A stretch of 64,000 nucleotides of DNA from Candidatus Nanohaloarchaea archaeon (GTDB lineage Archaea; Nanohalarchaeota; Nanosalinia; Nanosalinales; Nanosalinaceae). Positions 1-64,000 of the stretch are shown one piece after another. The DNA is taken from NCBI GenBank assembly GCA_013343275.1, contig CP046106.1:192001-256000 (forward strand). The letters run 5' to 3'. The notes under the pieces were generated by a model. That model searched no databases and had not been told where the DNA came from. It worked only from the letters and a program-made list of their open reading frames with translations. Each line of letters starts with the position of its first letter. Within the stretch, counting starts at the first letter, position 1. The position numbers were made by a program, and so were the translations under genes.

Positions 1-11
1 GCTTGATTCGC

Positions 12-398
12 TCATAGGTTTACTGCCTCCATGTACAGTTTGAAGCTGTCGATGGTATCAAAGTTTTCGGTTTCCTCTATCGAGGCCCATTCATGGGATT
101 CGTGTTCATGGCTGAGATCTACTTCTGAGGAAGATACCTCTACCAGGAAAATGTGGAACCTGAAATCTCTATCGTCTATCACGACTTCTTCAACGGAGGC
201 CTTCTCAACCTTCTCAGGTTCCAGTCCTGTCTCTTCCTGGAGCTCTCTGACAGCGGTCAGCTCTGCTGTCTCACCTTCATCTACCCCACCTCCTGGGAAC
301 TCCCATTTCAAAGGATTGGTGTCGTCCTCCGATCTCTGTACCAGTAGAAGCTCCTCTCTTTCACTGTGAAAGGTAACGGCCTTCGCAACTTCAATCAT
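12..398 (-). CDS. NUDIX hydrolase
   Basis: Nudix box [28 protein letters not shown]. Confidence 0.9.
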
Positions 399-799
399 TC
401 TTTCTCGATCCCCACGGCTTCAAGTTCTTTCTCCAGGCCTTTAACAGTTTCAAAGCTGTCCAGTTCGTCCCGTGAAATCCACTGGTGTTCGGTGTGCTCT
501 CTCGAAAGCTCTACCCTGGAGCTCTGGACAAGTATGAGGAACGGATGAATCTCTATATCCCCGATATCGGCCTCGATAATCCCGGAGTCACCGGTCTTCA
601 GTATCTCTCCTTTCAGACCTGTCTCCTCATGCAGTTCCCGGATAGCAGCCTCTCGAGGTGTCTCATCTTCCTCGACAACACCGCCAGGAAACTCCCAGAG
701 GCCCGGATTTCTGTCCTTGGAGTCCGCTCTCCTGACCAGGAGAAACTTCTGTTTCTCCGAGTTATAGACTACTGTAGTTGCTGCCTGGAAATCAGTCAT
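395..799 (-). CDS. NUDIX hydrolase
   Basis: Nudix box [28 protein letters not shown]. Confidence 0.9.
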
Positions 800-1190
800 C
801 TATCTCACCCAGTTCTTCCAGAGATTTCAGACCTCTAGCAGTATCAAGGGTTTTCAGGCCTGGAACCTGCGCCCAGGCGTAATCAGAGAATTTGCCGCTT
901 AACTCAACTTCTCCTTTAACTTCTACAAGGAAAGGATAGATCTTCAGGCCTTCATCTTCCGATACAAACGGTTGTGCTCTCTCAACTACTTCTCCTTCCA
1001 GGGATGTATCCTCTTTCAGGCCTTCGATCGCTACCTTCTCTGGAGGTTCTTCGCCATTTATTTCCTGTGATGGGAACTTCCAGTTCTCTGCGCTGTCTTC
1101 CAGCATCAAGTACATCAGGCCTTTCTGTGGAACAACTACCGCTATCTCCTTTTCGTCTGTCATACCACCGTTACCGAACCTAAAATTCAA
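792..1190 (-). CDS. Degenerate NUDIX-fold protein (start probably at MTDEKE, about 1163)
   Basis: WKFPSQEINGEEPPEKVAIEGLKEDTSL aligns with the neighbours' Nudix box but lacks the GG and RELxEE residues. Confidence 0.7.
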   Translation of the reverse strand: MNFRFGNGGMTDEKEIAVVVPQKGLMYLMLEDSAENWKFPSQEINGEEPPEKVAIEGLKEDTSLEGEVVERAQPFVSEDEGLKIYPFLVEVKGEVELSGKFSDYAWAQVPGLKTLDTARGLKSLEELGEIDD

Positions 1191-1217
1191 TATACTTGCC
1201 TTCCAAAACCGTACCCA

Positions 1218-1793
1218 ATGAGGTACTGGGAGAAACTGGAACAGGTACTTCTCAACAGAAAGGCCTTACTCCTGTTCGCTACCGCCAACATACTTGGCAC
1301 AGTCTTCGGATTCTACTATTACGCAGATCAGCTATCAGCCAACCCTGTCATACTATGGCCTTTCATACCTGACTCTCCCATTGCAACCTTGCTGGCAGCT
1401 GCTTCATTCCTGCTGATAGCATACAGGAGGGATAGAGAGCTTGTCAATGCTTTCGCAGTCATAGGCAACCTGAAGTACGGCCTCTGGACAGTTTTCGTGC
1501 TGACCTACTACTCGGAAATCTTCTACGCAGGCAACACGCTTCCAATGTATCTGTTCCTCCTGTTATCGCATGTAGGAATGGCAGTACAGGCCTTATTCCT
1601 GATGGAGATCTCGGAAGTCGAACTCAGGCCTTTAATCATAGCTGCAGCATGGTTCATCGTCAACGACCTGGTAGATTACAGTCTCGGAATTCACACAGAA
1701 ATCTATACCTCCCAGGTGTTTCCGGCGATGGTAGCGGCCTTCACACTTACTGCAGGCGCCATCACTCTTCTCTATCTTCGAGATTCCGGATAG
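1218..1793 (+). CDS. DUF1405-like membrane protein
   Basis: Multi-TM; N..GT.FGFYYY..QL and WPFIPDSP motifs. Confidence 0.75.
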   Translation: MRYWEKLEQVLLNRKALLLFATANILGTVFGFYYYADQLSANPVILWPFIPDSPIATLLAAASFLLIAYRRDRELVNAFAVIGNLKYGLWTVFVLTYYSEIFYAGNTLPMYLFLLLSHVGMAVQALFLMEISEVELRPLIIAAAWFIVNDLVDYSLGIHTEIYTSQVFPAMVAAFTLTAGAITLLYLRDSG

Positions 1794-2253
1794 GGGTTCC
1801 ACCTACAAACTCTCCTTCCTCTACATCACGGTTAACCAGCGAACCAGCAGATATCTTCGCACCATCACCAATCTCCACGCCAGGAAGAACAATACTTCTG
1901 GTACCCAGCATAACATTTTCTCCAACCTTCACAGGCCCGGTCCTCATCTCATCCTGCAAGGCCTCATGAGTCAGTATCACAGTATCGTACCCAATAATAG
2001 TGTTGTCGCCGATAGAGATCCTGTCAGGCTGGAAGAGGTCAAGAGTGGCGGCGAAACCTATCGAAACATTCTCCCCTATATCTGCACCTGTCAACCTCAG
2101 AAGAAAGTTCTTGACCTTCAGAGGCATGTACTTCGAGAGAACGACAAGAACTATCCTCCAGATACTGCTTGTAACCCCGAAAATCTGAGGCCAGTACCTC
2201 AAAGAGTTCTTCCCCTCAAACTCGTGAATCTCCAGCCTGTCTTTACGGCCCAT
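1762..2253 (-). CDS. Left-handed beta-helix (hexapeptide repeat) acyltransferase
   Basis: IGENVSIG, ISIGDNTIIG, VLPGVEIGDGAKISAGSLV repeats. Confidence 0.85.
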   Translation of the reverse strand: MGRKDRLEIHEFEGKNSLRYWPQIFGVTSSIWRIVLVVLSKYMPLKVKNFLLRLTGADIGENVSIGFAATLDLFQPDRISIGDNTIIGYDTVILTHEALQDEMRTGPVKVGENVMLGTRSIVLPGVEIGDGAKISAGSLVNRDVEEGEFVGGTPIRNLEDREE

Positions 2254-2318
2254 AAAAAGAATTATCTGTCCGCATGATTAAATGTCTGAAGTCAGCTATA
2301 AGAATGTCAGTAAGAAGC

Positions 2319-2732
2319 TTATAATTTTATTTTTCTTCGTAAAAATCTGCTTATTGGAGGGATGTTAATTAGATATGCGAGACCGCCAGCCAAGAAGACT
2401 GATCCTAGTATTAATTTATTTTGAGAGCTTAAAATAGGATATGTGTTGAAAAAAGCTGTGGTGGCATATAGAATAGTAAATATAACCAGACTAAATTGCA
2501 GGAACTGATCGTTCCTCCTGCTCAATTCCTCTGAAACAATTTGGAAGCCTTCTTTCGATAAATCTATTCCATCTGGAAATTGTATGGTACTGTTGCCCTC
2601 TTCATCAACATCCGCTAGTGCAACTGCTCTGAGCAATCCGCGTTGACTTAGTCGATTAATTTCCTCTACATCTGCGTTGGGATCTCTTCCTTTATACAGA
2701 TCTATAAGTATTTCCCAGTCTCCATCGTCCAT
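2319..2732 (-). CDS. Hypothetical membrane protein in an AT-rich islet next to the tRNA 3' end
   Basis: 137 aa ORF with two C-terminal TM helices; visibly more AT-rich than its flanks. Confidence 0.55.
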   Translation of the reverse strand: MDDGDWEILIDLYKGRDPNADVEEINRLSQRGLLRAVALADVDEEGNSTIQFPDGIDLSKEGFQIVSEELSRRNDQFLQFSLVIFTILYATTAFFNTYPILSSQNKLILGSVFLAGGLAYLINIPPISRFLRRKIKL

Positions 2733-2859
2733 TATTCTAGACTTAGTGTTTCTTACTTTTGTATTCCTTTGATTCTAGTTCTGAAATGGTTGTTAGACTC
2801 ATCATTAAATATTCGCTTATTAATGGCCTTGAGCTATTTCTAGAATAGGGATTGGTTGA

Positions 2860-2930
2860 AGCCGGAGCAGGGATTTGCACCCTGGTAAACCGCTCTGCAG
2901 GCGGTCGCATAACTACTCTGCCACTCCGGC
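2860..2930 (-). tRNA. tRNA-Cys (GCA)
   Basis: GCCGGAG/CTCCGGC acceptor stem, ACCGC-CT-GCA-GA-GCGGT anticodon arm, CAGGG-TGCAAAT-CCCTG T arm, U discriminator; CCA not encoded. Confidence 0.92.
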
Positions 2931-2990
2931 TTTTCTGGCTGGACTGGAGTCCGAGAAAACGTGTTTGTTTTCGGCCTGCCACTCCGGCTT
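2918..2990. repeat. 15-bp direct repeat duplicating the 5' end of tRNA-Cys
   Basis: CTGCCACTCCGGCTT at 2918-2932 and 2976-2990. Confidence 0.85.
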
Positions 2991-3158
2991 GTGTAAGGTA
3001 TAGGTGGGATAGAAGTTTTTAATAAACCGGTGAGGCCTTTGTTTTCTCTGGTTTTCTGGGTGTCTGACTGCGGCCTGTTATAGTTTACTGTACCGGAGTT
3101 TCCTGTTCTATTTTTATTATTCACGGAGGAATGTGGATTTACATCGAGGGGAGAAATT

Positions 3159-3965
3159 TTGAAAGTCGAGATACTTGGAAACGTTCAGGACGCAGGAGTA
3201 CCGCATCTGGAATGCAGCTGCGATGTATGTGAAGCTGCAAGGGAGGATCCACGGAATCAGAAGCACGTAGCTTCAGTAATGCTTAAGGAAAACTCGGATA
3301 AGGACTCTGTAAGATACCTGATTGACGCAACCCCTGATGTACGATACCAGATTAGAGGAGACTATCTTGACGGAGTATTCATAAGTCATGGCCAGCTAGG
3401 CCATATCACAGGGCTTCTTGACTTTGGAGAGGAAGGGTGCGACAAGAACAGCCTCCCTGTCTATGTAACAGATAAGACAAGAGACTTCATCGAGAGAAAC
3501 GATCCTTACCGGCTGCTGATCGATAAAAACAATATAGAGCTGAACGACTTCAACGATGGAGAATCTCTGGATCTGCAGGGAGCGGAGATCGAGGCCCGTG
3601 AAGCAGAGCACAGCCGGCTAAACACAGATACTACAAGTTTCATGATCAAAGGCCCGGAGAAAAAGCTTTTCTACATGAGCGACATCCATGCATGGACTGA
3701 CGATACTTTGAAGAGCGTGAAAGAGGCCGATATCGCGATTGTTGACGGAACTTTCTGGAACGAAGAGGAAATTGATCGTTACGAGGAGGTTCCTCACCCG
3801 GTTATGAAGGAGACAATGCACAAGACCGAGGACTGGGATACTGAGATCTACTTCACACACCTCAACCACACCAACCCGGCACTGAGGTCTGACTCCGATG
3901 AGAGACAGGAAGTTGAGGAAAGAGGATTCGGTGTGGTAGAACAGGGTCAGGAGTTCGAGATTTAG
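3159..3965 (+). CDS. MBL-fold metallohydrolase, PqqB/PhnP-like
   Basis: ILGNVQDAGVPH..C.C..C, LIDATPD, SHGQLGHITG, DGTF, THLNHTN. Confidence 0.8.
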   Translation: MKVEILGNVQDAGVPHLECSCDVCEAAREDPRNQKHVASVMLKENSDKDSVRYLIDATPDVRYQIRGDYLDGVFISHGQLGHITGLLDFGEEGCDKNSLPVYVTDKTRDFIERNDPYRLLIDKNNIELNDFNDGESLDLQGAEIEAREAEHSRLNTDTTSFMIKGPEKKLFYMSDIHAWTDDTLKSVKEADIAIVDGTFWNEEEIDRYEEVPHPVMKETMHKTEDWDTEIYFTHLNHTNPALRSDSDERQEVEERGFGVVEQGQEFEI

Positions 3966-3989
3966 ATAACCGGAGAAGACAGCTACGTT

Positions 3990-4130
3990 AAAACCCCTCC
4001 CAAGGGAAAAACTTGCAGCCGCTTCTCCAGGCTCTCTGTATAGGCCTTTCCCGGGGGAAACGGGAAAGAACTTTTTCTAGGGGCAAGCAATGGGATCAAA
4101 TACTGGAGGCCTTTTTTGGCGGCCTCCTGT
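3990..4130. other. Possible replication-origin region with mini-ORB-like boxes beside cdc6
   Basis: TTTCCCGGGGGAAAC (4047-4061) and CTCCCAAGGGAAA (3997-4009) resemble TTCCA.TGGAAA; GGAGGCC/GGCCTCC hairpin at 4105-4127. Confidence 0.3.
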
Positions 4131-4196
4131 AAGAAGTTATTTCTCAAGACTCGTTATTTAAACCGTTTCTCAGCTGTCCGAAATGTCCGATAAATC

Positions 4197-5210
4197 CTAG
4201 GATGCCGGCGAGTATTTGCGGCCTCTCTTCTCTCCAGAGGCCTCTATCAGGCCGTAGTCCACCATCTTGTTCAGGTATCTTCTCAGCGTTCTGTCGTTCC
4301 TCGGATCCTCTGCCTCTGTCCGATACTTCTCGTAGAGTTCTCCAGGACTGATCTCACCTTCCTCCTTGATTATGTCGTATAGAATTCTCTGGTGGTCATG
4401 CAGTTTTTCCAGAGATACTGATTTGTTCTCCTGGACTGCGTCCGAAAAACTTTGCTCGAAAATTCTGTCGGGAATTTTCTCAAGGTCTTCTCTCTCGGCC
4501 TTCCTCGCTGCCATCCGCAAAGTCCCGATAGCTACTCTGGCGTCGCCCTGTGATTTCTCTGCCACCATCTCCAGTTGAGCTCTCGTTGCAGCTCCCGGCT
4601 TCAGTCCGTACTCTCTACGATCTGCAAGTATATCTGTAAGCTCCTTGACGGAGTAACTGCTGAAGTGAATGTCTTCACGTGTCGAGAAAGAAGACTGTAT
4701 GCGATCATCTAGCTGGCCGAAAACGTTCTCCCTGTTCGATATCATAATTATTCCAACCTTGTTAAGCCGGGAAATATCGTATAGAAAGCTTTCCTCCTTG
4801 ATCTGGTCTACCTCGTCAACTATCACAACCATAGGCCTTTTTCTCGCAGTCTCCTCCAGCTTGTCGACAAGTTCCTCCGTGGCCGTGCCTTCACGCGTAA
4901 TAAACTCTCCCATATCTGTCAGTAACTGGTAGTACGCCTCGAAACGCGACGGATTACGGAAACAGTCAATCGAACCTGATTTCAGATCTGTAGCGTGCTT
5001 ATGCAACTCTTCGACAACATAGTTCGCCATCGCAGTCTTACCGGTACCAGGAGGCCCGTGAATCAGCATATCGATCGGCTGCTCGCCCTCCAGAATAGGC
5101 CTCAAATTATCGGCAATAACCTGTCTCTCGCTGTCTCTATGCACCATTTTGTTCGGCAGATAGTCTGCGGAAAGAACACGCGCATCTTCAATTATCGAGT
5201 TATAGCTCAA
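4197..5210 (-). CDS. cdc6: Orc1/Cdc6 replication initiator
   Basis: DYLPNKMVHRD, Walker A GPPGTGKT, Walker B VDEVD, GDARVAI, C-terminal winged helix. Confidence 0.92.
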   Translation of the reverse strand: MSYNSIIEDARVLSADYLPNKMVHRDSERQVIADNLRPILEGEQPIDMLIHGPPGTGKTAMANYVVEELHKHATDLKSGSIDCFRNPSRFEAYYQLLTDMGEFITREGTATEELVDKLEETARKRPMVVIVDEVDQIKEESFLYDISRLNKVGIIMISNRENVFGQLDDRIQSSFSTREDIHFSSYSVKELTDILADRREYGLKPGAATRAQLEMVAEKSQGDARVAIGTLRMAARKAEREDLEKIPDRIFEQSFSDAVQENKSVSLEKLHDHQRILYDIIKEEGEISPGELYEKYRTEAEDPRNDRTLRRYLNKMVDYGLIEASGEKRGRKYSPAS

Positions 5211-5316
5211 CCCCTTTACCCCCGAAAAAGAATGAAAGGCCTATACTGAAATAATTTTTCGCTAAACCTGTTTCGGTCCATTCTCTTTTAACCTTTCCAC
5301 TTACATTCTGAGATAT

Positions 5317-5582
5317 GGGTAGGCCGGGCGGTTCGGGGTCGCCTGTAACCTGAAATCCTCTACATGCAGTGGGCCGAAAACCAGTGCGAGGAGTTTCTTC
5401 GACGGTTCCGGCCCTTTCCTGGGCTGTCGATGATCCGTCCTCCGGGATGTCGCAGGTTGTGAATCGGGTCAGGCCTTGACGGGAGCAGCCCTAAGCAGTC
5501 TGTGGCATGTTCGGAGGGTGGCGGATCTGAGGTCCGGGAAAGGATTCACCGGCCGTTGAAGAGCTTCCAGCACTGGGAACCC
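5317..5582 (+). ncRNA. ffs: Archaeal SRP (7S) RNA lacking helix 6
   Basis: 5' GGGTAGGCCGGGCGG..CCTGTAACC Alu-like domain, long helix 5 (CCAGTG/CACTGG etc.), helix 8 GGGTCAGGCC..GGGAGCAGCCC, terminal GGGT/ACCC. Confidence 0.9.
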
Positions 5583-5649
5583 GCTGGTTTTTACATGTTG
5601 CAGGCTTTTAACATTTCGAACCTGTATTCTTCAATGTCTGAAACCTGCT

Positions 5650-6297
5650 ATGATCCATGTATACGGTACTTCACACGTTTCTCAGCAGAGTATTGAACGG
5701 ATAGACGAAGCTATAGATAAGCACGATCCGGATATAGTGGCCCTGGAACTCGACCCTATAAGACTTCAGGCCCTGAAATCCGGTGAAGAGAACAGTTCTT
5801 CAGGAGGCTCGCTTTTCATAAGATTACTTAGAAAGTTTCAGAATAGGATAGGATCGAAGACAGGGCTTATGCCTGGTCAGGAAATGCTTTACGCTTATCA
5901 CAGGGCTCTTGGAGAGGAAAGGGATGTAGTGCTTGTGGATCAGGATATAAGAGTTACAGTACAGAAACTGAAGAGAGATGTAGGCAGGAAGGAGAAAGTT
6001 AAGGCCGGTGCATCTCTTCTTGCAGGGCTTGTTCTGCCGGGAGGGATTGATGTCTCGGAGATACCGGATGAGAAGATGGTACAGCAGATGTCGGCAGAGA
6101 TGAAGCACAGCTTTCCAGGCCTTCACTCGGTGCTTCTGCAGGAGAGAAATATTGTTATGGCCGAATCCCTGAAGCAGGTGCAGAGAGAAAACCCTGACAG
6201 CGATATAGTTGCGTTCGTCGGAGCAGCACACAGAAAGTTTTTAGAGGATGAGCTAAGTGAATTCGATAGTCAAAGTACAGTGGAAGAATTCTTCTGA
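5650..6297 (+). CDS. TraB domain protein
   Basis: GTSHVS, PDIVALELD, LVDQDI, ERN..MA, FVGAAH. Confidence 0.85.
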   Translation: MIHVYGTSHVSQQSIERIDEAIDKHDPDIVALELDPIRLQALKSGEENSSSGGSLFIRLLRKFQNRIGSKTGLMPGQEMLYAYHRALGEERDVVLVDQDIRVTVQKLKRDVGRKEKVKAGASLLAGLVLPGGIDVSEIPDEKMVQQMSAEMKHSFPGLHSVLLQERNIVMAESLKQVQRENPDSDIVAFVGAAHRKFLEDELSEFDSQSTVEEFF

Positions 6298-7012
6298 AGG
6301 CTGTGATGGCTGGAAAGCAGAGCTACTTCTGGCAGGACCTGACGGCTTCGAGAAAAGAGGCCTCCAACCTGGCAGAAAGGTTTCTTTTGAGGTAACCGAT
6401 GAGAGAAGATGCACGGGATATGCACCAGAGCCAGGAGAAAGAGCGCCGTGCCCGGAGTTCAGAAAGCTGGAGTCCGGTTCGCAGTGCAGCGAGTGCCGTG
6501 GAAAAGACATCTACTCAGACTACGTCCGAGGAGACACCCAGACCGATCTGGACGGCGAGTTCTCGGTTTACCTAGCGCAGATAGGCCAGAGAGTAAAGGT
6601 CGGGGTAACCCGTTCCGAGAAAATACCGAAGAGATGGATAGAACAGGGTGCGGACTACGGAGCAGAAATACTTTCAGGCCTTCCCTCAAAAGTAGCGCTG
6701 GAGAATGAACATGAGATCTCCTCGAGAGGAATAAACGAAAGAATAAGGAAAGAAGAGAAAGTCGGTGCTTCCGAGAAACCGGAGGCACTGCAGAAGGTGA
6801 TGGAGGAGCATGACTACGAGGCCGATATCGTTGATGTTAACTCTCTAACAGTATACGATCATCTCTCCGGAGATTTCGCACGGAAAGGCCTGTTTGAAGG
6901 AGAGATAAAGAGTGTAGAGGGGCAGATAGTTGGGAACGGTAGAGTGGCGCTGGCGATGACCTCCGGTAAAGTACTGAAGAAGCCGGATCAGAAAGGCCTG
7001 GACAGTTTCTAA
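6257..7012 (+). CDS. DUF2797-like protein
   Basis: Cys-rich N-terminus; VYLA..KVGVTR..RWIEQGA. Confidence 0.75.
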   Translation: MNSIVKVQWKNSSEGCDGWKAELLLAGPDGFEKRGLQPGRKVSFEVTDERRCTGYAPEPGERAPCPEFRKLESGSQCSECRGKDIYSDYVRGDTQTDLDGEFSVYLAQIGQRVKVGVTRSEKIPKRWIEQGADYGAEILSGLPSKVALENEHEISSRGINERIRKEEKVGASEKPEALQKVMEEHDYEADIVDVNSLTVYDHLSGDFARKGLFEGEIKSVEGQIVGNGRVALAMTSGKVLKKPDQKGLDSF

Positions 7013-7057
7013 CAGGTTTCCGGTAAAACTATATTTAACGGAGGACAAACTTGGTGT

Positions 7058-7537
7058 ATGACAGACTTTGAAAGGGCCTTAGTGAACTCCTTCAACCAGT
7101 TTTTCGATGAAGAGAAAATTGACGGAATTGCTCACAGGAAGAAGCAGCACCGTTTTTCCAGCCAGTTATGCGATGTACTGGTGGATTCAGAGCACGAAAT
7201 GTTTTACCTGGCGATTGAGAACAAGTCGGTCAAAACTAGTTCGACTAACAAGCTCTACTTCTCCCAGCATTTCTCACAGAGCGAAGGAGGTCATCAGGTG
7301 GAGAGGATCTCGGACTTCGTCGATAGATCTGGGCGCCGAGGATTCCTCGCAGTAGAATTAAAGCGGGGTAGAGGCCGTGCAAGGAAGGCCTACATGGTGC
7401 CATGGAGCGATGTAAGAGAGGCTTACGAAGCAGGTGAGACAGGTCTTCACATCGACGATATCCAGGAGTACCCGGAGATCCTGCGCGATTCCGAGAACTA
7501 TTCTGTGGCCGAGATGTGTATGGAGATGAAGATCTAG
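7058..7537 (+). CDS. PD-(D/E)XK nuclease-like protein (RecU/Hjc-like)
   Basis: FE..L, CDVLVDS, LAIENKS, HQ, FLAVE pattern. Confidence 0.55.
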   Translation: MTDFERALVNSFNQFFDEEKIDGIAHRKKQHRFSSQLCDVLVDSEHEMFYLAIENKSVKTSSTNKLYFSQHFSQSEGGHQVERISDFVDRSGRRGFLAVELKRGRGRARKAYMVPWSDVREAYEAGETGLHIDDIQEYPEILRDSENYSVAEMCMEMKI

Positions 7538-7582
7538 GCCCGTTCTTATTAATCTCTTGACTTCGAAACTTCTCCTGTAATA

Positions 7583-8191
7583 ATGACTTCAAGCTACGTT
7601 CCTGATGAGGAGGATGTCAAGAACTTTGCAGTAGCTACCCTTGTTTTCGGGGTTTCGTTCGCTGCATTCTTCCAGGAACTGGATCCGAAAGGAGCGGTCT
7701 TCTACACTGCGCTTTCTGGAATCGTGCTTCTGACCAGGGAGTTCGGTTTCCGGACCTGCGCACAGTGGATGGATGCCTATGTTGACAACAATATCTCCCG
7801 GAGTGGAGCGATGACCTCGATACTTGGAGCGTTCCTCGCCGTAATAACCCAGCTACCGGTAATACTTCTCTTTCCGCTGTGGAACGAGGCCGAATCACAC
7901 AAGTACGAGCAATGGGGTAAATCAACCGATGCCGTATGGATGAAGAGAAAGTTCTGGCTCTACTCCTGCGGAATAATAGCACTGCTCGCAGGCTCAACTA
8001 TCGCAAGAACCCTTAACTTTGAACTACTCGCCCGGATGTACGCTATAACCAGTTTCTTCTTCCTGCTACCGTTTGACTACGAAGACCTTCCAGGAGAGGA
8101 ACTTGACGGCGCCTTCATCCTGCGCTGGAGCGGTTTTACCTGGCTGATCTTCATGGGGCTGACACTTGTCTTCTACTCCCTGACGTTCTAG
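7583..8191 (+). CDS. Hypothetical membrane protein
   Basis: Multiple TM helices; LDG motif near the C-terminus resembles a degenerate M50-like fold. Confidence 0.55.
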   Translation: MTSSYVPDEEDVKNFAVATLVFGVSFAAFFQELDPKGAVFYTALSGIVLLTREFGFRTCAQWMDAYVDNNISRSGAMTSILGAFLAVITQLPVILLFPLWNEAESHKYEQWGKSTDAVWMKRKFWLYSCGIIALLAGSTIARTLNFELLARMYAITSFFFLLPFDYEDLPGEELDGAFILRWSGFTWLIFMGLTLVFYSLTF

Positions 8192-8235
8192 ACCTTGAAC
8201 TAGATTTTATATTCAAGCCTTGGTAACCAGAATCT

Positions 8236-9483
8236 ATGCCGAAGATCAGCGTCGGAAGAAATGAAGAAGATAGAGAGGAACACGGCCTGAAAGGGACAGG
8301 AATTATCGGCAAACACCTGGTAGGAGAGAACGAGGAAGCCCACAAGGCCAACCCGATATACTTCGACCTGGCTAAACCTCACGTCATGGGGGTCTTCGGT
8401 AAGAGAGGAACAGGTAAGTCCTACTCGATGGGTACGATAGCTGAAGAACTCCAGGGATCAGATATCTCAGACAATCTTTCTACAATTATAATTGACTCCA
8501 TGGGGATTTACTGGTCGATGAAGAGGCCTAACGACCGTGCAGCAGGGATGCTAGAGGATTGGGATATAAAACCTGAGGCTTTCGATGCCAAGGTCTATAT
8601 TCCGGAAGGCCGTACGGAAGAGTTCGAGGAGAAGGATATGCCGTACGACAGTACTTTCACGATCGATCCTGCAGAGCTCTCAGCCCAGGACTGGGCCATG
8701 GCCTTTGATATAGATATGAACTCTGAGATAGGTATTCTCCTGGAGAGAGCTATCTCGAAACTTGACGATAAGTTTGGGGAAAATTACGATTTGGATGATA
8801 TCAACAAGGCGATCACAAAGTTTGACTTCGATGAATCCACTGTCAAGGCCCTGGAGAACCGTTTCATGACTGCGGAGGAATGGGGTGTCTTCGGTGACGA
8901 CTCATCGCTTGACCAGTTCACGACCCGTGGAGAAATGTCGGTAGTTGATGTCTCGATGTACGACGAACTTGTACGTGGACTGATTGTCGGGCTTCTCGGA
9001 GAAAAAATACTTAGACAGAGGATGGCCGCACGCAGAATGGAGGAGCTTGACGAAATGCAGGGCCTGGATACCAACGAAATGCCTATCGTATGGATGATGA
9101 TCGACGAGGCCCACGAATTCCTGCCGAATAAAGGAGAAACTCCTGCTACCGATACACTGCTTCGCTGGGTGAAGATTGGACGTGAGCCAGGTGTTTCTCT
9201 TGTAATGGCCACACAGCAGCCTGCTAAGCTTCACCCCAACGCTCTTTCACAGTGCGATATCCTGCTCTCTCACCGTTTAACTGCCAAACAGGACATTGAT
9301 GCGCTGGGTGAGATCATGCAGACGTATATGAGACATGACCTGGAGCATTACATCGATGCATTGCCTGATAGAGCAGGTACAGGCCTTATTCTTGACGATA
9401 ACTCTGAGAGGGTTTATCCGGTTCAGATGAGGCCTAGGAAGTCCTGGCACGCAGGAGGTACGCCGGACGCATTTGAGGACTGA
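8236..9483 (+). CDS. HerA/DUF87-family P-loop ATPase
   Basis: GKRGTGKS, IDEAH, GREPG..ATQQP. Confidence 0.85.
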   Translation: MPKISVGRNEEDREEHGLKGTGIIGKHLVGENEEAHKANPIYFDLAKPHVMGVFGKRGTGKSYSMGTIAEELQGSDISDNLSTIIIDSMGIYWSMKRPNDRAAGMLEDWDIKPEAFDAKVYIPEGRTEEFEEKDMPYDSTFTIDPAELSAQDWAMAFDIDMNSEIGILLERAISKLDDKFGENYDLDDINKAITKFDFDESTVKALENRFMTAEEWGVFGDDSSLDQFTTRGEMSVVDVSMYDELVRGLIVGLLGEKILRQRMAARRMEELDEMQGLDTNEMPIVWMMIDEAHEFLPNKGETPATDTLLRWVKIGREPGVSLVMATQQPAKLHPNALSQCDILLSHRLTAKQDIDALGEIMQTYMRHDLEHYIDALPDRAGTGLILDDNSERVYPVQMRPRKSWHAGGTPDAFED

Positions 9484-9488
9484 TAGTT

Positions 9489-10010
9489 ATGCCGATAACA
9501 GGTGGAACTTCGGTAGGAGTAGCTCTGGAAACGTTCGTTTACACGCCTATCAGGCAGCCTGGTCTACTGCCTACTCTTCTTCCGATTATTGTTGGTGGTA
9601 TTGTTATAGAGCTGTACTTCGGCCGTTTCACAAGCGAAGAGCTTGGCTGGAATACGGCAGTAGGTAACGCAGTTATATGGATTACTACAGGTGCAAACCT
9701 GCTTTTCAGCTCCGCACTGACAGCAGGGGAGAAACAGGCCGCGTATGCACTGATTGGTATAGGAGGCCTCGTCGGCTATATGGATTTCTACCATAAATGG
9801 CCGGACACCATCGCATTCCTGGTCTCATCTTCCGGAATAGTCTACACACTGGCCTATATCACAGTTATCTTCGTCAAGACTGACCTGAATGTAAATAGCC
9901 AGACCTTGAGGGCTGCCGCTGTATTCTTTGTAGCGACCCAGGTGGTGTTCAAGATTGTGCAGGGAATGGAGACTACGGCTGACGATGGAAACGACCTGGA
10001 CTTTAACTAG
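9489..10010 (+). CDS. Hypothetical membrane protein
   Basis: Multi-TM ORF; EELGWNTAVGN. Confidence 0.65.
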   Translation: MPITGGTSVGVALETFVYTPIRQPGLLPTLLPIIVGGIVIELYFGRFTSEELGWNTAVGNAVIWITTGANLLFSSALTAGEKQAAYALIGIGGLVGYMDFYHKWPDTIAFLVSSSGIVYTLAYITVIFVKTDLNVNSQTLRAAAVFFVATQVVFKIVQGMETTADDGNDLDFN

Positions 10011-10047
10011 AATAACCGGTTTATAATTTCAGGTCCAAGAACTTGAT

Positions 10048-12210
10048 GTGCAACTTCTAAATCAGGAAAAAATTGAATCAAGAACATACCAGGAAGTCAT
10101 CGCGGCCTCCGCCAAAGACCGAAACACACTAGTAGTACTGCCGACAGGCCTCGGAAAAACAGTTATCGCAGCTATGGTCTCCTCCATGAAGCTGCAGGAA
10201 GGAAAAGTACTTTTCCTCGCTCCTACAAGGCCTCTGGTTGAACAGCACAGGTCCACTTTTACTGATCTGTTGGAGCTTCCGGAAGTCGACATGCAGATGA
10301 TGACAGGTAGCACACGGCCTGACAAGAGGTACGAGCTCTGGAAGGAGAAGAGGGTTTTCTTCGGAACTCCACAGGTTGTGGAAAACGATCTTATAGCAGG
10401 AGAGGTGCCTATTGAGGATTTCTCGCTTGTTATCTTCGATGAGGCCCACCGAGCTACCGGTGACTATGCGTACAACTTCATCAGCGAAAAAATGCGCTGC
10501 CAGAGACTGGCGTTAACCGCATCTCCAGGAGGAAGCAAGGATAAAATTATGGATGTGGCAGAGAATCTGGAGATCAATAATTTCGAAGTTCGTACAGAGG
10601 ATGACCCGGATGTAGAGCCGTATATCCAGGATAAAGAGGTCAACTGGACCAAGGTCTCGCTCAACAACCGTTTTGAGAACGCGAAGGAAAAAATGGAGGA
10701 TGCCTACAGGACACAGCTCAAGAAGCTGAAGAACATGGGCCAGATAGATTCTATATCGAACGTACAGAAGACTGATCTTCTGAATCTCAGAGGACAGATC
10801 AGCTCGGAGCTCTCGCAGTCAGATGATTCGGAACTCTACGCAGCTATCTCTCATGTAGCTACAGCATTGAAGATCTCCCAGGCCATAGAGTTGCTGGAGA
10901 CGCAGGGTGTAACGCAGTGCTACGAGTACATACAGGGCCTGGAGAATGATGATTCGAAGGCTGCTGGAAGAGCTCTGAACGACGATGATTTCCAGAAAGG
11001 TAAGGCGATGGTGGAGTACCTGATGAAGAAGGAAGAGGAGCATCCGAAGGTAGAGAAGCTTGTAGATATGCTGGAGGATCTGGGTGACGACGAGAAAGCT
11101 CTTATCTTCACCGAGTACCGTAACTCAACGAACAGGATAGTTGAAGAACTGAACGATCAGGGTCATTCTGCTACGAAGTTTATAGGCCAGCAGGGGGATG
11201 AAGGAATGAGTCAGACACAGCAGATAGAAACTCTGGAGGAGTTCGAGGCCGGAGAGTATAACGTAGTTGTCTCAACAAGCATTGGAGAGGAAGGCCTGGA
11301 TATCCCGGCAGTTGACAAAGTTATATTCTATGAACCTGTACCCTCAGCTATCAGGAGTATCCAGCGCGCAGGAAGAACGGGAAGACAGGAGTCTGGAGAG
11401 GTTCACGTCCTTATCGCCGAAAATACGCGAGACGAAGGATACTACTGGAGTGCACACCACAAGAAGAAGAATATGAACAAGGTGCTGCAGGAGCTGAAGA
11501 ATGAGGATCTGGGTCAGGAACAGCAGACACTTCAGAACTTCAACGAATCCGAGGCCAAGAAGATAGAGGACAACTCTCCGGATGTCAAGGTTATTGCTGA
11601 CGACCGTGAGAACTCGATTGCCAAGGAACTCTCACGGAAGAACATTGAGGTCGAGAAGAAGAGGCTGGATGTCGCTGACTTCCTGGTTTCGGAGGATACT
11701 GCTATTGAGAGGAAGAAGGCCGAGGACTTTGTCGATTCGATGATCGATCAGAGGCTTTTCGACCAGATTCAGGATCTTCAGCAGTTTTCCAACCCGATGA
11801 TAGTTATTGAAGGCCGCAACCTGTACAACCACAGAGATGTAGATCCTGACGCCATCAGGGGAGCAATGGCCTCTGTTGCACTAGACTACGGTATGCCAAT
11901 CGTATGGACGGAGAACGAGAAGGACACTGCAGAGATGCTGGAGTCGATGGCGAAGAGAGAACAGGAGGACAACGAAAAGGATGTGGCGGTCCGCGGAACC
12001 TCTATGCAGAAGTCCAGGAAAGAGAGAATGAAGTTCGTGGTAGCAGGCCTTCCAGGTGTCAACACCAAGATTGCGGAGAGACTGCTCGAAGAATTCGATT
12101 CTATACAGAAGATTTTTACGGCTTCAGAAGATGAGCTTAAAAATGTGGAAGGTATAGGAGATAAAAAGGCGGAGAACATCCGAAAAATGATTTCACAGGG
12201 CTATGAGTAA
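10048..12210 (+). CDS. hef: Hef helicase/ERCC4 nuclease
   Basis: PTGLGKT, DEAH, TAS, QRAGRTGR, followed by ERCC4 ERK motif and HhH repeats. Confidence 0.93.
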   Translation: MQLLNQEKIESRTYQEVIAASAKDRNTLVVLPTGLGKTVIAAMVSSMKLQEGKVLFLAPTRPLVEQHRSTFTDLLELPEVDMQMMTGSTRPDKRYELWKEKRVFFGTPQVVENDLIAGEVPIEDFSLVIFDEAHRATGDYAYNFISEKMRCQRLALTASPGGSKDKIMDVAENLEINNFEVRTEDDPDVEPYIQDKEVNWTKVSLNNRFENAKEKMEDAYRTQLKKLKNMGQIDSISNVQKTDLLNLRGQISSELSQSDDSELYAAISHVATALKISQAIELLETQGVTQCYEYIQGLENDDSKAAGRALNDDDFQKGKAMVEYLMKKEEEHPKVEKLVDMLEDLGDDEKALIFTEYRNSTNRIVEELNDQGHSATKFIGQQGDEGMSQTQQIETLEEFEAGEYNVVVSTSIGEEGLDIPAVDKVIFYEPVPSAIRSIQRAGRTGRQESGEVHVLIAENTRDEGYYWSAHHKKKNMNKVLQELKNEDLGQEQQTLQNFNESEAKKIEDNSPDVKVIADDRENSIAKELSRKNIEVEKKRLDVADFLVSEDTAIERKKAEDFVDSMIDQRLFDQIQDLQQFSNPMIVIEGRNLYNHRDVDPDAIRGAMASVALDYGMPIVWTENEKDTAEMLESMAKREQEDNEKDVAVRGTSMQKSRKERMKFVVAGLPGVNTKIAERLLEEFDSIQKIFTASEDELKNVEGIGDKKAENIRKMISQGYE

Positions 12211-13225
12211 AAAACCACTGATAATAGGCGTAGATCCCGGAAGTACTTCTGCAGTAGCAGCTATCGACCTCGAAGGAGAAAAACATCTCCTCACCAGCGG
12301 TAAAAACTTCCCACCGCACGAGATAATCGAGGAAGTTATTCAGACAGGTAAACCGGTGGTCGTAACATCTGACAAGGCCAAGATGCCGTCAAAAGTCGAC
12401 AAGATCGCATCCTCCCTCGGCGCAGAAACATACGTACCGGACAGAGATCTCGAACAGGAGAAAAAGAAAGAACTGGGCCACGGCGATAACTCACACGAGA
12501 AAGACGCACTTGCCTCCGCAGTCAACGCATACAACAACCTTCAAAGAGAAATAAGAAAGATAGAGAGTTTTTCCAAAGAACTTGAACAGGATAAAACCAC
12601 AATAGCAGATAGATACTTCTCTGACAGGCCTATCCAGCCGCAGAATGATGAAGACGATGATTCTGATGAGAGGATTGATGTTGAGGAGTCGAGGCCTGTA
12701 GATGAAGAGGTTGATCCGGAGAAGCAGAGGATGGAGGCGAAGATAGAGAATCTGGAGGAACAGATAAACGAGCTGAAGTCCGAGATGGGCGAGATGGAGG
12801 CCGAGAACGACAGGCTTCGAGGTAAACTCGAGAAAGTAAAGGAAGAGGACCGTCAGGAAGTACTGAAGGAGAGAGAAGTAACCAGGCGAGAGGCCCTGAT
12901 AAAAGAGAAGAATGAGAGGATTGAGGAACTTGAGGAGAAACTGGAGAACGCAGAGATAAGAGAGGAACAGTACAGAGAGGCCCTGAAGAAGCTCTATGAA
13001 GGCGGTGAACTTATTGAGATAGTAACTCACAGAACTGATGAGGTGCCGGAGAAATCGCTTACCCGGTCGGAAGAACTGCAGGAGAAGCTGGAGGCCCGTG
13101 GATTCAATATACGTCATGTAGATGATGTTGAGGCCGTGGAAACAGAGCGTTTTGCCGTGGTCGATGAGTTTCCTAAAGCTAAAAACTTCCGGAAAGTAAT
13201 TGATGAATACCGGGAGTCAAGATAG
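12203..13225 (+). CDS. DUF460 protein (RNase H-like fold plus coiled coil)
   Basis: IIGVDPGSTSAVA, HEKDALA, long coiled coil. Confidence 0.85.
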   Translation: MSKKPLIIGVDPGSTSAVAAIDLEGEKHLLTSGKNFPPHEIIEEVIQTGKPVVVTSDKAKMPSKVDKIASSLGAETYVPDRDLEQEKKKELGHGDNSHEKDALASAVNAYNNLQREIRKIESFSKELEQDKTTIADRYFSDRPIQPQNDEDDDSDERIDVEESRPVDEEVDPEKQRMEAKIENLEEQINELKSEMGEMEAENDRLRGKLEKVKEEDRQEVLKEREVTRREALIKEKNERIEELEEKLENAEIREEQYREALKKLYEGGELIEIVTHRTDEVPEKSLTRSEELQEKLEARGFNIRHVDDVEAVETERFAVVDEFPKAKNFRKVIDEYRESR

Positions 13226-13227
13226 AA

Positions 13228-13809
13228 GTGTTTACAACAGCAGACCTAACTGAGCGGCAGGAGAAACTGAACAAGACCTTCCTTTTCATGATCAAACTTC
13301 TCGCAGCAGGAGGAATCTTCCATCTAATACTTTACATCTACCCGAACACCTACTCGCTGCAGGTGGGACTGGCCCAGCAAGTAAACTATATAACTGGTTT
13401 AATAGGAATGAACCTCCACCAGCAGGGGATATACCTGATCAGCGACTCGGCACGGTACTACATAACACAGGACTGCCTCGGATGGAAATCAATGGCCATG
13501 TTCACGGGCCTCGTCTTCGCAGGTTCAACAAAGTTCAGAAACCACCTGAAATACGTTATCTCAGGAGTAGGCCTCATCTACCTGGCAAACCTGATTAGAG
13601 TGGTCTCCACGCTCTACCTCGCGGAGAAAGGAATAATATCCTTCGGAGTAATCCACGGAGTAATGTGGAAATGGGGGCTCACAGCACTGGTCCTTGTGAT
13701 GTGGGTGGCGTGGTTCAACTTCGCAGAGATAGAGGAAGAAGCACATGTACTGGAAAGAGAACTGAGAAAGGCGACGTCGAACCTCTCAGAAAATAGAGGA
13801 GAGAAGTAG
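13228..13809 (+). CDS. Archaeosortase/exosortase-family membrane protease
   Basis: Cys-Arg-His triad: ITQDCLG, ANLIRV, VIHG. Confidence 0.8.
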   Translation: MFTTADLTERQEKLNKTFLFMIKLLAAGGIFHLILYIYPNTYSLQVGLAQQVNYITGLIGMNLHQQGIYLISDSARYYITQDCLGWKSMAMFTGLVFAGSTKFRNHLKYVISGVGLIYLANLIRVVSTLYLAEKGIISFGVIHGVMWKWGLTALVLVMWVAWFNFAEIEEEAHVLERELRKATSNLSENRGEK

Positions 13810-14682
13810 AAAACCTGCGCCGAAGATATCGGTAAGCAGTAGGGCCAGCACGAAAACCGGCATGAAAGGCACGCCTTCTCTTATCTCAAACTCCTCGTCT
13901 TCAATTCCCTCTATATCTTCCTCTGTCAGGCCTACAATACGGTCGTCAAAGCCCTGTCCCGGCGCCGCCACGTCTCCAGGCTCCAGATCGCTGGTGTCGA
14001 CAGTTCTGTAAAACGCCTCGTCCTGCACTACTTCAAGGAAACGGGTAAGCAAGATCATGAAGACAAAAAGCAGGGAGAAAACCAGTGCAGGAACCTTCAA
14101 AGTAGTCATAAACACGGCCAGTACAGCTACAGCAGCTAACTCAAGGCCTATACGTTTTCTATCGTTTTTCAGGCTTTCCGCAGTCTTACTCCACACTTCA
14201 GGGTTTCTGAAGCTCTTGTAGAGGGTGAATCCCATTATGTAGACGAAGCCTGCAAGAGTGATGTTCACGAACAGGTTGATAGGATCGAGCAAGGTCGCTG
14301 TTCCTACGTAAGGAGCGCCGAAACCTAGAGCGCTCATGGCGAATGCATCTGCACCCCCCCACATCCCGTTCCAGTAGGCAGCCCAGCCCATCGCCGAGAA
14401 AACCAGGCCTACCGAAAGAGAGTAGAAAAGAGGCTCCCCTAGAGCTGCCATGAGAGATGCAATCCCGGAGTAGGAGAAAATTGCTGTGAAGCCATTCGTG
14501 GCTATGAAGTCTGTCACCGCGTTCAGCTGCAGAGGGCGGGAGGCTATGAAGTGAAGGCCTATACCTCCCAGGACTGCTGATGCACAGAAGATATCGGGTA
14601 CATCGGTGGTATCCAGGTCGAAAAGTGAGGCTACGAAAAGCATTGAGAAAGTCAGTGCGTGTGACAGAACTGTGAATACCAT
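13786..14682 (-). CDS. A24 prepilin/preflagellin peptidase (PibD/FlaK-like)
   Basis: ASLFDL..VPD and WGGAD catalytic aspartate motifs; C-terminal GVPFMP. Confidence 0.85.
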   Translation of the reverse strand: MVFTVLSHALTFSMLFVASLFDLDTTDVPDIFCASAVLGGIGLHFIASRPLQLNAVTDFIATNGFTAIFSYSGIASLMAALGEPLFYSLSVGLVFSAMGWAAYWNGMWGGADAFAMSALGFGAPYVGTATLLDPINLFVNITLAGFVYIMGFTLYKSFRNPEVWSKTAESLKNDRKRIGLELAAVAVLAVFMTTLKVPALVFSLLFVFMILLTRFLEVVQDEAFYRTVDTSDLEPGDVAAPGQGFDDRIVGLTEEDIEGIEDEEFEIREGVPFMPVFVLALLLTDIFGAGFLLLSSIF

Positions 14683-14720
14683 GACTTGATTTAAATTCCG
14701 GAAGTTAAAAACAACTTTGT

Positions 14721-15251
14721 GTGAGAAAGAAACAGCGACTTCTAGCTGATCCTGGCGTCAGCACCTTTTTCCAGGCTGTCATGAAGAACTCTCCTGTCGA
14801 ACTGGAGGAACTGTGCAGCAGTATAGGTGTACAGAAGCAGCGTGCCAGGAACTGGATGAATGAACTGGATGAGGAAGACTTGATAACAGTTGAGAGAACT
14901 GAAGGCAGGGTCAAGATCTCGGTAGATGAAGACAACATCGAGGCCCTGAATTCTTTCGCAGCTGATCTACAGAACGATTTCTCCTCAGAACTCCAGAAAT
15001 GGGATGAAAGATTGAGTCAGGCAGCGAACGAAATGGTGCGCATGAAAGACGTACTGGACGATGAAGACGCAGTCCAGGAGTTCAACGACAGGCTGAACGA
15101 ACTTAAGGACTCCAGCGAAGAAATCGATATCCAGGCCCTGAAATCGCTGAGCGAGGTAGAGAGCTTTCTGGGTTACAGCGAGATAGCCCGTGAAGAGATG
15201 CATAAGTTCCACAGAAAGTTCAAGGTACTGGACAGGATAAAAGGCCTTTGA
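14721..15251 (+). CDS. Hypothetical wHTH/coiled-coil protein (start probably about 14781)
   Basis: LEELCSSIGV..RARNWMNELDEEDLI is HTH-like. Confidence 0.55.
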   Translation: MRKKQRLLADPGVSTFFQAVMKNSPVELEELCSSIGVQKQRARNWMNELDEEDLITVERTEGRVKISVDEDNIEALNSFAADLQNDFSSELQKWDERLSQAANEMVRMKDVLDDEDAVQEFNDRLNELKDSSEEIDIQALKSLSEVESFLGYSEIAREEMHKFHRKFKVLDRIKGL

Positions 15252-15270
15252 AAGTTAATTTTTAAGTAGG

Positions 15271-16542
15271 ATGTTTTGTAATGTGATTGTATGTATGAAC
15301 TCGGGCAGTCTTTACTCTATGATGACAACAGGTTTCTCCACACACACACACACGGATAGTAAGAAATTAATTTCTGGCTCAAGTAAAGGCCAGTCAGCGA
15401 TCGAGTACTTGACCACTTATGGCTGGATGCTCTTGGTTGTTGCAATTGTTGGAGGCAGTATTTTTACTACAGTTCAGGGTCAGGCACAGCTTGAGACCTC
15501 AGGATTTGAGAATAGCGGTGTTTCACTCGTTGATTCTGGTATGACTGGCAGTTTCTACGCAATGCAGCTACGAAACACGGAAGCTAACCAGATAGAAGTA
15601 CAGAAAATAACTTTGTCAGATAGCAACACCGAAGTTGTTAAAAGGCCTGAAGAAACTATTCCAGCAGCTGGAGAATCCACTTTTCAGTTAATCGGTTTAG
15701 CAGAGTCAAACGCTCAAAACACTGTGAACGTAAAAATAACTTATGATTCAGATGGCCTCAACAACCTGGTAGCAGAAGGTACAATCACAGGCAATCTAGA
15801 ACTCAACACAGAAAAAGCAGAGCCCGGGAACGGACAATGGGAGTTCGTAGACGTCTCCAAAGTCCCGCAGAGAACAGTCGATACCTCTGGGATGTCTGAT
15901 TTCTATATTATGAAGTATGAGGCCTCAGCAAAGTCAAATGTTTCCAATCCTCCTACTTCTGCTACTCCTGTCTCAGTTAAAGGCAATATTCCGTGGGCAC
16001 AGATCAGTCAGAACGAGGCTATACAGGTCTGCCGAGATGCTGGCTACAGTCTTCCGTCTAATAAGCAGTGGCAGGCAGCTACAATGGCAGAGATCGGCAA
16101 CGCGAGTACGCAACCGTTAGGTAATACGAACAGTGGGAGCGATGCTAATGGTAACTCCGGCACTCCCGATCCTACCCAGAATGGTCGTGTCTTGACCGGT
16201 ACTGGCCCAAGTTCCTGGGCGAACCCGATCGGAGTCTACGACCTGAACGGTAATGTCTGGGAATGGACTTCCACAGTTGTTGACCAATCGCATCCGATGC
16301 ATAAAGGAGGGAGCGATGGAAACGTGGCTTCCTGGAACAACAATGGTTATCCTGAGACTCTGGGTAGTGCTAATTCCAGTCTAGGCAGTGATTATTACTG
16401 GTCTTCATCGAACGATAACCGTGCCGTTCGGCGTGGTGGCGACTGGAACGGTGGCGCGGGGGTCGGAGTGTTCTCCATGTCCCTGGGCAACGCTCCGTCG
16501 GACTCGGGCACGGACTTCGGGTTCCGGTGTTCTCTTTCCTGA
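15271..16542 (+). CDS. DGR target protein: class III signal-peptide pilin-like N-terminus fused to an FGE-sulfatase/CLec-fold domain carrying the VR
   Basis: KG|QSAIEYLTTYGWMLLVVAIV; MKYEAS, LPS..QW, GVYDLNGNVWEW, RRGGDW, GFRC; alternative starts at 15295, 15319, 15322. Confidence 0.9.
   Translation: MFCNVIVCMNSGSLYSMMTTGFSTHTHTDSKKLISGSSKGQSAIEYLTTYGWMLLVVAIVGGSIFTTVQGQAQLETSGFENSGVSLVDSGMTGSFYAMQLRNTEANQIEVQKITLSDSNTEVVKRPEETIPAAGESTFQLIGLAESNAQNTVNVKITYDSDGLNNLVAEGTITGNLELNTEKAEPGNGQWEFVDVSKVPQRTVDTSGMSDFYIMKYEASAKSNVSNPPTSATPVSVKGNIPWAQISQNEAIQVCRDAGYSLPSNKQWQAATMAEIGNASTQPLGNTNSGSDANGNSGTPDPTQNGRVLTGTGPSSWANPIGVYDLNGNVWEWTSTVVDQSHPMHKGGSDGNVASWNNNGYPETLGSANSSLGSDYYWSSSNDNRAVRRGGDWNGGAGVGVFSMSLGNAPSDSGTDFGFRCSLS
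15339..15353 (+). repeat. (CA)7C microsatellite in the signal-peptide coding region
   Basis: CACACACACACACAC read directly; encodes THTHT. Confidence 0.9.
16419..16530 (+). repeat. DGR variable repeat (VR)
   Basis: 112 bp ungapped match to 17373-17484 with 17 mismatches, all opposite TR adenines. Confidence 0.97.
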
Positions 16543-16642
16543 TTGCTGGAGGCTGGTTTGCTATGAGAATTAATTGTTTTCCGGCGTTTGGAGAAGTTAA
16601 TCTGGCAAAATCTCTTATTCAGGAAGCTGAGGCCGATCTCTA

Positions 16643-17020
16643 ATGGGAGAGATGGATTTCACTGGTTTGCAGGCGTATGAGGAGGTTTCTCCAGCAGTTG
16701 TGAAAGGTCTGAAATTATTGAGAGATCTGGATGATTACGATACATACTGGGATTTTATTTTGAAGGGTTTGCGGCGTGACCTGGCTGAGTCCCTGCCCCT
16801 GCTCGCTGACGGGTATAACCGGTATCACTATGATGACAAGGCGGAGGCTTATCGGAAGGCTCGGAGCAAGATGTCGAGGTGTCAGTCCTGTTTCCTGATT
16901 TTGAAGGATGTCGGTGTTCTCAACAGTAAAGATGTTTCATCGGTCTGTGAGGGTTTGGAAGGTGGCATCGGACGCCTTAATGGTTTGATCAGTCGTATGG
17001 AGGATGATTCCGGTGCGTGA
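16643..17020 (+). CDS. Four-helix-bundle protein (23S rRNA IVP/Avd superfamily)
   Basis: F..L..Y and LADGYNRYHYDDKAEAYRKARS match the IAEG.GR...K..F...ARGS family pattern; LNGLI C-terminus. Confidence 0.7.
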   Translation: MGEMDFTGLQAYEEVSPAVVKGLKLLRDLDDYDTYWDFILKGLRRDLAESLPLLADGYNRYHYDDKAEAYRKARSKMSRCQSCFLILKDVGVLNSKDVSSVCEGLEGGIGRLNGLISRMEDDSGA

Positions 17021-17345
17021 TTTGAAGCTGTTTCAGAAAAGCTATGATTTTTATGAAGAAGTTTATCCAACTTTGAAGAATTTTCCCCAATCGGAGCGTT
17101 TTGTCATGGTGCAGAAAATCCAGGATTCTTTCCTTGATTTTATCTCTCATATTATTTCAGCTCGAAAAGCCAGTAACACTCTTCACTACTTGAGGAAGGC
17201 GGATAGAGAGCTTGAGAAGACGAAGATTTTCTTCCGTCTCTCCCGCGACCTTGGTTTTATTTCGGCTGGCCAGCACGAAAATATTTCTGAGGACTTGGTT
17301 GAACTAGGTAAGATGCTTGGAGGCTGGATAGACAGTGAGAAATGA
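17004..17345 (+). CDS. avd: DGR accessory variability determinant Avd
   Basis: DLKLFQKSYDF, FPQSERF, LRKAD.ELEK, RLSRDLGFIS, ELGKMLGGW; lies immediately upstream of the TR. Confidence 0.9.
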   Translation: MIPVRDLKLFQKSYDFYEEVYPTLKNFPQSERFVMVQKIQDSFLDFISHIISARKASNTLHYLRKADRELEKTKIFFRLSRDLGFISAGQHENISEDLVELGKMLGGWIDSEK

Positions 17346-17372
17346 TATTAGGGCCGGTACTGTTTTCGGAGC

Positions 17373-17484
17373 CCGTGCCGTTCAACGTGGTGGCAACTGG
17401 AACAATGGCGCAAGAGTCGGAGTGTTCTCCATGAACCTGAACAACGCTCCGTCGAACTCGAACACGAACATCGGGTTCCGGTGT
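17373..17484 (+). repeat. DGR template repeat (TR)
   Basis: AAC-rich copy of the VR (8 AAC and 1 AAT in the VR frame; 27 adenines), located between avd and RT. Confidence 0.97.
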
Positions 17485-17683
17485 CCTCCCGTCTTTTTCA
17501 GGCGAGAACCTGGTCATCCAAAGGATGCCGGGGCAAAGCCGATCATGTGGAGGGAGAACTTCGGTGCCGGCCTGCCCAACCGACGAAAAGAGCGGAGGCG
17601 AAAAATTCTCTAAAAAAGCGGATGACAGCCAGTAAACACGGCGTTGAAAGCTGAAATCCGCCACATCTCTTCTTTTCAGAAAA
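17485..17683 (+). ncRNA. Structured spacer of the DGR TR RNA
   Basis: 17485-17499 pairs imperfectly with 17585-17598; CATCC-AAA-GGATG at 17515-17527; GCGGAT 17618-17623 pairs with ATCCGC 17656-17661. Confidence 0.6.
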
Positions 17684-18679
17684 ATGGTTGACAGTTTTTC
17701 AGGAAGTTTTGAGGAGATAGCAGGTTTTCAACCTCTCTACAAAGGTTATAGAGAAGCCAGGAAAGGAAAGCGTTACAGTGGAGAAGTCCTAAGTTTCTCC
17801 AAGGATTTAGATAAGAATCTTCACGAACTCTCCAACAGCCTTTTCGCTGGTAGTTACAGGTCTAAGGGTTTCAAGAAGTTTAAGCTGTTTGATCCGAAGG
17901 AAAGAGAGATTTCTGCTCCTTATTTTCGTGATCGTATCGTCCACCGCTCTCTCCACCGCTCTCTGGAGCCTTTCTTTGACAGGAAATTTATTGAGGATTC
18001 TTTTGCGTGTAGAAAAGGTAAAGGCACTCACGCTGGTGTTGATAAAGCACAGGAGTTTATGCGAAAACAGGATGCGGATTACTTTCTGAAATGTGATGTT
18101 AAAGGATACTTTGACAGCGTTGACCACAGTATTTTGCTGGATATGCTGAAAAGGCAGATCAGGGACGAGAAAATAATCGAATTGATACAGGCTATCTTGT
18201 CAGTTTCAGGCAGTAAAGGTATTCCGATCGGCACTCTGTACAGCCAGTTGTTCGCCAACATCTATCTTAACAGGTTCGATAATTTTGTGAAACAAGGCCT
18301 TCAGGAGGATTACTATGTGCGGTACATGGATGATTTTGTGTTTTTCAGTGATTCAAAGCAGAGACTGCACGAACTTAGAGAGGCCTGTAAAGGATACTTG
18401 GCTGATGAGTTGGATCTTGAGATCCCTTACAGCAAAACTACTTTGGAACCGGTGAACAAAGGTTTGACTTTTCTCGGGTACAGGATTTTTCCTCAGCACA
18501 GAAAATTGAGGAAGAGGAACAAGAAGAAATTCAGGCAACGACTGGAAAACCAGAAAAGGGCCTTGGAAAAAGGTGAAATTGATTTCTCCGAGTTGAAGGA
18601 TTCGATTGATTCATGGAGAGGTCATGCCAACCATGCTGATACAGAAAATTTGAGGGAGGAGGTTATTGGTGTCCTGTAA
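17684..18679 (+). CDS. DGR reverse transcriptase
   Basis: PKEREI..P.FRDRIVH, KCDVKGYFDSVDH, GIPIGTLYSQLFANIYL, YVRYMDDF, FLGY; 331 aa with no maturase or endonuclease domain. Confidence 0.95.
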   Translation: MVDSFSGSFEEIAGFQPLYKGYREARKGKRYSGEVLSFSKDLDKNLHELSNSLFAGSYRSKGFKKFKLFDPKEREISAPYFRDRIVHRSLHRSLEPFFDRKFIEDSFACRKGKGTHAGVDKAQEFMRKQDADYFLKCDVKGYFDSVDHSILLDMLKRQIRDEKIIELIQAILSVSGSKGIPIGTLYSQLFANIYLNRFDNFVKQGLQEDYYVRYMDDFVFFSDSKQRLHELREACKGYLADELDLEIPYSKTTLEPVNKGLTFLGYRIFPQHRKLRKRNKKKFRQRLENQKRALEKGEIDFSELKDSIDSWRGHANHADTENLREEVIGVL

Positions 18680-18776
18680 TTAGGTGGTTGAAATGGTCGG
18701 TGAGATTTGAGATTTGAGGCCTCTGAGTTTCTCACCGGTATTAGGTTTAAAAAGTTCGTCGGTTTCTACCTTTTGT

Positions 18777-18956
18777 ATGACTGTCTACACATTTTCAGGA
18801 GAGATAAATCTCGGGCGAAGCACTCATGGCTTTGAGAGAGAAGTCGAGGCAGAGTCCGAATCGCACGCTGAAGAGAATCTTTACGCAGAACTCGGCAGCG
18901 AGCATTCTATTCCACGAGGAAAAATCAGTATCGAAGACGTTGAAGAAAAAGAGTGA
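18777..18956 (+). CDS. rplX: 50S ribosomal protein L18Ae/LX (eL20)
   Basis: F.REVEAESE.HA.E.LYAELGS.H; directly upstream of pfdA-ftsY. Confidence 0.85.
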   Translation: MTVYTFSGEINLGRSTHGFEREVEAESESHAEENLYAELGSEHSIPRGKISIEDVEEKE

Positions 18957-19378
18957 ATACTATGCCAAATCAGCAAGAGCAGATGCAAAAGTATCAGCAG
19001 CTCCAGCAGCAGATGGAGCAGATTCAGGATTACATGGAAGAAGTAGAAGAGAAAACAGAAGAAATAAAACAGAGTATTGAAGGAGTAGAAGGCCTTGAAG
19101 ATGCTGAAGAAGGAAGCGAGATTCTCGCACCTGTAGGAGAGGCCGCATACGTAAAGGCCGAACTGAAGGATACTGACCATGTAATGGTCAATATCGGCGG
19201 TGGAACACATCAGGAGAAAGACCGCGAAGGAGCAGTCGAGGCACTGGAAGAGAAAAGAGAGAACCTGGAAGAGACACAGAGCCAGCTAGAGCAGAAACTG
19301 CAGCAGGTTCAGCAGCAGCTTCAGCAGATCCAGCAGCAGCTTCAGCAACAGCAGCAACAGGCCCAGCAGGAAGAATAA
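18953..19378 (+). CDS. pfdA: Prefoldin alpha subunit
   Basis: EILAPVGEAAYVKAEL, VMVNIGGG, coiled coils; gene context. Confidence 0.9.
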   Translation: MNTMPNQQEQMQKYQQLQQQMEQIQDYMEEVEEKTEEIKQSIEGVEGLEDAEEGSEILAPVGEAAYVKAELKDTDHVMVNIGGGTHQEKDREGAVEALEEKRENLEETQSQLEQKLQQVQQQLQQIQQQLQQQQQQAQQEE

Positions 19379-19500
19379 ATTCTTCCTCACATATTTCTTC
19401 TACTTTTACCTATAATTTCTCTACGAATTTGAACTGAGAAGTAACTGCTTTAGGTGTTTCCGACCTAATTTTATTCTTTGGATGTCAACTAGAACTTGTT

Positions 19501-20385
19501 ATGTTAGAAAAGTTCAAGGACTCAGTCAAGGATTTCTCATCCAGCGTAAAAAGCAAGGTCGCAGAGAAAGAACTGGATGAAGACACACTTAACCCGTTAC
19601 TGGAAGATCTCAGACTCCAACTTCTCCAGAACAATGTATCTCTGGAGGCAGCAGAGGCAATAGAGGAGGAACTACGGGAAAAGCTTCTGGGCCAGGAAGT
19701 TACACGTGGCAAGGTACAGGAGACTGTAGATGAGGCCGTTGAAGAAGTACTCCTTGAACTGCTTGACGACAGCTTCGACTTCGAACAGAGACTCGATGAG
19801 GCCGAAGATCCCCCAACAGTGTTCTTCATAGGTTTCAACGGCAGCGGAAAGACAACAACTGTTGCAAAAATGGCACGGAAACTGAAAGATCGCGGGGTAG
19901 TTATGGGCGCCGGTGATACGTTCAGAGCGGCCTCTATCGAACAGCTTGAGGAGCATGGAGAAAATCTAGATGTTAAAGTGATTTCTCACGAATACGAATC
20001 CGATCCAGCAGCTGTGGGATACGATACTGTTGAACACGCGGAGAACGAGGGTAAAGTAGCTCTCGTCGATACCGCTGGCCGTTCTCACGCAGATCAGAAC
20101 CTGATGAATGAACTGGACAAGATGATCAGAGTCAATGAACCGGACGTAACTTTTCTAGTAGTTGATGCGCTGGCAGGGAACGATGTACTGGAACAGGCAG
20201 AGGCCTACGAAGGAATGTTCGACGCAGTAATCGTCACAAAGATGGACGTGGATGAAAACGGAGGCGCAATCATCTCGATAAGCGAGAGATCAGGTAAACC
20301 GGTAGCATTTCTGGGCACAGGCCAGGACTACGACGATATCAGAGAGTTTGATAAAGAGGAGTTTATAGAAAGTATTCTTGAATAG
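19501..20385 (+). CDS. ftsY: SRP receptor FtsY
   Basis: GFNGSGKTTT, DTFRAA, DTAGR, TKMD, GTGQ. Confidence 0.95.
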   Translation: MLEKFKDSVKDFSSSVKSKVAEKELDEDTLNPLLEDLRLQLLQNNVSLEAAEAIEEELREKLLGQEVTRGKVQETVDEAVEEVLLELLDDSFDFEQRLDEAEDPPTVFFIGFNGSGKTTTVAKMARKLKDRGVVMGAGDTFRAASIEQLEEHGENLDVKVISHEYESDPAAVGYDTVEHAENEGKVALVDTAGRSHADQNLMNELDKMIRVNEPDVTFLVVDALAGNDVLEQAEAYEGMFDAVIVTKMDVDENGGAIISISERSGKPVAFLGTGQDYDDIREFDKEEFIESILE

Positions 20386-20403
20386 AAGGCCTTTTCAAAT
20401 TTA

Positions 20404-21042
20404 CTAGTGCTGCTGTAGGGTTTCTGGGCGGCCTACGTAGCACTCTATTTCTTTCAGGTCGTTGGCCATGATTCTGGCGATTGTTCTATGGTTTCCGTCA
20501 TTGATTGCGCCCCAGGTATTGTCTATCTCCCAGTCTTTTTCTCCATGTTCTCTGTTCATTCTTTCACGTTTCCTGATGACTTTTCCGGGATGTACAATCC
20601 ACGGGGCGAATTCGTCCAGAATCTCATGTACCTCCTTCAAGGCCTCTATGTACTTTACACTGCGATACTTCTCGGGGTCTGCACTTCTGACAAAATCTAT
20701 AACATCTGGAAGCGAACCTGAAATCACTTCTGGAGGCAATCCCATTGCGTGGGGAAGAGTAGTTCCCAGATCCTCCACTTTGACAGTTTCTTTACTCCAT
20801 GAACAGTCCTCAAATATCTCCGATCGATGCTCGGGGTTATCGTCCAGCTCCCACAACATCTCAATCTTTTCCGAGCGGCTGTAGTTCTTAGATCGATATT
20901 CTGCTTTAACTTCCTCTACAACCTTTCTCAACCCCTTCTCAGGACGGGCCTGAATGATCATTTCCTGAATCCCTCTCTGCTTGCATAGTTGCCACAGAAG
21001 ATAACTGTTGATGGCCTCTTCAGAATAGTCCATAGAGAACAA
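20404..21042 (-). CDS. Hypothetical protein with a ParB/Srx-like motif
   Basis: AINDGNHRT near the C-terminus. Confidence 0.55.
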   Translation of the reverse strand: MFSMDYSEEAINSYLLWQLCKQRGIQEMIIQARPEKGLRKVVEEVKAEYRSKNYSRSEKIEMLWELDDNPEHRSEIFEDCSWSKETVKVEDLGTTLPHAMGLPPEVISGSLPDVIDFVRSADPEKYRSVKYIEALKEVHEILDEFAPWIVHPGKVIRKRERMNREHGEKDWEIDNTWGAINDGNHRTIARIMANDLKEIECYVGRPETLQQH

Positions 21043-21124
21043 ATGGTTGTCAAGAATCTAAAATAGTTGCTAAAAACCTACTTAACCTGAATCGAGAAGT
21101 AAGAAAAGAGTATATTTGTATATT

Positions 21125-21472
21125 TTATTGCAGGGCCTTCTGGCGTTCCATCCTGTCTTCCATTGATTTCTCCAGTTCCTGGAGCTTGGACTTTAGTGGG
21201 GCCATGTCATCTCCTACATCGTCCATCTTGATCTGTCGGCCGCTACTGCTGGAGCCTTCCTGGATTCTCTGCTTCCTCATCACGGATAGCAGGTGGTTGA
21301 CTTCGGCAACAAGCTGTTCGTACTCCTTCATCTCTGCCTCTATGTAGGAAATCTCTTCTTCGAACTCTGCTCTGAGTTCGTGAGTAACCTCTTCTTTAAG
21401 CTCGTTTTTCATCTGGTCCTTGTTGAGGCCGAACTTCCTACGCACTGTCCTGTAAAACTTTTCCATGCCCAT
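21125..21472 (-). CDS. Hypothetical coiled-coil protein
   Basis: 115 aa ORF with host-like composition. Confidence 0.55.
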   Translation of the reverse strand: MGMEKFYRTVRRKFGLNKDQMKNELKEEVTHELRAEFEEEISYIEAEMKEYEQLVAEVNHLLSVMRKQRIQEGSSSSGRQIKMDDVGDDMAPLKSKLQELEKSMEDRMERQKALQ

Positions 21473-21511
21473 AACTATTACCTGTATTTACTCATTGCTC
21501 GTAAAACTCTT

Positions 21512-22066
21512 TTAAGCTTTTTGAGAGTCTTCTGATTCTTCGGCTTCTTCATCCCCGTCAAGGTTCTGAGGAACTACAATACCTAGATCCTTGAACTGAC
21601 CCTGCTGGTAGAAACGGGCTGTAATAGCGCCGAGAGCTGCATCGAACTCATCGGCAGAATGAATATCTTCTGTCTCAACACCGAACGAACGCAGGCCATC
21701 ATCACTGTGGATAGCCAGTTCGTCAGCAGTAATCTGAGGCTCGAAACGGATGAACTCGGGGCAGTCCTGGCCTAGATGCTGCCTGCAACCAGCCTTCAAG
21801 GCCTCGAAGCGCTTAACTTTCTCACCTTCGTGGGATACAGGAGTGAAGATATGGCCTTCCTCCTTCAGCTCTTCTTCGTTCTTGTTGAACTCCTTCAGGC
21901 TGGTCTCATCGCTGACATCAGCGGCCAGCACTTCAGGATTCTTCTCATCCAGAAGTTCAATTATCTCTTCATTGCTTTCAACACTGTAGGTTTCAAGTTC
22001 CTCATCCAGAAAAGCCAGGCCACATTCACGGCCCGGCGTGTCTTTCAGTATCAAGCCTGCAATCAT
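21512..22066 (-). CDS. DUF429-like RNase H-fold protein
   Basis: AGL.L..CGLAFL, LAAD, FEP, DEFDAALGA. Confidence 0.55.
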   Translation of the reverse strand: MIAGLILKDTPGRECGLAFLDEELETYSVESNEEIIELLDEKNPEVLAADVSDETSLKEFNKNEEELKEEGHIFTPVSHEGEKVKRFEALKAGCRQHLGQDCPEFIRFEPQITADELAIHSDDGLRSFGVETEDIHSADEFDAALGAITARFYQQGQFKDLGIVVPQNLDGDEEAEESEDSQKA

Positions 22067-22088
22067 TCGAAAACACCTCTTGTCTCTG

Positions 22089-22910
22089 TCATCTTTCTAC
22101 TTTCACCTTCTTCCTCATACTTCTACGTTTGTCGAAATCTTTTAACGAACGGTTCCTGCTCTTCGCCTCCGCAAGCTCTCTTTCATCGACAAACTCCTCA
22201 AGCTTCCGCAGGAAATCATGCAGGGCCTTGTTGAAGTCTCCTGGTCTCTCGTAGAAACTGAAGGTTCCTGCATCCTGAATAATACTTATCTGAGGGCCTG
22301 GCTTCAATGATCGGATGAACTCGATGTCCGAGAAGCGGTCTTCCTCGGCGTGAACCACCATGGAGTGCTTTACCGGTTTCTCAATGCTGTAGTTCTTATA
22401 GTATTCTTTGAATGTGCTGTAGTCTGGCATCTCGATATCGTTGACGAAGTTCTTCACGACCTCGTACTTTGCGTACTCCGAGAAAAGCAGTTTTTTCACG
22501 AGCTTGGGTTCGCTGCATCCCAGTCTCTTGATCATCTGGTAAACTATCTGCGGCGGTTTCTTGCTGAACTTATCTCTGTTGCCAGTGGTAACAAGACCTA
22601 CAACGTTCTCGTTGTACTCCATCTTCTGCGCTATACTGTTTCCGAGGTGGTGTGAAACAATTACTGCATTGTTAATGTCGTCCTGGTTCAGTATTTCTTT
22701 CAGACACTCTATTTCCCCTGCTCGACTTCTTTTGCTGGTTGTCGGCTGGAAAGCAATGGTCTTGAATTCTCGTGAAAAATATTTGATCTGGTGCTTCCAC
22801 AGCTCCGGGTTAAAACCGCTTGGGAGGAAAACCAGCTGGATAGAAGAGTCTTCATCTGACTCAAAATAATGCATATTCCTGTCTCCAACTCTCCTTATCG
22901 GAAAATCCAT
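22089..22910 (-). CDS. Alpha/beta hydrolase-fold protein, probably catalytically inactive
   Basis: VSHHLG at the GxSxG elbow; AGTFSFYERP at the AGH...E.P position. Confidence 0.7.
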   Translation of the reverse strand: MDFPIRRVGDRNMHYFESDEDSSIQLVFLPSGFNPELWKHQIKYFSREFKTIAFQPTTSKRSRAGEIECLKEILNQDDINNAVIVSHHLGNSIAQKMEYNENVVGLVTTGNRDKFSKKPPQIVYQMIKRLGCSEPKLVKKLLFSEYAKYEVVKNFVNDIEMPDYSTFKEYYKNYSIEKPVKHSMVVHAEEDRFSDIEFIRSLKPGPQISIIQDAGTFSFYERPGDFNKALHDFLRKLEEFVDERELAEAKSRNRSLKDFDKRRSMRKKVKVER

Positions 22911-22967
22911 CGTAAGACAAGTATGACCTGAAAAACTTTTATTCCTTTAAACCATGAAACAGTTCCA

Positions 22968-23309
22968 GTGCCCAACAACAAGACGCTAGGATACACATTT
23001 ATCACAGCTCTAGCAGCAACAACAGGATACTTCGCATACCAGAGAACCAGCGCTGCATCAGCAGTATTCGTGATCTTCGCCACAGCATGGATTCTATACA
23101 GATTCACCAGCTACGAGAAAATCTGGGACTTCCTCGGCTACTTCATCAAACCACCGATGCTGGCATTCATCGCACTCCTGATCGGCACCACCTACTTCAT
23201 CTTCGAAGGCCACCTGCTCAACATCTCGCTCAAGTACGGCCTCGGCATAGCACTGCTTGGAGCAGCACTAGCAATGTGGCTCTACAAATACTGGAACATC
23301 GGAGGCTGA
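22968..23309 (+). CDS. Small membrane protein
   Basis: About four TM helices. Confidence 0.6.
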   Translation: MPNNKTLGYTFITALAATTGYFAYQRTSAASAVFVIFATAWILYRFTSYEKIWDFLGYFIKPPMLAFIALLIGTTYFIFEGHLLNISLKYGLGIALLGAALAMWLYKYWNIGG

Positions 23310-23354
23310 CCCAAGAGGCCCAGTAATTTAATCTTTCCTAGTTAAACCTACAAC

Positions 23355-24647
23355 ATGTTCGACAGGATCAAGGAATCAGTACAGAAATTCTCCCGCAAAA
23401 GTGTAGCGGACAAGGAAGCAGTCGAAGAACTGGTTAAAGATATACAGAGAGATCTGATCCAGGCCGACGTCGATGTATCACTGGTATCAGATATCAGCGA
23501 CGACATAAGAGAAAAGGCCCTGGAAGACGAAGTACCTTCAGGCCTCACAAGGAAAGAACACGTACTCGAAATAGTATACAACAAATTAGAGGAACTTCTA
23601 GGCGACGAAGCCGAAATAGAGATCGAACCACAGACAATACTACTGGCAGGCCTCTACGGAGCAGGAAAGACAACCACTACAGGAAAGCTCGCTGATTTCT
23701 ACAGGAAGCGAGGCCTCAAGGTTGGAGTGATCGCAGCAGACACCGACAGACCTGCAGCGTACGACCAGTTGAAGCAGATAGCGGAAGACGTCGATGTAGA
23801 GTTCTACGGAGAGAAGGATGCTGAGGATCCTGTCAAAGTTGTAGAGAACGGTAAACAGGCCCTTGATGTCGATGTCTTAATCGTGGATTCTGCCGGGCGA
23901 AACTCGCTTAACGAGGAACTCAGCGAGGAACTTTCACAGATGGAGGCCTCGCTTCAACCCGATGAGAAATACTTGGTTATGCCGGCAGATATCGGTCAGT
24001 CAGCGAAGAAACAGGCCGAACAGTTCGATGATGCAGTTGGTATTACCGGTGTAATTGTTACTAAGATGGATTCCTCGGCTAAAGGTGGTGGAGCACTGGT
24101 AGCATGCGAGCACTCCGGGGCCCAGGTGAAGTTTGTCGGTACAGGAGAACAGATGCAGGACCTGGATGTCTACGATCCTGTCGAGTTCGTCTCCCAGATG
24201 ATCGGCCAACCAGACCTTGAATCGCTGCTCGAAAAGATCGAGGACCTGGATACAGATCCTGAGGCCCTTCTGGAAGGAGACTTCACACTGGAGGATTTCC
24301 AGGACCAGATGGCTCAGGTAACTGATACCGGTATGATGGAGGAGATGTTCCAGCAACTACCGATAGGAGGATCACAGATACCTGACAATATCTCGAACAT
24401 GACCGAGGGAAAGATCCAGAGCTACTCGGTTATCATGGACTCCATGACTGACGAAGAGAAAAAGGATCCATCGATTATCAAGAGGGATAGAATTGAGAGA
24501 ATTGCTGAAGGTTCCGGAAAGACTGAGAGAGATGTCCGTGACCTGTTGAAGCATTACCGGCAGACAAAGAACATGATGGATAAGTTCGACAAGAAATCTC
24601 TGAAGCGTGGAAACATGCAGGATATGATGAAAAACCTGGGCTTCTGA
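23355..24647 (+). CDS. srp54: Signal recognition particle protein SRP54
   Basis: GLYGAGKTTT, DSAGR, TKMD, Met-rich M domain with RIAEGSG. Confidence 0.95.
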   Translation: MFDRIKESVQKFSRKSVADKEAVEELVKDIQRDLIQADVDVSLVSDISDDIREKALEDEVPSGLTRKEHVLEIVYNKLEELLGDEAEIEIEPQTILLAGLYGAGKTTTTGKLADFYRKRGLKVGVIAADTDRPAAYDQLKQIAEDVDVEFYGEKDAEDPVKVVENGKQALDVDVLIVDSAGRNSLNEELSEELSQMEASLQPDEKYLVMPADIGQSAKKQAEQFDDAVGITGVIVTKMDSSAKGGGALVACEHSGAQVKFVGTGEQMQDLDVYDPVEFVSQMIGQPDLESLLEKIEDLDTDPEALLEGDFTLEDFQDQMAQVTDTGMMEEMFQQLPIGGSQIPDNISNMTEGKIQSYSVIMDSMTDEEKKDPSIIKRDRIERIAEGSGKTERDVRDLLKHYRQTKNMMDKFDKKSLKRGNMQDMMKNLGF

Positions 24648-24667
24648 AACTCTAGGCACTCCAGACT

Positions 24668-24973
24668 TTAAGGCTTTAACTCCTTGTTCTTGATCTCTTC
24701 ACGGATCTCATCTATATCTTCGTCGTCGTAGAACTTTCTTTTACCCAGTCGTCTCTCAATCATCTCTTCTTTCTCAAGGTATTCTTTCTGGACATCTTCA
24801 TCAAGCATTGAGAGTTTGGCGTGTGCGGTCTCAGAGGAAACCGTTAAACTATCTATTACAGAAAGCCATTTGGAGGGAATATTGTAGTCGATGCTGGAGA
24901 GGGCTCTAGTTACTCCTAGAGAGGCCATCAAAATCTTCTTTCTCAGCTCCTGCCGTAAACTTCTTTTCTTCAT
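24668..24973 (-). CDS. Hypothetical protein
   Basis: 101 aa ORF preceded by a GGAGGGG SD-like sequence. Confidence 0.5.
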   Translation of the reverse strand: MKKRSLRQELRKKILMASLGVTRALSSIDYNIPSKWLSVIDSLTVSSETAHAKLSMLDEDVQKEYLEKEEMIERRLGKRKFYDDEDIDEIREEIKNKELKP

Positions 24974-25078
24974 TATCGGTCATCTATTCAACCCCTCCTG
25001 CATAAACATAGCCCCCGTATTAAACCCTCTTGATCCCTGCTATATAAAATATTCCGAGGCCCAGAGTTACCTGTTACA

Positions 25079-25621
25079 ATGATCGCAGTAGTATCCGACT
25101 CACATGTTCCGACCAGGGCAGAGAAAATACCTGAAGAATACAGGGAGAAGATGAAAGAGGCAGAACTGACAGTCCACGCCGGAGACTTCGCGGAAAAACC
25201 TGTTTACAACAGTATAGATGAGTATGGAGAACTTGTAGCAGTAAAGGGCAACTGCGACTTCTTCGATCTACCTAACAGCGAAACTTTCGAGAGAAAAAGT
25301 CTAAAATTCGGAGTCTACCATGGAACCGGGATCAACCCTCGTGGAGATCAGGAAACCCTGGCAAAGATCGCGCAGGAAGACCTGGAAGCCGATGTACTTA
25401 TTCACGGCCACTCCCATCAAGAAGAAATAGCGAAGGAAGACGGTGTAATACTTCTCAACCCCGGTAGCTGCACAGGGGTAGGCGGAGGATCTGCGAGACC
25501 TTCCAACCCGACAATGATGGAAGTAGAGCTGGAAGACGGAGAACTGGAGGCCCGGATTCTGGAGAAAGATGAGGAGTCCGGAGAGATCTCCGTTAAGGAA
25601 TCCCGAACTTTCGAAATCTAG
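25079..25621 (+). CDS. Metallophosphoesterase (YfcE/Vps29 family)
   Basis: SDSH, HAGD, GNCD, HG, GHSH, NPGS. Confidence 0.9.
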   Translation: MIAVVSDSHVPTRAEKIPEEYREKMKEAELTVHAGDFAEKPVYNSIDEYGELVAVKGNCDFFDLPNSETFERKSLKFGVYHGTGINPRGDQETLAKIAQEDLEADVLIHGHSHQEEIAKEDGVILLNPGSCTGVGGGSARPSNPTMMEVELEDGELEARILEKDEESGEISVKESRTFEI

Positions 25622-25641
25622 AAGGGTTATCCCATAAAAGA

Positions 25642-26931
25642 TTGCCTTTCTCATCCAAGTCCATGAACATTCAAACAGTATTTGACAAAGCACAGGCCAT
25701 TCTCGAAGATGAAGACCTATGTGACCACTGTCTTGGCAGGCAGTTCGCACAGCTAGGCCACGGCCTTGAAAACTGGGAGCGCGGAGCTATAATCCGTGAC
25801 ACAGATTTCGGAGAACTGGATGAAGACTCCTTCGTTAGAGAAAATATTCCGGAAGACGCAGAGTATGGAAAAGGATCGGAGGAATGCGACTTGTGCGATA
25901 ATATCTTCGGAGAAGTCGACCGGTACACAGACATGGTGATCGACTCATTCGAAAGATACGAACTTGAAACCTTCCTGGTTGGCATAAGGCCTCCTGAAGA
26001 TGCATTTCAGGCTGAGGAAGATCTCTGGGAGGAGTACGGAGTAGAGTGGACGGAACCTGTCAAGACCGAGCTCTCACGACTGATCGGAAAAAGAATCGAA
26101 GACAGAACCGATCACAGCGTAGACTTTGAAAGGGCCGATATCATGGCCGTAGTCGATATGAGGGAGGGAAAGGAGCGTGTAGAGCTGCAGGTTAACTCTC
26201 TTCTCATCTACTCGCAGTACAACAAGTACTCACGTGAAATCCCGCAGACTGAATGGCACTGCAGAAACTGCAGAGGCAGCGGATGCGATGAATGCGACTG
26301 GACGGGCAAGAACTATCCTACCAGCGTACAGGAGGAAATTATGGATCCCTTCCTACGAGAATCGAAGGCTATTGAGGCCAAGTTCCATGGAAACGGCCGT
26401 GAAGACGTCGACGCTAAATGCTTCGGCCGCAGAGAGTTCGTCCTCGAATTAATTGAGCCTTTGAACCGTGATCTGGACCTCGAGGCCTTACAGGAAGAAG
26501 TAAACGAATCTACCGACAAGATAGAAATCTTTGAGACACAGTGGACACACAAGGATAAAATAGAGGAAATCAAGGAAACTCGTACAGATAAGGCCTACAG
26601 AGCAGTTATCGAGCTTTCGGAGGACGTCGATGAGGAAGATCTGGAAGTTCTTGATGATCTTGTTGGTACGATTGAGCAGAGAACGCCGGAAAGAGTCGAG
26701 CATCGCAGGGCCGATAAGGTCCGGAAGAGAGAGGTCTACGAGATAGAGTACGAGAAGACTGGCGAGAGAACGATTGAACTCGAGGTAAAGGCCGAGGCCG
26801 GTACGTACATCAAGGAGATGATCTCTTCTGATAACGGCCGGACGGAGCCAAGTGTAGCAGGCCTTCTGGGCGTTGATGCCGAGTGTACTCACCTGGATGT
26901 TTCCTGGGTTGAGAAAGTAGGCAACGAGTAA
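25642..26931 (+). CDS. pus10: tRNA pseudouridine(54/55) synthase Pus10
   Basis: LCDHCLGR, KYSREIPQT.W, HGNGREDVD, QRTP.RV.HRR, AGTYIKE. Confidence 0.92.
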   Translation: MPFSSKSMNIQTVFDKAQAILEDEDLCDHCLGRQFAQLGHGLENWERGAIIRDTDFGELDEDSFVRENIPEDAEYGKGSEECDLCDNIFGEVDRYTDMVIDSFERYELETFLVGIRPPEDAFQAEEDLWEEYGVEWTEPVKTELSRLIGKRIEDRTDHSVDFERADIMAVVDMREGKERVELQVNSLLIYSQYNKYSREIPQTEWHCRNCRGSGCDECDWTGKNYPTSVQEEIMDPFLRESKAIEAKFHGNGREDVDAKCFGRREFVLELIEPLNRDLDLEALQEEVNESTDKIEIFETQWTHKDKIEEIKETRTDKAYRAVIELSEDVDEEDLEVLDDLVGTIEQRTPERVEHRRADKVRKREVYEIEYEKTGERTIELEVKAEAGTYIKEMISSDNGRTEPSVAGLLGVDAECTHLDVSWVEKVGNE

Positions 26932-27001
26932 AGGCCTTTTCAGCCACTTCTTTAAAAAGTTTTAATTCCCGATCTTTCTATATAACGAGGTAAAACTTAA
27001 T

Positions 27002-27298
27002 ATGGCAGAGAAATCCAGAGGAGCACTTCATGGCTCAAGGAAGAAATTCAAGCGTGAACAGGGAGCGAAAACCAAGGTCAACGAATACCTTAAGGAGTTT
27101 GAGGAAGGCGAACAGGCCTTGATCAAGATTGACTCTTCGGTACAGGAAGGTCAGCCTCACGCACGTTTCCACGGTACAACAGTAAAAGTTACCGGTGAGA
27201 GAGGAGATGCCTACGAAGTCAAGTTCAATGATGGAGGACAGGAAAAGACGCTTTATGTCGCACCAGTACATCTCCAGAAGCTAAACGAGGAAGAATAG
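27002..27298 (+). CDS. rpl21e: 50S ribosomal protein L21e
   Basis: GQPHARFHGTT, PVHL; gene context. Confidence 0.93.
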   Translation: MAEKSRGALHGSRKKFKREQGAKTKVNEYLKEFEEGEQALIKIDSSVQEGQPHARFHGTTVKVTGERGDAYEVKFNDGGQEKTLYVAPVHLQKLNEEE

Positions 27299-27312
27299 AG
27301 GTTCGATAAAAA

Positions 27313-27648
27313 ATGGAAATTAAAGAAGAGGAACATGTTTACCCGGTAGAGGCCCTCAATGCTCTCCAGGAGAGAGATGAAGAGGAGCTGACTCACGAGC
27401 AGAAGATCGCGCTTGAAAATCTTTCCCGACACGTTAAGGTTGACGACGTAGATACTCTGGAAGAACTCTACGACGAGTTCACGGAGATCGATGATCTGAA
27501 GGACAAGCATATCTTCAAGCTACTGGAAGTAGTACCGCAGCATGAGTCAACAGTTAGATCGGTTTTCTCCAAGGAGAGAATCAAGCTGGATGACTCACAG
27601 ATCGAGGACATCCTCGAAATCTGTCAGAGCATTGAAACCGTAAACTAG
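27313..27648 (+). CDS. rpoF: RNA polymerase subunit Rpo4 (F)
   Basis: ELTHEQKIALE, KLLEVVP; lies between rpl21e and DUF655. Confidence 0.88.
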   Translation: MEIKEEEHVYPVEALNALQERDEEELTHEQKIALENLSRHVKVDDVDTLEELYDEFTEIDDLKDKHIFKLLEVVPQHESTVRSVFSKERIKLDDSQIEDILEICQSIETVN

Positions 27649-27746
27649 GAGCGGGAAACCCTTTTAACTTCTTGACTCTCTTTAATACTTTACTAGAGGG
27701 CCTTATGCCTTCTGCGTAAAACCCTTTTTGGAGGATTTGATAAACA

Positions 27747-28286
27747 ATGGCAGGAAAAGACGAATACATAAGAGTACTAGATTTCCTTGAGCACGGAAAA
27801 TCAGGGCAGAAAGATGAACCAACAACTCAGGGAATAGGAAAAGAGCACTACAACCTTCTAGAGGTCGTAATGAGAGATGAAGAAAGGCCTAAAGGAGGGG
27901 AAGAGCTCTACATCGGTGAAGGAGAAAGAGACCGCGTCCAGTACATCAAAGACAAGATCTCTTACGACGATCTTACTGCCAGTGCAAAGTCCGAACTGAA
28001 ATACGTTCTCAGAGAACTGATTGAGGAGAAAGAAGACGAGTTCGTCGAATTCTTCAACGAAGCTACACCTGTCACACCGAGAAGACACGCATTCGAACTC
28101 CTTCCAGGAATCGGAAGCAAACACATGCAGAAACTTCTCGACGAAAGAGAAGAGGAAGAGTTCGAAAGCCTGGACGATGTTAAAGGGAGAGTACCTTCCA
28201 TGCCAGACCCAAGAGATACTCTTGTCAAGAGAATCAAGGAAGAGCTCAAAGGAGATGCCAAGAGAAACCTTTTCGTAAGTAAATGA
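27747..28286 (+). CDS. DUF655 RNA-binding protein
   Basis: VLDFL, FFNEA.P.T.R.H..ELLPGIG. Confidence 0.9.
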   Translation: MAGKDEYIRVLDFLEHGKSGQKDEPTTQGIGKEHYNLLEVVMRDEERPKGGEELYIGEGERDRVQYIKDKISYDDLTASAKSELKYVLRELIEEKEDEFVEFFNEATPVTPRRHAFELLPGIGSKHMQKLLDEREEEEFESLDDVKGRVPSMPDPRDTLVKRIKEELKGDAKRNLFVSK

Positions 28287-29077
28287 ACACCAGACAGGAA
28301 CTTCAGAAGCTCGGAGTAAGACCGGTAGAAGGCCAGAACTTTCTAACATCAGAAAACACTGTGGAGGCTCTCGTAGAAGCCGGCGAAGTAGAAAATAACG
28401 TAGTTCTCGAGATAGGATCCGGAACAGGGGCTATCACTGAGAAACTTGCGGAGAAGGCAGAGAAAGTCTACGCAGTAGAATCCGACACGACACTGGCCAA
28501 ACACGTTGAAAGCCTTGAACTGGAGAACGTGGAAGTCATCAACAAGAGCATACTTGAATACGAAATCCCAGAGGAAGTCGACCGCTGTGTCGGCAACATA
28601 CCTTTCCAGATTTCCTCCAAGATACTGGACAGCCTCGGAGAGAAACAGATACAGGCCTCGCTGCTGGTCCAGAAAGAGCTGGCGGAGAAAGCAGTGGCTG
28701 ATCCCGGCGACAAAAACTACGGGTTTTTCTCAGTCAGAATCAACTACTACTACGTACCTGTAAAACTCAGAACAGTACCGGCCCGCAACTTCTACCCATC
28801 ACCAGATGTAGACGGTGCAATCCTCAAACTTTATCCGAACAAAGAGCGTCACGGAATAGAGGATGAAGAGGCCTTCCTCAAAGTTGCAAAGGCTCTATTC
28901 ACCCACAAGAGAAAGAAGATCAGGAATTCCTTCGTCGATGTACGCCACATACTGGATATCGACAAGGACAGGGCTAAAGAACTGAGAGATGAGATACCGC
29001 ACTCCGAGAAACGTGTTATCAATCTGAACGTGAAGGAGATCAACGAGATAGCGGAGTTCTATCTGGACAACTTCTAG
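28283..29077 (+). CDS. rsmA: 16S rRNA adenine dimethyltransferase KsgA/RsmA
   Basis: GQNFL, VLEIGSGTG, NIPFQISS, F.P.P.VD. Confidence 0.93.
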   Translation: MNTRQELQKLGVRPVEGQNFLTSENTVEALVEAGEVENNVVLEIGSGTGAITEKLAEKAEKVYAVESDTTLAKHVESLELENVEVINKSILEYEIPEEVDRCVGNIPFQISSKILDSLGEKQIQASLLVQKELAEKAVADPGDKNYGFFSVRINYYYVPVKLRTVPARNFYPSPDVDGAILKLYPNKERHGIEDEEAFLKVAKALFTHKRKKIRNSFVDVRHILDIDKDRAKELRDEIPHSEKRVINLNVKEINEIAEFYLDNF

Positions 29078-29128
29078 AACACGCCGGTGTAGAAACTTTT
29101 TAACTCAGCAAAGGCCTAAGTAGACTAT

Positions 29129-29422
29129 ATGAGGAAAATATCTCTGCTGGCAGCAATCATGATTCTCTCCGTAGGCCTATCTGCAGGAATTACAATAAAT
29201 ATCGACATATTCAACTTCGGAGGAGACAAAAATAGTCAGAACGCCAGCAACCCTGAAAACTCCACGCAGAAAGATCCTACACCTGCCAGAGATACTACTG
29301 TCGAACAGCAGGATAAGGTAAATCCTGGCGAGCAGAGGAAGATGGAGAGAAATCCCATAACACAGGAGAAAAATCCGGGCCTCGGTTCGAAGATCAAGTC
29401 GTTCATTCTCTCGCTTCTTTAA
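29129..29422 (+). CDS. Small secreted hypothetical protein
   Basis: Sec signal peptide, polar linker, amphipathic C-terminus. Confidence 0.6.
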   Translation: MRKISLLAAIMILSVGLSAGITINIDIFNFGGDKNSQNASNPENSTQKDPTPARDTTVEQQDKVNPGEQRKMERNPITQEKNPGLGSKIKSFILSLL

Positions 29423-29453
29423 GATATAAATTTCAGGCCTCCGCGATTATATT

Positions 29454-31028
29454 ATGCCGAAGTGGATCTTTGTTACGGGAGGAGTTCTTTCCGGACTGGG
29501 TAAAGGCCTGGTCTCTGCAAGTGTTTCCAAACTTCTACAGCAACGCGATTTAACCATCACTCCGATAAAATGTGACGGATACCTGAACGTCGATCCAGGG
29601 ACAATGAACCCGCATGAACACGGAGAGGTATTTGTTCTGGAGGACGGTACCGAGGTGGACATGGACTTCGGCCACTACGAAAGATTTCTCGGAGTAGAGA
29701 CCTCCGGCAAACAGAACCTGACATCGGGCAAAGTATTCAAACAGGTAATTGAAAAGGAAAGAGAAGGAGAATACCTCGGGAAAACAGTTCAGATGGTGCC
29801 TCACGTAACAGACCACATGAAAGACCTGATGAGAGAGGCGGGGGAGGAGAAAGACTCCGACATCAATATAGTTGAGATCGGAGGAACTGTCGGCGATATC
29901 GAAAACCAGGTATTCCTTGAGGCCGTCCGCCAGCTCAGAAGCCAGTTACCGGAAGAGGATACCTACCTGATCCACACCACGCTCGTTCCCTACCTTGATA
30001 CAGTTGGAGAGCAGAAGACCAAGCCGACACAGCACTCAGTCAAAGAGCTCCAGAGCCTTGGCCTTGAACCTGATATGATTGTCGGAAGAAGCGGAGAGGA
30101 ACTGGACGAAGAAGTTAGGAGGAAGATAGCGCTCTTCTGCGATGTGGAGGAGGAAGAGGTAATCTCAGATCCTGATCTGGAGTATATCTACCAGCTGCCG
30201 ATAGAACTGGACGAACAGAGCGTTGACAAGATCATAGCCGGAAAAATGCAGCTAGCCGAGAAAAACGGAGGCCTGAAGGAATGGAGAAGCAGGGCTGAAA
30301 ACCTGAAAAACGATACAATCTCCAGCATAGCAATCTGTGGAAAATACACGGATATAGATGATTCCTATGCATCTGTAGAGGAGGCCCTGAAGCATGCAGG
30401 AGCGGAGCTTGGTGGCCAGGTAGAGATAGAGTACATAGGAACCGAAGAATTCCATAAAGAAGACCTTGAAGGCTTTGACGGCGTGATAATTCCTGGTGGA
30501 TTCGGGTCAAGAGGTGTAGAAGGAAAGATACAGGCCATAGAATACTGCAGGGAAAACGATATTCCATTGCTGGGCCTGTGCTACGGGATGCAGTTGATGA
30601 CCGTTGAGTTCGCAAGAAATGTGCTTGGAATTGAGGACGCTGCTTCAGAGGAGTTTGCCGACGATAAAGAAGGGCAGGAGCTGGTAGTAGCGGAGATGTC
30701 AGGCCAGAAAGACATAGATGAAATGGGAGGTACGATGAGACTTGGTAGTTACACAGCAGAGGTAGAAGGCCAGGTCAAAGAAATCTACGGATCAGCAACA
30801 GCAACAGAAAGGCACCGCCACAGATACGAACTTAATCCTGATTTCCACGACAGGCTGGAGGCAGAGGGCCTGAAAATCTCAGGTAAGATGCAGGAAGGGA
30901 ACCTGGCAGAGTACATCGAACTGCCGGAGAACAACTTCTTTATAGGAACACAGGCCCACCCAGAGTTCACATCCACCTTCGAAAATCCAAACCCACTGTA
31001 CCTATCGTTCCTTGAATCCACGACATGA
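29454..31028 (+). CDS. pyrG: CTP synthase
   Basis: FVTGGVLSGLGKG, KTKPTQHSV, GLCYGMQ, RHRHRYE, HPE. Confidence 0.97.
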   Translation: MPKWIFVTGGVLSGLGKGLVSASVSKLLQQRDLTITPIKCDGYLNVDPGTMNPHEHGEVFVLEDGTEVDMDFGHYERFLGVETSGKQNLTSGKVFKQVIEKEREGEYLGKTVQMVPHVTDHMKDLMREAGEEKDSDINIVEIGGTVGDIENQVFLEAVRQLRSQLPEEDTYLIHTTLVPYLDTVGEQKTKPTQHSVKELQSLGLEPDMIVGRSGEELDEEVRRKIALFCDVEEEEVISDPDLEYIYQLPIELDEQSVDKIIAGKMQLAEKNGGLKEWRSRAENLKNDTISSIAICGKYTDIDDSYASVEEALKHAGAELGGQVEIEYIGTEEFHKEDLEGFDGVIIPGGFGSRGVEGKIQAIEYCRENDIPLLGLCYGMQLMTVEFARNVLGIEDAASEEFADDKEGQELVVAEMSGQKDIDEMGGTMRLGSYTAEVEGQVKEIYGSATATERHRHRYELNPDFHDRLEAEGLKISGKMQEGNLAEYIELPENNFFIGTQAHPEFTSTFENPNPLYLSFLESTT

Positions 31029-31549
31029 CAGTATACAAACCTTCCGAAGACACCTACTTTCTCAGAGACTATCTTAGAGAGAACATAGATATCGAAGGCC
31101 AGAAGTTCCTCGAAATAGGAACAGGTAACGGGGAAATAGCGCTCTACGCCGCAGAAGAAGGAGCAGAAGTAACGGCCTCCGATATAAATACTGAAGCACT
31201 TCGACAGGTAAAGGAGAAAGCTGAGAGAAAAGGCCTGGAAATAGATCTAGTTGAATCAGAGCTTTTCGAGAATATAGAAGGCCTTTACGATGTTATAGTG
31301 TTTAACCCTCCGTACCTGCCAGGTGAGGAAGGTCTGGGGGATGAAGAGATATGGCGCGGCGGGGAAAAAGGTATAGAGGTCAGCAGAAAGTTTCTTGAGA
31401 ATGTTGAAAATTATCTCTCTGAAGATGGTTCTTTCTACTTTGTGGCAAGTTCTCTTGCCGAGTATAAGGAGCTAGTCGATGAGTTCAATCTGGAAATCCT
31501 GGGTGAAAAGGAGCTGTGGTTTGAAACTCTGTATATTCTCGGTAAATAG
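31025..31549 (+). CDS. HemK2/MTQ2-family methyltransferase
   Basis: VY.P.EDT, LEIGTGNG, FNPPY. Confidence 0.88.
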   Translation: MTVYKPSEDTYFLRDYLRENIDIEGQKFLEIGTGNGEIALYAAEEGAEVTASDINTEALRQVKEKAERKGLEIDLVESELFENIEGLYDVIVFNPPYLPGEEGLGDEEIWRGGEKGIEVSRKFLENVENYLSEDGSFYFVASSLAEYKELVDEFNLEILGEKELWFETLYILGK

Positions 31550-31580
31550 ATTTTTTAACACCGTTTGATAAAGAATTGAT

Positions 31581-34391
31581 ATGTCTGCAGGCAGAAATCT
31601 AGCTAAGTCACTTGCCCTGATTTCAACCCTTCTAGTTACAGTCTCTCTTGCCGCTTCTGCATCAGCTTGGCAGATAAACCTGCTTGGAACTCCAAGCAGC
31701 TACCAGCAAATCTCGCCCTACGGAGGGACAGTTCAGTATATCGAGATAGTGGATAGAGATACTGGCACACCTATCACCAAAAGCATTCTAGAAGACAGCG
31801 GCGGAAGAGCAGAATGGATTTACAAGGAGAACGGAACCTTTCAGGCTGAAGGCGATCTCAACTACCTCAAAGATGGAATCTGGTACGTGAGGCATACAGT
31901 AGGTAATAAATCCGGTAGTTTCAGGTTTGAAGTACAGCAAGATAATCTAGATCCTGAAGCCAACAAGACAAAGGCCATTACTGTAACAAATACTTCTGTA
32001 GAAATACTAACGGACATGTCGGATCCTTATCTTCCAGGGAGAGAGGACGCAAGGATAGAAGTAAACGTAACGAATAATACGAACGGAGAATATCTCTCCG
32101 GAGCAACCGTGGAAATCAAGATTACCAATACTACTTACATCAGCACACAGAACCTTAACGAGGATACCGACAATAAGCGATATGAGCTTTACGCCATGGA
32201 TATACCGGATGCAGTACAGCAGCAGTATGCTCTACATGTAATAGCTAATGTGGGAGGACAGACATCAGTTACAACACAGTTCATCAGCACAATGGACTAC
32301 CTGAACACATCAGTGGACAAGGTGCAGGCAGGAGAGGCCTGTGGCCAGCAGAGCATGCCTACAAGCTGTGAGCCTGGGGCAACTCTTGATCTAGGCCTCA
32401 ACGTAACATCGGCTTACGCTGAGAATGTAACTCTTCAAGTTCTGAAGGATAGTGTTGAAGGAGGCATGACTCAGGTGCAGGAGTTGGAGCTGACTGAAAA
32501 CCAGGAGACAGGCCTTTATGAAGGACAGATAACCTATCCGCAGATCGATACCAGCAGTTATGAGGATAAACTGGTTCTGAAGTTTATCTCGGAGAATAAC
32601 TACAGTCAGCATGTTTCCTACTACAATATCAGCAAGGCCAGTTTCGAGGTCTCAGAGGATATGAATCAGAAAGCATATCAGGGATCGCAGTATGGTATCA
32701 AGTTCAGCTTGATGACTCCTTACACAGGGAATCCTTACAATGCAAGCAAGTTTGCCTCTGCCGATCTAAGCTTCAAGTATCCTAATGGCACCACTTACAG
32801 GACGCTCAGTAAATCCAACCTCAGTTACGATAGCGAGACCGGCTGGGTGACAGGAGACGTACTTATTGAGCAGGGAGCGCCTAACGGTAGCTACACGCTG
32901 GATGCTCAGGTCTCAAATATGTACGGCACGACGAAGTCGTTTACTCACAGCTTCGAGGTACTGACTACCTCCCAGATCTTTTCAGCGACCGACCAGATAA
33001 CTGTCGATCTGCAGAAGCAGAAAAATTACACGAAGAACTTCACTATAACGAATAAACTCTCAAGCAGCATAACAGTGAATCCTGAAGTAAACGGAGATAT
33101 ACAGGGTATAGCAAACGTAAATTCAGGCCAGAACATCGATATAGCAGCAGGGAATAGCACGAACGTAACTGTAGAGTTCGATATCGATGAAGTACAGGAC
33201 TACTCTGGAGAAATAGTTCTTCACGATACTGCCTCCGATTACAATGAGACAGTGGATGTCGAGCTTAATGCTCCAGACTGCGGTACGAGGAACGCTACTA
33301 TCTGTGTAAGCAGAGACGGATGGATTAACGTGACACGTGTAGGAAGAGGCCAGTCAAGCGAGACATTTACACTGAACTACCTTGGACCGGAAGAAGATGT
33401 AGCAGTTGAAATAGGGAAGAGAGGCGAAGCTGCCAGCCATATTTCGATATCTAACACCAGTTTCAATCTGTCCGACTCACGAGAGATAACATTGAACTAC
33501 ACAATCAACGAACCGGTAAACGTTACAGGAGAAATATTCGTCAACTCAACCTACGACATCACAATACCTACTGAGGTCGTAGGCGACTTCGCACAGCCAC
33601 AGGTAAATATGAGTGTAGTGAAAGACACTGTGGACTTAGGAGTAATACAGGCCCTGCAGACAGACTTCAAGGTAGAGGTGCAGAACAATGGAACAACAGC
33701 AATAGACTACTTCGAATCAACAGACCAAGTAACTATAGAAGACTATAACTCAATCGATCCATCCTCTACAGGCAATATCACCCTTAATATTTCCAGAGAG
33801 GATTACGGACTTACTGATCAGGCTATCACATTAACGGCCTACAGAGCAAACCCTGCAAACACTCAGGAAGAGCTATCCGGATCCTCAGATGCCTTCCAGC
33901 TGGTAGCAAGGTTTATGCCTGAAACTGAGGCCGCAGCCCAGAACATAACATCATGGGCAGACGAGCTAATGGGTAAGACTTTCAGTTCATCGATGATCAG
34001 CCGACTAGAACAGGCGAAGACCAACGCAACGATTATGAGGGACGAATTTAGCAAAGGGAACGACAAGAAGGCCTTCAGAATATACCAGACGACGATGGAC
34101 AACCTCGCAAGCATGGAGGAGGAAATAAACAGCAATACAAATACGGGAGGCCAGAACGGTGGAACTGGCCAAGATGATGCAACTGATGATCAGCAGGGCC
34201 AGAGCGGTGACTCTTCTGATAGTCCTACAGGCAATCCGTCTGGAGATGCTCAGAAGAAAAGCGGCGGTGCTGGAATACTACCTATTATTCTTGTGGTATT
34301 GATACTGGTTGTAGCAGGATTTATCTTCTACACCAGTTACATCCCCGAACCCGGAGACCCACTCTACGAATACCTGGGTGAACAACAGTAA
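31581..34391 (+). CDS. Large cell-surface glycoprotein (S-layer/Ig-like repeats)
   Basis: Signal peptide, many N-x-S/T sequons, G/D/S-rich linker, C-terminal TM helix. Confidence 0.8.
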   Translation: MSAGRNLAKSLALISTLLVTVSLAASASAWQINLLGTPSSYQQISPYGGTVQYIEIVDRDTGTPITKSILEDSGGRAEWIYKENGTFQAEGDLNYLKDGIWYVRHTVGNKSGSFRFEVQQDNLDPEANKTKAITVTNTSVEILTDMSDPYLPGREDARIEVNVTNNTNGEYLSGATVEIKITNTTYISTQNLNEDTDNKRYELYAMDIPDAVQQQYALHVIANVGGQTSVTTQFISTMDYLNTSVDKVQAGEACGQQSMPTSCEPGATLDLGLNVTSAYAENVTLQVLKDSVEGGMTQVQELELTENQETGLYEGQITYPQIDTSSYEDKLVLKFISENNYSQHVSYYNISKASFEVSEDMNQKAYQGSQYGIKFSLMTPYTGNPYNASKFASADLSFKYPNGTTYRTLSKSNLSYDSETGWVTGDVLIEQGAPNGSYTLDAQVSNMYGTTKSFTHSFEVLTTSQIFSATDQITVDLQKQKNYTKNFTITNKLSSSITVNPEVNGDIQGIANVNSGQNIDIAAGNSTNVTVEFDIDEVQDYSGEIVLHDTASDYNETVDVELNAPDCGTRNATICVSRDGWINVTRVGRGQSSETFTLNYLGPEEDVAVEIGKRGEAASHISISNTSFNLSDSREITLNYTINEPVNVTGEIFVNSTYDITIPTEVVGDFAQPQVNMSVVKDTVDLGVIQALQTDFKVEVQNNGTTAIDYFESTDQVTIEDYNSIDPSSTGNITLNISREDYGLTDQAITLTAYRANPANTQEELSGSSDAFQLVARFMPETEAAAQNITSWADELMGKTFSSSMISRLEQAKTNATIMRDEFSKGNDKKAFRIYQTTMDNLASMEEEINSNTNTGGQNGGTGQDDATDDQQGQSGDSSDSPTGNPSGDAQKKSGGAGILPIILVVLILVVAGFIFYTSYIPEPGDPLYEYLGEQQ

Positions 34392-34855
34392 TGGTACTAG
34401 GATTCCTGAGTTCGCTTCCTCAGCAATACAGCACAGTAATACTTCTGGTGCTGCTGCTTGCAGCATTCATTGCTGCTTTCAAACTTATGGAAATGGTATT
34501 CGAGACAATAATGGTGTCGGTGCTCTCAGCAGGAGCATACATAGCATTCACCAGACTGGTATACAACTCAATGCCAGGCCTCAATAATATCCTTCTATTT
34601 GCATTTGCAGGAGCATCACTCTACCTAGGATACACCTTACTGGCATCGGCCTACGGCCTCGCAGCAACTGTAATCAGTATACCTTACAGGATAATCAAGT
34701 TTGCCTTCAAAGGCCTGAGGAAAGCTTTCAGCTCTCTAATGAGCCAGGCAGAGGAGAAGAAAAAGTCGAGGAAACAGACAGAAAACGAGAAAGAAGTAAA
34801 GGAAGTAGTGCTTGACAAGATGAAAGGGGATAAGGACAAAGAGGAAGAAAACTAG
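34391..34855 (+). CDS. Membrane protein
   Basis: TM helices plus a charged tail; overlaps the upstream stop (TAATG). Confidence 0.65.
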   Translation: MVLGFLSSLPQQYSTVILLVLLLAAFIAAFKLMEMVFETIMVSVLSAGAYIAFTRLVYNSMPGLNNILLFAFAGASLYLGYTLLASAYGLAATVISIPYRIIKFAFKGLRKAFSSLMSQAEEKKKSRKQTENEKEVKEVVLDKMKGDKDKEEEN

Positions 34856-35526
34856 TTCTCCTCAGCCTTCAAAGTCAGGCTTCCTGCATTCAACTCATTT
34901 ATCTTGCCTTCGAAAACAAATCTCTCCTGCTCAGGGTAGACAGTTATATTGCCTGAGAAAGAGTCAATTTTCAGGTTGCTGTTGTTAATACTCGTGGAAC
35001 TTGAAGCAGTCTCCACAACACCGGAAACTCCATCAAAACTGACTTTAACTCTTCTGGCACCGGTGATCGAGATCCTGCTTGTATCAAGCTCTTTCTCGAA
35101 ACTGAAACTTCTGGAAGAGTTCACGCCGCTGCTGATGTAACCAGAGGCCCTACCCTTGACATCTGTGCTGTTGGTATCGAAAACCATCTTTCCGTTGAAC
35201 CCTGTCAATGTAACTTCGGAATCAGAACTTATCGAGAACCTTTCCGCGCTGTAGGAGGTCATGTTCTTCGCAGTGAAGGAGGCCTCTGAGAACTTCAGGG
35301 TTTCCTCTCCCTCAGCAGTTATGTTAATACTTACAGATTTTGTAGGCTCAGGCCTGTTCGAAAGCATGGAGAAAATATCTATAGACTTGGGAAATATCCC
35401 TTCAAGAATGTTCTTCTGCTGGGAGTTAATATTCTGTACATCTGCTTGATTAAGCGAGCCTCCGTTGATCCCTACTGCAAGGGCCATTATAGAGGCAAAT
35501 ACCGCGGCTAGAATTCTGGCTTCCAT
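34852..35526 (-). CDS. Secreted or membrane-anchored hypothetical protein
   Basis: Start MEARILAAVF avoids overlap with the divergent methyltransferase; beta-rich, S/T-rich body. Confidence 0.6.
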   Translation of the reverse strand: MEARILAAVFASIMALAVGINGGSLNQADVQNINSQQKNILEGIFPKSIDIFSMLSNRPEPTKSVSINITAEGEETLKFSEASFTAKNMTSYSAERFSISSDSEVTLTGFNGKMVFDTNSTDVKGRASGYISSGVNSSRSFSFEKELDTSRISITGARRVKVSFDGVSGVVETASSSTSINNSNLKIDSFSGNITVYPEQERFVFEGKINELNAGSLTLKAEEN

Positions 35527-35563
35527 AAAAGGAATGTAAAGTCTTGCCTCGATATAAAACCAT

Positions 35564-36130
35564 GTGAAAGCAGTAATCCTAGTCGAACCAGAAATACCGG
35601 AGAACACCGGCTCAATCGCCCGCCTAGCCCACAACTACGACTACCAGATACGGATAGTCAATCCGGAATTCAACCTGGAAAAAGCCCGGAAGACAGCGAA
35701 AAACGGCCAGGAAAAACTGAGAAACGCAAAAATATACGATAATGTAGAGGAAGCAGTTGACGGACTGGACTTCGTTGTCGGAACCAAGCCAGGTAAAGGA
35801 GTGGGCCTGAAAGAGTTCACGCCGAGAGACAATACTTCTATCATGATCGGCCGGGAGAGTTCGGGCCTTTCCAATGAGGAACTTGAAATGTGTGATGCAG
35901 TTGTCCATATCGAGACCGAAGACTACCGGTCAATCAACCAGAGTCACGCAACGGCCATAGTAATGCACAGTTTTGCTGAAACGGAAGGAGAAGGCCTTGA
36001 TCTGGACAAGAAAGAATATATTTCCAGTATAGTTGATTCAGAGGTTTTAGAAAAACTTATTTTCAGGGCCAATCCGTCGGAAAGTGAGGCCAATCGCCTG
36101 ATCGGTGATCTCAAGGATATGTCTGACTGA
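35564..36130 (+). CDS. SPOUT RNA methyltransferase (TrmJ/TrmH family)
   Basis: ILVEP..PENTGSIAR, GRESSGLSNEEL, SINQSHA. Confidence 0.88.
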   Translation: MKAVILVEPEIPENTGSIARLAHNYDYQIRIVNPEFNLEKARKTAKNGQEKLRNAKIYDNVEEAVDGLDFVVGTKPGKGVGLKEFTPRDNTSIMIGRESSGLSNEELEMCDAVVHIETEDYRSINQSHATAIVMHSFAETEGEGLDLDKKEYISSIVDSEVLEKLIFRANPSESEANRLIGDLKDMSD

Positions 36131-36181
36131 GTTCGAACCATTGGTTTCAGAGTTAAAAAGATGGTAAATTAATTCTGTTTC

Positions 36182-37459
36182 ATGCCTCTAGGAATACTTG
36201 CAGCAGGCGGAAACGACTTACTAACTCAGATATACCAAATCCTGATGATAATATCCTTCCTGATATTCCCTGCCCTGATAATCTTCGGACCGAGACTTAT
36301 GGTCTGGCAGGTAGACAGGAAGATGAAAGATGTACTTTTCGACCTCGAGGCCTACAAGGAATCTACAGAGGCCATGTTCCTCGACAAGCTTACGTCCGAT
36401 CCAAACCCCGGACTTAAGGACAAGATGAACTCTCTGAAGAACTTCCAGATGTCCGCACCAACAAATCTGGACCCGGCAGGAATGGTTCAGAGACTTGAAC
36501 ACGTACTTGACACATCAGAGAGCAAGTTCAGAAGATTCGTAGAGAACCAGGCAGATACAGAAGACGAAGAAGAACTGGCAGACCTGACAATGGCCTTCAA
36601 GGGAGTAATGGGTACCAACCAGATCTACAAGGTAATGAACCACTTCAGACAGCTTATCAAGAAAACACAGAACTTTCAGATGGTAGGTCTCGTCAACATG
36701 ATGATGCCTATCTACAAGGAGATCGCAGAAGCTCAGAAAGAAGCAACACGGGCCTTCGTCAACCAGGCACCGACCGGCGACGGAATCGGCCCGCTTGTCG
36801 CAGCTAAGCTCATAGAATCAGACGAAGAACCGGAAGAAGTAGCAGAAGACATCATCAAGTCAGAGGAAGAAATTGACGGCAACAAGGTCCACGTAGTCAA
36901 AAGCAGAGGCCCAGGAGCCCGCCTGGGTAAATACGGCGACGCAATTGACACACTCGCCGAAGAAAACGATCTGGAAGCCATCATTACAGTTGATGCAGCC
37001 GGAAAGTTCGAGGGAGAAGACACTGGAGCAGTCTACGAAGGCGTAGGCGTCATGATGGGAGGCCCCGGCGTAGAGAAATCGAAGATTGAGGAAGCAGCAA
37101 CTGACCACGACGTACCGCTTGAAGGAGTAGTAATCAAACAGTCGCCGCCAGAAGCCTCCAAGCCTATGAAGAAAGAGATCTACGAGGCCTACCACGAAGC
37201 AGTCGACAAAGTAAACGAAATAGTCGGCGAATACGACGGTGAAGTAGCAGTAGTAGGAGTAGGAAACACCTGCGGAGTAGGCAACACTCGCTCACAGGTA
37301 GCTGGAGTCCATAACAGGCTCAGGAAGTTCTGGAAAGAGTACGAAGAAAAGGAAGAGGAAGAAGTCAGCTACCAGGGCATGATGGGAATCCTGCCAGGAG
37401 GAGACCAGGCCCAGCTAGAAGAAGTCAAATCCAGCATCCTCTGGAAACTACCAAGATAA
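36182..37459 (+). CDS. DUF1512 family protein
   Basis: P..LDP.G, GDGIGPLVA, VDAA.K.EGE.TG, GVGNT.GVG. Confidence 0.85.
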   Translation: MPLGILAAGGNDLLTQIYQILMIISFLIFPALIIFGPRLMVWQVDRKMKDVLFDLEAYKESTEAMFLDKLTSDPNPGLKDKMNSLKNFQMSAPTNLDPAGMVQRLEHVLDTSESKFRRFVENQADTEDEEELADLTMAFKGVMGTNQIYKVMNHFRQLIKKTQNFQMVGLVNMMMPIYKEIAEAQKEATRAFVNQAPTGDGIGPLVAAKLIESDEEPEEVAEDIIKSEEEIDGNKVHVVKSRGPGARLGKYGDAIDTLAEENDLEAIITVDAAGKFEGEDTGAVYEGVGVMMGGPGVEKSKIEEAATDHDVPLEGVVIKQSPPEASKPMKKEIYEAYHEAVDKVNEIVGEYDGEVAVVGVGNTCGVGNTRSQVAGVHNRLRKFWKEYEEKEEEEVSYQGMMGILPGGDQAQLEEVKSSILWKLPR

Positions 37460-37538
37460 GGCCTCTCCTCACTTCTCATTTTTCATTTCTTCTCTTACTC
37501 TTCACAGCCATTATTTTTTATACCACTCCAGCCAATCA

Positions 37539-40067
37539 ATGTGTATGTATAAGAAGCTGCTACTAGCCCTACTGTTCTTTACATTCTTCCTGACTCAAGC
37601 TAACGCTGTTAGCTGGGACTGGACTCCCGCCACATCAGATCCGGCAGAAGGAGATGACTATGAAAACGGAGTTGAGAACTTTGAATATGGGGACACGGTT
37701 AGAAATGCGTTTAGGGGCTCGATAGGTAAGGAGTTTGTTCTCTCATGTAATGATGGTGTTGGATATTCAGGTAGTTGCCCTGCTAAGGATTTGACTCTAA
37801 ATATTTGCGGTAAATCGATAAATCTTAATCACAAAGGTACTACTGAGGGCAATCCCGGTGAACATGTGTGGGGGATGTCAACCCATAGGGTATATGGTAG
37901 TGAAAATTACGGAGGAAATATCCCTTGTTATCTAGGATCTCATAGTATTACCATTACAAATGATGGCTCGCCAGTAGGTATTCCAGATGACGAGGACGAC
38001 TTCAATGTAGTGCCGGAAGACATGCCGCCTAATAGAGGGAAATACCTTATCATGGCTATGGACCAGGCTGGCTCCACTGCAGAGGGATCTTCTCTTGACA
38101 ATATTCATGGCTTCTTCCTCTCAAATGATCCAAGCTGGAAGAGCTTCAGTCTTTCTAAGACTGATGTTGTAGCAGCTGAGATGGATGCAGGGTGTCCTGA
38201 CATGCTGAAAGTACAGTCAAAAGCTGTAGGCACTGTAATACCTATGGAGGATGGCTTCAAGATGAGGAGAGCTGTTAAAATGGATACGATAAACTATCAC
38301 ACGTCTTGGACTTGCACAGATGCGCAGATGGATGCATGGGAATTACTTGATTCTCCTCTAAATAAGAACCTCGGCAGAAAGTTTGGAGTAAAGGAAAGGT
38401 TGTATCCCGGCAGTATTTCACCTGTCTGGGACCGTAACTCTGAAGGATACTACCCTGATGGAGAAATAATCAAGGCCAAGACTACATCTGGACAGGGGCC
38501 TTTCTGGTTTATCTGCAGAGGAAGTATGGATGGCCAGAGAGTAAATGTAGACGGTCAAACCTACCGGTGCGATGTCAAAGGTAACGGTGTTGACTGGAGA
38601 GGAAATGAGCCAAAGACATGGATTATACCAGATGATGGGCCAACCTGTCAGTCACCGGTAGTAGGGCTTAAACCTGATGGAACAAAGGCAGTATTTTGGG
38701 ATGTTAACGAAGATGCTGCACCTACCGATGCACGTACCGGCTGCAACTACACGAATATCGATACCACTATAGAGACAGGTCAGCCCGATCTCTTCCTGTG
38801 TAGCAAGTCAGATGGCCCTAGAGAAACCTCTGCAACCGGTGGAGACACTTTGACAACCGGTGAAGAAAACTACTGCCAGTTTAATATGGACTCAACAGGA
38901 AGCTTATCTCTGGGAGACTACCACAATGGGAGCGCTCTTGCGGTAAGATACTTCGTTCCTAAGGAAGCAATACCTGTAGGAGAAGAAGGTTCGGAATATG
39001 CAACTACCTCAGGGTTCAAGAATACAAGATACGATCACATACACCGTGCTGAGCTAGATGCAATACCCTGCAACTATGAGGACTATAACTACTATCCTTG
39101 CAGAACAGCTCACAACCAGAGCAAATACCAAGGAATTAACGTTTCAACAGGAACAGCCTACAACAACTCATTTACCAACTTGGACGAAGACGCAGTAAGA
39201 AACATGTGGAAAGTAAGCAACGCAACAGGCCAGTACACATCAGATATTGATGGAATAGATAGTTCCCGACTGAACCAGATAGACGTTGGTAGAAACAACT
39301 CCGAAGTATTCAATGGAGGATTCTACCCTAAATGCTTAGGAGGCCAGCAGTGGACATATACTCCTACTCAAGAAACAGTTTCGGGATGGGAGTGTTCCGG
39401 TGCGCTAGATTTCAAAATACCAGTTTACTCCTTTGATACCAGCCAGTTCTATGGAGAAACTACAACTGGTTTCTGGATTAAGCCATATGTTTTCAGAGAA
39501 GTTACTGCAGACCCTCAATTTACAAGTTACCGACAGGCAAGGTTAGATGAAGATAAATCTGCTGCGACTCTTGAGCAGATTAGATCGGTTTGCTGGGAGG
39601 GAACTGCCTCTGAGAAGCCAAGTGAGTTTAATTCCAGTAACTCCGGCGACTGGTTTGCTAAAGAAGTAACTGGAATAGGTACCAGTCCAAGCGTGCCTGT
39701 TCCTGTAGTAGGTAACTTCAGTGCTTCTTCAAGCTCTGTTGGAGACTATACCTGCAAGTTTGAGTTTATCAACTCTAATGGTAACCCTGTTAGAGTTCAG
39801 GGTAACTTGGTAGCTATCTCTCATGAGGCTGCTGCCAAACAGCACCGTTCTCTGGCCATCCTTACGGGAGAGTACTCTACATGGATTAACCCGGACTGGT
39901 TCGCTGAATCAACTATCTGTGGCGGGAGTTGCAGTCTGCTGATAGAGAAAGAGGACCTGAACGGTACAGTACCTCAGTCACAGGTTAGAAGACTAACCAG
40001 TCAGTGGAAAGATAATCTGGGATACAGCTACAGCAGCTTTACTCCAAACGGATACCTAGCACAATAA
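37539..40067 (+). CDS. Large secreted Cys-rich protein
   Basis: Signal peptide, 842 aa, many Cys, G/S/T/D-rich. Confidence 0.75.
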   Translation: MCMYKKLLLALLFFTFFLTQANAVSWDWTPATSDPAEGDDYENGVENFEYGDTVRNAFRGSIGKEFVLSCNDGVGYSGSCPAKDLTLNICGKSINLNHKGTTEGNPGEHVWGMSTHRVYGSENYGGNIPCYLGSHSITITNDGSPVGIPDDEDDFNVVPEDMPPNRGKYLIMAMDQAGSTAEGSSLDNIHGFFLSNDPSWKSFSLSKTDVVAAEMDAGCPDMLKVQSKAVGTVIPMEDGFKMRRAVKMDTINYHTSWTCTDAQMDAWELLDSPLNKNLGRKFGVKERLYPGSISPVWDRNSEGYYPDGEIIKAKTTSGQGPFWFICRGSMDGQRVNVDGQTYRCDVKGNGVDWRGNEPKTWIIPDDGPTCQSPVVGLKPDGTKAVFWDVNEDAAPTDARTGCNYTNIDTTIETGQPDLFLCSKSDGPRETSATGGDTLTTGEENYCQFNMDSTGSLSLGDYHNGSALAVRYFVPKEAIPVGEEGSEYATTSGFKNTRYDHIHRAELDAIPCNYEDYNYYPCRTAHNQSKYQGINVSTGTAYNNSFTNLDEDAVRNMWKVSNATGQYTSDIDGIDSSRLNQIDVGRNNSEVFNGGFYPKCLGGQQWTYTPTQETVSGWECSGALDFKIPVYSFDTSQFYGETTTGFWIKPYVFREVTADPQFTSYRQARLDEDKSAATLEQIRSVCWEGTASEKPSEFNSSNSGDWFAKEVTGIGTSPSVPVPVVGNFSASSSSVGDYTCKFEFINSNGNPVRVQGNLVAISHEAAAKQHRSLAILTGEYSTWINPDWFAESTICGGSCSLLIEKEDLNGTVPQSQVRRLTSQWKDNLGYSYSSFTPNGYLAQ

Positions 40068-40071
40068 AGAA

Positions 40072-41766
40072 CTATGCGCCGGCCAGTGTTTGCTGGCCCA
40101 TGTCTCCTTCTATTTCTTCTCCCTCCAGTGTTGCGTCGATTTCTTCCGCGCTCATCGAGTAGGAAGGATTGTCTCGGAGGAACTGGTTGAAATCATCGTA
40201 ATGGCCTTGTTCATCCTGCCATACATCTTCGACAACAGATTCGTCTTCTACAACTGCGTACTGTGGGTTCCCGGTGTCTCCGTAGATTATGTGGTTGGTG
40301 TCCTTGTCTTTTAGCAGTTCGTTCATCACTTTAGCTTGGTTATGTAGTTCTTGGAAGTCAGCGTCATTTTGATTGTAGGTTCTTAGTTTTTCCGTGAAGT
40401 CTTGGAGGTACTCTGTTGTTGGGGCAACTTTTTCTGCTCGAGCCATGGAGGCTTTATTACCCTCTACTTCGGCCGTGATAGGGGAGCTTGCTATATTCTT
40501 GACTAAAGACGATGCTTTTCTTTTGTTTGACTCAAAATTTGAGTTGTATTGGTTGTTACTGTGTCCTTCCCATCCAAACCGTAGTGGGTGCCAGAACTGC
40601 TGGTAGCCATCGTTTCCTGGTTCTAAGTACCCTGAGTTCTCTACTAATGGATGCATCTGAGGGTCTTCTGACGTGGCTGTTACTGGTCCCTTTATGGTCT
40701 CCATTATCCGGAGTTCGTCGGTTCCATCGGCGTTTTTTCCGTAGATTAGGCCATTGCCGTGTCCGCCGTCTAACTGGAATTCCCATGCATGTAGTTCCAG
40801 GTCTCTGTTATTCTTCTGTTCAACTGCCTGTTCCAGAACGGGGGCGTAGACATTGTTCTCGCTGCTTATTGGGCCTTCGTTGGTCATTGTGCGTTGCCAG
40901 TTGAAGTAGTAGCTGTGTATCCAGTCGAGTGCTTCTTCTACTGTTTCTGCATTTGAGAACTTTTCGGCGTTGAAGTGGCCGAAGCTCTCTCCCCACTCTC
41001 CGTTTGGATAGACAAAGCCGTAACCCTGTTTTGCTTGCTCTATCTGTGGATTGCCTGTATCTGTTCCTATGCTTTGTATGAACTGACTGGTTTCTGATGA
41101 CGGGTCTGTCTGTGGGCTCGGTGCTAGTTCTTCGTAGTCGTTGTCGTGGTACCATTCGAGTGCGGCGAGATCGACTCCTAGTTTGTCGAATCCTAGGGCC
41201 TCGTGACTGCTGTAGGTGTCGAGTGTTGGATCTGTGGTGATGAATCCGCCTTTTTCCTGCAAGTAGTTTTCCTCGTCGCTTTTCTGCTGTATTGTGTTCC
41301 TCAGTTCTTCATTTCTCTCTGGTACTACATCCAGTTTGTAGTTTCCTGGTGTAGGTTTGGAGGCCTGTGCTGTGTCTTCTGCTGTCGCTCCGTTTCTACT
41401 TGCTGTTGCCTTGAATTCCTGTTGGCCCTTCTTCATTTGGCCTGGCTGTACTGTTAAACTGTTTTCCTGCCACTGTTCTGACTCTCTGTTAATCTGTACT
41501 TTACCGTTGCTTACAGTTACTTGAGTGGGTTGGCCGCTGCTCTGAACTGAGAATTGGGCCTGGTAGTCCTCAATACTCTGAGAATCTGTCCAGATTGAAG
41601 GCAGTTGAGAAGGTTGGGCCTCTGTAGAAATACTTACAGAAATATCTTGGCTAGGGTTGTTATCGTTACTGTTGTTACTTTCATCTCCACCTGTAACTGT
41701 GTTGCACCCTGCAAGGCCTGTTAAGGTTGCAGCGCCGGCGGCCTTCATGAAGTCTCGTCGTTTCAA
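40072..41766 (-). CDS. Twin-arginine (Tat) lipoprotein
   Basis: MKRRDFMKAAGAATLTGLAG|C: RR motif plus lipobox. Confidence 0.8.
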   Translation of the reverse strand: MKRRDFMKAAGAATLTGLAGCNTVTGGDESNNSNDNNPSQDISVSISTEAQPSQLPSIWTDSQSIEDYQAQFSVQSSGQPTQVTVSNGKVQINRESEQWQENSLTVQPGQMKKGQQEFKATASRNGATAEDTAQASKPTPGNYKLDVVPERNEELRNTIQQKSDEENYLQEKGGFITTDPTLDTYSSHEALGFDKLGVDLAALEWYHDNDYEELAPSPQTDPSSETSQFIQSIGTDTGNPQIEQAKQGYGFVYPNGEWGESFGHFNAEKFSNAETVEEALDWIHSYYFNWQRTMTNEGPISSENNVYAPVLEQAVEQKNNRDLELHAWEFQLDGGHGNGLIYGKNADGTDELRIMETIKGPVTATSEDPQMHPLVENSGYLEPGNDGYQQFWHPLRFGWEGHSNNQYNSNFESNKRKASSLVKNIASSPITAEVEGNKASMARAEKVAPTTEYLQDFTEKLRTYNQNDADFQELHNQAKVMNELLKDKDTNHIIYGDTGNPQYAVVEDESVVEDVWQDEQGHYDDFNQFLRDNPSYSMSAEEIDATLEGEEIEGDMGQQTLAGA

Positions 41767-41889
41767 AGACAGAACCCTCGTTGTTACTAAGTAATAACGT
41801 CATGCTCGTTTATATATCTTTTCTACAATGGAGGTGCCGACCTATACTCTTTGAGAGGTTTTTTATTCACGGCCTCACCTTTAGAACTT

Positions 41890-44800
41890 ATGAGTATTAG
41901 AAAAGCTCTAGCCATAGCTTTACTTCTCTCAGTACTGGCTGGAACTATCTCTGCCTACCAGTTTACAGGGGGTTCTGAAGACACAGGCACCGGGCCTCCT
42001 GAGCGACCTCCTCAACCATCTGCATGCTTGGATAGTAGCGATAATGATGGTGATGGCTTGGTGGATGGAAAAGATTCGGACAGCGATAATGATGGAACTC
42101 CTAACTGGCAAGAGGTAAATGCTGATGGCCCTGATCCTGGCTGCTCGAAACCATATGATTACGATGACAGCGAGGCAAATATGTACGATCTCGATGCATC
42201 TTGGATCTTCGGCACGAGATTCTCGGCCCCTACTCCGCAAGATTCATCTGTATTCTATGGTTCGGAACTCATAACAAATGGATCATCTACTACTGTCCAT
42301 CCAGATACTGTATCTACTTCTAACTCTATAATTGAGTATTATGTTGAAGGATCCTCTGATAACTGGGGTGGAGGCGACAAAAAGTCGGTTGAGATCTCTA
42401 ACTCTGAGAACAGGCCACAGGGCACAATGACTGGCACAACAACTACCGGTGTTGAAGGATCTGCTGAACTAATAGATGCACCTTATAATTCTAGTAGCGA
42501 TGGCCAGTGTGGGGATGGTATAGAGAACTCAGATGAGAACAACCTTGACTGTCCGGAGGATTATGGCCTTCCGGATGATGCAGGCACCACAAAAAGTACT
42601 TCATCTGAAACTCTTTCCGACAGGTTTAATGCCAAAGTCAGTCAGTGGAATGTGAACAATGCTAACGGTGTCTCTGTAGGCGATCCCAACAATCAGGCTA
42701 ACAACGGCGAGTATCTGACTTCAAAGAATAATAATGATGATCTGGCTGATAATATCGAGTACAGGTTCAGTAACTCTGGTCAAGGCCTTGTAGCTCCTGA
42801 AGCGGAAGGCCAGAAAACTGATGATATAAGCGGATCCTTCCCTTACACCAGCGACCTGCAGAGTGGAACGCAGGCTAACGCTGGAGAGACTACTGATCAG
42901 GTTGTTCAGGATCAACAGTGGACTGATGTTCCCGACTACTATCTGAAGGATGCTGATGGAGATGGTGCTCCGGACGAGCTCTGGATGGTTTACCCTGAGA
43001 AAGTTGGAGAAACAAAGATGGGATCGGTAACTGACTATGACCTTACCGGTGATAAAAATGTTGAGACATGGGAGGTCACCGGTAGCGAGGGTACCTGCTC
43101 TGGGGCTAATTGCTCTACTTCCGGCAGTGTCTGTAGCAGTGTTGATCAGGGTACAGATACAAAATATACTCTTGAAAGTGAGACCACGACTACTGTCTCC
43201 GATAGTGGTAATGAACAGTACTACGCTGATAGCAGCGGGAGCTACCAGCACAGTAAAGAAAATACCAATCTCAATCAGGTTTCAGTTGAAGTAACACATC
43301 ATCCTGGCTACAATACAGAGACTGTTGATGATGACGGCTGTGGAGGGTATACTACTACTGGTTCCTGTACCTCAAGCCAGGGGTGTAGCTCAGGTTCAAC
43401 TCCTGTCGCCAGCGAAGTTTCCGACCAGGATATTGCTACAGGCCAGACCAGTAACACGATTACTTACAGGTACGAAGATATCGAACTTCATACAGCAAAA
43501 GTCTTTGATTTGAATCCGGCGGAAAATCCTTCTTACTCGCCGGCATTTCCTACAAATGCTCTTTTCGAGGGAGATACTTTCAAGTACGGAACTGAGGCAT
43601 ATTCTCGTTCCAATATCAAGTACAATGCGTTTAACGGGGATGCCTACTTTGCTTATACTGTAGATAAAGATAGTAAGACTCTGGGCAATGATGAGGCCTT
43701 GACTTCCAGCAGTTACCATATCCAGGTTGATGGGACGGCATTTGAGTCCGTAAGAGATTATGAGAAGACCTGGGATGTAGATGGGCCTGAAGGCCAGTCA
43801 GACGGGTATATTGCGGTGCTTCACCGTAAGGGTTACCTTGGTTCGGGACAGGTTGAGCTACAGGGTAAGAGCAACAGGTTGATGGCGACGGAGATTACTG
43901 ATGGGAACTCTGCAGTAGATATTGTTCAGCCATCAGATGCTCTAGGAGAGGTAGGTCTTGCCGGCGGTTGTAATGATCCTTTCACTCACTGTATTGCGGC
44001 TGTAGATGTAATGTTCCGTAACATTAACAACTGGCGTAATCCGAAAGATCCTTCTGTCCAGACTGGTAGTGAGGCCTATCCTACAGCTGTGACTTACAGG
44101 CATGATATAGAGAATACTAATCGCTCTCTCGGAGTTTGTAAGATGTATCAGGAGCTCGACCCTGATGCAGCGATTGGTTCTAACTACGGTTCAAATACTG
44201 ATAGCCCCACCCAGAGTTCTGATAAAAGGTGTGCCGGCGATACGGCCACTGAGTTCTGGGTTACTATGGAAGGCCCAGAGATTGATGAAAGCGCTATCTC
44301 TACCCACCACCTTGAAGGAACCGCGGACAGAATTACTGACTGTCTATGGTATGGTGTAGATGTTCCGGAGGGAACAGTCAGGACATCAGGAACTCAGGAG
44401 TACTCTCAGTATGAACTGGGAGGTTACTCTCCTGACGGTGAGGTGTGCTTAGCTATAGATAGCAGCGGAGAGTCATTTACTCAGAATGGAAAGACCTACG
44501 AGGAAACTCTCCCTTCCAATGATCCTGGAGATGACGTCCCTTATGATAACTACGACTACGACGATGATGGAACTGTTGAAGAGGTAGGCGGAGAATGGTA
44601 TGATCTAGATAATAAGAGGATAAACCAGTACCTCAGAAACAACGGGAATATACTGGTAACAAATGGAGATCCAGATAACGCATCGCAGATAGCCTATTAC
44701 TGGCGTCAAAATGAGAACCCGTCACATCCCGACTTCAATCCGAAAGGCCTTGGATCAGGGGATAATATCGGCGTAACGCTCGAAGACGACTGCGGCCCTC

Positions 44801-44892
44801 TGCTTATCGGCTGCGATGAGTCAAAATCAAAGACTGAAGGGAAGGAGCCTGTGTTCTTCAGCTTCTTCTGGCAGCTGGTGGGCTTCCAGTGA
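41890..44892 (+). CDS. Giant secreted Asp/Cys-rich protein with Ca-binding-like DxDGDG motifs
   Basis: Signal peptide MSIRKALAIA; DNDGDGLVDG..DPGC, CGDGI, DADGDG. Confidence 0.75.
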   Translation: MSIRKALAIALLLSVLAGTISAYQFTGGSEDTGTGPPERPPQPSACLDSSDNDGDGLVDGKDSDSDNDGTPNWQEVNADGPDPGCSKPYDYDDSEANMYDLDASWIFGTRFSAPTPQDSSVFYGSELITNGSSTTVHPDTVSTSNSIIEYYVEGSSDNWGGGDKKSVEISNSENRPQGTMTGTTTTGVEGSAELIDAPYNSSSDGQCGDGIENSDENNLDCPEDYGLPDDAGTTKSTSSETLSDRFNAKVSQWNVNNANGVSVGDPNNQANNGEYLTSKNNNDDLADNIEYRFSNSGQGLVAPEAEGQKTDDISGSFPYTSDLQSGTQANAGETTDQVVQDQQWTDVPDYYLKDADGDGAPDELWMVYPEKVGETKMGSVTDYDLTGDKNVETWEVTGSEGTCSGANCSTSGSVCSSVDQGTDTKYTLESETTTTVSDSGNEQYYADSSGSYQHSKENTNLNQVSVEVTHHPGYNTETVDDDGCGGYTTTGSCTSSQGCSSGSTPVASEVSDQDIATGQTSNTITYRYEDIELHTAKVFDLNPAENPSYSPAFPTNALFEGDTFKYGTEAYSRSNIKYNAFNGDAYFAYTVDKDSKTLGNDEALTSSSYHIQVDGTAFESVRDYEKTWDVDGPEGQSDGYIAVLHRKGYLGSGQVELQGKSNRLMATEITDGNSAVDIVQPSDALGEVGLAGGCNDPFTHCIAAVDVMFRNINNWRNPKDPSVQTGSEAYPTAVTYRHDIENTNRSLGVCKMYQELDPDAAIGSNYGSNTDSPTQSSDKRCAGDTATEFWVTMEGPEIDESAISTHHLEGTADRITDCLWYGVDVPEGTVRTSGTQEYSQYELGGYSPDGEVCLAIDSSGESFTQNGKTYEETLPSNDPGDDVPYDNYDYDDDGTVEEVGGEWYDLDNKRINQYLRNNGNILVTNGDPDNASQIAYYWRQNENPSHPDFNPKGLGSGDNIGVTLEDDCGPLLIGCDESKSKTEGKEPVFFSFFWQLVGFQ

Positions 44893-47810
44893 GAAAAGCA
44901 GTTCTTGTAGCTTCCCTACTGCTTTCCCTGTTCGTAGCTCCTGCTTCAGGTCAGATGTATATGGAGGACATGTCAGGAACGCAGAGCGACTGGAGTTGCT
45001 ATACTACAGGAAGATCGCTGGATAAATGTACTACAGATGCTACCGGAAGTTACTCCACTCCAGAACAGTCGGCAAAGGCCACGGGGAGATACGAGATCTG
45101 TGGTAAAGGAGGCATAACGAAATCTTTCAATTTCTCTCGGCAGCCAAAGTATCTGAGCTTTGACTACAGAATAAGTCTAGACAGCTGGGGCAAGGGAACT
45201 ATATACATCAACGACTCCTCCGGAGTCACAGAGCTTATTGACAAGAAAAGAACAGGTTCAACCTATGATTCTGGCTGGAGAAGCGAAACATTTGTAGTCA
45301 GCTCACAGGACAAAGACTTCTCTCTCACCGCAGGAAGTATAAGCAGCTCCAGCTTCTGCGACAGCAAGCCGGAAGATAGATCATGGAAAGTATGGGTAGA
45401 CGATATCAAGGTAACATCCAGCGCAGACAAACCAAATGAACCTTCCTTCCGACAGCCAGAGGATGGAGCAACGGCAACACGCACAACAGTAGAACTCTCA
45501 ACAAGGATAACAGATCCTAACGACGACACTATGAACGTAAGTTTCCACAGAGCCGATGGCACACTGATAGAGAACGAAACGGCTCCCAGTGGAGCAACAG
45601 TCTCAGTATACTGGGGAGGTCTAAGTGATGGAGGGAGTTACAGTTGGTACATCAAAGCCTGTGATGGAACCGGCCAGTGCAGAATTACCGATACCTGGAG
45701 TTTTACTGTAGATAAGGCTGCAGAGAAAACATATACTGGAGGAGGCCTGATGGATGAAGACTATACAAAGATCGGTGAGAACAGGAGCGTAGGAAACTAC
45801 TACTTTGAGGGCTATGTTAACAAGCTGGAGGAGGCTACCAACCAGCTGGAGGATGGAATGGATACAAGTTACTACAGTCCAAGCGATTACGGTATCTGGT
45901 CGGACTCCGATGGCTCTCAGGGGAGTGCAGATCAATGGGCCATCACAAAGTACCAGAACTGGTCGATATCGAACAGAGGGATTCCATATCCTCCAGGCCC
46001 AACAGTAATCTCTCCGCAGATAAGACAGGGGGGTCTTTACCATCCAAGCTACAGCAGCGAGGGAGGAACATATTATCACAAGACCTACGGCGGGCCATAT
46101 CGAAGCGTTCCTACTAATCTAGGCGCCTTCACCTCTCCAAGTGTTTCCAAGAAGGACAAGGTAATGGGCAACTCGTTCGCTGCTGTAGCTGCACAGAACT
46201 TTACAGGTGCTTTCGGGCCTGTTCGAGAAGGTGATGGAGTATGGGTAGATCCTGATGATATACGGTCAATGAATGAATTATTGGAGGGGCCTTGGCTACA
46301 GAAACTTGTATACAATACTGACCTTACCGGTCCTGACATGGGTCTCGGCTTCAATCTTGGAGATAACCGAGGAATAAGCTATCGTTCAGGATTTGGCTCT
46401 CCAAGATCCTACGTTATGTACGGTAATGTCTACTTTGAAGGAGAAGCGGATAAAGTTGATAATGACGGAGATGGAGTTGTAGACGAGGAATGGAACAGCA
46501 ATGGAACAGTCGGTGAATCCAAGCCTTATATAGAGGCCCCGATGTGTGGTGATGATCAATACGAATACCTGCTTGAAGAGCTAGGAGAGTCAAAGAGATC
46601 GGTAGCAGGAGATGGAAAGTATGCCTGTACTGATTCACAGAACGTCTGTATAGATATGAGTGCGGAAGGAAGTAAGGTATTCGGCCTAGGAGTTTACCGG
46701 CAGACAGATGAGCCTGATGAAGCCTTCGGGAGATCCAAGCTTGATAAGGAGGCCTGTGCAGTGATAGGCACCGATACAGTTGCTAAGTGGTATGATCAGG
46801 ACTTCAAACAGAGGCTGTGCCGCGACAACACTCTCTACGGTAATAGCGGCGTAAGATGGTTCTCGGAAAGTGAGATCGCACAGCACCCAGCAGCGTTCAA
46901 AGGAGGAATAGACGACGACTTCAACGAATTTATAGAGGAAAACAGGGCGCTGGAAGGAACAACCTCGCAAAACCTCCAGTCAGATCCTACAAGAACCTAC
47001 ACATCTTCCAGCAGCCTGGGCCAGTACAGTCCCGTACCGACAGGTAATGCGGATCAGAGAAACGGTGTCTCAAATACTACAATAGCAACACCTGGCTTCT
47101 GTGGTGGAGATGACTCATCAGAATACCTGGTAACGCAGGAAGGCGTAACGAGTCTCATTCAGACCAACAACTCCATCATAGGAGTTGCTTCACAGCCGGG
47201 CGCATGTATACTTGATGGAGCCAAGTATCCTGAAGTTTCCAGCGACAAAAGGGAGCTTTACAGTCCTGGAGCGCAGATAGAGTTCGATCTCGGAAGCGAT
47301 ACCAAGATGATATCATGTTACGGCGGAGCCTGGTACCAGAAATGGCCTGTAGTATTCAGAAAAGATACTGTAGATGTGCCTCTAGGAACCTCTCGACTAG
47401 CACAGTTCAAGGTAATCAACGTGGAGACAGAGGCAAAAACCTTCAATATCGAGCTTAAGGACGACAGCTCCAGTAACTGGAACAACGCATGGTCATACCT
47501 ATCCCAGGAAGATGCCACAAGATCCGATACAGTAACAGCGACTATAGGCGCTCAGTCATCCAGGACATACACAGTTAAACTCTACGGAGGGAACTCAAAC
47601 GTAGACAACGCACAGATCACGGTAAGAGCTGCCTCAGCAGATGGCACAATATCCGGTGACGACAGCATCCGAATTGATGTAACAAAGGCCCCTAACTCCA
47701 CGCAGACCGGAGCGACTTCCAGCAACGCAGTACCCGGAATAGGCCTACCACAGATAGTAGTGCTGCTTATGCTATCCTCAACAATGTTCCTCTACTGGAA
47801 CAAACCGTAA
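44889..47810 (+). CDS. Giant surface protein with a PGF-CTERM-like anchor
   Basis: Signal peptide; Ig/FN3-like segment; DNDGDGVVDE; C-terminal S/T linker, then VPGIG and a TM helix. Confidence 0.75.
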   Translation: MRKAVLVASLLLSLFVAPASGQMYMEDMSGTQSDWSCYTTGRSLDKCTTDATGSYSTPEQSAKATGRYEICGKGGITKSFNFSRQPKYLSFDYRISLDSWGKGTIYINDSSGVTELIDKKRTGSTYDSGWRSETFVVSSQDKDFSLTAGSISSSSFCDSKPEDRSWKVWVDDIKVTSSADKPNEPSFRQPEDGATATRTTVELSTRITDPNDDTMNVSFHRADGTLIENETAPSGATVSVYWGGLSDGGSYSWYIKACDGTGQCRITDTWSFTVDKAAEKTYTGGGLMDEDYTKIGENRSVGNYYFEGYVNKLEEATNQLEDGMDTSYYSPSDYGIWSDSDGSQGSADQWAITKYQNWSISNRGIPYPPGPTVISPQIRQGGLYHPSYSSEGGTYYHKTYGGPYRSVPTNLGAFTSPSVSKKDKVMGNSFAAVAAQNFTGAFGPVREGDGVWVDPDDIRSMNELLEGPWLQKLVYNTDLTGPDMGLGFNLGDNRGISYRSGFGSPRSYVMYGNVYFEGEADKVDNDGDGVVDEEWNSNGTVGESKPYIEAPMCGDDQYEYLLEELGESKRSVAGDGKYACTDSQNVCIDMSAEGSKVFGLGVYRQTDEPDEAFGRSKLDKEACAVIGTDTVAKWYDQDFKQRLCRDNTLYGNSGVRWFSESEIAQHPAAFKGGIDDDFNEFIEENRALEGTTSQNLQSDPTRTYTSSSSLGQYSPVPTGNADQRNGVSNTTIATPGFCGGDDSSEYLVTQEGVTSLIQTNNSIIGVASQPGACILDGAKYPEVSSDKRELYSPGAQIEFDLGSDTKMISCYGGAWYQKWPVVFRKDTVDVPLGTSRLAQFKVINVETEAKTFNIELKDDSSSNWNNAWSYLSQEDATRSDTVTATIGAQSSRTYTVKLYGGNSNVDNAQITVRAASADGTISGDDSIRIDVTKAPNSTQTGATSSNAVPGIGLPQIVVLLMLSSTMFLYWNKP

Positions 47811-47842
47811 ACTATTTCAAAATTCTCTTTCTCTTTTACTGT

Positions 47843-47896
47843 ATGAACGGTGGCTACGTTCCGCAGCTTCCTCAACAAAGCTGCATTGCAGGATAA
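47843..47896 (+). CDS. uORF1, putative leader peptide MNGGYVPQLPQQSCIAG
   Basis: Read by hand; shares GGYVP with uORF2 through synonymous codon differences. Confidence 0.6.
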   Translation: MNGGYVPQLPQQSCIAG

Positions 47897-47951
47897 ACAG
47901 TATTCTCAACATTTCCTTAGCCACTGCTCTACCCATTCTAACGTGATTTCT

Positions 47952-48017
47952 ATGACACAATCAACCAAAGGTGGATATGTTCCACACGACTGGTTACGCT
48001 CAGTCGACACGCAATAA
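47952..48017 (+). CDS. uORF2, putative leader peptide MTQSTKGGYVPHDWLRSVDTQ
   Basis: Read by hand; GGYVP motif; CGTGAT SD-like sequence upstream. Confidence 0.6.
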   Translation: MTQSTKGGYVPHDWLRSVDTQ

Positions 48018-48037
48018 TGCGTTCAGAAGAACGCATT
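48016..48037 (+). promoter_or_regulatory. Perfect 9-bp hairpin covering the uORF2 stop and uORF3 start
   Basis: AATGCGTTC-AGAA-GAACGCATT. Confidence 0.65.
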
Positions 48038-48097
48038 CAAACACAACTCAAAACCTTTCAACAGAAAAATTCTCAGGCCGGTCGCTATGAAACGTAG
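48017..48097 (+). CDS. uORF3, connector peptide MRSEERIQTQLKTFQQKNSQAGRYET
   Basis: Coupled to uORF2 by TAATG; overlaps the ProRS ATG out of frame. Confidence 0.45.
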   Translation: MRSEERIQTQLKTFQQKNSQAGRYET

Positions 48098-49313
48098 CGA
48101 ACTATTTGCCACAACCTCCAAGGAATCGGAGGCTGAGTTCGACTGCCGCAGTGCAGAACTTGCCGTAAAGGCCGGGCTGGTCCACAACTATGGTTCCGGA
48201 ACTTTCGGATTCACACACCTGGGCCGGAAAGTACTGGACAATATAGAAGAAGTAATCAGGGATGAGATGGACGAGATAGGCCAGGAAGTGACGATGAACA
48301 TCCTGCAGAACTCGGAGATGTGGGAGAAGTCCGGGAGGTGGAAGAACTTTGAGGGAGACGAGTTCTTCACACTGAAGAACCGTGACAACAGAGATTTCAC
48401 GATCGCGGCGACGCATGAAGAAGCCTCTGTCGAACTTGTCCGGAAGAAGATTCGATCCTACAGAGACCTGGACTTCATCATCTACCAGATAGGTCGAAAG
48501 TTCAGAGACGACAGAGCCAGGAAAGGCCTTCTGCGTGGGAAAGAGTTCTTCATGAAGGATGCCTACAGCTTCCACGCCGACAGAGAGCAACTTCAGGAAA
48601 CCTACCATGAAATGATTGAGGCCTACACCACGATCTTCGAGAAACTAGGCCTTGAATTTTCCAGAGTCTCCGCTGAAAACGGTTCAATGGGAGGCAGTCA
48701 GAGCCATGAGTTCATGGCTGAATCAGAGATCGGTAGCGACACATACCTCAAATGCGTGGATTCGGAGTGCAGATACGGCGCCAAAGATCTGGGTGAAGAG
48801 AAATGCCGTGAATGTGGCTCTGAACTTCAGGATGTCAGCGGCATCGAGATAGGCCATCTGTTCAAGCTTGGCAAAAGATACAGCTCCAAAATGGATCTGA
48901 CATTTACCGATGAAGATGGAGAGGAGAAAGATGTCATCATGGCCTCCTACGGAATCGGTGTATCAAGGCTGATCGCAGCAATAATCGAGCAGAACAACGA
49001 TGAAAACGGCATCACCTGGAACAGTAAGGTGTCTGCCTTTGACTGCTCGATCATCATTGCAAGACATGAAGATGCGGCAGTTGAAAAGGCGGAAGAGCTG
49101 CACGATAAACTTTCCGAAAGAGGCCTTGAAGTCCTGCTCTTCGATGAAGGATCTGTCGGTGAGAAGTTCGCTGAGTCCGATCTAATGGGGATCAAACGGA
49201 AGGTCATATTGGGGAATAACTACCTGGAGAACGATGTGATTGAGGTAGAGAAGAGGGATGGACGAACCTTCCAGGCCGACTTTGAGGAGATTAAGGAGGT
49301 GGTATCCTCCTGA
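48087..49313 (+). CDS. proS: Bacterial-type prolyl-tRNA synthetase paralog (no full INS editing domain), proline-free
   Basis: THEE, YQIGRKFRD, GLLRGKEFFMKDAYSFH, MGGSQSHEF, GIEIGHLFKLG, YGIGVSR, anticodon-binding domain. Confidence 0.88.
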   Translation: MKRSELFATTSKESEAEFDCRSAELAVKAGLVHNYGSGTFGFTHLGRKVLDNIEEVIRDEMDEIGQEVTMNILQNSEMWEKSGRWKNFEGDEFFTLKNRDNRDFTIAATHEEASVELVRKKIRSYRDLDFIIYQIGRKFRDDRARKGLLRGKEFFMKDAYSFHADREQLQETYHEMIEAYTTIFEKLGLEFSRVSAENGSMGGSQSHEFMAESEIGSDTYLKCVDSECRYGAKDLGEEKCRECGSELQDVSGIEIGHLFKLGKRYSSKMDLTFTDEDGEEKDVIMASYGIGVSRLIAAIIEQNNDENGITWNSKVSAFDCSIIIARHEDAAVEKAEELHDKLSERGLEVLLFDEGSVGEKFAESDLMGIKRKVILGNNYLENDVIEVEKRDGRTFQADFEEIKEVVSS

Positions 49314-49316
49314 AAT

Positions 49317-50051
49317 TTATTCAATTTCTATATGCCTGGTATGGTTACATTCCTCGCATTGGACCTCTATTTTACCGTACCTAGTTTTAGATCCGATCGT
49401 GGTCAGACCTGAGTATTTGAACTTGCTGTTGTGCCTGTCGTTTTTGAAGTACCACTCGTTTCCACAGGCCGGGCAGTTCATCTCGACTTCTGTCGCCCTT
49501 CTCTCCGTTCTTTCCTTGTGCCTTTTCTTTTCCTCTTTTTTCTTCTCCTTTCTTTTCTTTTCCTTGAACTCTTCGGTTTTGTTTATGGATTCGCCTTTAC
49601 TGAAGCTGGAGGGATACTTTTTCTGGGCTTTTTTACTGTGTTTTCTCCCGTTTCCATAGACTAGGAAACCTAAGAGTCCACTTGCTCCTGCTATAGGTAT
49701 CCAGAGTATCCACATCAGGATAGGGTGAAGGCCGCTTAACGCGAATCCTGAAAGTACAGGTCCTCCGATACCGATTCCGGCTGCCTGTTTCTTTCTTTTC
49801 TCGCCGTGTTCTCTTTTCTCCTTTCCAGGATCCGAACCGCATTCAGGACATTCATTCAGGTCTGCATCAATAATTTCGCCACATTCCTCACATGCTGCTT
49901 TCCTTACTGTCCCGCATGAACTGCATTTTCTATCTCCATCATCGAACCGTTCGCTGCATTCCGGGCAGAAAAGCCGTTTCTGACCGCAGAAAGAACAGAA
50001 CCATTCATCGTCTCCTATCTCTTCATCGCAGTTACTTGATCCATAACACAT
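49317..50051 (-). CDS. Multi-zinc-ribbon membrane protein
   Basis: Repeated CxxC motifs, two TM helices, Lys-rich coil, C-terminal CPAC/CEEC. Confidence 0.7.
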   Translation of the reverse strand: MCYGSSNCDEEIGDDEWFCSFCGQKRLFCPECSERFDDGDRKCSSCGTVRKAACEECGEIIDADLNECPECGSDPGKEKREHGEKRKKQAAGIGIGGPVLSGFALSGLHPILMWILWIPIAGASGLLGFLVYGNGRKHSKKAQKKYPSSFSKGESINKTEEFKEKKRKEKKKEEKKRHKERTERRATEVEMNCPACGNEWYFKNDRHNSKFKYSGLTTIGSKTRYGKIEVQCEECNHTRHIEIE

Positions 50052-50169
50052 ATTCAGGTTAATTTTTCCTCAGCCTTATGTAGTTTTTTCAATCTAGCTG
50101 GATTTTTCAGGGAAAAAGTAACTTCCAGGCAGGCAAGAAAATTAAGAATTACTCCTCAGAACTTATTGT

Positions 50170-51648
50170 ATGAGCCAGGAACTCGGTATCACGGTAAAGA
50201 AAGATCAGAACCCTTCAGAATGGTATACGCAGGTAGTCCAGAAAGCAGAGCTAGCGGATTACGCACCTGTCAAGGGCTGCATGATAATCAAGCCGTACGG
50301 CAACAAGCTATGGGAATCAATCAAGGAAGACTTCAACTCCAAGATCACAGATACCGGGGTAGAAAACGCATACTTCCCACTATTCATACCGGAGAGCTAC
50401 CTGGAAAAAGAAGAAGATATTGTAGAAGGGTTTGATCCTGAAGTCGCATGGGTAACACATGGAGGCGACAAAGAACTGGAGGAAAGACTTGCAGTAAGGC
50501 CTACATCTGAAAGCATAATCGCACCATACATGGCTGACGAAGTAAGAAGCCACAGAGACCTGCCTCTAAGACTCAATCAGTGGGCCAACGTTGTACGCTG
50601 GGAAGCCACAGACACAAGGCCTTTCCTGAGGACCAGAGAGTTCCTCTGGCAGGAAGGACACACAGCACATGCAACAGAGGAAAGTGCTGACGAAGAGACT
50701 ATGTTGAGGCTGGAGCAGTATCAGGAAGTAATCGAAGATCACCTTGCCATTCCTTCGATCCTGGGTTACAAGCCGGAGCATGATAAGTTCCCGGGCGCCA
50801 AATACACTACAACAATCGAAACCTTGATGCCGGATGGAAAAAGTATTCAGTCGGGAACATCTCACCAGCTGGGCCAGCACTTTGCCGAGGCCTTCGAGAT
50901 AGAGTTCGAGGATGAGGACTCGGATACTCAGACTGCGTGGACGACGTCCTGGGGCCTCTCAACAAGGACGATCGGTGCTTTGATCATGGCACACGGTGAC
51001 GATGATGGCCTTAGATTGCCTCCTCGTGTTGCACCGACACAAGTGGTCGTCGTACCTATCTATCAGGAGGACAATCAGGAAGAAGTAGTTGAATACGCAG
51101 AAAAAGTGACGGAAGAGCTCGAAGCTGAAGGCCTGAGAGTAGACCTCGATGACAGAGATCACAGAACTCCTGGCTACAAGTTCAACGAATGGGAGTTGAA
51201 AGGAGTACCTCTCAGAGTAGAGATAGGGCCTAACGAAGTAGAAGACGATGCAGTTACACCTGTTAGAAGAGACAGCGGCGAGAAAAACATGGGCCAGGAC
51301 AGAGAAGAGTTCGTGGAGGAAGCCGAAGAAGTACTGGAAAACATCCAGGAATCACTTTACAACGAGTTAGAAGAGTATCTGCATGAAAATATCAGAGAGG
51401 CCGACTCGAAGAACGAGATTCTGGCGACAATAGGCAAGAACCGTGGATACGTCAAGGCCCGATGGTGCGGAAAAGAGGAATGCGAGGCCGAAGTGAAGGA
51501 CGAAGTCTCTGCCGAGATCGTAGTGCTACCGTTCCGAGAGGACTCCAAGCCTGCTACTATCCAGGCCTCCGAAGAACACATCGACGGAGAATGCGCAGTC
51601 TGCGGTGAAGAAGCCGAGAGATGGGCCTACTTTGCGAAAAATTACTGA
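50170..51648 (+). CDS. proS: Archaeal/eukaryotic-type prolyl-tRNA synthetase
   Basis: RPTSE, QWANVVRWE, FLRTREFLWQEGHTAH, SWGLSTR, C-terminal AKNY. Confidence 0.95.
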   Translation: MSQELGITVKKDQNPSEWYTQVVQKAELADYAPVKGCMIIKPYGNKLWESIKEDFNSKITDTGVENAYFPLFIPESYLEKEEDIVEGFDPEVAWVTHGGDKELEERLAVRPTSESIIAPYMADEVRSHRDLPLRLNQWANVVRWEATDTRPFLRTREFLWQEGHTAHATEESADEETMLRLEQYQEVIEDHLAIPSILGYKPEHDKFPGAKYTTTIETLMPDGKSIQSGTSHQLGQHFAEAFEIEFEDEDSDTQTAWTTSWGLSTRTIGALIMAHGDDDGLRLPPRVAPTQVVVVPIYQEDNQEEVVEYAEKVTEELEAEGLRVDLDDRDHRTPGYKFNEWELKGVPLRVEIGPNEVEDDAVTPVRRDSGEKNMGQDREEFVEEAEEVLENIQESLYNELEEYLHENIREADSKNEILATIGKNRGYVKARWCGKEECEAEVKDEVSAEIVVLPFREDSKPATIQASEEHIDGECAVCGEEAERWAYFAKNY

Positions 51649-51715
51649 GGGAGTAATTTTTCTCTCTTTTCTCTTGCTTACGTTTTCTTAAGCTTCAGGC
51701 CCGACTAACTGCTTT

Positions 51716-52987
51716 ATGATCCTCAAAAACATTCGATACCTGGTAACTCAGAACGATGATCGGCAGATTATAGAGGATGTTGATCTGTTGATTCATGGTG
51801 ACAGGATTGCTGGTATAGGCCATCAGATACCTGCTGGGAACCACAGGATAATTGACTGCAGCAACAAGGTGGTGATGCCGGGCCTGATAAATGCTCATAC
51901 TCATGTTTCGATGACTCTTCTGCGTGGGATTTCTGATAACAAGGAGTTGCAGGACTGGCTTGAGGAAGATATATTTCCCGCCGAGGAGAAGCTGGAAGAG
52001 GAGGATGCCTACATAGGTGCTCTTCTGGGATGTATGGAGATGCTGACAACCGGTACAACTACATTCAACGATATGTATGATCATATGGATCAGGTCGCCG
52101 AGGCCGTAGATCAGACAGGTATCCGTGCTATGCTTGGAAGAGGCCTTCTGGATGTTGATGGTGAGAGAGACAGGAGAGTGGATGAAGCGATTGAACTGGT
52201 TGAGAGCTGCCGTGGCCATGGTAGGATCTCTACCTGTTTCGCCCCTCACGGAGTTTACACTGCTTCGGAACAGCTTCTACTAGAGGCCAAGGACTGTGCA
52301 GAGATCTTCAACACCTCATATCACATTCATGTCTCGGAAACCGAGAAAGAAGTAAATGACTCGATAGATGAAAACGAGAAACCGCCGCTGGAATACCTCA
52401 ACGAACTGGGACTTGTAAACAACGATTTGATAGCAGCACATGGAGTCTGGCTGACGGATAAGGAAAAGCAGATCATGGCAGAAAAAGGAGGAAATGTGAT
52501 CCACAACCCTGCAGCAAACCTGAAACTAGGTTCGGGGATCGCAGACATACCGGAAATAATGGAGAAGGAGATCAACGTAGCTCTCGGAACCGATGGCGTA
52601 GCATCCAACAACAACCTCAACCTGTTCGAAGAGGCAAAACTTGCATCAATACTTCACAAGAGGAACAACCCGGAAAAGATCAATGAACAGCAGATACTCG
52701 ATATGGCCACGATAAACGGTGCGAAAGCACTGGGGCTGGAAGATGAGATAGGATCTATAGAGCTCGGGAAGAAAGCCGACCTGATAACGATAGACCTTGA
52801 CTCGCCGGATATGACTCCTGTACACGGCAAGAAAGGCCTGATATCCAATATAGTGTACTCGTTCTCAGGGAAGGTTGACGATGTAGTAGTCGATGGCGAA
52901 CCCGTTGTTCAGGGTGGAGAGGTCGTTAAAGTAGGTAGAGAGAAAATTTTGAAGTACGCAGCAGATCTATCGGAAAAGTTCGAATAA
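51716..52987 (+). CDS. Amidohydrolase (MTA/SAH deaminase-like)
   Basis: PGLINAHTH, HIHVSET, AHGVW, LGTDG..SNN, GKKAD. Confidence 0.88.
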   Translation: MILKNIRYLVTQNDDRQIIEDVDLLIHGDRIAGIGHQIPAGNHRIIDCSNKVVMPGLINAHTHVSMTLLRGISDNKELQDWLEEDIFPAEEKLEEEDAYIGALLGCMEMLTTGTTTFNDMYDHMDQVAEAVDQTGIRAMLGRGLLDVDGERDRRVDEAIELVESCRGHGRISTCFAPHGVYTASEQLLLEAKDCAEIFNTSYHIHVSETEKEVNDSIDENEKPPLEYLNELGLVNNDLIAAHGVWLTDKEKQIMAEKGGNVIHNPAANLKLGSGIADIPEIMEKEINVALGTDGVASNNNLNLFEEAKLASILHKRNNPEKINEQQILDMATINGAKALGLEDEIGSIELGKKADLITIDLDSPDMTPVHGKKGLISNIVYSFSGKVDDVVVDGEPVVQGGEVVKVGREKILKYAADLSEKFE

Positions 52988-53038
52988 GAAGTAGAGAGTA
53001 AAAAGATTTTTACAAGCCAGGTCAGCTTTACAGATGAC

Positions 53039-53275
53039 ATGGACGAAGTACTGGATATCCTGACAGAGTTTGCGCCTATCGAAACCCTGATATCCATAAT
53101 CGCCGGCCTGATGATGGTAGCAGGCCTTATCGTAACGGTTGGAGGCTACTTCCTCAACCTTAACCTCTTCGACGAACTAGGGATTGCGGTAGGAGTAGTA
53201 CTGATAATCGCTGGAGTACTGCTATACGTCTTCAGCTCTGTAGCAGGAGAGGCCCTGGAGCTAGTCCTCGGCTAG
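53039..53275 (+). CDS. Small membrane protein
   Basis: Two TM helices. Confidence 0.6.
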   Translation: MDEVLDILTEFAPIETLISIIAGLMMVAGLIVTVGGYFLNLNLFDELGIAVGVVLIIAGVLLYVFSSVAGEALELVLG

Positions 53276-53306
53276 AAAAGAAGAAAAAAGGCCTTCTTTT
53301 CTTTTT

Positions 53307-54415
53307 CTATACTTTTGCGTCTTTCAACTCTGGTTTCTCATCGATGCTCGGGATAGTTTTCTTCTGCTTGATCCTGCGGAACTTATCATGATCTTTAGGT
53401 TCTAGCAGGGTAATAGCTTCTCCTTCACGACCCTGGCGTCCTGCACGGCCGATCTGTGAGTGTAGGTGTCTGCTGTATCCGGTACGTCATAGTTGAAAAC
53501 ATGTGTTACCCGGTCTACATCGATTCCACGTGCTGCGACATCAGTCGCGACTACGACTTTGATCTCGCCGTTTGCGAACTTCTCCAGAGTGTCTTCTCTC
53601 TGGTTCTGGTTCATATCGCCGTTAAGCTCCTGTGCATCGATACCGTTTTTCCTCAGCTTGTCTGCAAGCCAGCGGGTAGTAGCCTTTGTCTGGCAGAAAA
53701 CAACGGATAGATCTCTATCCTTCTTCTCTAGGAAGGTGTACAGAAGCGAGAGCTTCTTGTCGGACTTTGCGTTAACGTATTTCTCATCGAGATTTCGTGT
53801 CTGCTTGCTTTTCTTGATCCTTATAGTCTCCGGATCAATATCGTATCGGTCGCACATCTTCTTCAGTGAACGTGGAATCGTGGCGCCGAAAAGAAGGTTC
53901 TGACGTTCATCTGGAAGATAGCTGATAATATCCTCCAGTTCGTCCTGGAAACCCATGTCAAGCATGCGGTCTGCCTCATCCAGAACAAAGAAATCCAGAT
54001 TATCGACTTTAAGCTGGCCTTTGCCCAGTAGATCGAGAACTCTTCCCGGTGTACCGACCACTATATTGGCCTTTTTCGCTCCCTCGATCTGAGGCTCGTA
54101 ACTTACTCCACCGTAGATAGTAACTGTTTCGACAGGCTTGCCGGCAGCTGTATCAATCTCTTTCGTAATTTGCTTCGCCAGTTCCCTTGTAGGCGATAGA
54201 ATCAAGGCCTGTGTATCGCTTCCGTGGACCTGCTCCATTATAGGTAGGGAGAATGCCAGTGTCTTACCGGATCCTGTCTCGGACTCGACCATGAGGTCTT
54301 TGCCCTCGAAAACTTTAGGTATAGCTTTTTCCTGTACTTCTGTAGGTTCTGTAATACCGTGTTTCTCCAGTTTCTCAACTGTCCTGTCTGAAATATTAAG
54401 CTCTGAAAAATTCAT
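53307..54415 (-). pseudogene. DEAD-box RNA helicase with a 1-nt frameshift in motif VI
   Basis: GSGKT, PTRELA, DEAD, ARGID; CAC AGA TCG GCC lacks one base of HRIGRAGR; the shifted frame continues to TAG at 53307-53309. Confidence 0.8.
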
Positions 54416-54475
54416 CTTACTAAATCAAATCCTCGTATTATACCAAAGTATTGGCCCTCTGTCTTTTTAGGTATA

Positions 54476-55420
54476 TTACTTTTCCAGGAACACAGGTTTT
54501 CCTCTGTCCAGCATCTTTTCTTCTCCAAGCCAGACGGTAGGGCTCTCGCAGACAGCATCCCAGTGTACACTGCAAGGGTTGTATCTTTCGTGATCTTCCG
54601 GGAAGTAGTGGGTATTGTCGCCGAACGCTATGTGGACTGTTCCAAGCACTTTCTCGTCCTGCAGAGTTTTACCTATCAATGTGGCCTCAGGATTTGTCCC
54701 GAAACCGAACTCAGCTATATTCCTCACGCATTCATCTTCCATTGCATCCTTCAGCTTGGATTCTCCCTTCACCTCTACAACCTGCGAGTTCTCTATTACT
54801 ACTTCAGTTCCTGAATCCGCATGAGGGAAGTGATCTATAACCAGAGTACCATTCATCTCTATCACTCCTCCATGAACCTCTCCAGCCGGAAGATTACCGA
54901 AGTCTCCCGGCTCATGTATTATCCCGGTATCTGTAAAGAAGGAGTCCATACGAACCTTGAACTCAAGATCTGTGCCTGAAGGAGTCTCAATTCTTATTTT
55001 CTGGCCTTCTTCAAGAAATGAGAAAGCTTTCTGTGAAATTTCCTCTATCCTGCTGTAGTCGGCCTGCAAGGAGCCTGTCCAGATCTCCTTGTTAACTCCA
55101 GGAAGCGTAGCTCCTCTTGCACCTGCTTTATTGGCATCTACACGGGCCTGTGTATGGCTTATAGACTTGACTGTAGGAGCAATAAACACATCTGAGCTCT
55201 TCATAGCCTCTGCAACATCCTCCGGTGGCTCGGTTCCAGAGGTATCAGGCTCAGGGTATTCTCTGTACTCCAGACTTCCAGCTTTCCTTTCCGTAACTGA
55301 ACGTAAGGCCTCTATGATGTCTGGGTCGTTCCCATCATCAACTATCACAACAGACTCATCGCTACCGATATCCAGACACTGGTTCACAATTCTTTCAGCA
55401 CCTTTCTCCAGATCCATCAT
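54476..55420 (-). CDS. M29-family aminopeptidase
   Basis: GNLPAGEV, NIAEFGFGTN, DEKVLGTVHIAFG, HWD. Confidence 0.85.
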   Translation of the reverse strand: MMDLEKGAERIVNQCLDIGSDESVVIVDDGNDPDIIEALRSVTERKAGSLEYREYPEPDTSGTEPPEDVAEAMKSSDVFIAPTVKSISHTQARVDANKAGARGATLPGVNKEIWTGSLQADYSRIEEISQKAFSFLEEGQKIRIETPSGTDLEFKVRMDSFFTDTGIIHEPGDFGNLPAGEVHGGVIEMNGTLVIDHFPHADSGTEVVIENSQVVEVKGESKLKDAMEDECVRNIAEFGFGTNPEATLIGKTLQDEKVLGTVHIAFGDNTHYFPEDHERYNPCSVHWDAVCESPTVWLGEEKMLDRGKPVFLEK

Positions 55421-56508
55421 CTATCCACCTCGAAATCCGATACAAAGTCCATCATGATGCTGTAGTAATCACCGAGACTGTCGATCACTGCGTACTCGTT
55501 CGGAGCGTGAGCATTGTAGCCCTCAGGTCCGAAGACGACGGCAGGGATACCGTGCTCTGTCAGAAACCTCATATCACTGCCTGGCTCCTTACGGGAGATC
55601 TTGCATTCCTCCTCAAATTTTTCAGCTGAACTCTTCAAGGTCTGAACATGTCTATTGTCGTGATCGGTCGAGAGCATCGACTCATTTAGCGACGCCTCAA
55701 CTTCAAGCCCTTCTATACTCCGGATATCCTCCAGTACTTCCTCGTTAGGGTACTCTCTGGCAGTCCTGATATCCAGCCAGGCCTCTGTTATTTCCGGCAC
55801 TTTGTTGGTTGATTCCCCGCTTTCCAACTTTCCAAGGTTTACTGTTGTAACCCATTTTTCGCCATCCTTGTGGTCAGCAAATAGATCTCTGATATCGGGC
55901 CATTTATCCATGAACTTTTTCGCTGCGTTCTCACCGTTCCACGGCCTCGATCCATGCGCCGAGAGGCCTTTTGCAGTTACTTTCAGCCATAGAATTCCTT
56001 TCTGATCTGTAATTATGTCCATATAGCCTTCCTGGTTATTCGGTTCCGCTGATACCGCGAACTCTGGAGAGTAATGTTCTTCGAAGAGGTAGCCAGCGCC
56101 GTTGAACCCGCCTTTTTCCTCGTCTGAGACTATCATCAGGCCTACGCTTGGTTGCTTATCTTTCAGATCCTTCATTACCTGCATGAGTGCGGCGACTCCT
56201 GCCTTCATGTCGCCTGTTCCTCTACCATAAAGCTTTCCATCTTCTCTTTCTGGCTGGAACATTTCATCTGGTGCCTCTATTACGTCGATATGGCCGTGCA
56301 GCATCAGATCAGGATTGTCATCGCCGAAAGTGATAACCATGGAAGGGATGCCCTCATTTTCATGTCTGTTGACCTCGAACTCTGGTTCGGAGAAGTAGTC
56401 CTCGATAAAGTCCAGGCACCTGTTTATCTCCTTCAGGTCGTCGTTTGTGGATTTGAACTTCACAAGTTCCTCGGTAAGTTCCAGTATCTGGTCCTGTTTA
56501 TCGGCCAT
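55417..56508 (-). CDS. M20 metallopeptidase (ArgE/DapE family)
   Basis: HGHIDV, GRGTGDMK, DEE, AHGS.PW.G.NA, AH..NE. Confidence 0.9.
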   Translation of the reverse strand: MADKQDQILELTEELVKFKSTNDDLKEINRCLDFIEDYFSEPEFEVNRHENEGIPSMVITFGDDNPDLMLHGHIDVIEAPDEMFQPEREDGKLYGRGTGDMKAGVAALMQVMKDLKDKQPSVGLMIVSDEEKGGFNGAGYLFEEHYSPEFAVSAEPNNQEGYMDIITDQKGILWLKVTAKGLSAHGSRPWNGENAAKKFMDKWPDIRDLFADHKDGEKWVTTVNLGKLESGESTNKVPEITEAWLDIRTAREYPNEEVLEDIRSIEGLEVEASLNESMLSTDHDNRHVQTLKSSAEKFEEECKISRKEPGSDMRFLTEHGIPAVVFGPEGYNAHAPNEYAVIDSLGDYYSIMMDFVSDFEVDR

Positions 56509-56560
56509 ACCCAGTTATTACCGGAGAATTGTCTTAAATTTTCAGGAACAAACATGTAGT

Positions 56561-56821
56561 ATGGAATTTGACTGGTTTGACCAAGCAGTTGACTATGCGG
56601 AAGAAGAGTACGGAGAGCTCGAGGGCCGTGAGTTCGAGGCATCTGTCAGAAAATCTCTTTCAGCACTAGGTTTCGACACAACCTTTGTCCAGGATGTAGA
56701 ACTTGATGAAGGTGTTGTCAACAGTTACCGGGTTGAAACCGATGAAGGAGATTACAGGATCGCAGTTCACAGAGATCAGTCTGAAATAGAGATCTATGAT
56801 AGGCCTGACCATCTGGCGTAA
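56561..56821 (+). CDS. Hypothetical acidic protein
   Basis: Start MEFDWF avoids overlap with the divergent gene. Confidence 0.5.
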   Translation: MEFDWFDQAVDYAEEEYGELEGREFEASVRKSLSALGFDTTFVQDVELDEGVVNSYRVETDEGDYRIAVHRDQSEIEIYDRPDHLA

Positions 56822-56853
56822 AAGATAAATTTCTCATTCCTTCATTATTCTGC

Positions 56854-57231
56854 ATGAGCTCTCAAAAAGAAGCCGGAAATACTTTTGAAAGAGTTATAGA
56901 TGCCGCACCAGACACGCTCTACGGCGATTACTCTGATGTAAGTGATCTTGAGGACAGGTACGTGATTTTCGAATATAAGGATATTGATGAAGGCATCAAT
57001 GTAATTTCCTCCGAGGAGATTGGAATGATTCTCGAGGCCGGAGCTGCGAATGACCAAGAATTTCCTCTTTTCAGAGGTATCGAGGCCAGCGAAGGATATG
57101 TCAGAAATGCCCTGGAGAATGGAGAGGGACTGATGGCTGCAAGAATAAGAGAAGGAGAAATTGATGATGCAGGTTACATGATTGAAGAAGGAGAGCTGAA
57201 AGGCCTCATGACCTTCGAATCAACTAACTGA
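56854..57231 (+). CDS. Hypothetical acidic protein
   Basis: 125 aa with host-like composition. Confidence 0.55.
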   Translation: MSSQKEAGNTFERVIDAAPDTLYGDYSDVSDLEDRYVIFEYKDIDEGINVISSEEIGMILEAGAANDQEFPLFRGIEASEGYVRNALENGEGLMAARIREGEIDDAGYMIEEGELKGLMTFESTN

Positions 57232-58401
57232 AACATTTCTCACCCCTTCTACCGGTCCCTGCCCATGATCGCTGTATTCGGTGCCTGTGGCTTCAAGTGC
57301 TTCCTCAGCGGAATCGATTAACTGGATCTCACCGGTTCCGTCTTTATGGAACTGATAACCCATTGCATCGCTGACCTCATCACCGTAGTTAATGGCCTCT
57401 GGGCTGTATCTTTCTGGGTTAAATCCGGCATCGGAAAGCCTGTCTGCGACATCCCATGCTGACTGATGGTTGGCATCGAACTCTACGCCAACCCAGCGAA
57501 TGCTGTCGTCTTCAAGGGCCTGTTCAATGCTGTAGGCCTCGTCCTCCTCGCTTTCTTCAACCTGCTTTTCTGGGTCAAGTGCCGACATGACATCGTCAAG
57601 CGAATGTTCTCCTCCGTGGAGGATGCGGAAGCTGGCCATCTCACCGGTTTCATCGTCGTAGGTCTTCTGCTCAACTCGGTAACCCGTATCGGTAGAGCCT
57701 CCGGAACCCACTTCAAACTCTCTGGCCACACGCTCATCACGCTCCTCGTTTAAACTGGAGTGCACGTGATCCACTAGGCCTATATTCTCGTCAGTTACGT
57801 AGACCTCTCTGGAGTTCTCACCGGTGTACTCAAAGTTGCCGTCAGGATAAACCATAGGAACAACTGTCTCACGGCCTTCTCCAGCGAATACCTCAGGGTA
57901 CTTGTTCAGGCTGACTCCTTCAGGTACTGCTCCCTTCTTTTCATGGCCGTGCTGAGTCTTCGCATGAACAGAGGAGACAGGATGGGTAACATACCTGTCG
58001 GCGTCGGACTGTCTAGCTGTTTCAACCCTCTGATCCACGAGGTCCTGGTAGAAAGGTGCGCCATCCATTTCCTGAAACTCTGGATCCAGAACAATCCCTC
58101 CGAACTCGGCCTCATGGCCATCACGGTGATACTTTACAGATCCTGTACCGACAACAGTATCCTCCGGTATTTCTTCGCCTTCAACTTCTTGGCCTCCCGC
58201 TACTTCAACTACAAAGTTATCGCTGCCTTCTCCAGGGATTACTTCTTCCTCAACCATTTCAGGGTCTGTGAAGGCCACGAAAGGATAGTCCTCGTAGACT
58301 GCGTTGTAAGCTCCTGCTATGCCTTCGGCATCGAGTTCCTGTTCTCGGGCAGGTCTTACTTTGTACTCTACTGATTTCTGTTCTTGCTCCAAGTAGGCCA
58401 C
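57220..58401 (-). CDS. GNAT-fold acetyltransferase-like protein
   Basis: Y..VY..YP, VVGTGS, AEFGGIVLDPEFQ..G (V.P..RG.G-like), H..TQ; second degenerate domain. Confidence 0.65.
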   Translation of the reverse strand: MAYLEQEQKSVEYKVRPAREQELDAEGIAGAYNAVYEDYPFVAFTDPEMVEEEVIPGEGSDNFVVEVAGGQEVEGEEIPEDTVVGTGSVKYHRDGHEAEFGGIVLDPEFQEMDGAPFYQDLVDQRVETARQSDADRYVTHPVSSVHAKTQHGHEKKGAVPEGVSLNKYPEVFAGEGRETVVPMVYPDGNFEYTGENSREVYVTDENIGLVDHVHSSLNEERDERVAREFEVGSGGSTDTGYRVEQKTYDDETGEMASFRILHGGEHSLDDVMSALDPEKQVEESEEDEAYSIEQALEDDSIRWVGVEFDANHQSAWDVADRLSDAGFNPERYSPEAINYGDEVSDAMGYQFHKDGTGEIQLIDSAEEALEATGTEYSDHGQGPVEGVRNVSVS

Positions 58402-58478
58402 CTATAGCTGCTGTTTTCTTGCTGATTTTTGCCTGTTTGTGCGTTGCGTCGTGTTGTAATGATGTGTTGTAGTGTCAT
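58368..58478 (-). CDS. Connector uORF MTLQHIITTRRNAQTGKNQQENSSYRWPTWSKNRNQ
   Basis: Strong SD GAGGTGA (58491-58485); overlaps the GNAT GTG start out of frame. Confidence 0.5.
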   Translation of the reverse strand: MTLQHIITTRRNAQTGKNQQENSSYRWPTWSKNRNQ

Positions 58479-58631
58479 TGAATTTCACCTCAAAAAGCAG
58501 AATGAGACTGTAGAGGTCTTTAGCTCTACAGAATCAGGATAATCAGCAGGATAATAGAAATACCGGGTGCTAGCTGATCAAGATCTGAAACAGAATTAAA
58601 GCTTTGAGAGTCAAGGCTAGAGGTGAAGCTA

Positions 58632-58709
58632 TTACTTAGTCTGTAGAACGCGGCCACCCTTCTCGAGCTGGCCTTCAATAAAGCGTCCACCCGTGATTGC
58701 CTTGGACAT
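58632..58709 (-). CDS. Putative leader peptide MSKAITGGRFIEGQLEKGGRVLQTK
   Basis: TATA box TTTTATAAAA about 26 nt upstream (leaderless spacing); two GGR motifs; TAA TAG double stop. Confidence 0.55.
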   Translation of the reverse strand: MSKAITGGRFIEGQLEKGGRVLQTK

Positions 58710-58854
58710 ACCTCCAGTTAGGTGATTACTTTTTATAAAAATTCTGCTTAACAGGCCGTTGTGGAGGAGTTCCACATACCTATTTAAAGATAAGAGAGGA
58801 ATCTTTGCTTAGTAAGTTTTAATCCGTGAAAGTTTTTCTCGGGGATGATTTATA

Positions 58855-59505
58855 ATGGAAAATAACCAGGTTCAGACGAAACAGGACATGGACGAATTCA
58901 AAACAGGCACGACTACAGTAGGCCTAACAACCGATAAAGGAGTTATTCTGGCAGCTGACCGGAGAGCCTCAATGGGAAGGCTTACAGCTTCAAAGTACGC
59001 CAAGAAGGTGTACAAGCTGGATGATCAGATAGGCCTTACAATCGCTGGCAGCGTCGGCGATGCACAGAAGATTATCAGGATGATGAGAAGCCAGCTCAAC
59101 CTGCACAAGCTGGAGACCAAGGAACTATCGGTCAAAGGAGCAGGAACACTACTATCTAACATACTACACGGCCACAAAGCCATGCCGTTCTTCAACCAGT
59201 TCATCATGGGCGGAATCGAAGACGGCGAAGGAGTACTCTACGACCTGGATCCTGCAGGAGGCCTGATGAAGCACGAGAAGTTCACGGCCACAGGATCAGG
59301 AAGCCAGATGGCTTACGGAGTACTTGAGGACAAGTTCGAGCAGGAACTTGACCACGAAGAGGGAAGAAAACTTGCAACACGAGCAGTACAGGCTGCCATG
59401 GAAAGAGACACGGCCTCCGGAAACGGAATTATGGTAGCTGAAATCACTGAAGACGATGGCTACCGTGTGCTCGATGAGAAAGAAGTAGAGAGCGTTCTCA
59501 AGTAA
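58855..59505 (+). CDS. psmB: Proteasome beta subunit
   Basis: Propeptide, KTG|TTTVG, AGSVGDAQ, ATGSGS, RD.ASG. Confidence 0.95.
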   Translation: MENNQVQTKQDMDEFKTGTTTVGLTTDKGVILAADRRASMGRLTASKYAKKVYKLDDQIGLTIAGSVGDAQKIIRMMRSQLNLHKLETKELSVKGAGTLLSNILHGHKAMPFFNQFIMGGIEDGEGVLYDLDPAGGLMKHEKFTATGSGSQMAYGVLEDKFEQELDHEEGRKLATRAVQAAMERDTASGNGIMVAEITEDDGYRVLDEKEVESVLK

Positions 59506-59596
59506 AGGTTTTCTCTCCTCTTCTCTTACTTACTTTATTTTACTTCAGGGTTTCGTACATAGCAAAAATTTATACAGAGTATTTTAACAACAAGGA

Positions 59597-61489
59597 TTGA
59601 TTGACAAAATGGAAGAATTAGAAGACGTAAAAGATCTTTTGCCTCCAGAGGCAAACGTAGACGACATAAAGTTCGAAGCATCAGACATAGTGGTATACAC
59701 AAACAGCAAGGATTTTTTCCTTGACCACTCAGATGTTATTCAGGACATAGTATCACAACTCAAGAAAAGAGTGGAAGTAAGGCCTTCATCAAAGCTTTTC
59801 AACAAGCCTGAAACCGCTGAAGAGAAACTCAAAGAAATAGTTGAAGAAAGAGAAGAAGCAGAGATCGACAATGTTATCTTCCAGCCTTCTCTCGGAAAAA
59901 TGATAATCAGGACACCAAAGCCTGGAGCAATTATAGGTAAGAAAGGCTCAGGCCTACAGGAAATCAAGGAGGCAACTCTGTGGGCTCCGCAGGTGGAAAG
60001 AGTGCCATCTATCAGCTCGAAGGTAGTTGATAGAGCCAGAGAGCTGACTGTAGAGGATCCAGAGTTCAGGAAAGACTTTCTGCATGAAGTTGGGCAGAAG
60101 ATCCGCCTTGACAAATCTGTCGGCGATGAATGGATACGTACCTCCGCTCTAGGAGGGTTCCGGCAGGTAGGAAGAAGCTGTGTGCTTCTGCAGACCGAGG
60201 AATCTAACGTACTGATGGATGCAGGAATCGACCCTTCCGCAGAGTCAGGCACGAAGGACAACTATCCTTTCCTCAACGCGCCTGAACTTGATCTTCAGAA
60301 CCTTGACGCAGTAGTTCTCAGCCACGCACACATGGACCACGTAGGAATGATCCCATATCTATACAAGATGGGATACGACGGGCCTCTGTACTGCACCAAG
60401 CCTACAAGAGACCTGATGATCATGCTGTGCCTAGACTACATAGGCCTGGCACACAGCGAGCGAGCAAAAGCCCCTTACGACTCCTCAGACATCAAAAAGG
60501 CAGTTAAAAGAACAATCACACCGGATTATGGAGAAGTTACCGATATCACCCCTGATATGAGGCTTACGCTGAAGAACTCAGGCCACATTATCGGATCAGC
60601 TCTCTGCCACATCCACGTGGGTGAAGGCCTGCATAATCTGCTTTACACTGGAGACTACAACTACGATCAGACTGAGATGTTGAGTCCTGCAGATACTAAC
60701 TTCCAGCGTGTTGAGACCATGATTACGGAGTCTACTTACGGAGGCCGTGATGATAAACAGACGCCGAGAGATGAGGCGAACAAGAAGTTCCTCTCCCGGG
60801 TAAAGCAGACTCTGAATAAGGGGGGCAAGGTTATCGTACCTGTCTTCGCCGTAGGACGTTCGCAGGAGGTTCTAGGTCTCTTGGCTGACGAGATGAAGAG
60901 AGACTACTTTGACTACAATGTCTACATTGATGGCATGATTAACGATGTGAACGCTCTCCACACAGCCTATCCAGAGTTCCTCTCGGAGAAGGTACAGAAC
61001 AAGGTCCTGGATGAGGAATCGCCGTTCCTTATGGACAATATCAAGACTATCGGAAGCCATCAGGAGAGAAAGGAAGTGTATGAAGACGATTCCTGTATAA
61101 TTCTGACAACTTCAGGATCTATCACAGGCGGACCGGTAATGTCCTACCTTCAGGAAGAGGCCGAAGCTCCAGAAAACACTCTGATCTTCGTAGGTTACCA
61201 GTTCGAGGGATCGCTTGGACGTAAGATCCAGTCCGGAGCAGACAGGGTTGAGATTAACGGAGAGAAAGTTGATGTCAACCTTGATACCTACACGGTTTCA
61301 GGTTTCTCTGCACACAGTGACCGGCAGCAGATCATCAACTTCTCCAAGAACCTGAGAAGCACACCTAACAAGATCCTGACTAACCACGGCGAGGAATCAA
61401 AATGCTTCTCACTCGCCAGCTCCCTGCACAAGATCCTGAACATCGACACGTCAGCACCTCAGAACCTGGAGACAATCCGACTTAACTAA
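59597..61489 (+). CDS. Beta-CASP ribonuclease aCPSF1 (FttA)
   Basis: KH domains, LGGFRQVGRS, SHAHMDH, ESTYG, FSAHSD, HGE; follows psmB. Confidence 0.95.
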   Translation: MIDKMEELEDVKDLLPPEANVDDIKFEASDIVVYTNSKDFFLDHSDVIQDIVSQLKKRVEVRPSSKLFNKPETAEEKLKEIVEEREEAEIDNVIFQPSLGKMIIRTPKPGAIIGKKGSGLQEIKEATLWAPQVERVPSISSKVVDRARELTVEDPEFRKDFLHEVGQKIRLDKSVGDEWIRTSALGGFRQVGRSCVLLQTEESNVLMDAGIDPSAESGTKDNYPFLNAPELDLQNLDAVVLSHAHMDHVGMIPYLYKMGYDGPLYCTKPTRDLMIMLCLDYIGLAHSERAKAPYDSSDIKKAVKRTITPDYGEVTDITPDMRLTLKNSGHIIGSALCHIHVGEGLHNLLYTGDYNYDQTEMLSPADTNFQRVETMITESTYGGRDDKQTPRDEANKKFLSRVKQTLNKGGKVIVPVFAVGRSQEVLGLLADEMKRDYFDYNVYIDGMINDVNALHTAYPEFLSEKVQNKVLDEESPFLMDNIKTIGSHQERKEVYEDDSCIILTTSGSITGGPVMSYLQEEAEAPENTLIFVGYQFEGSLGRKIQSGADRVEINGEKVDVNLDTYTVSGFSAHSDRQQIINFSKNLRSTPNKILTNHGEESKCFSLASSLHKILNIDTSAPQNLETIRLN

Positions 61490-61545
61490 ATCTGGGTAGA
61501 AGGCCGTAAAAAGGTTTAAATCGGCCGCTCCCACATACTTTTTCT

Positions 61546-61815
61546 ATGGTTTGGGAAGTTAAATGCGATAACTGTGGAGAGATAATTAACTGGGGCGGCA
61601 GCGAGCCCTCGGAATACGGGCCTGGAGAGCCGGAGGACATGAAGCTTGGAGATGAGGCCATCAAGTTCGATGGAAATACTTACTGCAAGGCCTGTGTCAA
61701 GAAGTTTGTCAAGTTCGGCGTAGGAGATGTAGAAGATCGGGTTGACTACCTGGAAGATAGAATGAAAGAAGTTATGCAGGCTGTGGGCATGGAGAAAAGC
61801 ATTAACCCTGAGTAG
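61546..61815 (+). CDS. Small zinc-binding protein
   Basis: CDNC and CKAC. Confidence 0.6.
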   Translation: MVWEVKCDNCGEIINWGGSEPSEYGPGEPEDMKLGDEAIKFDGNTYCKACVKKFVKFGVGDVEDRVDYLEDRMKEVMQAVGMEKSINPE

Positions 61816-61998
61816 CTATTTTTCGCTTATTCTTTCTCTAATCTCTTCTTCCTCGTAAGCAATATTGGGTTCAGCTACGTCCGTTTCTCGCTGGAGATCG
61901 TGTTCTCTTTTCATGTGCTGCTTGGCCAGCTGGACAAGGTCGTCTTCGTTTTCGTCCTCGAACTCCATGCCGCATATATCACAGGTAAACTGCTTCAT
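61816..61998 (-). CDS. Small C2H2/DUF1059-like metal-binding protein
   Basis: CDICG..FE.E.ED.L....QH...EH. Confidence 0.6.
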   Translation of the reverse strand: MKQFTCDICGMEFEDENEDDLVQLAKQHMKREHDLQRETDVAEPNIAYEEEEIRERISEK

Positions 61999-62052
61999 CA
62001 GAAGTTACACCGACACTATTTATCGTCTCAACTAACTAAAAACTTGCGAAAC

Positions 62053-62820
62053 TCAATCCTGGAGAACTCTCTGAGCATCGTTCTCCTCCAAGGTATTGTT
62101 CATCTTCAGAAGTACTCTGTTCTCCGGCAGGAACGGTGGTGGAAGAAATCTAAGCCCGAGGAGACCGGCCTCAGTCATAAAGACAGGGAAGGGAACCAGG
62201 TGGCAGCTGTAACCTTCATCCCTGTAGATATCTTTCGCTAACTCTCCCAGTGATATCTCTTCGTCTCCTGCCACTTCTAGGACTTCTCCACTGTAGTTAT
62301 CCAGACAGCGGTATAGTATTTCGATCAGAGAGTCTTTTTCGATAGGCTGCATCTGCGTAGGTATATCCGGGAACACTCGCGTGAAAGAGATATTGCGGAT
62401 AGACTCCAGTAGACGGTTGCCTTCGCCAAGAACAGTTGAAGGCCTGACAATAGTATAGTCCACACCAGATTCCTGTATGATCTCCTCTGCTCTCTCCTTT
62501 GTGTTGAAGTAGCTGTGGTCTATCTTACCTACACCCAGAGCACTTAGATAAACTATCTTTTCAGTGTCTACACCTTTAACCAAGTGTTCTGTACCTCTAA
62601 CGTGCGTGTTGTAGTACTCTTTCTCACCGTAGAATCCGGGAGCCAGTCCTATAGTATGATAGACTACATCAAAGCTCTTGTCGATCCCAAACTCCTTTCT
62701 GATATCTATATGGTAATCTCCTCTAGTCCTGTCGAGATACTCTACGCTGTGGCCTTCGCTGGAAAGTCTCTTCCCTATATTTTTACCGATAAATCCCTTG
62801 CCAGCTACTAAAACATCCAT
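62053..62820 (-). CDS. NAD-dependent epimerase/SDR family protein
   Basis: VAGKGFIG, YLSALG, Y..TK..AE, RPS. Confidence 0.85.
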   Translation of the reverse strand: MDVLVAGKGFIGKNIGKRLSSEGHSVEYLDRTRGDYHIDIRKEFGIDKSFDVVYHTIGLAPGFYGEKEYYNTHVRGTEHLVKGVDTEKIVYLSALGVGKIDHSYFNTKERAEEIIQESGVDYTIVRPSTVLGEGNRLLESIRNISFTRVFPDIPTQMQPIEKDSLIEILYRCLDNYSGEVLEVAGDEEISLGELAKDIYRDEGYSCHLVPFPVFMTEAGLLGLRFLPPPFLPENRVLLKMNNTLEENDAQRVLQD

Positions 62821-62897
62821 GAAATAACTTTCATGGCTTCCTAATTAATAAGTCCACTTGCTCTACAGTTTTTAACACGGATAACTAAACAATAGGT

Positions 62898-63389
62898 ATG
62901 GACCTCGACAACTCGGCCCTGGCATACCAAGTATTCCGATACACTTTTCTAGACGATAAAAGCTACAGCGTGCAGATGGAGCTAAAGCACGGAATAGAGG
63001 ACGAGAAAGCTGAACAGATTATACTACAGGCCTCGGAAGAAGGTCTACTCGATGTAGTAGAAGGTAGCGATCCCGAGGAGTACACTGTAGACTTCGATGC
63101 GCTTGTGGAGAAGTTCTACGAATACTGGGAGGAAGAAGTAGAGGAGTTGAATACGCCGGTAGCATTCGACGACTTCCTGAAAGGTTACATGAAGGCCTAC
63201 TTCAGAAACGAGGAGAACTCCTCAATCAACGAGATGCTTGTAGAGAAGCTTTATCTTGGTCTGGGCAACATGGAGTCATCAACAGGCCTGCCAAGAGGGC
63301 TTGATGAAATGCTGAACGAACTAAGCGAGAGGTATGAAGGCCCTAAAAAGTTCAGAGATTACGTACAGAAAGGTCTAGACAATTCATAG
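62898..63389 (+). CDS. Hypothetical acidic protein (possible wHTH)
   Basis: 163 aa with host-like composition. Confidence 0.55.
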   Translation: MDLDNSALAYQVFRYTFLDDKSYSVQMELKHGIEDEKAEQIILQASEEGLLDVVEGSDPEEYTVDFDALVEKFYEYWEEEVEELNTPVAFDDFLKGYMKAYFRNEENSSINEMLVEKLYLGLGNMESSTGLPRGLDEMLNELSERYEGPKKFRDYVQKGLDNS

Positions 63390-63398
63390 GTGGCTTAA

Positions 63399-63722
63399 GT
63401 GACCGGCTCTCTTTTCGACACGGATTTCAAGGTAGGTACAGTGGAAAAAGCAGAGGACTTCTCAGAGGCTGAGAAACCTGAGATGGCCAAGCTCTGGATA
63501 GATCTCGGTGACGAAAAGGTCCAGAGTGCAGCCCAGACAGGCTACAATTATGGGCCAGAAGATCTGGAAGGCCGACAGGTAATATGTGCCACTAATCTCG
63601 GTAATGTAAGGATTGCAGGTTTCAAGTCGGAGGTACTTACAGTTGGAGTGCCTGACAGTGACGGAAACCCGGTGCTTGTAGGCCCTGACAGCAAGGTTCC
63701 TGAAGGCGGCAACCTCTACTGA
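63399..63722 (+). CDS. CsaA/Trbp111-like OB-fold tRNA-binding protein
   Basis: KVGTV..AE.F.EA.KP, SAAQ..NY, IAGFKSEVL. Confidence 0.85.
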   Translation: MTGSLFDTDFKVGTVEKAEDFSEAEKPEMAKLWIDLGDEKVQSAAQTGYNYGPEDLEGRQVICATNLGNVRIAGFKSEVLTVGVPDSDGNPVLVGPDSKVPEGGNLY

Positions 63723-63759
63723 ATCATTTATTTAGATTTTTACATACGGAATACTTATT

Positions 63760-64000
63760 GTGAAAGCAGAGGAAATAGAGACAAGAATAGATGAAGTAGG
63801 AAATGAATGGAGAGGCCTCTACTCGCTTTTCGAGGACAAAGGAGATAAGGCAGTTGATATCCTCTACCATGCAGATCCTGAGGACTACAACCTTCCGTTG
63901 CCTGGAGAAGTTTACCAGGAAGTAGATGAAGACGGCCTTCTGCCTTCAGGAATTCCAGAGGGAGATTTCGAGAGTATTGTCAACTTTCTTTCCCGTGCGG
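63760..64000 (+). CDS. Partial hypothetical protein running off the window end
   Basis: GTG-initiated acidic open frame with no stop before 64000. Confidence 0.45.
   Translation, partial: MKAEEIETRIDEVGNEWRGLYSLFEDKGDKAVDILYHADPEDYNLPLPGEVYQEVDEDGLLPSGIPEGDFESIVNFLSRA

Follow-up and report, generated by a model that had tools for sequence, protein, structure and literature searches.

What controls the expression of a prolyl-tRNA synthetase that itself contains no proline? The question is raised by a locus of a Candidatus Nanohaloarchaea archaeon (assembly GCA_013343275.1, contig CP046106.1), of which we analysed a stretch of 64,000 nt (positions 192,001 to 256,000 of the forward strand), called the window below; all coordinates are positions in it. 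The gene, proS2 (48087-49313, + strand), encodes ProRS2, a protein of 408 aa with no proline, and is the candidate regulated cargo of an upstream leader. We predict ProRS2 to be an active prolyl-tRNA synthetase of the bacterial type (family II) that lacks the editing insertion. It scored 404.5 bits against TIGR00409 (cut-off 306.7) in two stretches that skip this insertion, matched the Pfam families tRNA-synt_2b and HGTP_anticodon (class II core and anticodon-binding domains), and had bacterial ProRS as its nearest solved structures. Among the 866 open reading frames (ORFs) of at least 150 aa in the genome, whose median proline content is 3.5%, it is the largest without proline. All 15 orthologous ProRS2 loci likewise encode products with zero prolines, while the other homologues read had 12-18. 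A further ProRS2 match (L120), with a leader identical to that of locus L035, lies outside these 15 loci. With 408 residues purged of proline, ProRS2 would be an extreme case of a rescue enzyme built without the scarce amino acid.

The initial annotation had described three small upstream ORFs (uORFs) in the leader, several RNA pairings, and two copies of a GGYVP motif that differ only synonymously. The uORFs and the named pairings were all confirmed in the sequence, as were the two copies, GGT GGC TAC GTT CCG and GGT GGA TAT GTT CCA, with three third-codon-position differences, each synonymous. In a scan of the whole 916-kb genome on both strands, no ATG-started ORF of 41 codons or fewer contained G[GDE][YCRSH][VI]P apart from uORF1 and uORF2. 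The leader has the following features (SD, Shine-Dalgarno):

47813-47822, + strand: TATA-like box (TATTTCAAAA) of the putative leader promoter; the octamer position is conserved across leaders.
47843-47896, + strand: uORF1 (MNGGYVPQLPQQSCIAG, then a stop), candidate zero-frame sensor ORF, step 1.
47848-47856, + strand: 5' arm of helix P1, spanning uORF1 codons 2-5 and the SD-like element.
47849-47864, + strand: motif 1, consisting of SD-like GGTGG (47849-47853), a 4-nt spacer, GTT (47858-47860, proposed P site), CCG (47861-47863, proposed hungry A site) and C.
47859-47951, + strand: +1 path b, which would be entered by a +1 slip at motif 1; open and proline-free to the uORF2 ATG.
47918-47926, + strand: 3' arm of P1, an anti-SD-like box with the consensus AGYCRCYRG.
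47943-47947, + strand: SD-like GTGAT of uORF2, within a conserved block (GTGATTTCTATG) that is near-invariant in the alignment.
47952-48017, + strand: uORF2 (MTQSTKGGYVPHDWLRSVDTQ, then a stop), candidate zero-frame sensor ORF, step 2.
47970-47985, + strand: motif 2, consisting of GGTGG, a 4-nt spacer, GTT (47979-47981), CCA (47982-47984) and C.
47971-47975 with 47981-47985, + strand: local hairpin H2 (GTGGA with TCCAC), inside motif 2.
47980-48090, + strand: +1 path c, which would be entered by a +1 slip at motif 2; open and proline-free.
48016-48037, + strand: 9-bp hairpin at the uORF2 stop (48016-48024 with 48029-48037), a facultative element.
48017-48097, + strand: uORF3, without proline codons, starting in TAATG and overlapping the ProRS2 ATG at 48087.
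48047-48063, + strand: conserved A-rich block CTCAAAACC plus TTTCAACA, resembling a BRE/TATA pair.
48082-48100, + strand: 8-bp hairpin around the ProRS2 start codon, peculiar to this locus.

Path b is in the frame of uORF2. Path c ends in a TGA (48088-48090) that overlaps the ProRS2 ATG as ATGA, and appears in the ORF listing as a GTG-started ORF (47971-48090).

The search for GG-x-V-P uORFs upstream of homologs in related genomes, which the initial annotation had proposed, found both uORFs upstream of proS2 at 15/15 proline-free ProRS2 loci; these loci are related to one another, and conservation counts over them overstate independence. uORF1 kept the form M-x-G-[GDE]-[YCSH]-[VI]-P at all 15 and in four leaders with other cargo. 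The pair was not found upstream of L043 and L044, the nearest two homologues that contain proline. With a two-motif pattern, 13 matches turned up in 12 of 50 related genomes, and the reversed control pattern gave none. The leader is real, far beyond chance. A looser pattern run over 70 genomes of the phylum gave no new convincing locus; its one extra match (G015:C30) looks like chance, and the control gave 2 matches.

Only two proC genes were found in the 50 genomes of the family, and the leader stands upstream of both. In genome G028 the cargo is a P5C-reductase/glutamate-kinase (proC-proB) fusion, followed by a proA-like aldehyde dehydrogenase gene, and in G015 it is a second proC-proB fusion. 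The leader also precedes all three copies of a small proline-free protein, for which there was no Pfam match at E < 0.01 and no NCBIfam family. The element is thus placed before a backup synthetase, proline-synthesis genes and a small protein, all within one host-dependent nanohaloarchaeal family, and, as expected of an attenuator, it sits ahead of genes for the synthesis or charging of proline. Because the uORFs are conserved at the proline-free ProRS2 loci and the same leader stands ahead of the proC genes, we predict that it is proline-responsive and tied to proline supply. The control by Pro-tRNA suggested in the initial annotation is supported in this respect by the presence of the leader before the proline-free ProRS2, the proC-proB fusions and the proA-like gene. 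The same placement makes the direction of control readable: the cargo would most likely be on under proline shortage.

We compiled frame and motif statistics for 31 motifs, or steps, in the 15 ProRS2 loci. GGTGR lay 4 nt before GTT in 30 of the 31 motifs, the sole exception being TGTGA, and the codon preceding GTT was Y-N-Y in every one. The P-site codon was GTT in 27 motifs, ATT in two, and CTT and GTC in one each, so that NTT or NTC followed by CCN was present in 31/31. Within the proline codon CC was invariant and the third base free, and the base after it was C in 27/31. Each uORF has essentially one sensing proline codon, a second proline occurring only in some zero-frame tails. The cassette therefore has the appearance of a recoding signal with a coding zero frame, not of a conserved peptide.

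The frames that link the cassettes were equally regular. Summed over the 31 steps in 15 loci, the +1 paths comprise 998 codons with no proline codon and a single stop, which is the path end in L035; over the same steps the +2 frame (968 codons) has 52 stops and 34 proline codons, and the zero frame (967 codons) has 85 stops and 54 proline codons. The chance that a single segment is open and proline-free ranged from 0/2000 shuffles up to 0.36. The zero-frame stop lies 3-16 codons past the proline codon. Motif-to-motif distances were 1 mod 3 in 16/16 ProRS2 steps (85-121 nt, seven distinct lengths) and in 3/4 leaders with other cargo. The distance from the last motif to the cargo start was 0 mod 3 at 14/15 loci, with 12 distinct lengths of 75-306 nt, and the path end therefore overlaps the cargo start as ATGA, GTGA or TTGA at 14/15 ProRS2 loci. 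Such an NTGA overlap is also present in L207 (proC), which obeys both spacing rules, and in L205, where a ProRS2 fragment follows the leader. The leader of L036 comprises three cassettes, with three +1 steps; its middle cassette has no in-frame ATG upstream, and its last path runs for 98 proline-free codons, an open frame seen in 0.2% of shuffles. There were also departures from the pattern. In L035 the path stop is 9 nt upstream of the start, with no overlap, which speaks against a reading by frameshift and reinitiation. L211 violates the 1 mod 3 rule, but its path b ends in a TGA overlapping the uORF2 ATG, which still speaks for the relay. L202 (G015) fits poorly: its leader contains an N assembly gap, a CCC stands four codons into path c, and the path stop is away from any clean overlap. 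Overall, the conserved feature is this frame staircase, whose spacings all hold frame across many indels, and not uORF3 or its hairpin.

Both uORFs look translated. An A/T-rich, TATA-like octamer begins 28-38 nt before the uORF1 ATG in 19/19 leaders, and no SD 5-mer precedes this ATG in 18/19. Judged from the box, transcription would begin at the uORF1 ATG or slightly upstream of it, which would make uORF1 leaderless or nearly so. uORF2 combines the conserved SD-like GTGAT with an ATG. The 16S 3' end reads GGAUCACCUCC, and GGTGR is complementary to it. In this genome an SD 5-mer is found upstream of 20% of gene starts against 6% for an inside-gene control, and the GGTGA-to-start spacing peaks at 6 nt; the GGTGR-to-GTT spacing of the motifs is 4 nt. 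At 11/15 loci the cargo start has GGTGA exactly 6 nt upstream. The genome encodes tRNAs predicted to decode GUU, AUU and CUU by way of G34, as well as tRNAPro UGG and GGG. A further sequence, TCAAAAYC, was present in every leader read, 37-54 nt ahead of the cargo start and in reading frames that vary between loci; together with the adjacent TATA-like block it may act as an internal promoter or serve at the RNA level in some other way.

The open +1 frames and the kept spacings point to +1 frameshifting plus termination-reinitiation. We put the probability at roughly 0.55 that hungry-codon +1 frameshifting, followed by termination-reinitiation, turns on proline-shortage genes by translation alone. 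In the mechanism that we infer, from transcript start through the frameshift itself and the role of the SD-like element to reinitiation and the direction of control, the transcript would begin at or near the uORF1 AUG and uORF1 would be read by ribosomes, while other ribosomes would enter independently at the SD and AUG of uORF2. The recoding cassette in each uORF would begin with the SD-like GGUGR, followed after 4 nt by GUU (P site), a single proline codon CCN (A site) and C. With plentiful Pro-tRNAPro the proline codon would be read and translation would end at the stop 3-16 codons on, at least 45 nt upstream of the gene, which would stay off. When Pro-tRNAPro is scarce, the A site would stay empty and the ribosome would slip by +1, aided by a GGUGR:anti-SD duplex whose spacing is 2 nt shorter than the 6 nt normal at initiation. 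After uORF1, the open proline-free +1 frame would lead into the frame and cassette of uORF2; after uORF2, it would end in a UGA overlapping the gene start (AUGA, GUGA or UUGA), where the terminating ribosome would reinitiate. Synthesis of the cargo would then be possible without proline (ProRS2) or with very little (ProC-ProB).

Several observations count against this frameshift relay. After the slip, tRNAVal(GAC) would sit on UUC mispaired at the first position, which is poorer than the prfB slip from CUU to UUU, and we know of no demonstration in archaea that an SD-like element stimulates frameshifting. Since uORF2 has its own SD and ATG, uORF1 may not be needed. The cargo SD is degenerate in the window itself, the +1 frame has a GTG at every motif, so that the +1 ORFs could self-start, and the BRE/TATA-like block could give the cargo its own transcript.

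We then considered the RNA structure of the leader. Helix P1 (47848-47856 with 47918-47926) has 9 bp including one G-U, and 4/10 pairs changed on both sides across leaders. Pairing was 87%, versus 31-55% for the whole tested structure with slid partners, and 0/500 shuffles reached its score. RNAalifold predicted P1 independently, and the anti-SD-like box was the strongest duplex partner of motif 1 in 12/14 leaders. In 14 sequences H2 was 96% paired, all changes being one-sided, and RNAalifold predicted it too. Run on 11 leaders, RNAalifold returned only P1 and this motif-2 hairpin, in agreement with single-sequence folds, and no terminator/anti-terminator pair, no conserved terminator-like hairpin with a U run and no conserved structure over the cargo ribosome-binding site or start was found. 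The anti-SD-like box was also considered as a general sequestrator of the cargo SD and rejected: a strong duplex formed only in L034, L035, L038, L010 and L009, and the box:cargo-SD duplex was near the control mean in L001, L008, L042, L006, L005 and L041. A conserved hairpin over the cargo start was likewise rejected, with z -2.6 (dG -13.2) in the window and -1.4 to +1.0 at the other 14 loci.

These results bear on the arrangement proposed in the initial annotation, an attenuator of three coupled uORFs with switching hairpins. An ORF comparable to uORF3 was present at 2/15 loci only. The hairpin burying the uORF3 start, at the uORF2 stop, is a perfect 9-bp helix in the window (-11.3 kcal/mol, z -5.2); it reached dG <= -6 kcal/mol at 8/15 loci and was absent at 4, with arm sequences that differ between loci, and we rejected it as a universal element of the system. 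With uORF3 unconserved, no terminator pair, no structure at the ribosome-binding site and no run of proline codons, the three-uORF switch was not supported. What survives of the attenuator is the conserved, proline-linked uORFs; the frame staircase, which the initial annotation overlooked, points instead to a +1 frameshift plus reinitiation. As a separate observation, the GCAGCTT/AAGCTGC pairing also described there (47863-47869 with 47878-47884) is specific to the window, lying within a 24-nt insertion unique to this locus.

In an updated form of the initial annotation's model, attenuation would proceed by stalling, with no frameshift. Under Pro-tRNA shortage a ribosome would pause at the single proline codon of uORF1 and/or uORF2 and block P1 or H2, or shield the RNA from a termination or decay factor, and the cargo would then be transcribed or translated. 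Proline is the first and usually the only sensing codon of these conserved uORFs, the covarying P1 would melt under a ribosome on uORF1, and a T-rich tract (GTTTTCTTAG) adjoins the anti-SD-like box; there are precedents in mgtP of Salmonella (PMC3641672, in part) and in the mycobacterial leaderless polycysteine sORFs (10.1101/834739, in part). We consider this possible but rather unlikely. It leaves unexplained why the +1 frames are open and proline-free over 998 codons, why all spacings keep frame, why the cargo start coincides with the end of the last +1 frame and why L036 has a third cassette without a start codon of its own. The cargo SD and start lack conserved structure, the 11 leaders folded share no terminator-like hairpin with a U run, and each uORF has a single proline codon, not a run. 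An improbable variant retains the reinitiation step and dispenses with the slip: translation would truly start at the GTG of each GGTGR, ORF b (47850-48017) and ORF c (47971-48090) would be self-translated, ORF c would hand ribosomes to proS2 by termination-reinitiation, and the proline codons near the ORF ends would modulate the hand-over. Both GTG-started ORFs do appear in the ORF listing, every motif has its GTG in the +1 frame, and the cargo starts have their NTGA overlaps. However, the usual SD 6 nt upstream is missing from these GTGs, which themselves form the SD-like element, and the conserved uORF1 ATG and uORF2 SD and ATG sit in the zero frame. The variable positions of the motif are zero-frame wobble positions (CCN, G[GA]N); read in +1 they would give CNC with the middle base free, unlike coding constraint. 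A ribosome paused on the proline codon would moreover cover the GTG, and shortage would therefore shut the cargo off, the opposite of what a proline-synthesis cargo needs.

The two remaining alternatives would leave the uORFs with little or no role. In one, TCAAAAYC plus the TATA-like block would be proS2's own promoter, and the uORF unit would be a separate small transcript or gene that happens to accompany it, with little or no control over it. The block does resemble the leader promoter (AAAC-TA-TTTCAAAA..ATTCTC versus AAAC-C-TTTCAACA..ATTCTC in the window), and its TATA-like part is 28-31 nt from the start at several loci, about the distance of a leaderless promoter. Yet the block moves with the leader to unrelated cargo (proC, the small protein), the GGTGA SD 6 nt upstream at 11/15 loci and the GTG or TTG start at 10/15 both need a leadered mRNA, and a frame link from last motif to start over 12 distinct lengths would be pointless between independent units; we regard this explanation as very improbable. 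Hardly credible, in our estimate, is an RNA-level element (a riboswitch, a T-box-like tRNA sensor or a protein-binding site) with incidental uORFs. Nucleotide conservation of GGTGR, GTTCC, the box and GTGATTTCTATG is strong, and P1 covaries, as such an element would require; but the conserved helices are two short ones only, and the starts, stops, frame-preserving indels and avoidance of proline codons are traits of translated sequence. No Rfam family, T-box or other, matched positions 46500-50500 on either strand at E up to 10.

T-box leaders of Firmicutes sense uncharged tRNA and switch on synthetase and biosynthesis genes, including extra synthetase copies. The present leader would be a functional analogue, unlike them in having no Rfam match and in its proposed sensing through the ribosome and not through tRNA-RNA binding. 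Another parallel is the autoregulatory +1 frameshift site of bacterial release factor 2 (prfB). In both, the zero frame forms a short ORF, the shift codon has an SD-like element a few nt upstream, the E-site codon is Y-N-Y (UAU in prfB), and the P-site codon is NUU, decoded by a tRNA with G34; the A-site codon, followed by C, is decoded slowly in prfB and might be so here under starvation. As in prfB-type cassettes, the zero frame stops soon and the +1 frame stays open, and selection on these frames suggests that the shift is used; its frequency would, as in prfB, report the supply of the factor that decodes the A-site codon. In contrast to prfB, where a stop codon senses release factor, the A-site codon here is a sense codon (proline) that would sense aminoacyl-tRNA, and the +1 frame encodes no product and would only deliver ribosomes to where a separate gene starts. 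Here there are two or three cassettes in series, in an archaeal host, with a spacer of 4 nt versus 3 in prfB; re-pairing of the Val tRNA would be poorer, and the frameshift here is a proposed one. For prfB, the SD followed by CUU_UGA_C and the effects of the E site and SD are described in part of PMC5009743.

The same source, in the part cited, describes how ketolide-induced frameshifting at the ermC leader activates ermC: shifted ribosomes pass the leader ORF stop into the spacer and thereby enable initiation at the downstream gene, as proposed here. In ermC a drug triggers the shift, which unfolds a hairpin at the ribosome-binding site; here the trigger would be an empty A site and the outcome delivery to an overlapping stop/start, with no conserved structure at the ribosome-binding site. 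The leader resembles those of trp, his and phe, and the Salmonella mgtP proline-codon ORF, which by part of PMC3641672 senses Pro-tRNAPro, in having, ahead of genes for one amino acid, a short uORF whose translation would report how well the matching tRNA is charged. It differs from these attenuators in its archaeal host and in having no codon run and no terminator/anti-terminator pair; what it conserves is a relay of frames and not a choice between hairpins. With the mycobacterial polycysteine sORFs (part of 10.1101/834739) it shares a leaderless sensory sORF as first cistron and the use of one module before several loci of one amino-acid pathway; in those sORFs a ribosome stalled on a tract of Cys codons blocks an RBS-sequestering duplex, whereas here there is one proline codon and no such duplex. 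Termination-reinitiation at ATGA overlaps occurs in archaea and bacteria, according to part of PMC6728339. Here too a 4-nt stop/start overlap has an SD just upstream, but the upstream frame lacks an evident start, and ribosomes would get into it only by recoding.

Amino-acid sensing through leader ORFs is a classic form of gene control in bacteria and, to our knowledge, is essentially undocumented in archaea; this leader would be a clear, conserved case of it in tiny host-dependent archaea. In the open-access papers searched we found no published description of the system: there was nothing on ProRS in Nanohaloarchaeota, and the system was absent under paralogues without their cognate amino acid, archaeal uORFs and hungry-codon regulation. 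Only one demonstrated case of programmed frameshifting, a -1 event, has been counted in Archaea (PMC8211752), and of hungry-codon frameshifting that gives starvation-specific products one passage in PMC5009743 says that "no examples are known". If the frameshift relay is correct, it would answer the open question of whether hungry-codon frameshifting has regulatory examples. The odds seem to us about even that this is a natural hungry-codon sensor and the first circuit in any domain to read aminoacyl-tRNA shortage directly as +1 frameshifting, by a two- or three-step staircase in which Pro-tRNA must be missed at every step before reinitiation, with isoacceptor-specific steps, a trans-frame product and a portable cassette.

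On the last three of these points the leaders offer some detail. The uORF1 proline codon is CCT in 13/19 leaders and the uORF2 proline codon is CCA or CCG in 19/19, and the steps may interrogate different tRNAPro isoacceptors. The cassette spans about 250 nt, is portable and could serve haloarchaeal genetics as a proline-responsive switch. In three genomes the last +1 path enters the conserved proline-free small protein in frame, and this protein could be a starvation-specific trans-frame product.

The leader precedes a gene for a second prolyl-tRNA synthetase, ProRS2 (proS2). The genome, one contig of 915,886 bp (47% G+C), comes from a family of archaea with small genomes. The genes of this region are:

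48087-49313, ProRS2, class II synthetase of 408 residues, no proline
49317-50051, minus strand, divergent zinc-ribbon membrane protein, between ProRS2 and the canonical ProRS
50170-51648, same strand as ProRS2, canonical archaeal-type ProRS (TIGR00408), 492 residues with 24 prolines

ProRS2 is the largest proline-free ORF among the 866 genome ORFs of at least 150 aa (median proline content 3.5%). It matched the bacterial-type ProRS model TIGR00409 at 404.5 bits (curated cut-off 306.7) over two separate stretches, the editing insertion being skipped, and bacterial ProRS are its closest solved relatives. Four conserved cysteines occupy the site of that insertion (C228, C240 and C243 invariant and C223 nearly so in an alignment of 12 orthologues), which suggests that a small zinc-ribbon replaces it. 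The canonical gene lies 860 nt 3' of ProRS2, and this neighbourhood recurs in two related genomes, G020 and G032. Orthologues with 63-70% identity were present at 11 other loci among 70 genomes of the order, all within one family, and three further loci were found on hypersaline metagenome contigs. With the window this makes 15 distinct loci; an additional genome-collection match, L120, has a leader identical to that of locus L035. The encoded protein contained no proline at 15/15 loci. The remaining homologues examined, from haloarchaea, other archaea and bacteria (33-52% identity), contained 12-18 prolines, and nothing uORF-like was seen upstream of the nearest of them (L043 and L044). Decayed ProRS2 copies were also observed at L205 (G033:C47), L011 and L039 (G014:C3) and L012 (G036:C23). 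In G033 just the C-terminal anticodon-binding part survives, behind the leader and a small protein; in G014 the pieces are split and duplicated, with proline in one open frame; and in G036 a C-terminal piece lies at the contig end.

Three short ORFs lie upstream of ProRS2:

47843-47896, uORF1
47952-48017, uORF2
48017-48097, uORF3

The initial annotation had described these as a three-uORF cascade carrying two GGYVP copies. All three ORFs were recovered, together with both copies, whose three differences each fall at a synonymous third position, and the pairing of 47848-47856 with 47918-47926 (helix P1). It had also proposed looking for motif uORFs upstream of homologues in relatives, and both uORF1 and uORF2 were present at 15/15 proline-free ProRS2 loci. 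uORF3 had a counterpart in only 2/15. Two proposed hairpins exist in the window but are not general: that at 47863-47884 lies in a window-unique insertion and is not conserved, and a hairpin at the uORF2 stop, in the window the perfect 9-bp one at 48016-48037, reached a dG of -6 kcal/mol or below in 8/15 loci. It was strong (z -3.1 or below) in five loci and absent in four, and its arms vary in sequence among loci. uORF2 has its own ATG, preceded by its own Shine-Dalgarno (SD)-like GTGAT, and its stop lies 45-246 nt upstream of the gene start. In the whole genome, on both strands, G[GDE][YCRSH][VI]P within ATG-started ORFs of at most 41 codons occurred only in uORF1 and uORF2. Across loci, peptide conservation was loose (G-[GDE]-[YCSHR]-[VIL]-P).

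The conserved nucleotide motif reads [G/T]GTG[G/A], 4 nt, [G/A/C]T[T/C], CCN. The distance from motif to motif was 1 mod 3 in 16/16 steps (85, 88, 97, 100, 103, 109 and 121 nt), and the spacing between the final motif and the start of the gene was 0 mod 3 in 14/15 loci (12 distinct values, 75-306 nt). Therefore the +1 frame past the uORF1 Pro codon is the frame of uORF2, and past the Pro codon of uORF2 the +1 frame runs to a TGA overlapping the gene start, as ATGA, GTGA or TTGA. At L035, the one exception, the +1 frame reaches its stop 9 nt short of the start, at the TGA within the SD.

Stop and Pro codons by reading frame over 31 steps
+1 path: 998 codons, 1 stop (the L035 end), 0 Pro codons
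+2 frame: 968 codons, 52 stops, 34 Pro codons
Zero frame: 967 codons, 85 stops, 54 Pro codons

In dinucleotide shuffles, the chance of a segment being open and Pro-free ranged from 0/2000 to 0.36. Locus counts overstate independence because the loci are related, and the most independent evidence is the many distinct indel lengths that preserve frame.

These frames point to hungry-codon +1 frameshifting followed by termination-reinitiation, a reading of the sequence to which we assign a probability of about 0.55. The transcript would begin on the uORF1 AUG or immediately upstream of it; in 19/19 leaders a TATA-like octamer precedes this AUG by 28-38 nt, and an SD is absent in 18/19. With sufficient Pro-tRNAPro, the Pro codon would be read and the ribosome would stop 3-16 codons on, too distant from the gene for reinitiation. 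With Pro-tRNAPro scarce, the A site would be empty and the ribosome would slip +1, traverse the Pro-free path to the next cassette, slip again and terminate on the start codon of the gene. There it would reinitiate, and the cargo (the gene directly after the leader) would be made with no or very little proline. Steps in series would give a steep response. Termination-reinitiation at such overlaps is known in archaea (PMC6728339).

Variation within the motif falls at the wobble positions of the zero frame (CCN, G[GA]N), with GGT and GTT almost invariant (GTT in 27/31 motifs); a Y-N-Y codon precedes GTT in every motif, and C directly follows the Pro codon in 27/31. Judged from this pattern, the zero frame is coding and has nucleotide signals superimposed on it. 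The 16S 3' end, GGAUCACCUCC, is complementary to GGTGR. The organism uses SD sequences: an SD 5-mer occurred upstream of 20% of crude gene starts versus 6% inside genes. GGTGA-to-start spacing peaked at 6 nt in the genome, and GGTGA lies exactly 6 nt before the cargo start in 11/15 loci. Within the cassette GGTGR is 4 nt from GTT, and slipping +1, onto TTC, would bring the SD spacing nearer to the optimum. The required tRNAs (Val-GAC, Ile-GAU, Leu-GAG, Pro-UGG and Pro-GGG) are encoded. The layout of the cassette resembles bacterial prfB (PMC5009743) in its SD-like element, short spacer with a Y-N-Y codon, NUU P-site codon read by a G34 tRNA and A-site codon followed by C, which would here be decoded slowly, with a Pro sense codon where prfB has UGA. 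This sensing codon is CCT in uORF1 of 13/19 leaders and CCA or CCG in uORF2 of 19/19; a different isoacceptor may be sensed at each step, or a hairpin, H2, may be the only reason that CCA/CCG is retained.

RNAalifold on 11 leaders predicted only two helices. P1 starts one base past the uORF1 AUG and pairs uORF1 codons 2-5, including GGTGR, with an anti-SD-like box ~65 nt downstream; H2 is a local GGTGGA/TCCACC hairpin at motif 2. P1 covaries: both sides change in 4/10 of its pairs and 87% of its cells are paired, against 31-55% in a slid-partner control for the whole two-helix structure; 0/500 shuffles reached the observed score. Changes in H2 were one-sided only and wobble-compatible. These leader folds contained no conserved structure over the cargo ribosome-binding site, and the anti-SD-like box pairs with the cargo SD in a subset of loci only. 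In the absence of a ribosome P1 and H2 both mask SD-like elements, and may limit spurious 30S binding or confine uORF1 initiation to a co-transcriptional window.

An attenuator based on stalling alone, without frameshifting, is a possible but distinctly less probable explanation. It is consistent with the uORFs and P1, but does not account for the frame rules, the start overlap, the Pro-free paths or the start-less middle cassette at L036. At L036 there are three cassettes with three +1 steps; the middle one of these cassettes lacks an in-frame upstream ATG, and the last path of this locus runs for 98 Pro-free codons, a frame open in 0.2% of shuffles. Independent initiation at the GTG within each motif agrees with the ORF map, but we consider it improbable, as these GTGs are without SD, the predicted sign of control is wrong and the pattern of variable positions does not fit. 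We give still less weight to a separate promoter for proS2. A conserved A-rich block (TCAAAAYC) with a TATA-like stretch lies 37-54 nt before the cargo start, accompanies the leader to all cargo types in a reading frame that differs among loci, and could from its sequence be an internal promoter. An untranslated RNA element is unlikely.

The two-motif DNA pattern, a regex composed after the first loci had been seen, gave 13 matches in 12 genomes versus 0 for the reversed control (50 family genomes), and also located the leader before genes other than ProRS2. The cargo in genome G028 is a pyrroline-5-carboxylate reductase/glutamate 5-kinase fusion of 517 residues, followed through an ATGA overlap by a proA-kind aldehyde dehydrogenase, and that in G015 is another proC-proB fusion. 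Both proC genes detected among the 50 family genomes carry the leader; no others were found. Both fusions contain little proline (6 Pro among residues 1-457 of one; 7 in 407 of the other). For G072, G033 and a second copy in G070, the leader leads into a conserved Pro-free protein of ~75 residues (..LLEE..Y..L....LYK.....G.V....G......L.EL..IVDRYLG..), without a Pfam or NCBIfam family:

L036, 2724-2939, minus strand, small Pro-free protein
L211, 1193-1429, minus strand, small Pro-free protein
L205, 352-567, minus strand, small Pro-free protein without its own ATG

All 3/3 copies in the 50 family genomes lie directly after the leader, in frame with the last +1 path. As the cargo across these leaders would be needed when proline is short, this argues that the leader is a sensor of proline supply, on under shortage. 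The proC leader L207 obeys both spacing rules and keeps a GTGA overlap. At L211, a distance of 108 nt violates the first rule, and the TGA of the path entered at motif 1 overlaps the uORF2 ATG. L202 (G015:C17) fits poorly, with CCC four codons into the path entered at motif 2 and no clean overlap; its last step is not confidently readable because the assembly has a gap inside the leader at a repeat, a run of N between two copies of one 55-nt sequence.

The kinds of control involved are already known: leader-ORF sensing, sensor frameshifting and termination-reinitiation. Earlier work describes Salmonella mgtP as a Pro-sensing leader ORF (PMC3641672), leaderless sensory sORFs in mycobacteria (10.1101/834739) and regulatory frameshifting within the ermC leader ORF (PMC5009743). 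For starvation-specific products made by hungry-codon frameshifting, PMC5009743 states that 'no examples are known', and by the count of a 2021 review a single programmed frameshift has been demonstrated in Archaea (PMC8211752). Searches of open-access papers, supplementary files aside, turned up no description of this leader system or of a proline-free ProRS. With a chance of about one half, this leader would be the first frameshift relay of natural origin that senses aminoacyl-tRNA.

Between uORF2 and the A-rich block, the leaders of L035 and L120 (ProRS2) and L207 (proC) share an insertion of two short hairpins, GAAACTT..AAGTTTC and GAAACTC..GAGTTTC. The sharing of one such pair by leaders ahead of unlike cargo suggests recombination among leaders or their movement from gene to gene. 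Motif 2 is partly duplicated at the same position in L034, L007 and L202. Upstream of the window's leader, 44889-47810 encodes a 973-aa secreted protein without a Pfam match, with a C-terminal anchor of PGIGLPQIVVLLML..-type; in L008 and L006, too, the gene ahead of the leader ends in a tail of this kind. Elsewhere the upstream neighbours are different genes, so leader and gene would travel as one unit. Two near-repeats stand in the window, AAAC-TA-TTTCAAAA-TTCTC in the promoter-like stretch of the leader (47813-47827) and AAAC-C-TTTCAACAGAAAAATTCTC in the block before proS2 (48050-48074).

Follow-up and report, generated by a model that had tools for sequence, protein, structure and literature searches.

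Biosynthetic enzymes for an amino acid tend to contain little of that amino acid (Alves and Savageau 2005; Fasani and Savageau 2014, PMC4209129). The logic is that an enzyme needed to recover from the lack of an amino acid should not need that amino acid to be made, and the Trp-free alpha subunit of tryptophan synthase is cited as the first hint. This cognate bias is a statistical under-use in biosynthetic pathways, and in the sections of PMC4209129 that we consulted aminoacyl-tRNA synthetases (aaRSs) are not treated, the single use of the word "synthetase" referring to tryptophan synthetase. Second copies of aaRSs that are differently regulated and used under particular conditions are also known, such as LysU, the cyanobacterial ThrRS T2, the albomycin-resistant SerRS2 and the mupirocin-resistant IleRS (PMC9437257). 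In the parts of this review that we consulted, none is reported to lack its cognate amino acid, and for ProRS only ProRSx of Streptomyces is listed, a paralogue of bacterial ProRS that is kept beside the normal enzyme and paired with a dedicated tRNA(ProA) bearing an Ala anticodon. Bacterial-type ProRSs without the INS editing domain (R. palustris type, PDB 2i4l; NCBIfam NF008979) consist of a catalytic core plus an anticodon-binding domain and are the sole housekeeping ProRS of their organisms. Finally, amino acid operons and the E. coli pheST genes are controlled by leader-peptide attenuation, in the latter case through the Phe-rich pheM leader. Here, we describe an accessory ProRS of a nanohaloarchaeon which shares the architecture of the INS-less enzymes, but stands beside an archaeal-type ProRS, carries a four-Cys mini-insertion and contains no proline at all.

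The locus lies in a window of 64,000 nucleotides of the genome of a Candidatus Nanohaloarchaea archaeon, and all coordinates refer to this window. A first-pass annotation, made from the sequence alone, had claimed that a bacterial-type prolyl-tRNA synthetase of 408 aa contains zero Pro, whereas the archaeal-type enzyme about 0.9 kb downstream contains 24 Pro in 492 aa. Our counts bear this observation out. The ORF at 48087..49313 (+), here called ProRS2, encodes 408 aa with 0 Pro and 0 in-frame CCN codons, against 30 and 22 CCN in the other two frames of the same DNA. The archaeal-type enzyme, here called ProRS1, is encoded at 50170..51648 (+) and has 24 Pro in 492 aa (4.9%), and the gap between the two genes is 857 bp. 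To estimate the role of chance, we generated a set of 918 non-overlapping ORFs of at least 100 aa from the 915,886-bp genome. Pro makes up 3.48% of residues in this set, so that 14.2 Pro are expected in ProRS2 and the probability of finding none is about 10^-6.28. [quoted passage not shown] ProRS2 is the only Pro-free ORF longer than 208 aa; the other ORFs of at least 250 aa with very low Pro look by eye like coiled-coil or low-complexity proteins.

To assign the two proteins to families, we used profile searches and comparison with solved structures. ProRS2 scored 404.5 bits against NCBIfam TIGR00409 (proS_fam_II, bacterial-type proS; cut-off 306.7), whereas the scores for two stricter full-length models remained below their cut-offs (NF006625, 445.6 < 558; NF008979, 365.5 < 550). 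ProRS1 scored 577.7 bits against TIGR00408 (cut-off 437). The catalytic core and the HGTP anticodon-binding domain of ProRS2 were recognized by PF00587 (125.3 bits) and PF03129 (41.9 bits). The best solved structure was E. faecalis ProRS 2j3l (E 2e-87), matched in two stretches (query 1-233 and 248-406 to chain 1-232 and 401-561), and the alignments to 2j3l and 5znj run across the motif 2 and motif 3 stretches and the THEE loop. The roughly 170-residue, YbaK-like INS cis-editing domain is therefore absent, as also indicated by the lack of PF04073 on the protein, although three free-standing YbaK/ProX-type (PF04073) ORFs are present in the genome. INS-less members of the family are known, so this absence does not exclude membership. 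In place of INS, at 48753..48815 (+), lies a mini-insertion with four Cys (C223, C228, C240, C243) that are invariant in two of our alignments; it is probably a zinc ribbon, zinc binding being inferred. T109, E111, E112, R140, E153, F154, G289, G291 and R294 are invariant even across distant Pro-free lineages. Each of the Pro replacements listed in the first-pass annotation (MNILQN, AATHEE, LDFIIYQ, RARKG, WNSKVSA and GIK) is visible in the residue-by-residue alignments. An AF2 model was of only moderate quality (pLDDT 71.6) and low in segments 70-108 and 136-153, which hold several of the replaced Pro sites. The sequence match to solved ProRS structures is already decisive.

We next asked whether the absence of Pro is a property of this one sequence or of its clade. 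Of 64 nanohaloarchaeal orthologues (58-84% identity), 59 have 0 Pro, four have 1 and one has 2, while the haloarchaeal sister proteins have 10-21. Pro occurs in 2 of 397 alignment columns in the 64 nanohaloarchaeal sequences against 43 of 397 in 40 sister sequences. The other 19 residues are similar in both sets, and 255 of 397 columns are variable. All 16 columns that are mostly Pro in relatives are replaced, 10 of them by one residue in at least 47 of the 64 sequences. ProRS2 also diverges faster than ProRS1 in the same genomes, for example 68% against 86% in genome G046. This is selection, not chance. Low GC content or the missing INS domain does not explain it: of 80 INS-less ProRSs from a metagenome scan with a nanohaloarchaeal alignment, which brought in only one nanohaloarchaeal locus and otherwise served as a composition control, 79 have 7-25 Pro, including 14-15 Pro at 26-30% GC, and 33 of 34 loci examined in named genomes have 8-23 Pro. 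A protein-level reason unrelated to translation, such as escape from a Pro-specific protease, folding without prolyl isomerase or a composition quirk of the lineage, would also give clade-wide absence of Pro, but nothing specific speaks for it, and we consider it very unlikely. The rest of the proteome and the adjacent ProRS1 have ordinary Pro contents, and the haloarchaeal orthologues keep their Pro in an equally salty cytoplasm.

To test whether Pro-free ProRSs arose more than once, we searched for further examples and reconstructed their phylogeny. Besides the nanohaloarchaeal clade, Pro-free ProRSs were found in the singleton proteins P0125, P0149 (inside a Bdellovibrionales clade) and P0173/P0214, and in huge phages. 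A search with P0214 returned no close relative, the next best hit being 52% identical over 60% of the query, and thus gave no hint of its origin. The IQ-TREE tree needs 6 state changes, and these repeated independent origins, like the clade-wide exclusion despite fast divergence, show selection against Pro. On a reduced set of 34 of 82 rows under LG+G4, a single clade of all Pro-free rows was rejected (delta lnL 187.8, p-AU 0.0003), although the tested group was defined after a tree had been seen, which weakens the p-value.

The same rule holds for other aaRSs in huge phages, whose phage status rests on their IMG/VR and CheckV labels. In an unbiased scan of 654 ORFs of one 508-kb record, IleRS (0 Ile, 60 expected), ValRS-like (0 Val), AspRS (0 Asp), ThrRS (0 Thr), PheS-related (0 Phe) and TyrRS (0 Tyr) were the six top outliers, with AlaRS-like (0 Ala) and ProRS (0 Pro) in eighth and ninth place. 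The IleRS-type protein has 742 aa. The missing residue matches the enzyme's own substrate across eight different phage aaRS families, which no residue-specific structural reason predicts. The first-pass annotation knew of no complete elimination of the cognate residue in an aaRS, and this agrees with our literature searches, which were limited to open-access papers and reached neither supplements nor the account of huge phages by Al-Shayeb et al. 2020, either of which could mention aaRS composition.

To analyze the genomic context, we compared the locus among 70 genomes of the phylum. ProRS2 is accessory (13 of 70 genomes) and is missing from 57, including a complete same-genus genome, so the need for it is conditional. 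ProRS1 is core (59 of 70 genomes, 27 of 28 high-quality ones). Between the two genes, at 49317..50051 (-), lies a gene for a double-zinc-ribbon membrane protein (PF12773 DZR, 42.4 bits). It belongs to the 2.3-kb stretch missing in the same-genus genome G053, in which the surface-protein gene is followed directly by ProRS1, but probably not to the system, and in G046 ProRS2 is followed directly by ProRS1. The patchy distribution is typical of second aaRS copies that confer antibiotic resistance, as listed for IleRS and SerRS (PMC9437257). ProRS2 could therefore be an inhibitor-resistant spare, insensitive to a natural compound, or a host or viral factor, that blocks ProRS1, and Pro-free so that it can still be made after ProRS1 has been blocked. 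The two enzymes belong to different structural types, and the Pro-free logic works equally well for this trigger. However, no inhibitor or toxin gene was seen next to the locus, the neighbors vary between genomes, and phage aaRSs lacking cognates for many different amino acids are hard to explain by one inhibitor each. We regard this possibility as unlikely, also in view of the leader described below.

Alternatively, ProRS2 might no longer serve ordinary Pro-tRNA(Pro) synthesis, but charge another tRNA or substrate, as ProRSx does, or act as a regulator, the loss of Pro being a by-product of remodelling. NCBI labels several members "aminoacyl--tRNA ligase-related protein", the two stricter ProRS models are not reached, and conserved Pro near the active site, such as that of the GPTHEE loop, is replaced. 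We searched the whole genome for tRNA genes with ARAGORN. No dedicated tRNA with a non-Pro anticodon was found: the nearest tRNA genes are about 45 kb away, and the tRNA(Pro) genes carry the ordinary anticodons TGG, GGG and possibly CGG, the last in a doubtful intron-containing gene. Together with the TIGR00409 score, the conserved catalytic motifs and anticodon-binding domain and the evident purifying selection, this makes such a role doubtful. Remodelling predicts neither total exclusion of one residue at 255 variable columns nor the same exclusion in unrelated phage aaRS families. On the other hand, the tRNA(Pro) genes found have G1:C72 and A73, whereas E. coli ProRS uses G72, so that recognition by a bacterial-type enzyme is not assured.

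Considering that the coding region lacks Pro codons, we examined the region upstream of ProRS2. It contains a conserved structured leader with two short upstream ORFs, each with one conserved Val-Pro codon pair, and these hold the only Pro codons of the inferred transcript. Every intact orthologue is preceded by this leader. The two putatively translated uORFs are present in 10 of 11 orthologous loci; start and stop codons are kept, while the third positions of the Gly and Pro codons vary. uORF1 (47843..47896 (+), 17 codons) has a conserved G-x-V-P core with its Pro codon at 47861-47863. An AT-rich TATA-like box was seen by eye about 20-30 nt upstream, so the ORF may be leaderless. Codons 2-5 of uORF1 form the 5' arm of a helix, P1 (about 47847-47857), the 3' arm of which is block B (47917..47927 (+)). 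In most orthologues, block B is also complementary to the Shine-Dalgarno and start region of the main ORF. RNAalifold paired codons 2-4 with this downstream block, and 4 of the 8 pairs of P1 show compensatory changes. uORF2 (47952..48017 (+), 21 codons) is preceded by the conserved SD-like GTGAT, and a conserved hairpin at 47971-47985 contains its Val-Pro codons (Pro codon 47982-47984). This 5-bp hairpin is kept in 10 of 10 leaders, with changes limited to G-U wobbles. Immediately after the uORF2 stop codon follows a 7-bp hairpin (48018..48035 (+)), which is present in the MFE folds of two leaders (L001 and L006); its sequence differs between orthologues but, judged by eye only, a stem is kept at this position. 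The core motif is intergenic only here in the genome (2 of 7 matches, the other 5 lying inside ORFs), and no Rfam family matched at E <= 1 in 47000-52000. A uORF with the same G-x-V-P core lies upstream of the haloarchaeal homologues in 7 of 15 loci, and the homologue of Halobacterium salinarum carries the same upstream ORF. These homologues have the leader but normal Pro content, so the leader alone does not require a Pro-free enzyme.

To see which other genes carry this leader, we searched the 70 genomes with a covariance model. It hit directly upstream of the archaeal ProRS1 in two genomes, G039 and G043, and upstream of the only two P5C-reductase genes found, in G052 and G038. The G052 gene is a ProC-ProB fusion by Pfam and has about 6 Pro in 517 aa. 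No P5C reductase was found in the genome studied here. The leader in G039 and G043 could be the remnant of a ProRS2 deletion, since ProRS2 lies just upstream of ProRS1 in the ancestral arrangement. The presence of the leader on proline-biosynthesis genes points to proline supply, rather than an inhibitor, as the signal.

As in leader-peptide attenuation, a short upstream ORF carries codons for the amino acid that the downstream gene handles, and, as with pheST, an aaRS gene would be the regulated target. Helix P1 and the pairing of block B with the main start region might be mutually exclusive. It differs from the described attenuators in being archaeal, in having two uORFs with a single conserved Val-Pro pair each instead of a run of regulatory codons, and in that no terminator is evident and the predicted alternative helix involves the ribosome-binding site. 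The duplex between the two arms of P1 had a mean z of -2.16 (7 of 10 leaders below -1.5), and that between block B and the Shine-Dalgarno and start region of the main ORF had a mean z of -1.61 (5 of 10). When we blocked the bases under a ribosome paused at either Pro codon in a simple model, the predicted accessibility of the main start region went up in 3, down in 4 and remained unchanged in 3 of 10 leaders. Read naively, the competing helices would shut the main ORF when a ribosome sits on uORF1, which is the opposite of the logic proposed below, and we claim neither a mechanism nor a direction of regulation. Three other ideas, considered by eye, found no support. A T-box-like or anticodon-arm mimic was suggested by one haloarchaeal subgroup, which has a 5-bp stem with a 7-nt loop resembling a tRNA(Pro) anticodon loop, but other groups lack it. 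Programmed frameshifting at the Val-Pro site is not supported, because there is no slippery sequence and the uORFs are separate from the main ORF. Finally, an intrinsic terminator is not supported, as T-runs upstream of the main start are mostly 3-4 nt.

Taken together, we favor the reading, with a probability of roughly 0.6, that ProRS2 is a proline-limitation-induced backup ProRS that can be translated without Pro-tRNA(Pro). In this view, it came from a bacterial-type, editing-domain-less lineage shared with Halobacteria, every proline was purged in Nanohaloarchaeota, and re-entry of proline has since been selected against. Ribosomes could then finish the protein when Pro-tRNA(Pro) is absent, and a cell whose Pro-tRNA(Pro) pool or main ProRS has collapsed could rebuild charging capacity instead of being locked out. 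Ribosome pausing at the leader Pro codons would report the supply of Pro-tRNA(Pro) and switch expression of the main ORF. The composition, its conservation, its repeated origin, the leader and the gene associations of the leader were established by our analysis, whereas charging of tRNA(Pro), induction when proline is short (a search for sequencing runs listed no RNA run) and the switch mechanism are inferred. The first-pass annotation had proposed that selection removed the cognate amino acid so that the enzyme can still be made when Pro-tRNA is exhausted, through proline starvation in a host-dependent cell or through inhibition of the main ProRS. Our results support this interpretation, the proposed purpose indirectly, through the leader, its sharing with proline-related genes and the phage aaRSs, without deciding between starvation and inhibitor rescue. 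Of the conditions named beforehand as counting against it, neither normal Pro levels in close homologues nor frequent Pro-free 400-aa proteins in this proteome (1 of 918 ORFs) were found, and the protein keeps the ProRS signature and the class II motifs.

A broader reading, which we consider about as likely as not, is that aaRSs wholly devoid of their own amino acid form a general class that has evolved repeatedly, acting as self-starting enzymes that can be translated when their own product is missing. Huge phages would use them for many amino acids at once, and host-dependent nanohaloarchaea for proline. In the haloarchaeal and nanohaloarchaeal lineage, the enzyme would be coupled to a previously undescribed archaeal leader-peptide sensor of Pro-tRNA(Pro), which would also control proline biosynthesis genes and, in some genomes, the main ProRS. 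If confirmed, this would provide a simple sequence signature for finding "restart" enzymes in genomes and viromes, explain why huge phages carry small aaRS genes, and supply natural parts for cell-free and minimal-cell systems that must boot translation from a gene set. It would also show how far a conserved enzyme fold tolerates the loss of one residue type, as in an IleRS-type protein with no Ile and a ProRS with none of its 16 usually conserved Pro. The leader would be a rare case of leader-peptide control in Archaea, testable in the genetically tractable Halobacterium, whose homologue carries the same upstream ORF. Translation has a built-in circularity, as every aaRS needs its own product to be made, and these sequences suggest that evolution has repeatedly broken that loop by writing an aaRS without its cognate residue.

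To verify that the ORF at 48087-49313 (+) lacks proline, we translated it and counted in-frame codons. The encoded protein has 408 aa with no Pro, and there is no in-frame CCN codon, while the other two frames of the same DNA hold 30 and 22. The protein is a bacterial-type ProRS (hereafter ProRS2), as indicated by a TIGR00409 score of 404.5 bits against a cut-off of 306.7 and by Pfam matches to the class II core and the HGTP anticodon-binding domain. The best solved relative is E. faecalis ProRS (2j3l, E 2e-87). This match comes in two pieces that skip chain residues 233-400, indicating that the INS editing domain is missing, and four invariant Cys occupy its place. Three free-standing YbaK/ProX-type editing-domain ORFs (genome C1:323734-324081, 666798-667142 and 427736-428062) exist in this 0.9-Mb genome, in which both ProRS lack a cis-editing domain. 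The six replacements of usual Pro positions listed in the first-pass annotation (MNILQN, AATHEE, LDFIIYQ, RARKG, WNSKVSA and GIK) are all visible in the alignments to solved structures. The archaeal-type ProRS located 857 bp downstream (50170-51648, hereafter ProRS1) has 24 Pro in 492 aa. Thus, the observation of a prolyl-tRNA synthetase without proline is confirmed, and it is both stronger and wider than the annotation had recognized.

To assess whether this composition could have arisen by chance, we called 918 non-overlapping ORFs of at least 100 aa in the 915,886-bp single-contig genome. Pro makes up 3.48% of their residues, so that 14.2 Pro are expected in ProRS2 and the probability of finding none is about 10^-6.3. 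No other Pro-free ORF exceeds 208 aa, and the other long ORFs with very low Pro look by eye like coiled-coil or low-complexity proteins. In a scan for any missing amino acid, ProRS2 was the second most extreme of 40 cases. The first is a 277-aa ORF without Lys (15.9 expected) that lies outside the window at genome C1:834436-835269 (-) (locus L225, 537-1370) and has no Pfam match.

We then tested whether the absence of Pro is conserved. A word-indexed protein search listed 120 relatives. The 64 closest (58-84% identity), named Nanohaloarchaea where named at all, have 0 Pro in 59 cases, 1 Pro in four and 2 Pro in one partial sequence, and seven shorter fragments of the same type have 0 or 1 Pro. 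The other 49 have 10-30 Pro and include Halobacteria such as Halodesulfurarchaeum, Halogeometricum and Halobacterium at 42-53% identity. Two sequences keep one Pro at the (G/A)PTHEE position, and these branch at the base of the clade. All 16 columns that are mostly Pro in relatives are replaced in the nanohaloarchaeal (nano) clade; in 10 of them one replacement residue is found in at least 47 of the 64 sequences, while the other six vary. Over 397 shared columns, Pro appears in 2 columns in the 64 nano sequences against 43 columns in 40 sister sequences, whereas the other 19 residues have similar counts in both sets (for example, Trp 8 against 13 and Cys 22 against 23). Since 255 of the 397 columns carry three or more residue types in the nano clade, the protein changes freely but, apart from these two columns, never into proline. 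It also diverges faster than ProRS1 in the same genomes, with 63-68% against 82-87% identity in G026, G036, G044, G046 and G047 (genomes of the phylum).

Loss of the INS domain or low GC does not remove proline. Among 80 INS-less ProRS loci from a metagenome scan, 79 have 7-25 Pro, including 14-15 Pro in genomes of 26-30% GC, and only the nanohaloarchaeal locus L039 has 0. Of 80 loci from named genomes we examined 34: a Candidatus Nanohalobium locus has 0 Pro, and the other 33, including Halobacteria, Woesearchaeota, CPR bacteria and Bdellovibrionales, have 8-23.

ProRS2 was found in 13 of 70 genomes of the phylum, that is, besides the genome studied here, in 12 of 49 other genomes in the same family and in 0 of 20 genomes in the other families; among high-quality genomes it is 6 of 28. 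ProRS1 was found in 59 of 70 genomes and in 27 of 28 high-quality ones. ProRS2 is therefore an accessory gene beside a core enzyme. In G000, G044 and G046 it lies between a large surface-protein gene and ProRS1. In the window, a gene for a 973-aa secreted or surface-type protein without a Pfam match (44889-47810 (+)) lies upstream of ProRS2, and it is syntenic in G053, G044, G046 and G054. In the complete same-genus genome G053, the surface-protein gene is followed directly by ProRS1, so that a 2.3-kb stretch is present in one genome and absent in the other. Elsewhere the neighbours of ProRS2 differ. Fragmentary or split copies in G061 (C3:571931-579353) and G055 (C7:587657-588013), with pieces covering residues 1-96, 95-399 and 220-396, suggest ongoing decay or duplication of the gene in some genomes.

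To determine whether the Pro-free state arose more than once, we performed an exhaustive search of cluster representatives, which listed 147 further proteins. Four of these (P0125, P0149, P0173 and P0214; 37-44% identity) have 0 Pro, and the next lowest has 7. A scan of viral contigs found INS-less ProRS genes on contigs of 482, 508, 519 and 181 kb with 0, 0, 3 and 0 Pro, respectively, while six INS-containing ProRS on other viral contigs have 19-27 Pro. In an IQ-TREE tree of 82 rows the Pro-free state needs six changes. The nano clade groups with P0125 (support 85), the phage sequences form their own group (support 94), P0149 sits inside a Bdellovibrionales clade (support 99), and P0173 and P0214 group with a protein that has 14 Pro. 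On a reduced set of 34 rows, forcing all 12 Pro-free or nearly Pro-free rows into one clade cost 187.8 log-likelihood units (p-AU 0.0003), although this group was defined after a tree had been seen. These results indicate a repeated origin.

In the huge-phage records, the other small aaRS genes were also seen to lack their own amino acids (loci L024, L028-L030, L034 and L035, and records G070 and G072). Therefore, we scanned all 654 ORFs of one 508-kb record (G071, loci L199-L224; proteome Pro 2.93%) without prior choice. The top outliers for a missing residue were an IleRS of 742 aa without Ile (60 expected; TIGR00392 695.6 > 621.4), a ValRS-like protein of 509 aa without Val (30 expected; profile score below cut-off), an AspRS of 425 aa without Asp (29 expected; NF003483 493.2 > 353), a ThrRS of 375 aa without Thr (22.6 expected; above cut-off), a PheS-related ligase (SrmL) of 366 aa without Phe (17.8 expected; NF051887 434.3 > 300), a TyrRS of 359 aa without Tyr (17.4 expected; 280.3 > 113.8), an AlaRS-like piece of 240 aa without Ala (10.9 expected; a weak match of 67.6 bits against a cut-off of 457.05) and a ProRS of 368 aa without Pro (10.8 expected), for which the score above cut-off (381 > 306.7) is that of the close homologue L013 and not of this ORF. 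Three HisRS-like ORFs in three records have 0 His, and one GlyRS-like ORF has 1 Gly. The SerRS is an exception, with 12 Ser. A search with the Ile-free IleRS listed 120 proteins (P0387-P0506). Of the 104 short-type ones, which form a large family of roughly 740-aa IleRS-type proteins with many members on contigs of 440-710 kb, 65 have 0 Ile, 27 have 1-3 and 12 have 4-18, while the 16 long cellular-type ones have 34-74. This matches the logic proposed for ProRS2 and is hard to explain by any residue-specific structural reason.

Upstream of ProRS2 lies a 276-nt spacer, which in 10 of 11 orthologous loci holds two short ORFs, located in the window at 47843-47896 (uORF1) and 47952-48017 (uORF2). 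Each has one conserved Pro codon in a G-x-V-P core (in the window at 47861-47863 and 47982-47984), and uORF2 is preceded by a conserved SD-like GTGAT. RNAalifold independently predicts a helix pairing codons 2-4 of uORF1 with a block (block B) about 65 nt downstream, with 8 pairs of which 4 show compensatory changes, and a 5-bp hairpin that contains the Val-Pro codons of uORF2. The Gly and Pro codons vary at third positions, but some third positions are fixed by the hairpin, indicating that peptide and RNA constraints overlap. The core DNA motif occurs seven times in the genome, and the only two intergenic copies are these two uORFs. No Rfam family matched. Haloarchaeal homologues, which have normal Pro content, carry a uORF with the same G-x-V-P core in 7 of 15 loci as detected by script; L128 shows it by eye, and the three Halodesulfurarchaeum loci lack it. 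The leader therefore predates the purge of proline.

We next asked how such a leader might act. When the bases under a paused ribosome were masked, the predicted accessibility of the main start region changed upward in 3, downward in 4 and not at all in 3 of 10 leaders. Block B can pair either with uORF1 or with the main ribosome-binding region, which, read naively, gives repression when a ribosome sits on uORF1.

To find out which other genes carry this leader, we built a covariance model of the uORF2 region, which hit 22 of 70 genomes. Besides the ProRS2 loci, the full two-uORF leader lies directly upstream of ProRS1 in G039 (L236), and in G043 (L237) a variant reading Leu-Pro in place of Val-Pro is found at this position. 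Both genomes lack ProRS2. This could be co-opted control, but the leaders in front of ProRS1 might also be leftovers of ProRS2 deletions. In G052 the full leader precedes a gene (L240, 479-2032) encoding a 517-aa fusion of P5C reductase and glutamate-5-kinase (ProC-ProB) according to Pfam, in which we counted about 6 Pro. A weak hit in G038 lies just upstream of the only other P5C-reductase gene found in the 70 genomes (C17, around 17855-18951). In G062 the leader precedes a 79-aa acidic ORF (L238 1561-1800 (-), contig C2), and a similar small ORF sits between the leader and ProRS2 in G067 (L005). These ORFs of roughly 75-79 aa show no Pro and no Pfam match and may encode a partner or be a second target of the leader. 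Further weak hits in G068 (L241), G069 (L243) and G056 (L242) keep the S-T-K-G-G-x-V part of the uORF but have a Leu codon where Pro should be; in G068 the next genes are a 193-aa acidic ORF, a chorismate mutase and a prephenate dehydratase piece.

The closest concept is cognate bias in amino-acid biosynthetic enzymes (PMC4209129), the closest regulatory analogue is leader-peptide attenuation, including that of E. coli pheST, and the closest enzyme is the INS-less bacterial ProRS. A review of duplicated aaRSs lists only ProRSx for ProRS, and we found no mention of a cognate-free enzyme in it (PMC9437257). Full-text searches of the open-access literature, without supplements, found no report of a proline-free ProRS or of aaRSs lacking their cognate residue. 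We consider ProRS2 to be a known principle taken to an extreme in a new form.

The first-pass annotation had proposed that selection removed the cognate amino acid so that the enzyme can still be made when Pro-tRNA is exhausted. This interpretation is supported by comparative evidence, though not yet by experiment. What the comparisons establish is the composition, its conservation, its repeated origin, the leader and the leader's gene associations, whereas charging of tRNA(Pro) by ProRS2 and the response of its expression to proline supply are inferred. The tRNA(Pro) genes have G1:C72 and A73, so that their acceptance by a bacterial-type ProRS is likewise an assumption, and the AF2 model of ProRS2 is moderate (pLDDT 71.6, pTM 0.72). 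No P5C reductase was detectable in this genome, which, as far as this route to proline is concerned, fits dependence on outside proline. Considering that biosynthetic genes are normally raised when their product is short, sharing the leader suggests, by inference, that ProRS2 is raised then too.

Follow-up and report, generated by a model that had tools for sequence, protein, structure and literature searches.

Upstream of a gene for a GNAT-like protein, in a 0.92-Mb nanohaloarchaeal genome, lies a leader with two short upstream open reading frames (uORFs), and the question that it raises is what signal such a leader might sense and how the signal might reach the gene. The window analyzed is a stretch of 64,000 nucleotides of this genome; all coordinates refer to it, and the leader and its gene are on the minus strand. 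Little is known, as far as we are aware, about how Archaea adjust the levels of aminoacyl-tRNA synthetases (aaRSs) and the supply of amino acids to demand; both T-boxes and leader-peptide attenuators are bacterial devices. A first-pass annotation of the window had proposed a regulatory leader-peptide region, related to that of the ProRS gene and used across the lineage, that operates through a switch between a Shine-Dalgarno (SD) sequence and its complement (anti-SD).

The TATA box annotated at 58740–58731 (TTTTATAAAA) is present. Its sequence is kept in the orthologous leaders of G053 and G001 and reads TATTTAAA in that of G003. The center of this TATA-like box, the putative leader promoter, lies ~26–27 nt 5′ of the ATG of uORF1, a placement that 10 further first uORFs in the genome share, and the distance of ~26 nt suggests that the mRNA of uORF1 would be leaderless or nearly so. 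uORF1 (MSKAITGGRFIEGQLEKGGRVLQTK; 58709–58632) comprises 25 codons plus a stop, ends in two stops, and contains the two GG motif units that had been annotated in it; it defines the 0 frame of the sensor proposed below. The uORF is retained in five other orthologous leaders (G053, G001, G003, L184/L185, and L186), with indels that are multiples of 3, and a metagenome search for further orthologs yielded three loci only, two of them near-identical. In the first unit, designated site 1 (58692–58677), the SD-like GGGUGGA (58692–58686) is followed by a CGC spacer (58685–58683), a putative P-site codon UUU (58682–58680), and an A-site codon AUU for Ile (58679–58677). In site 2 (58659–58644), GGGUGGC is followed by CGC, a P-site GUU (58649–58647), and an A-site CUA for Leu (58646–58644). 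An Ile codon (ATT or ATC) follows site 1 in all six orthologs, and a Leu codon (CTA or CTG) follows site 2 in all five that possess a second site. Because site 2 lies 33 nt after site 1, both would feed the same +1 frame.

The two sites belong to a family of short, apparently leaderless uORFs that contain GGU-GGN, a YRY codon, UUU, CCC, or GUU, and then a codon designated X. In this genome the motif precedes eight aaRS genes and the TrpRS operon, and X specifies the cognate amino acid every time. The peptides, with X after the hyphen and the aaRS gene names taken from NCBIfam equivalogs, are MKGGRF-T for ThrRS, MSSKGGRF-C for CysRS, ..KGGCF-V for ValRS, MKGGCF-G for GlyRS, MKGGRF-Y for TyrRS, MKGGRP-S for SerRS, MKGDYD-H for HisRS, MNGGYV-P and ..KGGYV-P for the bacterial-type ProRS, and MAQKGGCF-W for the GNAT-M20 peptidase-TrpRS operon. 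The KGGYV to which the units of uORF1 had been likened is at 47967–47981, upstream of the gene at 48087–49313; the label ProRS given to that gene is right, since it matches TIGR00409, the bacterial-type ProRS, with 404.5 bits as compared with a cut-off of 306.7. The motif also occurs before the GNAT-like gene and a gene for a 172-residue protein in this genome, and in the relative L130 it precedes a threonine ammonia-lyase-like gene. Full-text literature searches returned no known account of such a leader system.

When species genomes were scanned without regard to the identity of X, the matches listed comprised 80 loci, 30 on nanohaloarchaeal or unnamed-archaeon contigs and 50 bacterial. Among these listed matches, X was cognate in 27 of the 27 nanohaloarchaeal or unnamed-archaeon instances with an identifiable downstream aaRS (Thr 9, Gly 7, Ser 5, Tyr 3, Val 2, and Cys 1), a count that comes from related genomes and hence does not represent independent events, and at none of the 50 bacterial loci listed did a downstream ORF match the aaRS reference set of G000. 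ThrRS loci were also retrieved by protein rather than by motif, with start positions projected from alignments. The uORF was found in 20 of the 29 evaluable loci, again from related genomes; codon 7 specified Thr in 20 of 20, with variation at codons 5 (R/C/H/Y) and 6 (F/P). The nine loci from which the uORF is missing indicate that it is dispensable. Separating the uORF from the start of ThrRS is a conserved BRE/TATA-like block that is present even in the loci that have no uORF, so the aaRS may also be expressed from a promoter of its own and the leader might act on transcription. Hairpins are present at the 0-frame stop of the ThrRS leaders. Judged from these sequences, the leaders form a real family across nanohaloarchaeal genera, much larger than the one that had been proposed. 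The first-pass view of a regulatory leader-peptide region that is related to the ProRS leader and has lineage-wide relatives is supported.

The constraint on the motif is at the level of nucleotides. In all instances listed, the first Gly codon is GGT or CGT, Arg is encoded by CGY, and Phe is encoded by TTT, and GGT, CGY, and TTT account for 20%, 19%, and 28%, respectively, of their codon families in the genes of this genome. Codon 5 conforms to YRY, with the consequence that the residues found there are chemically unlike. The order of an SD-like GGGUGG(A), one codon, and the P-site codon is common to all leaders, and GGGUGG could form six pairs with the 3′ end of 16S rRNA (...GGAUCACCUCC). 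The P-site codon is mostly UUU or CCC, with TTT used always and TTC never. The exceptions are GUU (site 2 and the ProRS leaders, which share this P-site codon), GAU (HisRS), and CCU (two ThrRS leaders), which are poor slippers by bacterial rules.

The frame +1 to the motif is also constrained. In the Thr, Cys, Gly, Ser, His, and Pro leaders of this genome, its closing UGA overlaps the start codon of the aaRS (AUGA); in the Val leader the frame closes 2 nt, and in the Tyr leader 7 nt, ahead of the start. Among 42 distinct aaRS leaders from many genera, which are likewise not independent events and whose starts were projected from alignments, a +1-frame stop falls within −10 to +16 of the aaRS start in all 42, as compared with seven of 42 for the other frame. 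The ending is exactly AUGA in 18, a number to be read against a raised chance rate because 417 of the 918 crude gene calls made in this genome show an ATGA overlap. The +1 ORF contains an ATG in nine of the 42 leaders and has no ATG, GTG, or TTG in 15. The ProRS leaders, which were collected with a regular expression that demanded a Pro codon and whose starts were also projected from alignments, retain a two-step relay. The "connector" described earlier for the ProRS leader occupies the wrong (+2) frame; the conserved relay there is the +1 frame ending at AUGA. The composition of the +1 tail corresponds to the sensor codons: Ile plus Leu with an I/L run, Ile alone with an Ile run in L186 (IPITGIIIG) and L130 (ISIISIIGIIG), Val plus Leu with the tail LLLLVLLL, Leu with a Leu-rich tail, and Trp with a tail ending ..SWP. 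Three points go beyond what the first-pass annotation had described: X names the amino acid that the downstream aaRS charges, the motif is conserved in its nucleotides and laid out like a +1 frameshift site, and the +1 frame is the conserved link to the downstream gene, or at the GNAT-like locus to the Ile/Leu codon run.

At the GNAT-like locus, the +1-frame relay ORF (58681–58526) has no ATG and would be reached through the proposed frameshift; counted from site 1, it runs for 51 codons before a UAG at 58528–58526 closes it. In each of the six distinct orthologs this frame has no stops, as compared with one to six in each other frame. The spacer is 41–69 codons long across the orthologs, and its openness after shuffling has p = 0.02–0.13 in each. 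The ORF closes with the codon run I-S-I-I-L-L-I-I-L-I-L (58561–58529), the most conserved DNA stretch of the leader. The end of the frame is ..I(I/V)LLIILIL in five of the six orthologs, and in all six the frame of the run contains no start codon. The UAG is inside the 5′ arm of the hairpin that had been annotated at 58531–58508 (CUGUAGAG/CUCUACAG, arms also read as CTGTAGAG/CTCTACAG), which is indeed present. Its arms are unchanged in G053 and G001, those of G003 and L184 pair over 6 bp around a GGCC loop, and L186 has a different hairpin round the stop; a hairpin in this position was found in every ortholog.

A tract of five T residues (58496–58492), from its sequence a possible archaeal terminator signal, separates the hairpin from the SD of uORF2. 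The tract is found in four of the six orthologs and is shortened to T4 in L184 and absent from L186. The SD, GAGGUGAA (equivalent to GAGGTGAA; 58491–58484), corresponds to GAGGTGA in G053 and G001, GGTGAT in G003, a weak sequence in L184, and AGGGTG in L186. uORF2 itself (58478–58368; 36 codons, MTLQH...) begins 48 nt after the stop of the +1 ORF and extends 24 nt beyond the main start in another frame, which bears out its earlier description as a connector that overlaps this start, and it is the proposed coupling ORF. It is retained in the orthologs, with a 6-nt indel in G003, and its stop in L186 overlaps the main ATG as AUGA; a similar uORF is present in the paralogous leader of the 172-residue protein. 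An SD-like AGGUGG (58403–58398) lies within uORF2, 5 nt 5′ of the main start, and CGGTG is conserved there in the orthologs. Of the likeness that had been seen between QQENS in uORF2 and QQKNS at the ProRS locus, the second member is present at 48059–48073 but QQENS is lost from the orthologous uORF2 sequences (..KPFNNSS.., ..QNHSNSGS..). Ortholog comparison and folding gave no conserved structure joining the hairpin to the uORF2 SD; the orthologs contain no compensatory changes or conserved alternative helix of the kind expected for a terminator-antiterminator pair, and four tail-type leaders that were folded share no fold from tail to start. Pairings of the Ile/Leu block with an upstream GATCAGC, or with AATCAGCA and CAGCAG in uORF2, were considered. 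Such long-range pairings occur when the leaders of this genome and G053 are folded to minimum energy but were dropped because G001, G003, and L184 lack the partner sequences.

We think it likely, from these sequence features, that the leader 5′ of the GNAT-like gene senses charged tRNA-Ile and tRNA-Leu by +1 frameshifting at hungry codons. The promoter ~27 nt upstream would give an mRNA beginning at or beside the uORF1 AUG, and each site of uORF1 would present the ribosome with an SD-like GGUGG, the spacer CGC, a slip-prone P-site codon, and an A-site codon; the last two are UUU and AUU (Ile) in site 1 and GUU and CUA (Leu) in site 2. With charged tRNA abundant, reading would remain in frame and finish at the stop of uORF1, from which the next element is more than 100 nt away. 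With charged tRNA scarce, the A site would be empty and the P-site tRNA would slip +1, aided by the SD-like pairing, in the manner of bacterial prfB with a sense codon replacing UGA. The shifted ribosome would then cross the 40–70 codon spacer frame to the run of Ile/Leu codons and the stop in the 5′ arm of the hairpin; by arriving or stalling at the run it may melt the hairpin and permit more expression of uORF2 from its own SD, and the GNAT-like gene, whose weak start (here TTG) would be coupled to uORF2, would be expressed more in turn. Because the Ile/Leu run would itself stall ribosomes in shortage, the direction of control at the GNAT-like gene is not certain. The aaRS version appears to be simpler in that the +1 frame would run to the UGA that overlaps the aaRS AUG (AUGA). 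This overlap suggests that each shifted ribosome would be handed to the aaRS start, and such delivery would constitute negative feedback on tRNA charging. For the lineage as a whole we lean toward a regulon of the Nanohaloarchaeota in which a portable module (leaderless uORF, GGUGG, slippery codon, and X codon) would measure the charging of one tRNA through a programmed +1 frameshift and deliver the ribosome to the aaRS start or, at supply genes, to a second-stage codon run.

The correspondence between X and the downstream gene would fit any hungry-codon sensor, including one in which ribosomes only stall at X, by leader-peptide attenuation or in an ermC-like way, and do not change frame. The stalled ribosome would remodel the RNA or uncouple from RNA polymerase, and the +1 ORFs would be translated by independent initiation or re-initiation. 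Such a sensor agrees with the hairpins at the 0-frame stop of the ThrRS leaders and at the +1 stop here, followed by T5 in four of the six orthologs, with the ATG-started, S/Y/F-rich leaders of classical type that precede paralogs of the GNAT-like gene, and with the ATG codons inside nine of the 42 +1 ORFs. However, it does not account for +1 frames that are open to the aaRS start in 42 of 42 leaders, 15 of them without a possible start codon, for the fixation of UUU, CCC, and GGU at synonymous sites, or for an Ile/Leu run in a start-less frame in six of six orthologs, and we regard it as unlikely. The model of the first-pass annotation, in which the anti-SD UUCACCUC (equivalent to TTCACCTC; 58627–58620) masks the uORF2 SD and the choice between helices 1:2 and 2:3 is set by the position of the ribosome in uORF1, starts from an 8-nt complement between 58627–58620 and 58491–58484 that does exist and is reached by seven of 500 spacer shuffles. 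It draws further on a hairpin that is real and conserved and on TTCTACAG (58648–58641), the proposed competitor for CTGTAGAG, with which it could form 7–8 pairs in five orthologs. The complement is nevertheless missing from all five other orthologs, the closest one included, where the longest is 4–5 nt and is reached by 267–498 of 500 shuffles, and UUCACCUC is here coding sequence of the +1 ORF. The potential pairing of TTCTACAG is inseparable from codon conservation: region 1 differs among the orthologs by synonymous substitutions in sensor-motif codons. Helix region 2 never varies, and the ortholog comparison consequently contains no covariation of the 1:2/2:3 helices. With the complement not conserved, and with the X-gene match and the open +1 frame left unexplained, a switch of this type is very improbable as the mechanism.

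The match between X and the gene could also arise in a tRNA-binding RNA switch that, like a T-box, operates without translation, the codon after AGGGUGG serving as specifier and UGG pairing with the 3′ end of the tRNA; we take AGGGUGG to be similar to the core of the T-box sequence, which would speak for such a switch. A gathering-score Rfam scan of the whole window detected SRP RNA and tRNA-Cys only, with no T-box, and scans with E values up to 1 of 58300–58900 and of six aaRS-leader loci with their genes gave chance-level matches only (E 0.37–0.84); thus, apart from those two RNAs, neither a T-box nor another Rfam family was found in the window, this leader, or those six loci to support it. 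In addition, the motif invariably shares the frame of a nearby ATG that a TATA-like box precedes by ~27 nt, the specifier codon would be 7 nt from UGG, which is too near to span a tRNA, and the design of the +1 frame is left unexplained, so we give such a switch very little credence. The peptides themselves might be the functional products, either as small proteins or, as had been suggested, as substrates of the downstream enzymes. They are conserved at G-G-x-x-X, and a GNAT-like enzyme is encoded downstream here, but the same motif precedes genes of nine aaRS specificities and the threonine ammonia-lyase-like gene, position 5 is occupied by R, C, H, or Y, which are alike only in being encoded by YRY codons, conservation does not extend to the C-terminal parts, and synonymous sites are fixed. 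The shared motif and the fixed codon choice contradict the suggestion of enzyme substrates, and a role for the peptides as products is the most improbable of the explanations considered. The +1 frameshift sensor is the reading used in what follows.

The frameshift site of prfB is described as an SD-like element within the ORF, followed by 3 nt, a slippery P-site CUU-U (UUU-U in some genomes), and a slow A-site codon (PMC12421855); the leaders have the SD-like element and the 3 nt, in most cases a UUU or CCC codon that may slip, and an A-site codon that would report on the activity of the gene's own product. In both, the motif is early in the ORF and the outcome would be negative feedback. They differ in that the A site holds UGA in prfB and a cognate sense codon in the leaders, and in that the prfB site is in the regulated gene itself whereas that of the leaders is in a separate uORF. 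Moreover, the +1 product of the leaders would be a throw-away relay peptide that ends at the gene start or at a codon run, and the leaders are archaeal, have the SD-like core GGUGG, and are known from sequence alone. Hungry-codon +1 frameshifting, in which scarcity of the A-site aminoacyl-tRNA drives slippage in the P site, is familiar from yeast Ty1 (CUU-AGG-C) and from starved Escherichia coli. In those cases the outcome is a fusion protein or an error, whereas the leaders would be dedicated sensors wired to the cognate aaRS.

The bacterial operons trp, his, leu, ilv, thr, and pheST are controlled by leader-peptide transcription attenuation. Like their leaders, those described here contain a short ORF with codons that name the amino acid supplied or charged, and the Ile/Leu run ending at a hairpin at this locus and the Ile run before the threonine ammonia-lyase-like gene of one relative are further points of likeness. 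In contrast to the attenuators, the aaRS leaders have a single regulatory codon, and the run at this locus is in a start-less frame that would be reachable only by a change of frame; no conserved terminator/antiterminator pair was found here, and the setting is an archaeon with apparently leaderless mRNA. T-boxes resemble the leaders in being one family of cis-elements before many aaRS genes, in which a codon-sized specifier sets the amino acid. The present locus has no Rfam T-box match, however, and the leaders, which appear from their sequences to be translated uORFs of 10–40 codons, do not have the Stem I/antiterminator architecture.

According to a 2021 review, a single programmed frameshift, of the −1 type, had been reported in Archaea (PMC8211752). 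If the proposed mechanism is correct, no regulatory +1 frameshift would have preceded it in that domain, and T-boxes and classical attenuators would be joined by a third general way of controlling aaRSs by feedback. The element would be short and modular, with a readable "address" codon whose replacement should change the amino acid sensed, and such a compact design might be of use in synthetic amino acid sensors. Host-dependent DPANN archaea are thought to depend on their hosts for amino acids, and the leaders would bear on how these organisms handle a fluctuating supply.

The main gene (57220–58392, minus strand) encodes 390 residues from a TTG start at 58392 rather than the GTG at 58401; the corresponding codons across the orthologs are TTG, TTG, GTG, ATG, ATG, and ATG. 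The label GNAT that had been given to it holds at the level of fold, and searches of Pfam (E up to 10) and NCBIfam gave no match to GNAT or any other profile. The top Foldseek matches of the structure model are GNAT chains (E 2e-5, TM to target 0.5–0.67), and the protein matched GNAT clusters in the Atlas with a feature score of 0.95 and a TM of 0.7. The model has a mean pLDDT of 55.5, with values below 50 for residues 135–235 and the best values in the N-terminal 130 residues, so that only the N-terminal GNAT-like part is trustworthy. The protein is accordingly described here as GNAT-like, a predicted assignment with support at fold level only. The 172-residue protein was considered as a relative of the GNAT-like protein and rejected (hhalign probability 0.2%). 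An earlier candidate explanation of uORF1, as a remnant of the NAD-binding N terminus of an epimerase (ITGG..F.G), was dropped after the leader family had been recognized. The sensor codons may help to assign gene function, pointing to Ile and Leu for the GNAT-like protein, to Leu, Phe, or Tyr/Phe for its paralogs, and to Trp for the GNAT-M20 pair. The paralogs of the GNAT-like protein in other genomes are preceded by ATG-started leader peptides that are rich in S, Y, and F and have no GG motif.

The leader lies in the 462-nt gap between psmB (58855–59505, plus strand; Pfam Proteasome) and a minus-strand gene for a 390-aa protein (57220–58392), in a genome (G000) that comprises one contig of 915,886 bp, with bases 192001–256000 forming the window. 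The gene starts at TTG 58392, the longest ORF beginning instead at GTG 58401, and the start column in six aligned orthologs reads TTG, TTG, GTG, ATG, ATG, and ATG. The nearest named relatives of the protein are in Candidatus Nanohalobium and Nanohalovita, which places the genome among the nanohaloarchaea. The first-pass annotation had labeled it a GNAT. Pfam and NCBIfam searches with the protein gave no matches, and its AlphaFold model has a mean pLDDT of 55.5, with the first 130 residues best predicted. A Foldseek search with this model returned GNAT acetyltransferases (E 2e-5), and in the ESM Atlas the protein is placed among GNAT proteins of ~200–405 aa (feature score 0.95, TM ~0.7). The label therefore holds for the fold but not for a family, and "GNAT-like" is used here in that sense. 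An M20 peptidase gene (55417–56508) is near the GNAT-like gene, with two opposite-strand ORFs in between. Adjoining psmB is a plus-strand gene (59597–61489) for an FttA/aCPSF1-type β-CASP/KH ribonuclease; this transcription termination factor is relevant if the leaders work via termination. The window also contains an archaeal SRP RNA (5313–5586, plus strand, 136 bits) and a tRNA-Cys (GCA) (2858–2931, minus strand).

G000 was scanned for short GG-motif ORFs, and the region upstream of each aaRS gene located by Pfam family searches, scripted class I motifs, and NCBIfam scans was inspected. Motif uORFs precede the genes for ThrRS (MKGGRF-T), CysRS (MSSKGGRF-C), ValRS (..KGGCF-V), GlyRS (MKGGCF-G), TyrRS (MKGGRF-Y), SerRS (MKGGRP-S), HisRS (MKGDYD-H), and the bacterial-type ProRS (MNGGYV-P and ..KGGYV-P). 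Another (MAQKGGCF-W-PPAQK) precedes an apparent operon (G000:C1:578135–581377, minus strand) of a 242-aa GNAT (PF00583), a 350-aa M20 peptidase, and TrpRS, separated by 16-nt gaps or overlapping; this operon is outside the window, and its pairing of GNAT and M20 peptidase genes has a looser counterpart at the 390-aa gene. At all these genes, the four-residue motif is followed directly by the cognate amino acid. The motif uORF is absent at ten G000 aaRS genes (Ile, Leu, Met, Lys, Glu, Asp, Ala, Arg, PheRS alpha, and the archaeal ProRS), which sit closely behind another gene. The gene at 48087–49313, previously called ProRS, is indeed a bacterial-type ProRS (TIGR00409, 404.5 bits); it lacks an insertion domain and has a two-step sensor leader. 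The archaeal-type ProRS (50170–51648), which has a ProRS-C_1 domain, has no leader.

Species genomes were scanned with ATGAARGGTGGAYGYTTT, in which X, the residue after the GG motif, was unconstrained. At least 118 stretches matched and 80 loci were examined; among the matches listed, 30 of these loci are on nanohaloarchaeal or unnamed archaeal contigs (one a duplicate of another and two at a contig edge) and 50 on bacterial contigs. X was the cognate amino acid in all 27 of the listed archaeal motif instances with an identifiable downstream aaRS (Thr 9, Gly 7, Ser 5, Tyr 3, Val 2, Cys 1), and one listed instance with X = Ile, on a nanohaloarchaeal MAG contig (L130), precedes a gene that is not an aaRS. 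At none of the 50 bacterial loci among the matches listed did a downstream ORF match the G000 aaRS reference set. A further set, of ThrRS loci, was collected by protein (the best 30 from 70 genomes of the order, one incomplete, leaving 29 evaluable). The uORF is present in 20 of these 29 and absent in the other nine; Thr is at codon 7 in 20/20, with R, C, H, or Y at codon 5 and F or P at codon 6. The genome scan and the relatives' genomes thus bear out the earlier suggestion of a lineage-wide leader family, and the leader of the 390-aa gene is a genuine one.

The motif instances examined all use CGY for Arg and TTT for Phe, and their first Gly position is GGT, or CGT in three leaders; GGT, CGY, and TTT have shares of 20%, 19%, and 28% of their own codon families in G000 genes. 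Codon 5, of the form YRY, encodes four residues with little chemical likeness. Six base pairs, including two G-U, are possible between GGGUGG and the 16S 3' end ...GGAUCACCUCC, and GGTG is a frequent SD core in G000. Judged from the sequences, the motif is a signal at the RNA level. The layout of the leaders, an SD-like element, one codon, UUU or CCC, and then a codon whose decoding needs the product of the regulated gene, matches that of the frameshift site of bacterial prfB, the release factor 2 gene, which is described as AGGGGG, 3 nt, CTT-T, and TGA, with a TTT-T variant (PMC12421855).

The frame that would be entered by a forward slip at this sensor site (the +1 frame) leads to the regulated gene. 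For Thr, Cys, Gly, Ser, His, and Pro in G000, it terminates at a UGA that shares bases with the aaRS AUG (AUGA), endings to be read against the 417 of 918 crude ORF calls in this genome with a TGA overlapping the start (ATGA/NTGA); the Val and Tyr stops fall 2 nt and 7 nt ahead of the start, respectively. The stops of the uORFs themselves (0 frame) are 48–190 nt upstream of the aaRS starts. Among relatives, for starts projected from alignments of related genomes, the +1 stop is within −10 to +16 of the start in 42/42 distinct aaRS leaders and exactly at AUGA in 18, and the other frame has a stop in this interval in 7/42. These +1 ORFs have 25–60 codons; ATG occurs in nine of the 42, and ATG, GTG, and TTG are all absent from 15, and therefore independent initiation is not the general entry route. 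The 13 ProRS loci, found with a regex that demanded a Pro codon, have a two-step relay whose final +1 stop forms AUGA in 11 of them; where two motifs were found, the first uORF's +1 frame coincides with the 0 frame of its successor. Stop-start coupling seems to be very common in G000. Several other NTGA starts, including those of the archaeal ProRS and the aCPSF1/FttA-like gene at 59597, end an open frame of 25–60 codons, which may represent a further relay uORF.

An A/T-rich box is located ~27 nt upstream of the ATG in 11 of 12 examined uORFs, the exception being the internal second ProRS uORF, a spacing that fits leaderless mRNAs. The box at 58740–58731, for which exclusive service to the divergent psmB had been considered, is 115 nt from the psmB ATG; together with the spacing at the other uORFs, this argues that it serves uORF1, the first of the two short reading frames upstream of the 390-aa gene, and not psmB. 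At the ThrRS loci L036–L065, a conserved CAAAACC and A/T-rich box (BRE/TATA-like) is present ~25–60 nt upstream of the start, between uORF and gene, and this block is also found at nine ThrRS loci without a uORF. The aaRS gene is probably also driven by a basal second promoter of its own.

Each element that the first-pass annotation described, in the leader of the 390-aa gene and at the ProRS locus, is in place at the coordinates given. The leader can be aligned with those of the relatives G001 (80% identity), G053, and G003 (69%), and further orthologs came from metagenome contigs (L184/L185 and L186). Both uORF1, with 3-nt indels and a single 54-nt insertion, and the downstream uORF2, with a 6-nt indel, are retained. 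An octamer at 58627–58620, complementary to the uORF2 SD (58491–58484), had been proposed to form an anti-SD/SD switch. Such a complement is unusual in G000 (reached by 7 of 500 shuffles), but in all five other orthologs the complements are just 4–5 nt, which is chance level, and a search across orthologs found no conserved structure masking the uORF2 SD. The earlier interpretation is thus upheld for a real, lineage-wide family but not for the switch. Long-range pairings from individual folds were likewise discarded because they are not kept among orthologs.

The two sensor sites of this leader (GGRF-I and GGRV-L) open into a single +1 frame, from 58681 to 58526. This frame is stop-free over 41–69 codons in 6/6 distinct orthologs, and the remaining two frames have 1–6 stops each; in shuffled sequences, it is open by chance with a frequency of 0.02–0.13 per sequence. 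No ortholog has an ATG in it. A 34-nt block, CTATTATYCTGCTGATTATCCTGATTCTGTAGAG, is almost unchanged in G000, G053, G001, and G003 and encodes the +1 tail, ISIILLIILIL (variants AIILLIILIL, VSIILLIILIL, and ITIVLLIILIL), and is therefore coding sequence in a startless frame. L186, with a lone Ile sensor, has the tail IPITGIIIG. The +1 stop, UAG, is within the 5' arm of a hairpin that is present in all orthologs with varying sequence and is followed by a T5 tract in four of six; uORF2 starts 48 nt past this stop. Possible routes by which a ribosome at the Ile/Leu run may raise or lower expression of uORF2 and the gene are anti-termination, melting of the hairpin leading to re-initiation, or a stalled ribosome that keeps the RNA open.

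Tail composition tracks the sensor codons in other leaders as well. The 390-aa gene and a 172-aa gene are the two non-aaRS genes of G000 with double sensors, and their leaders are paralogous; that of the latter (G000:C1:672703–672934, minus strand) has GGCF-V and GGCV-L, a second uORF beginning MKQLQHN.., and the +1 tail LLLLVLLL. A family search with the 172-aa gene gave no match, and kinship of its product with the 390-aa protein was rejected (hhalign probability 0.2%). The paralog L018, with a Leu sensor, has a Leu-rich tail, and with a Trp sensor the tail ends in SWP. The Ile sensor of L130 (996–2260; uORF MKGGRF-I) gives ISIISIIGIIG ahead of a threonine ammonia-lyase-like gene (TIGR01127, 361.9 bits, below the cut-off of 378.75), which suggests that some nanohaloarchaea have kept the first step of Ile synthesis under Ile control.

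That the leaders sense charged tRNA is, in our judgment, very probable. The best-supported form of this reading, that they are prfB-like +1 frameshift sensors at a hungry sense codon, is rather likely. Full-text literature searches found no description of such leaders; a 2021 review mentions a single programmed frameshift reported in Archaea, a −1 case (PMC8211752).

Paralogs of the 390-aa gene elsewhere (L013, L015, L016, L017, and L022) have ATG-started leader peptides of 20–24 aa without a GG motif. These end in Ser/Tyr/Phe-rich runs, such as ..SSSYFYFYSF and ..FSYSYSFFFSF, and resemble the classical leader peptides for aromatic amino acids.
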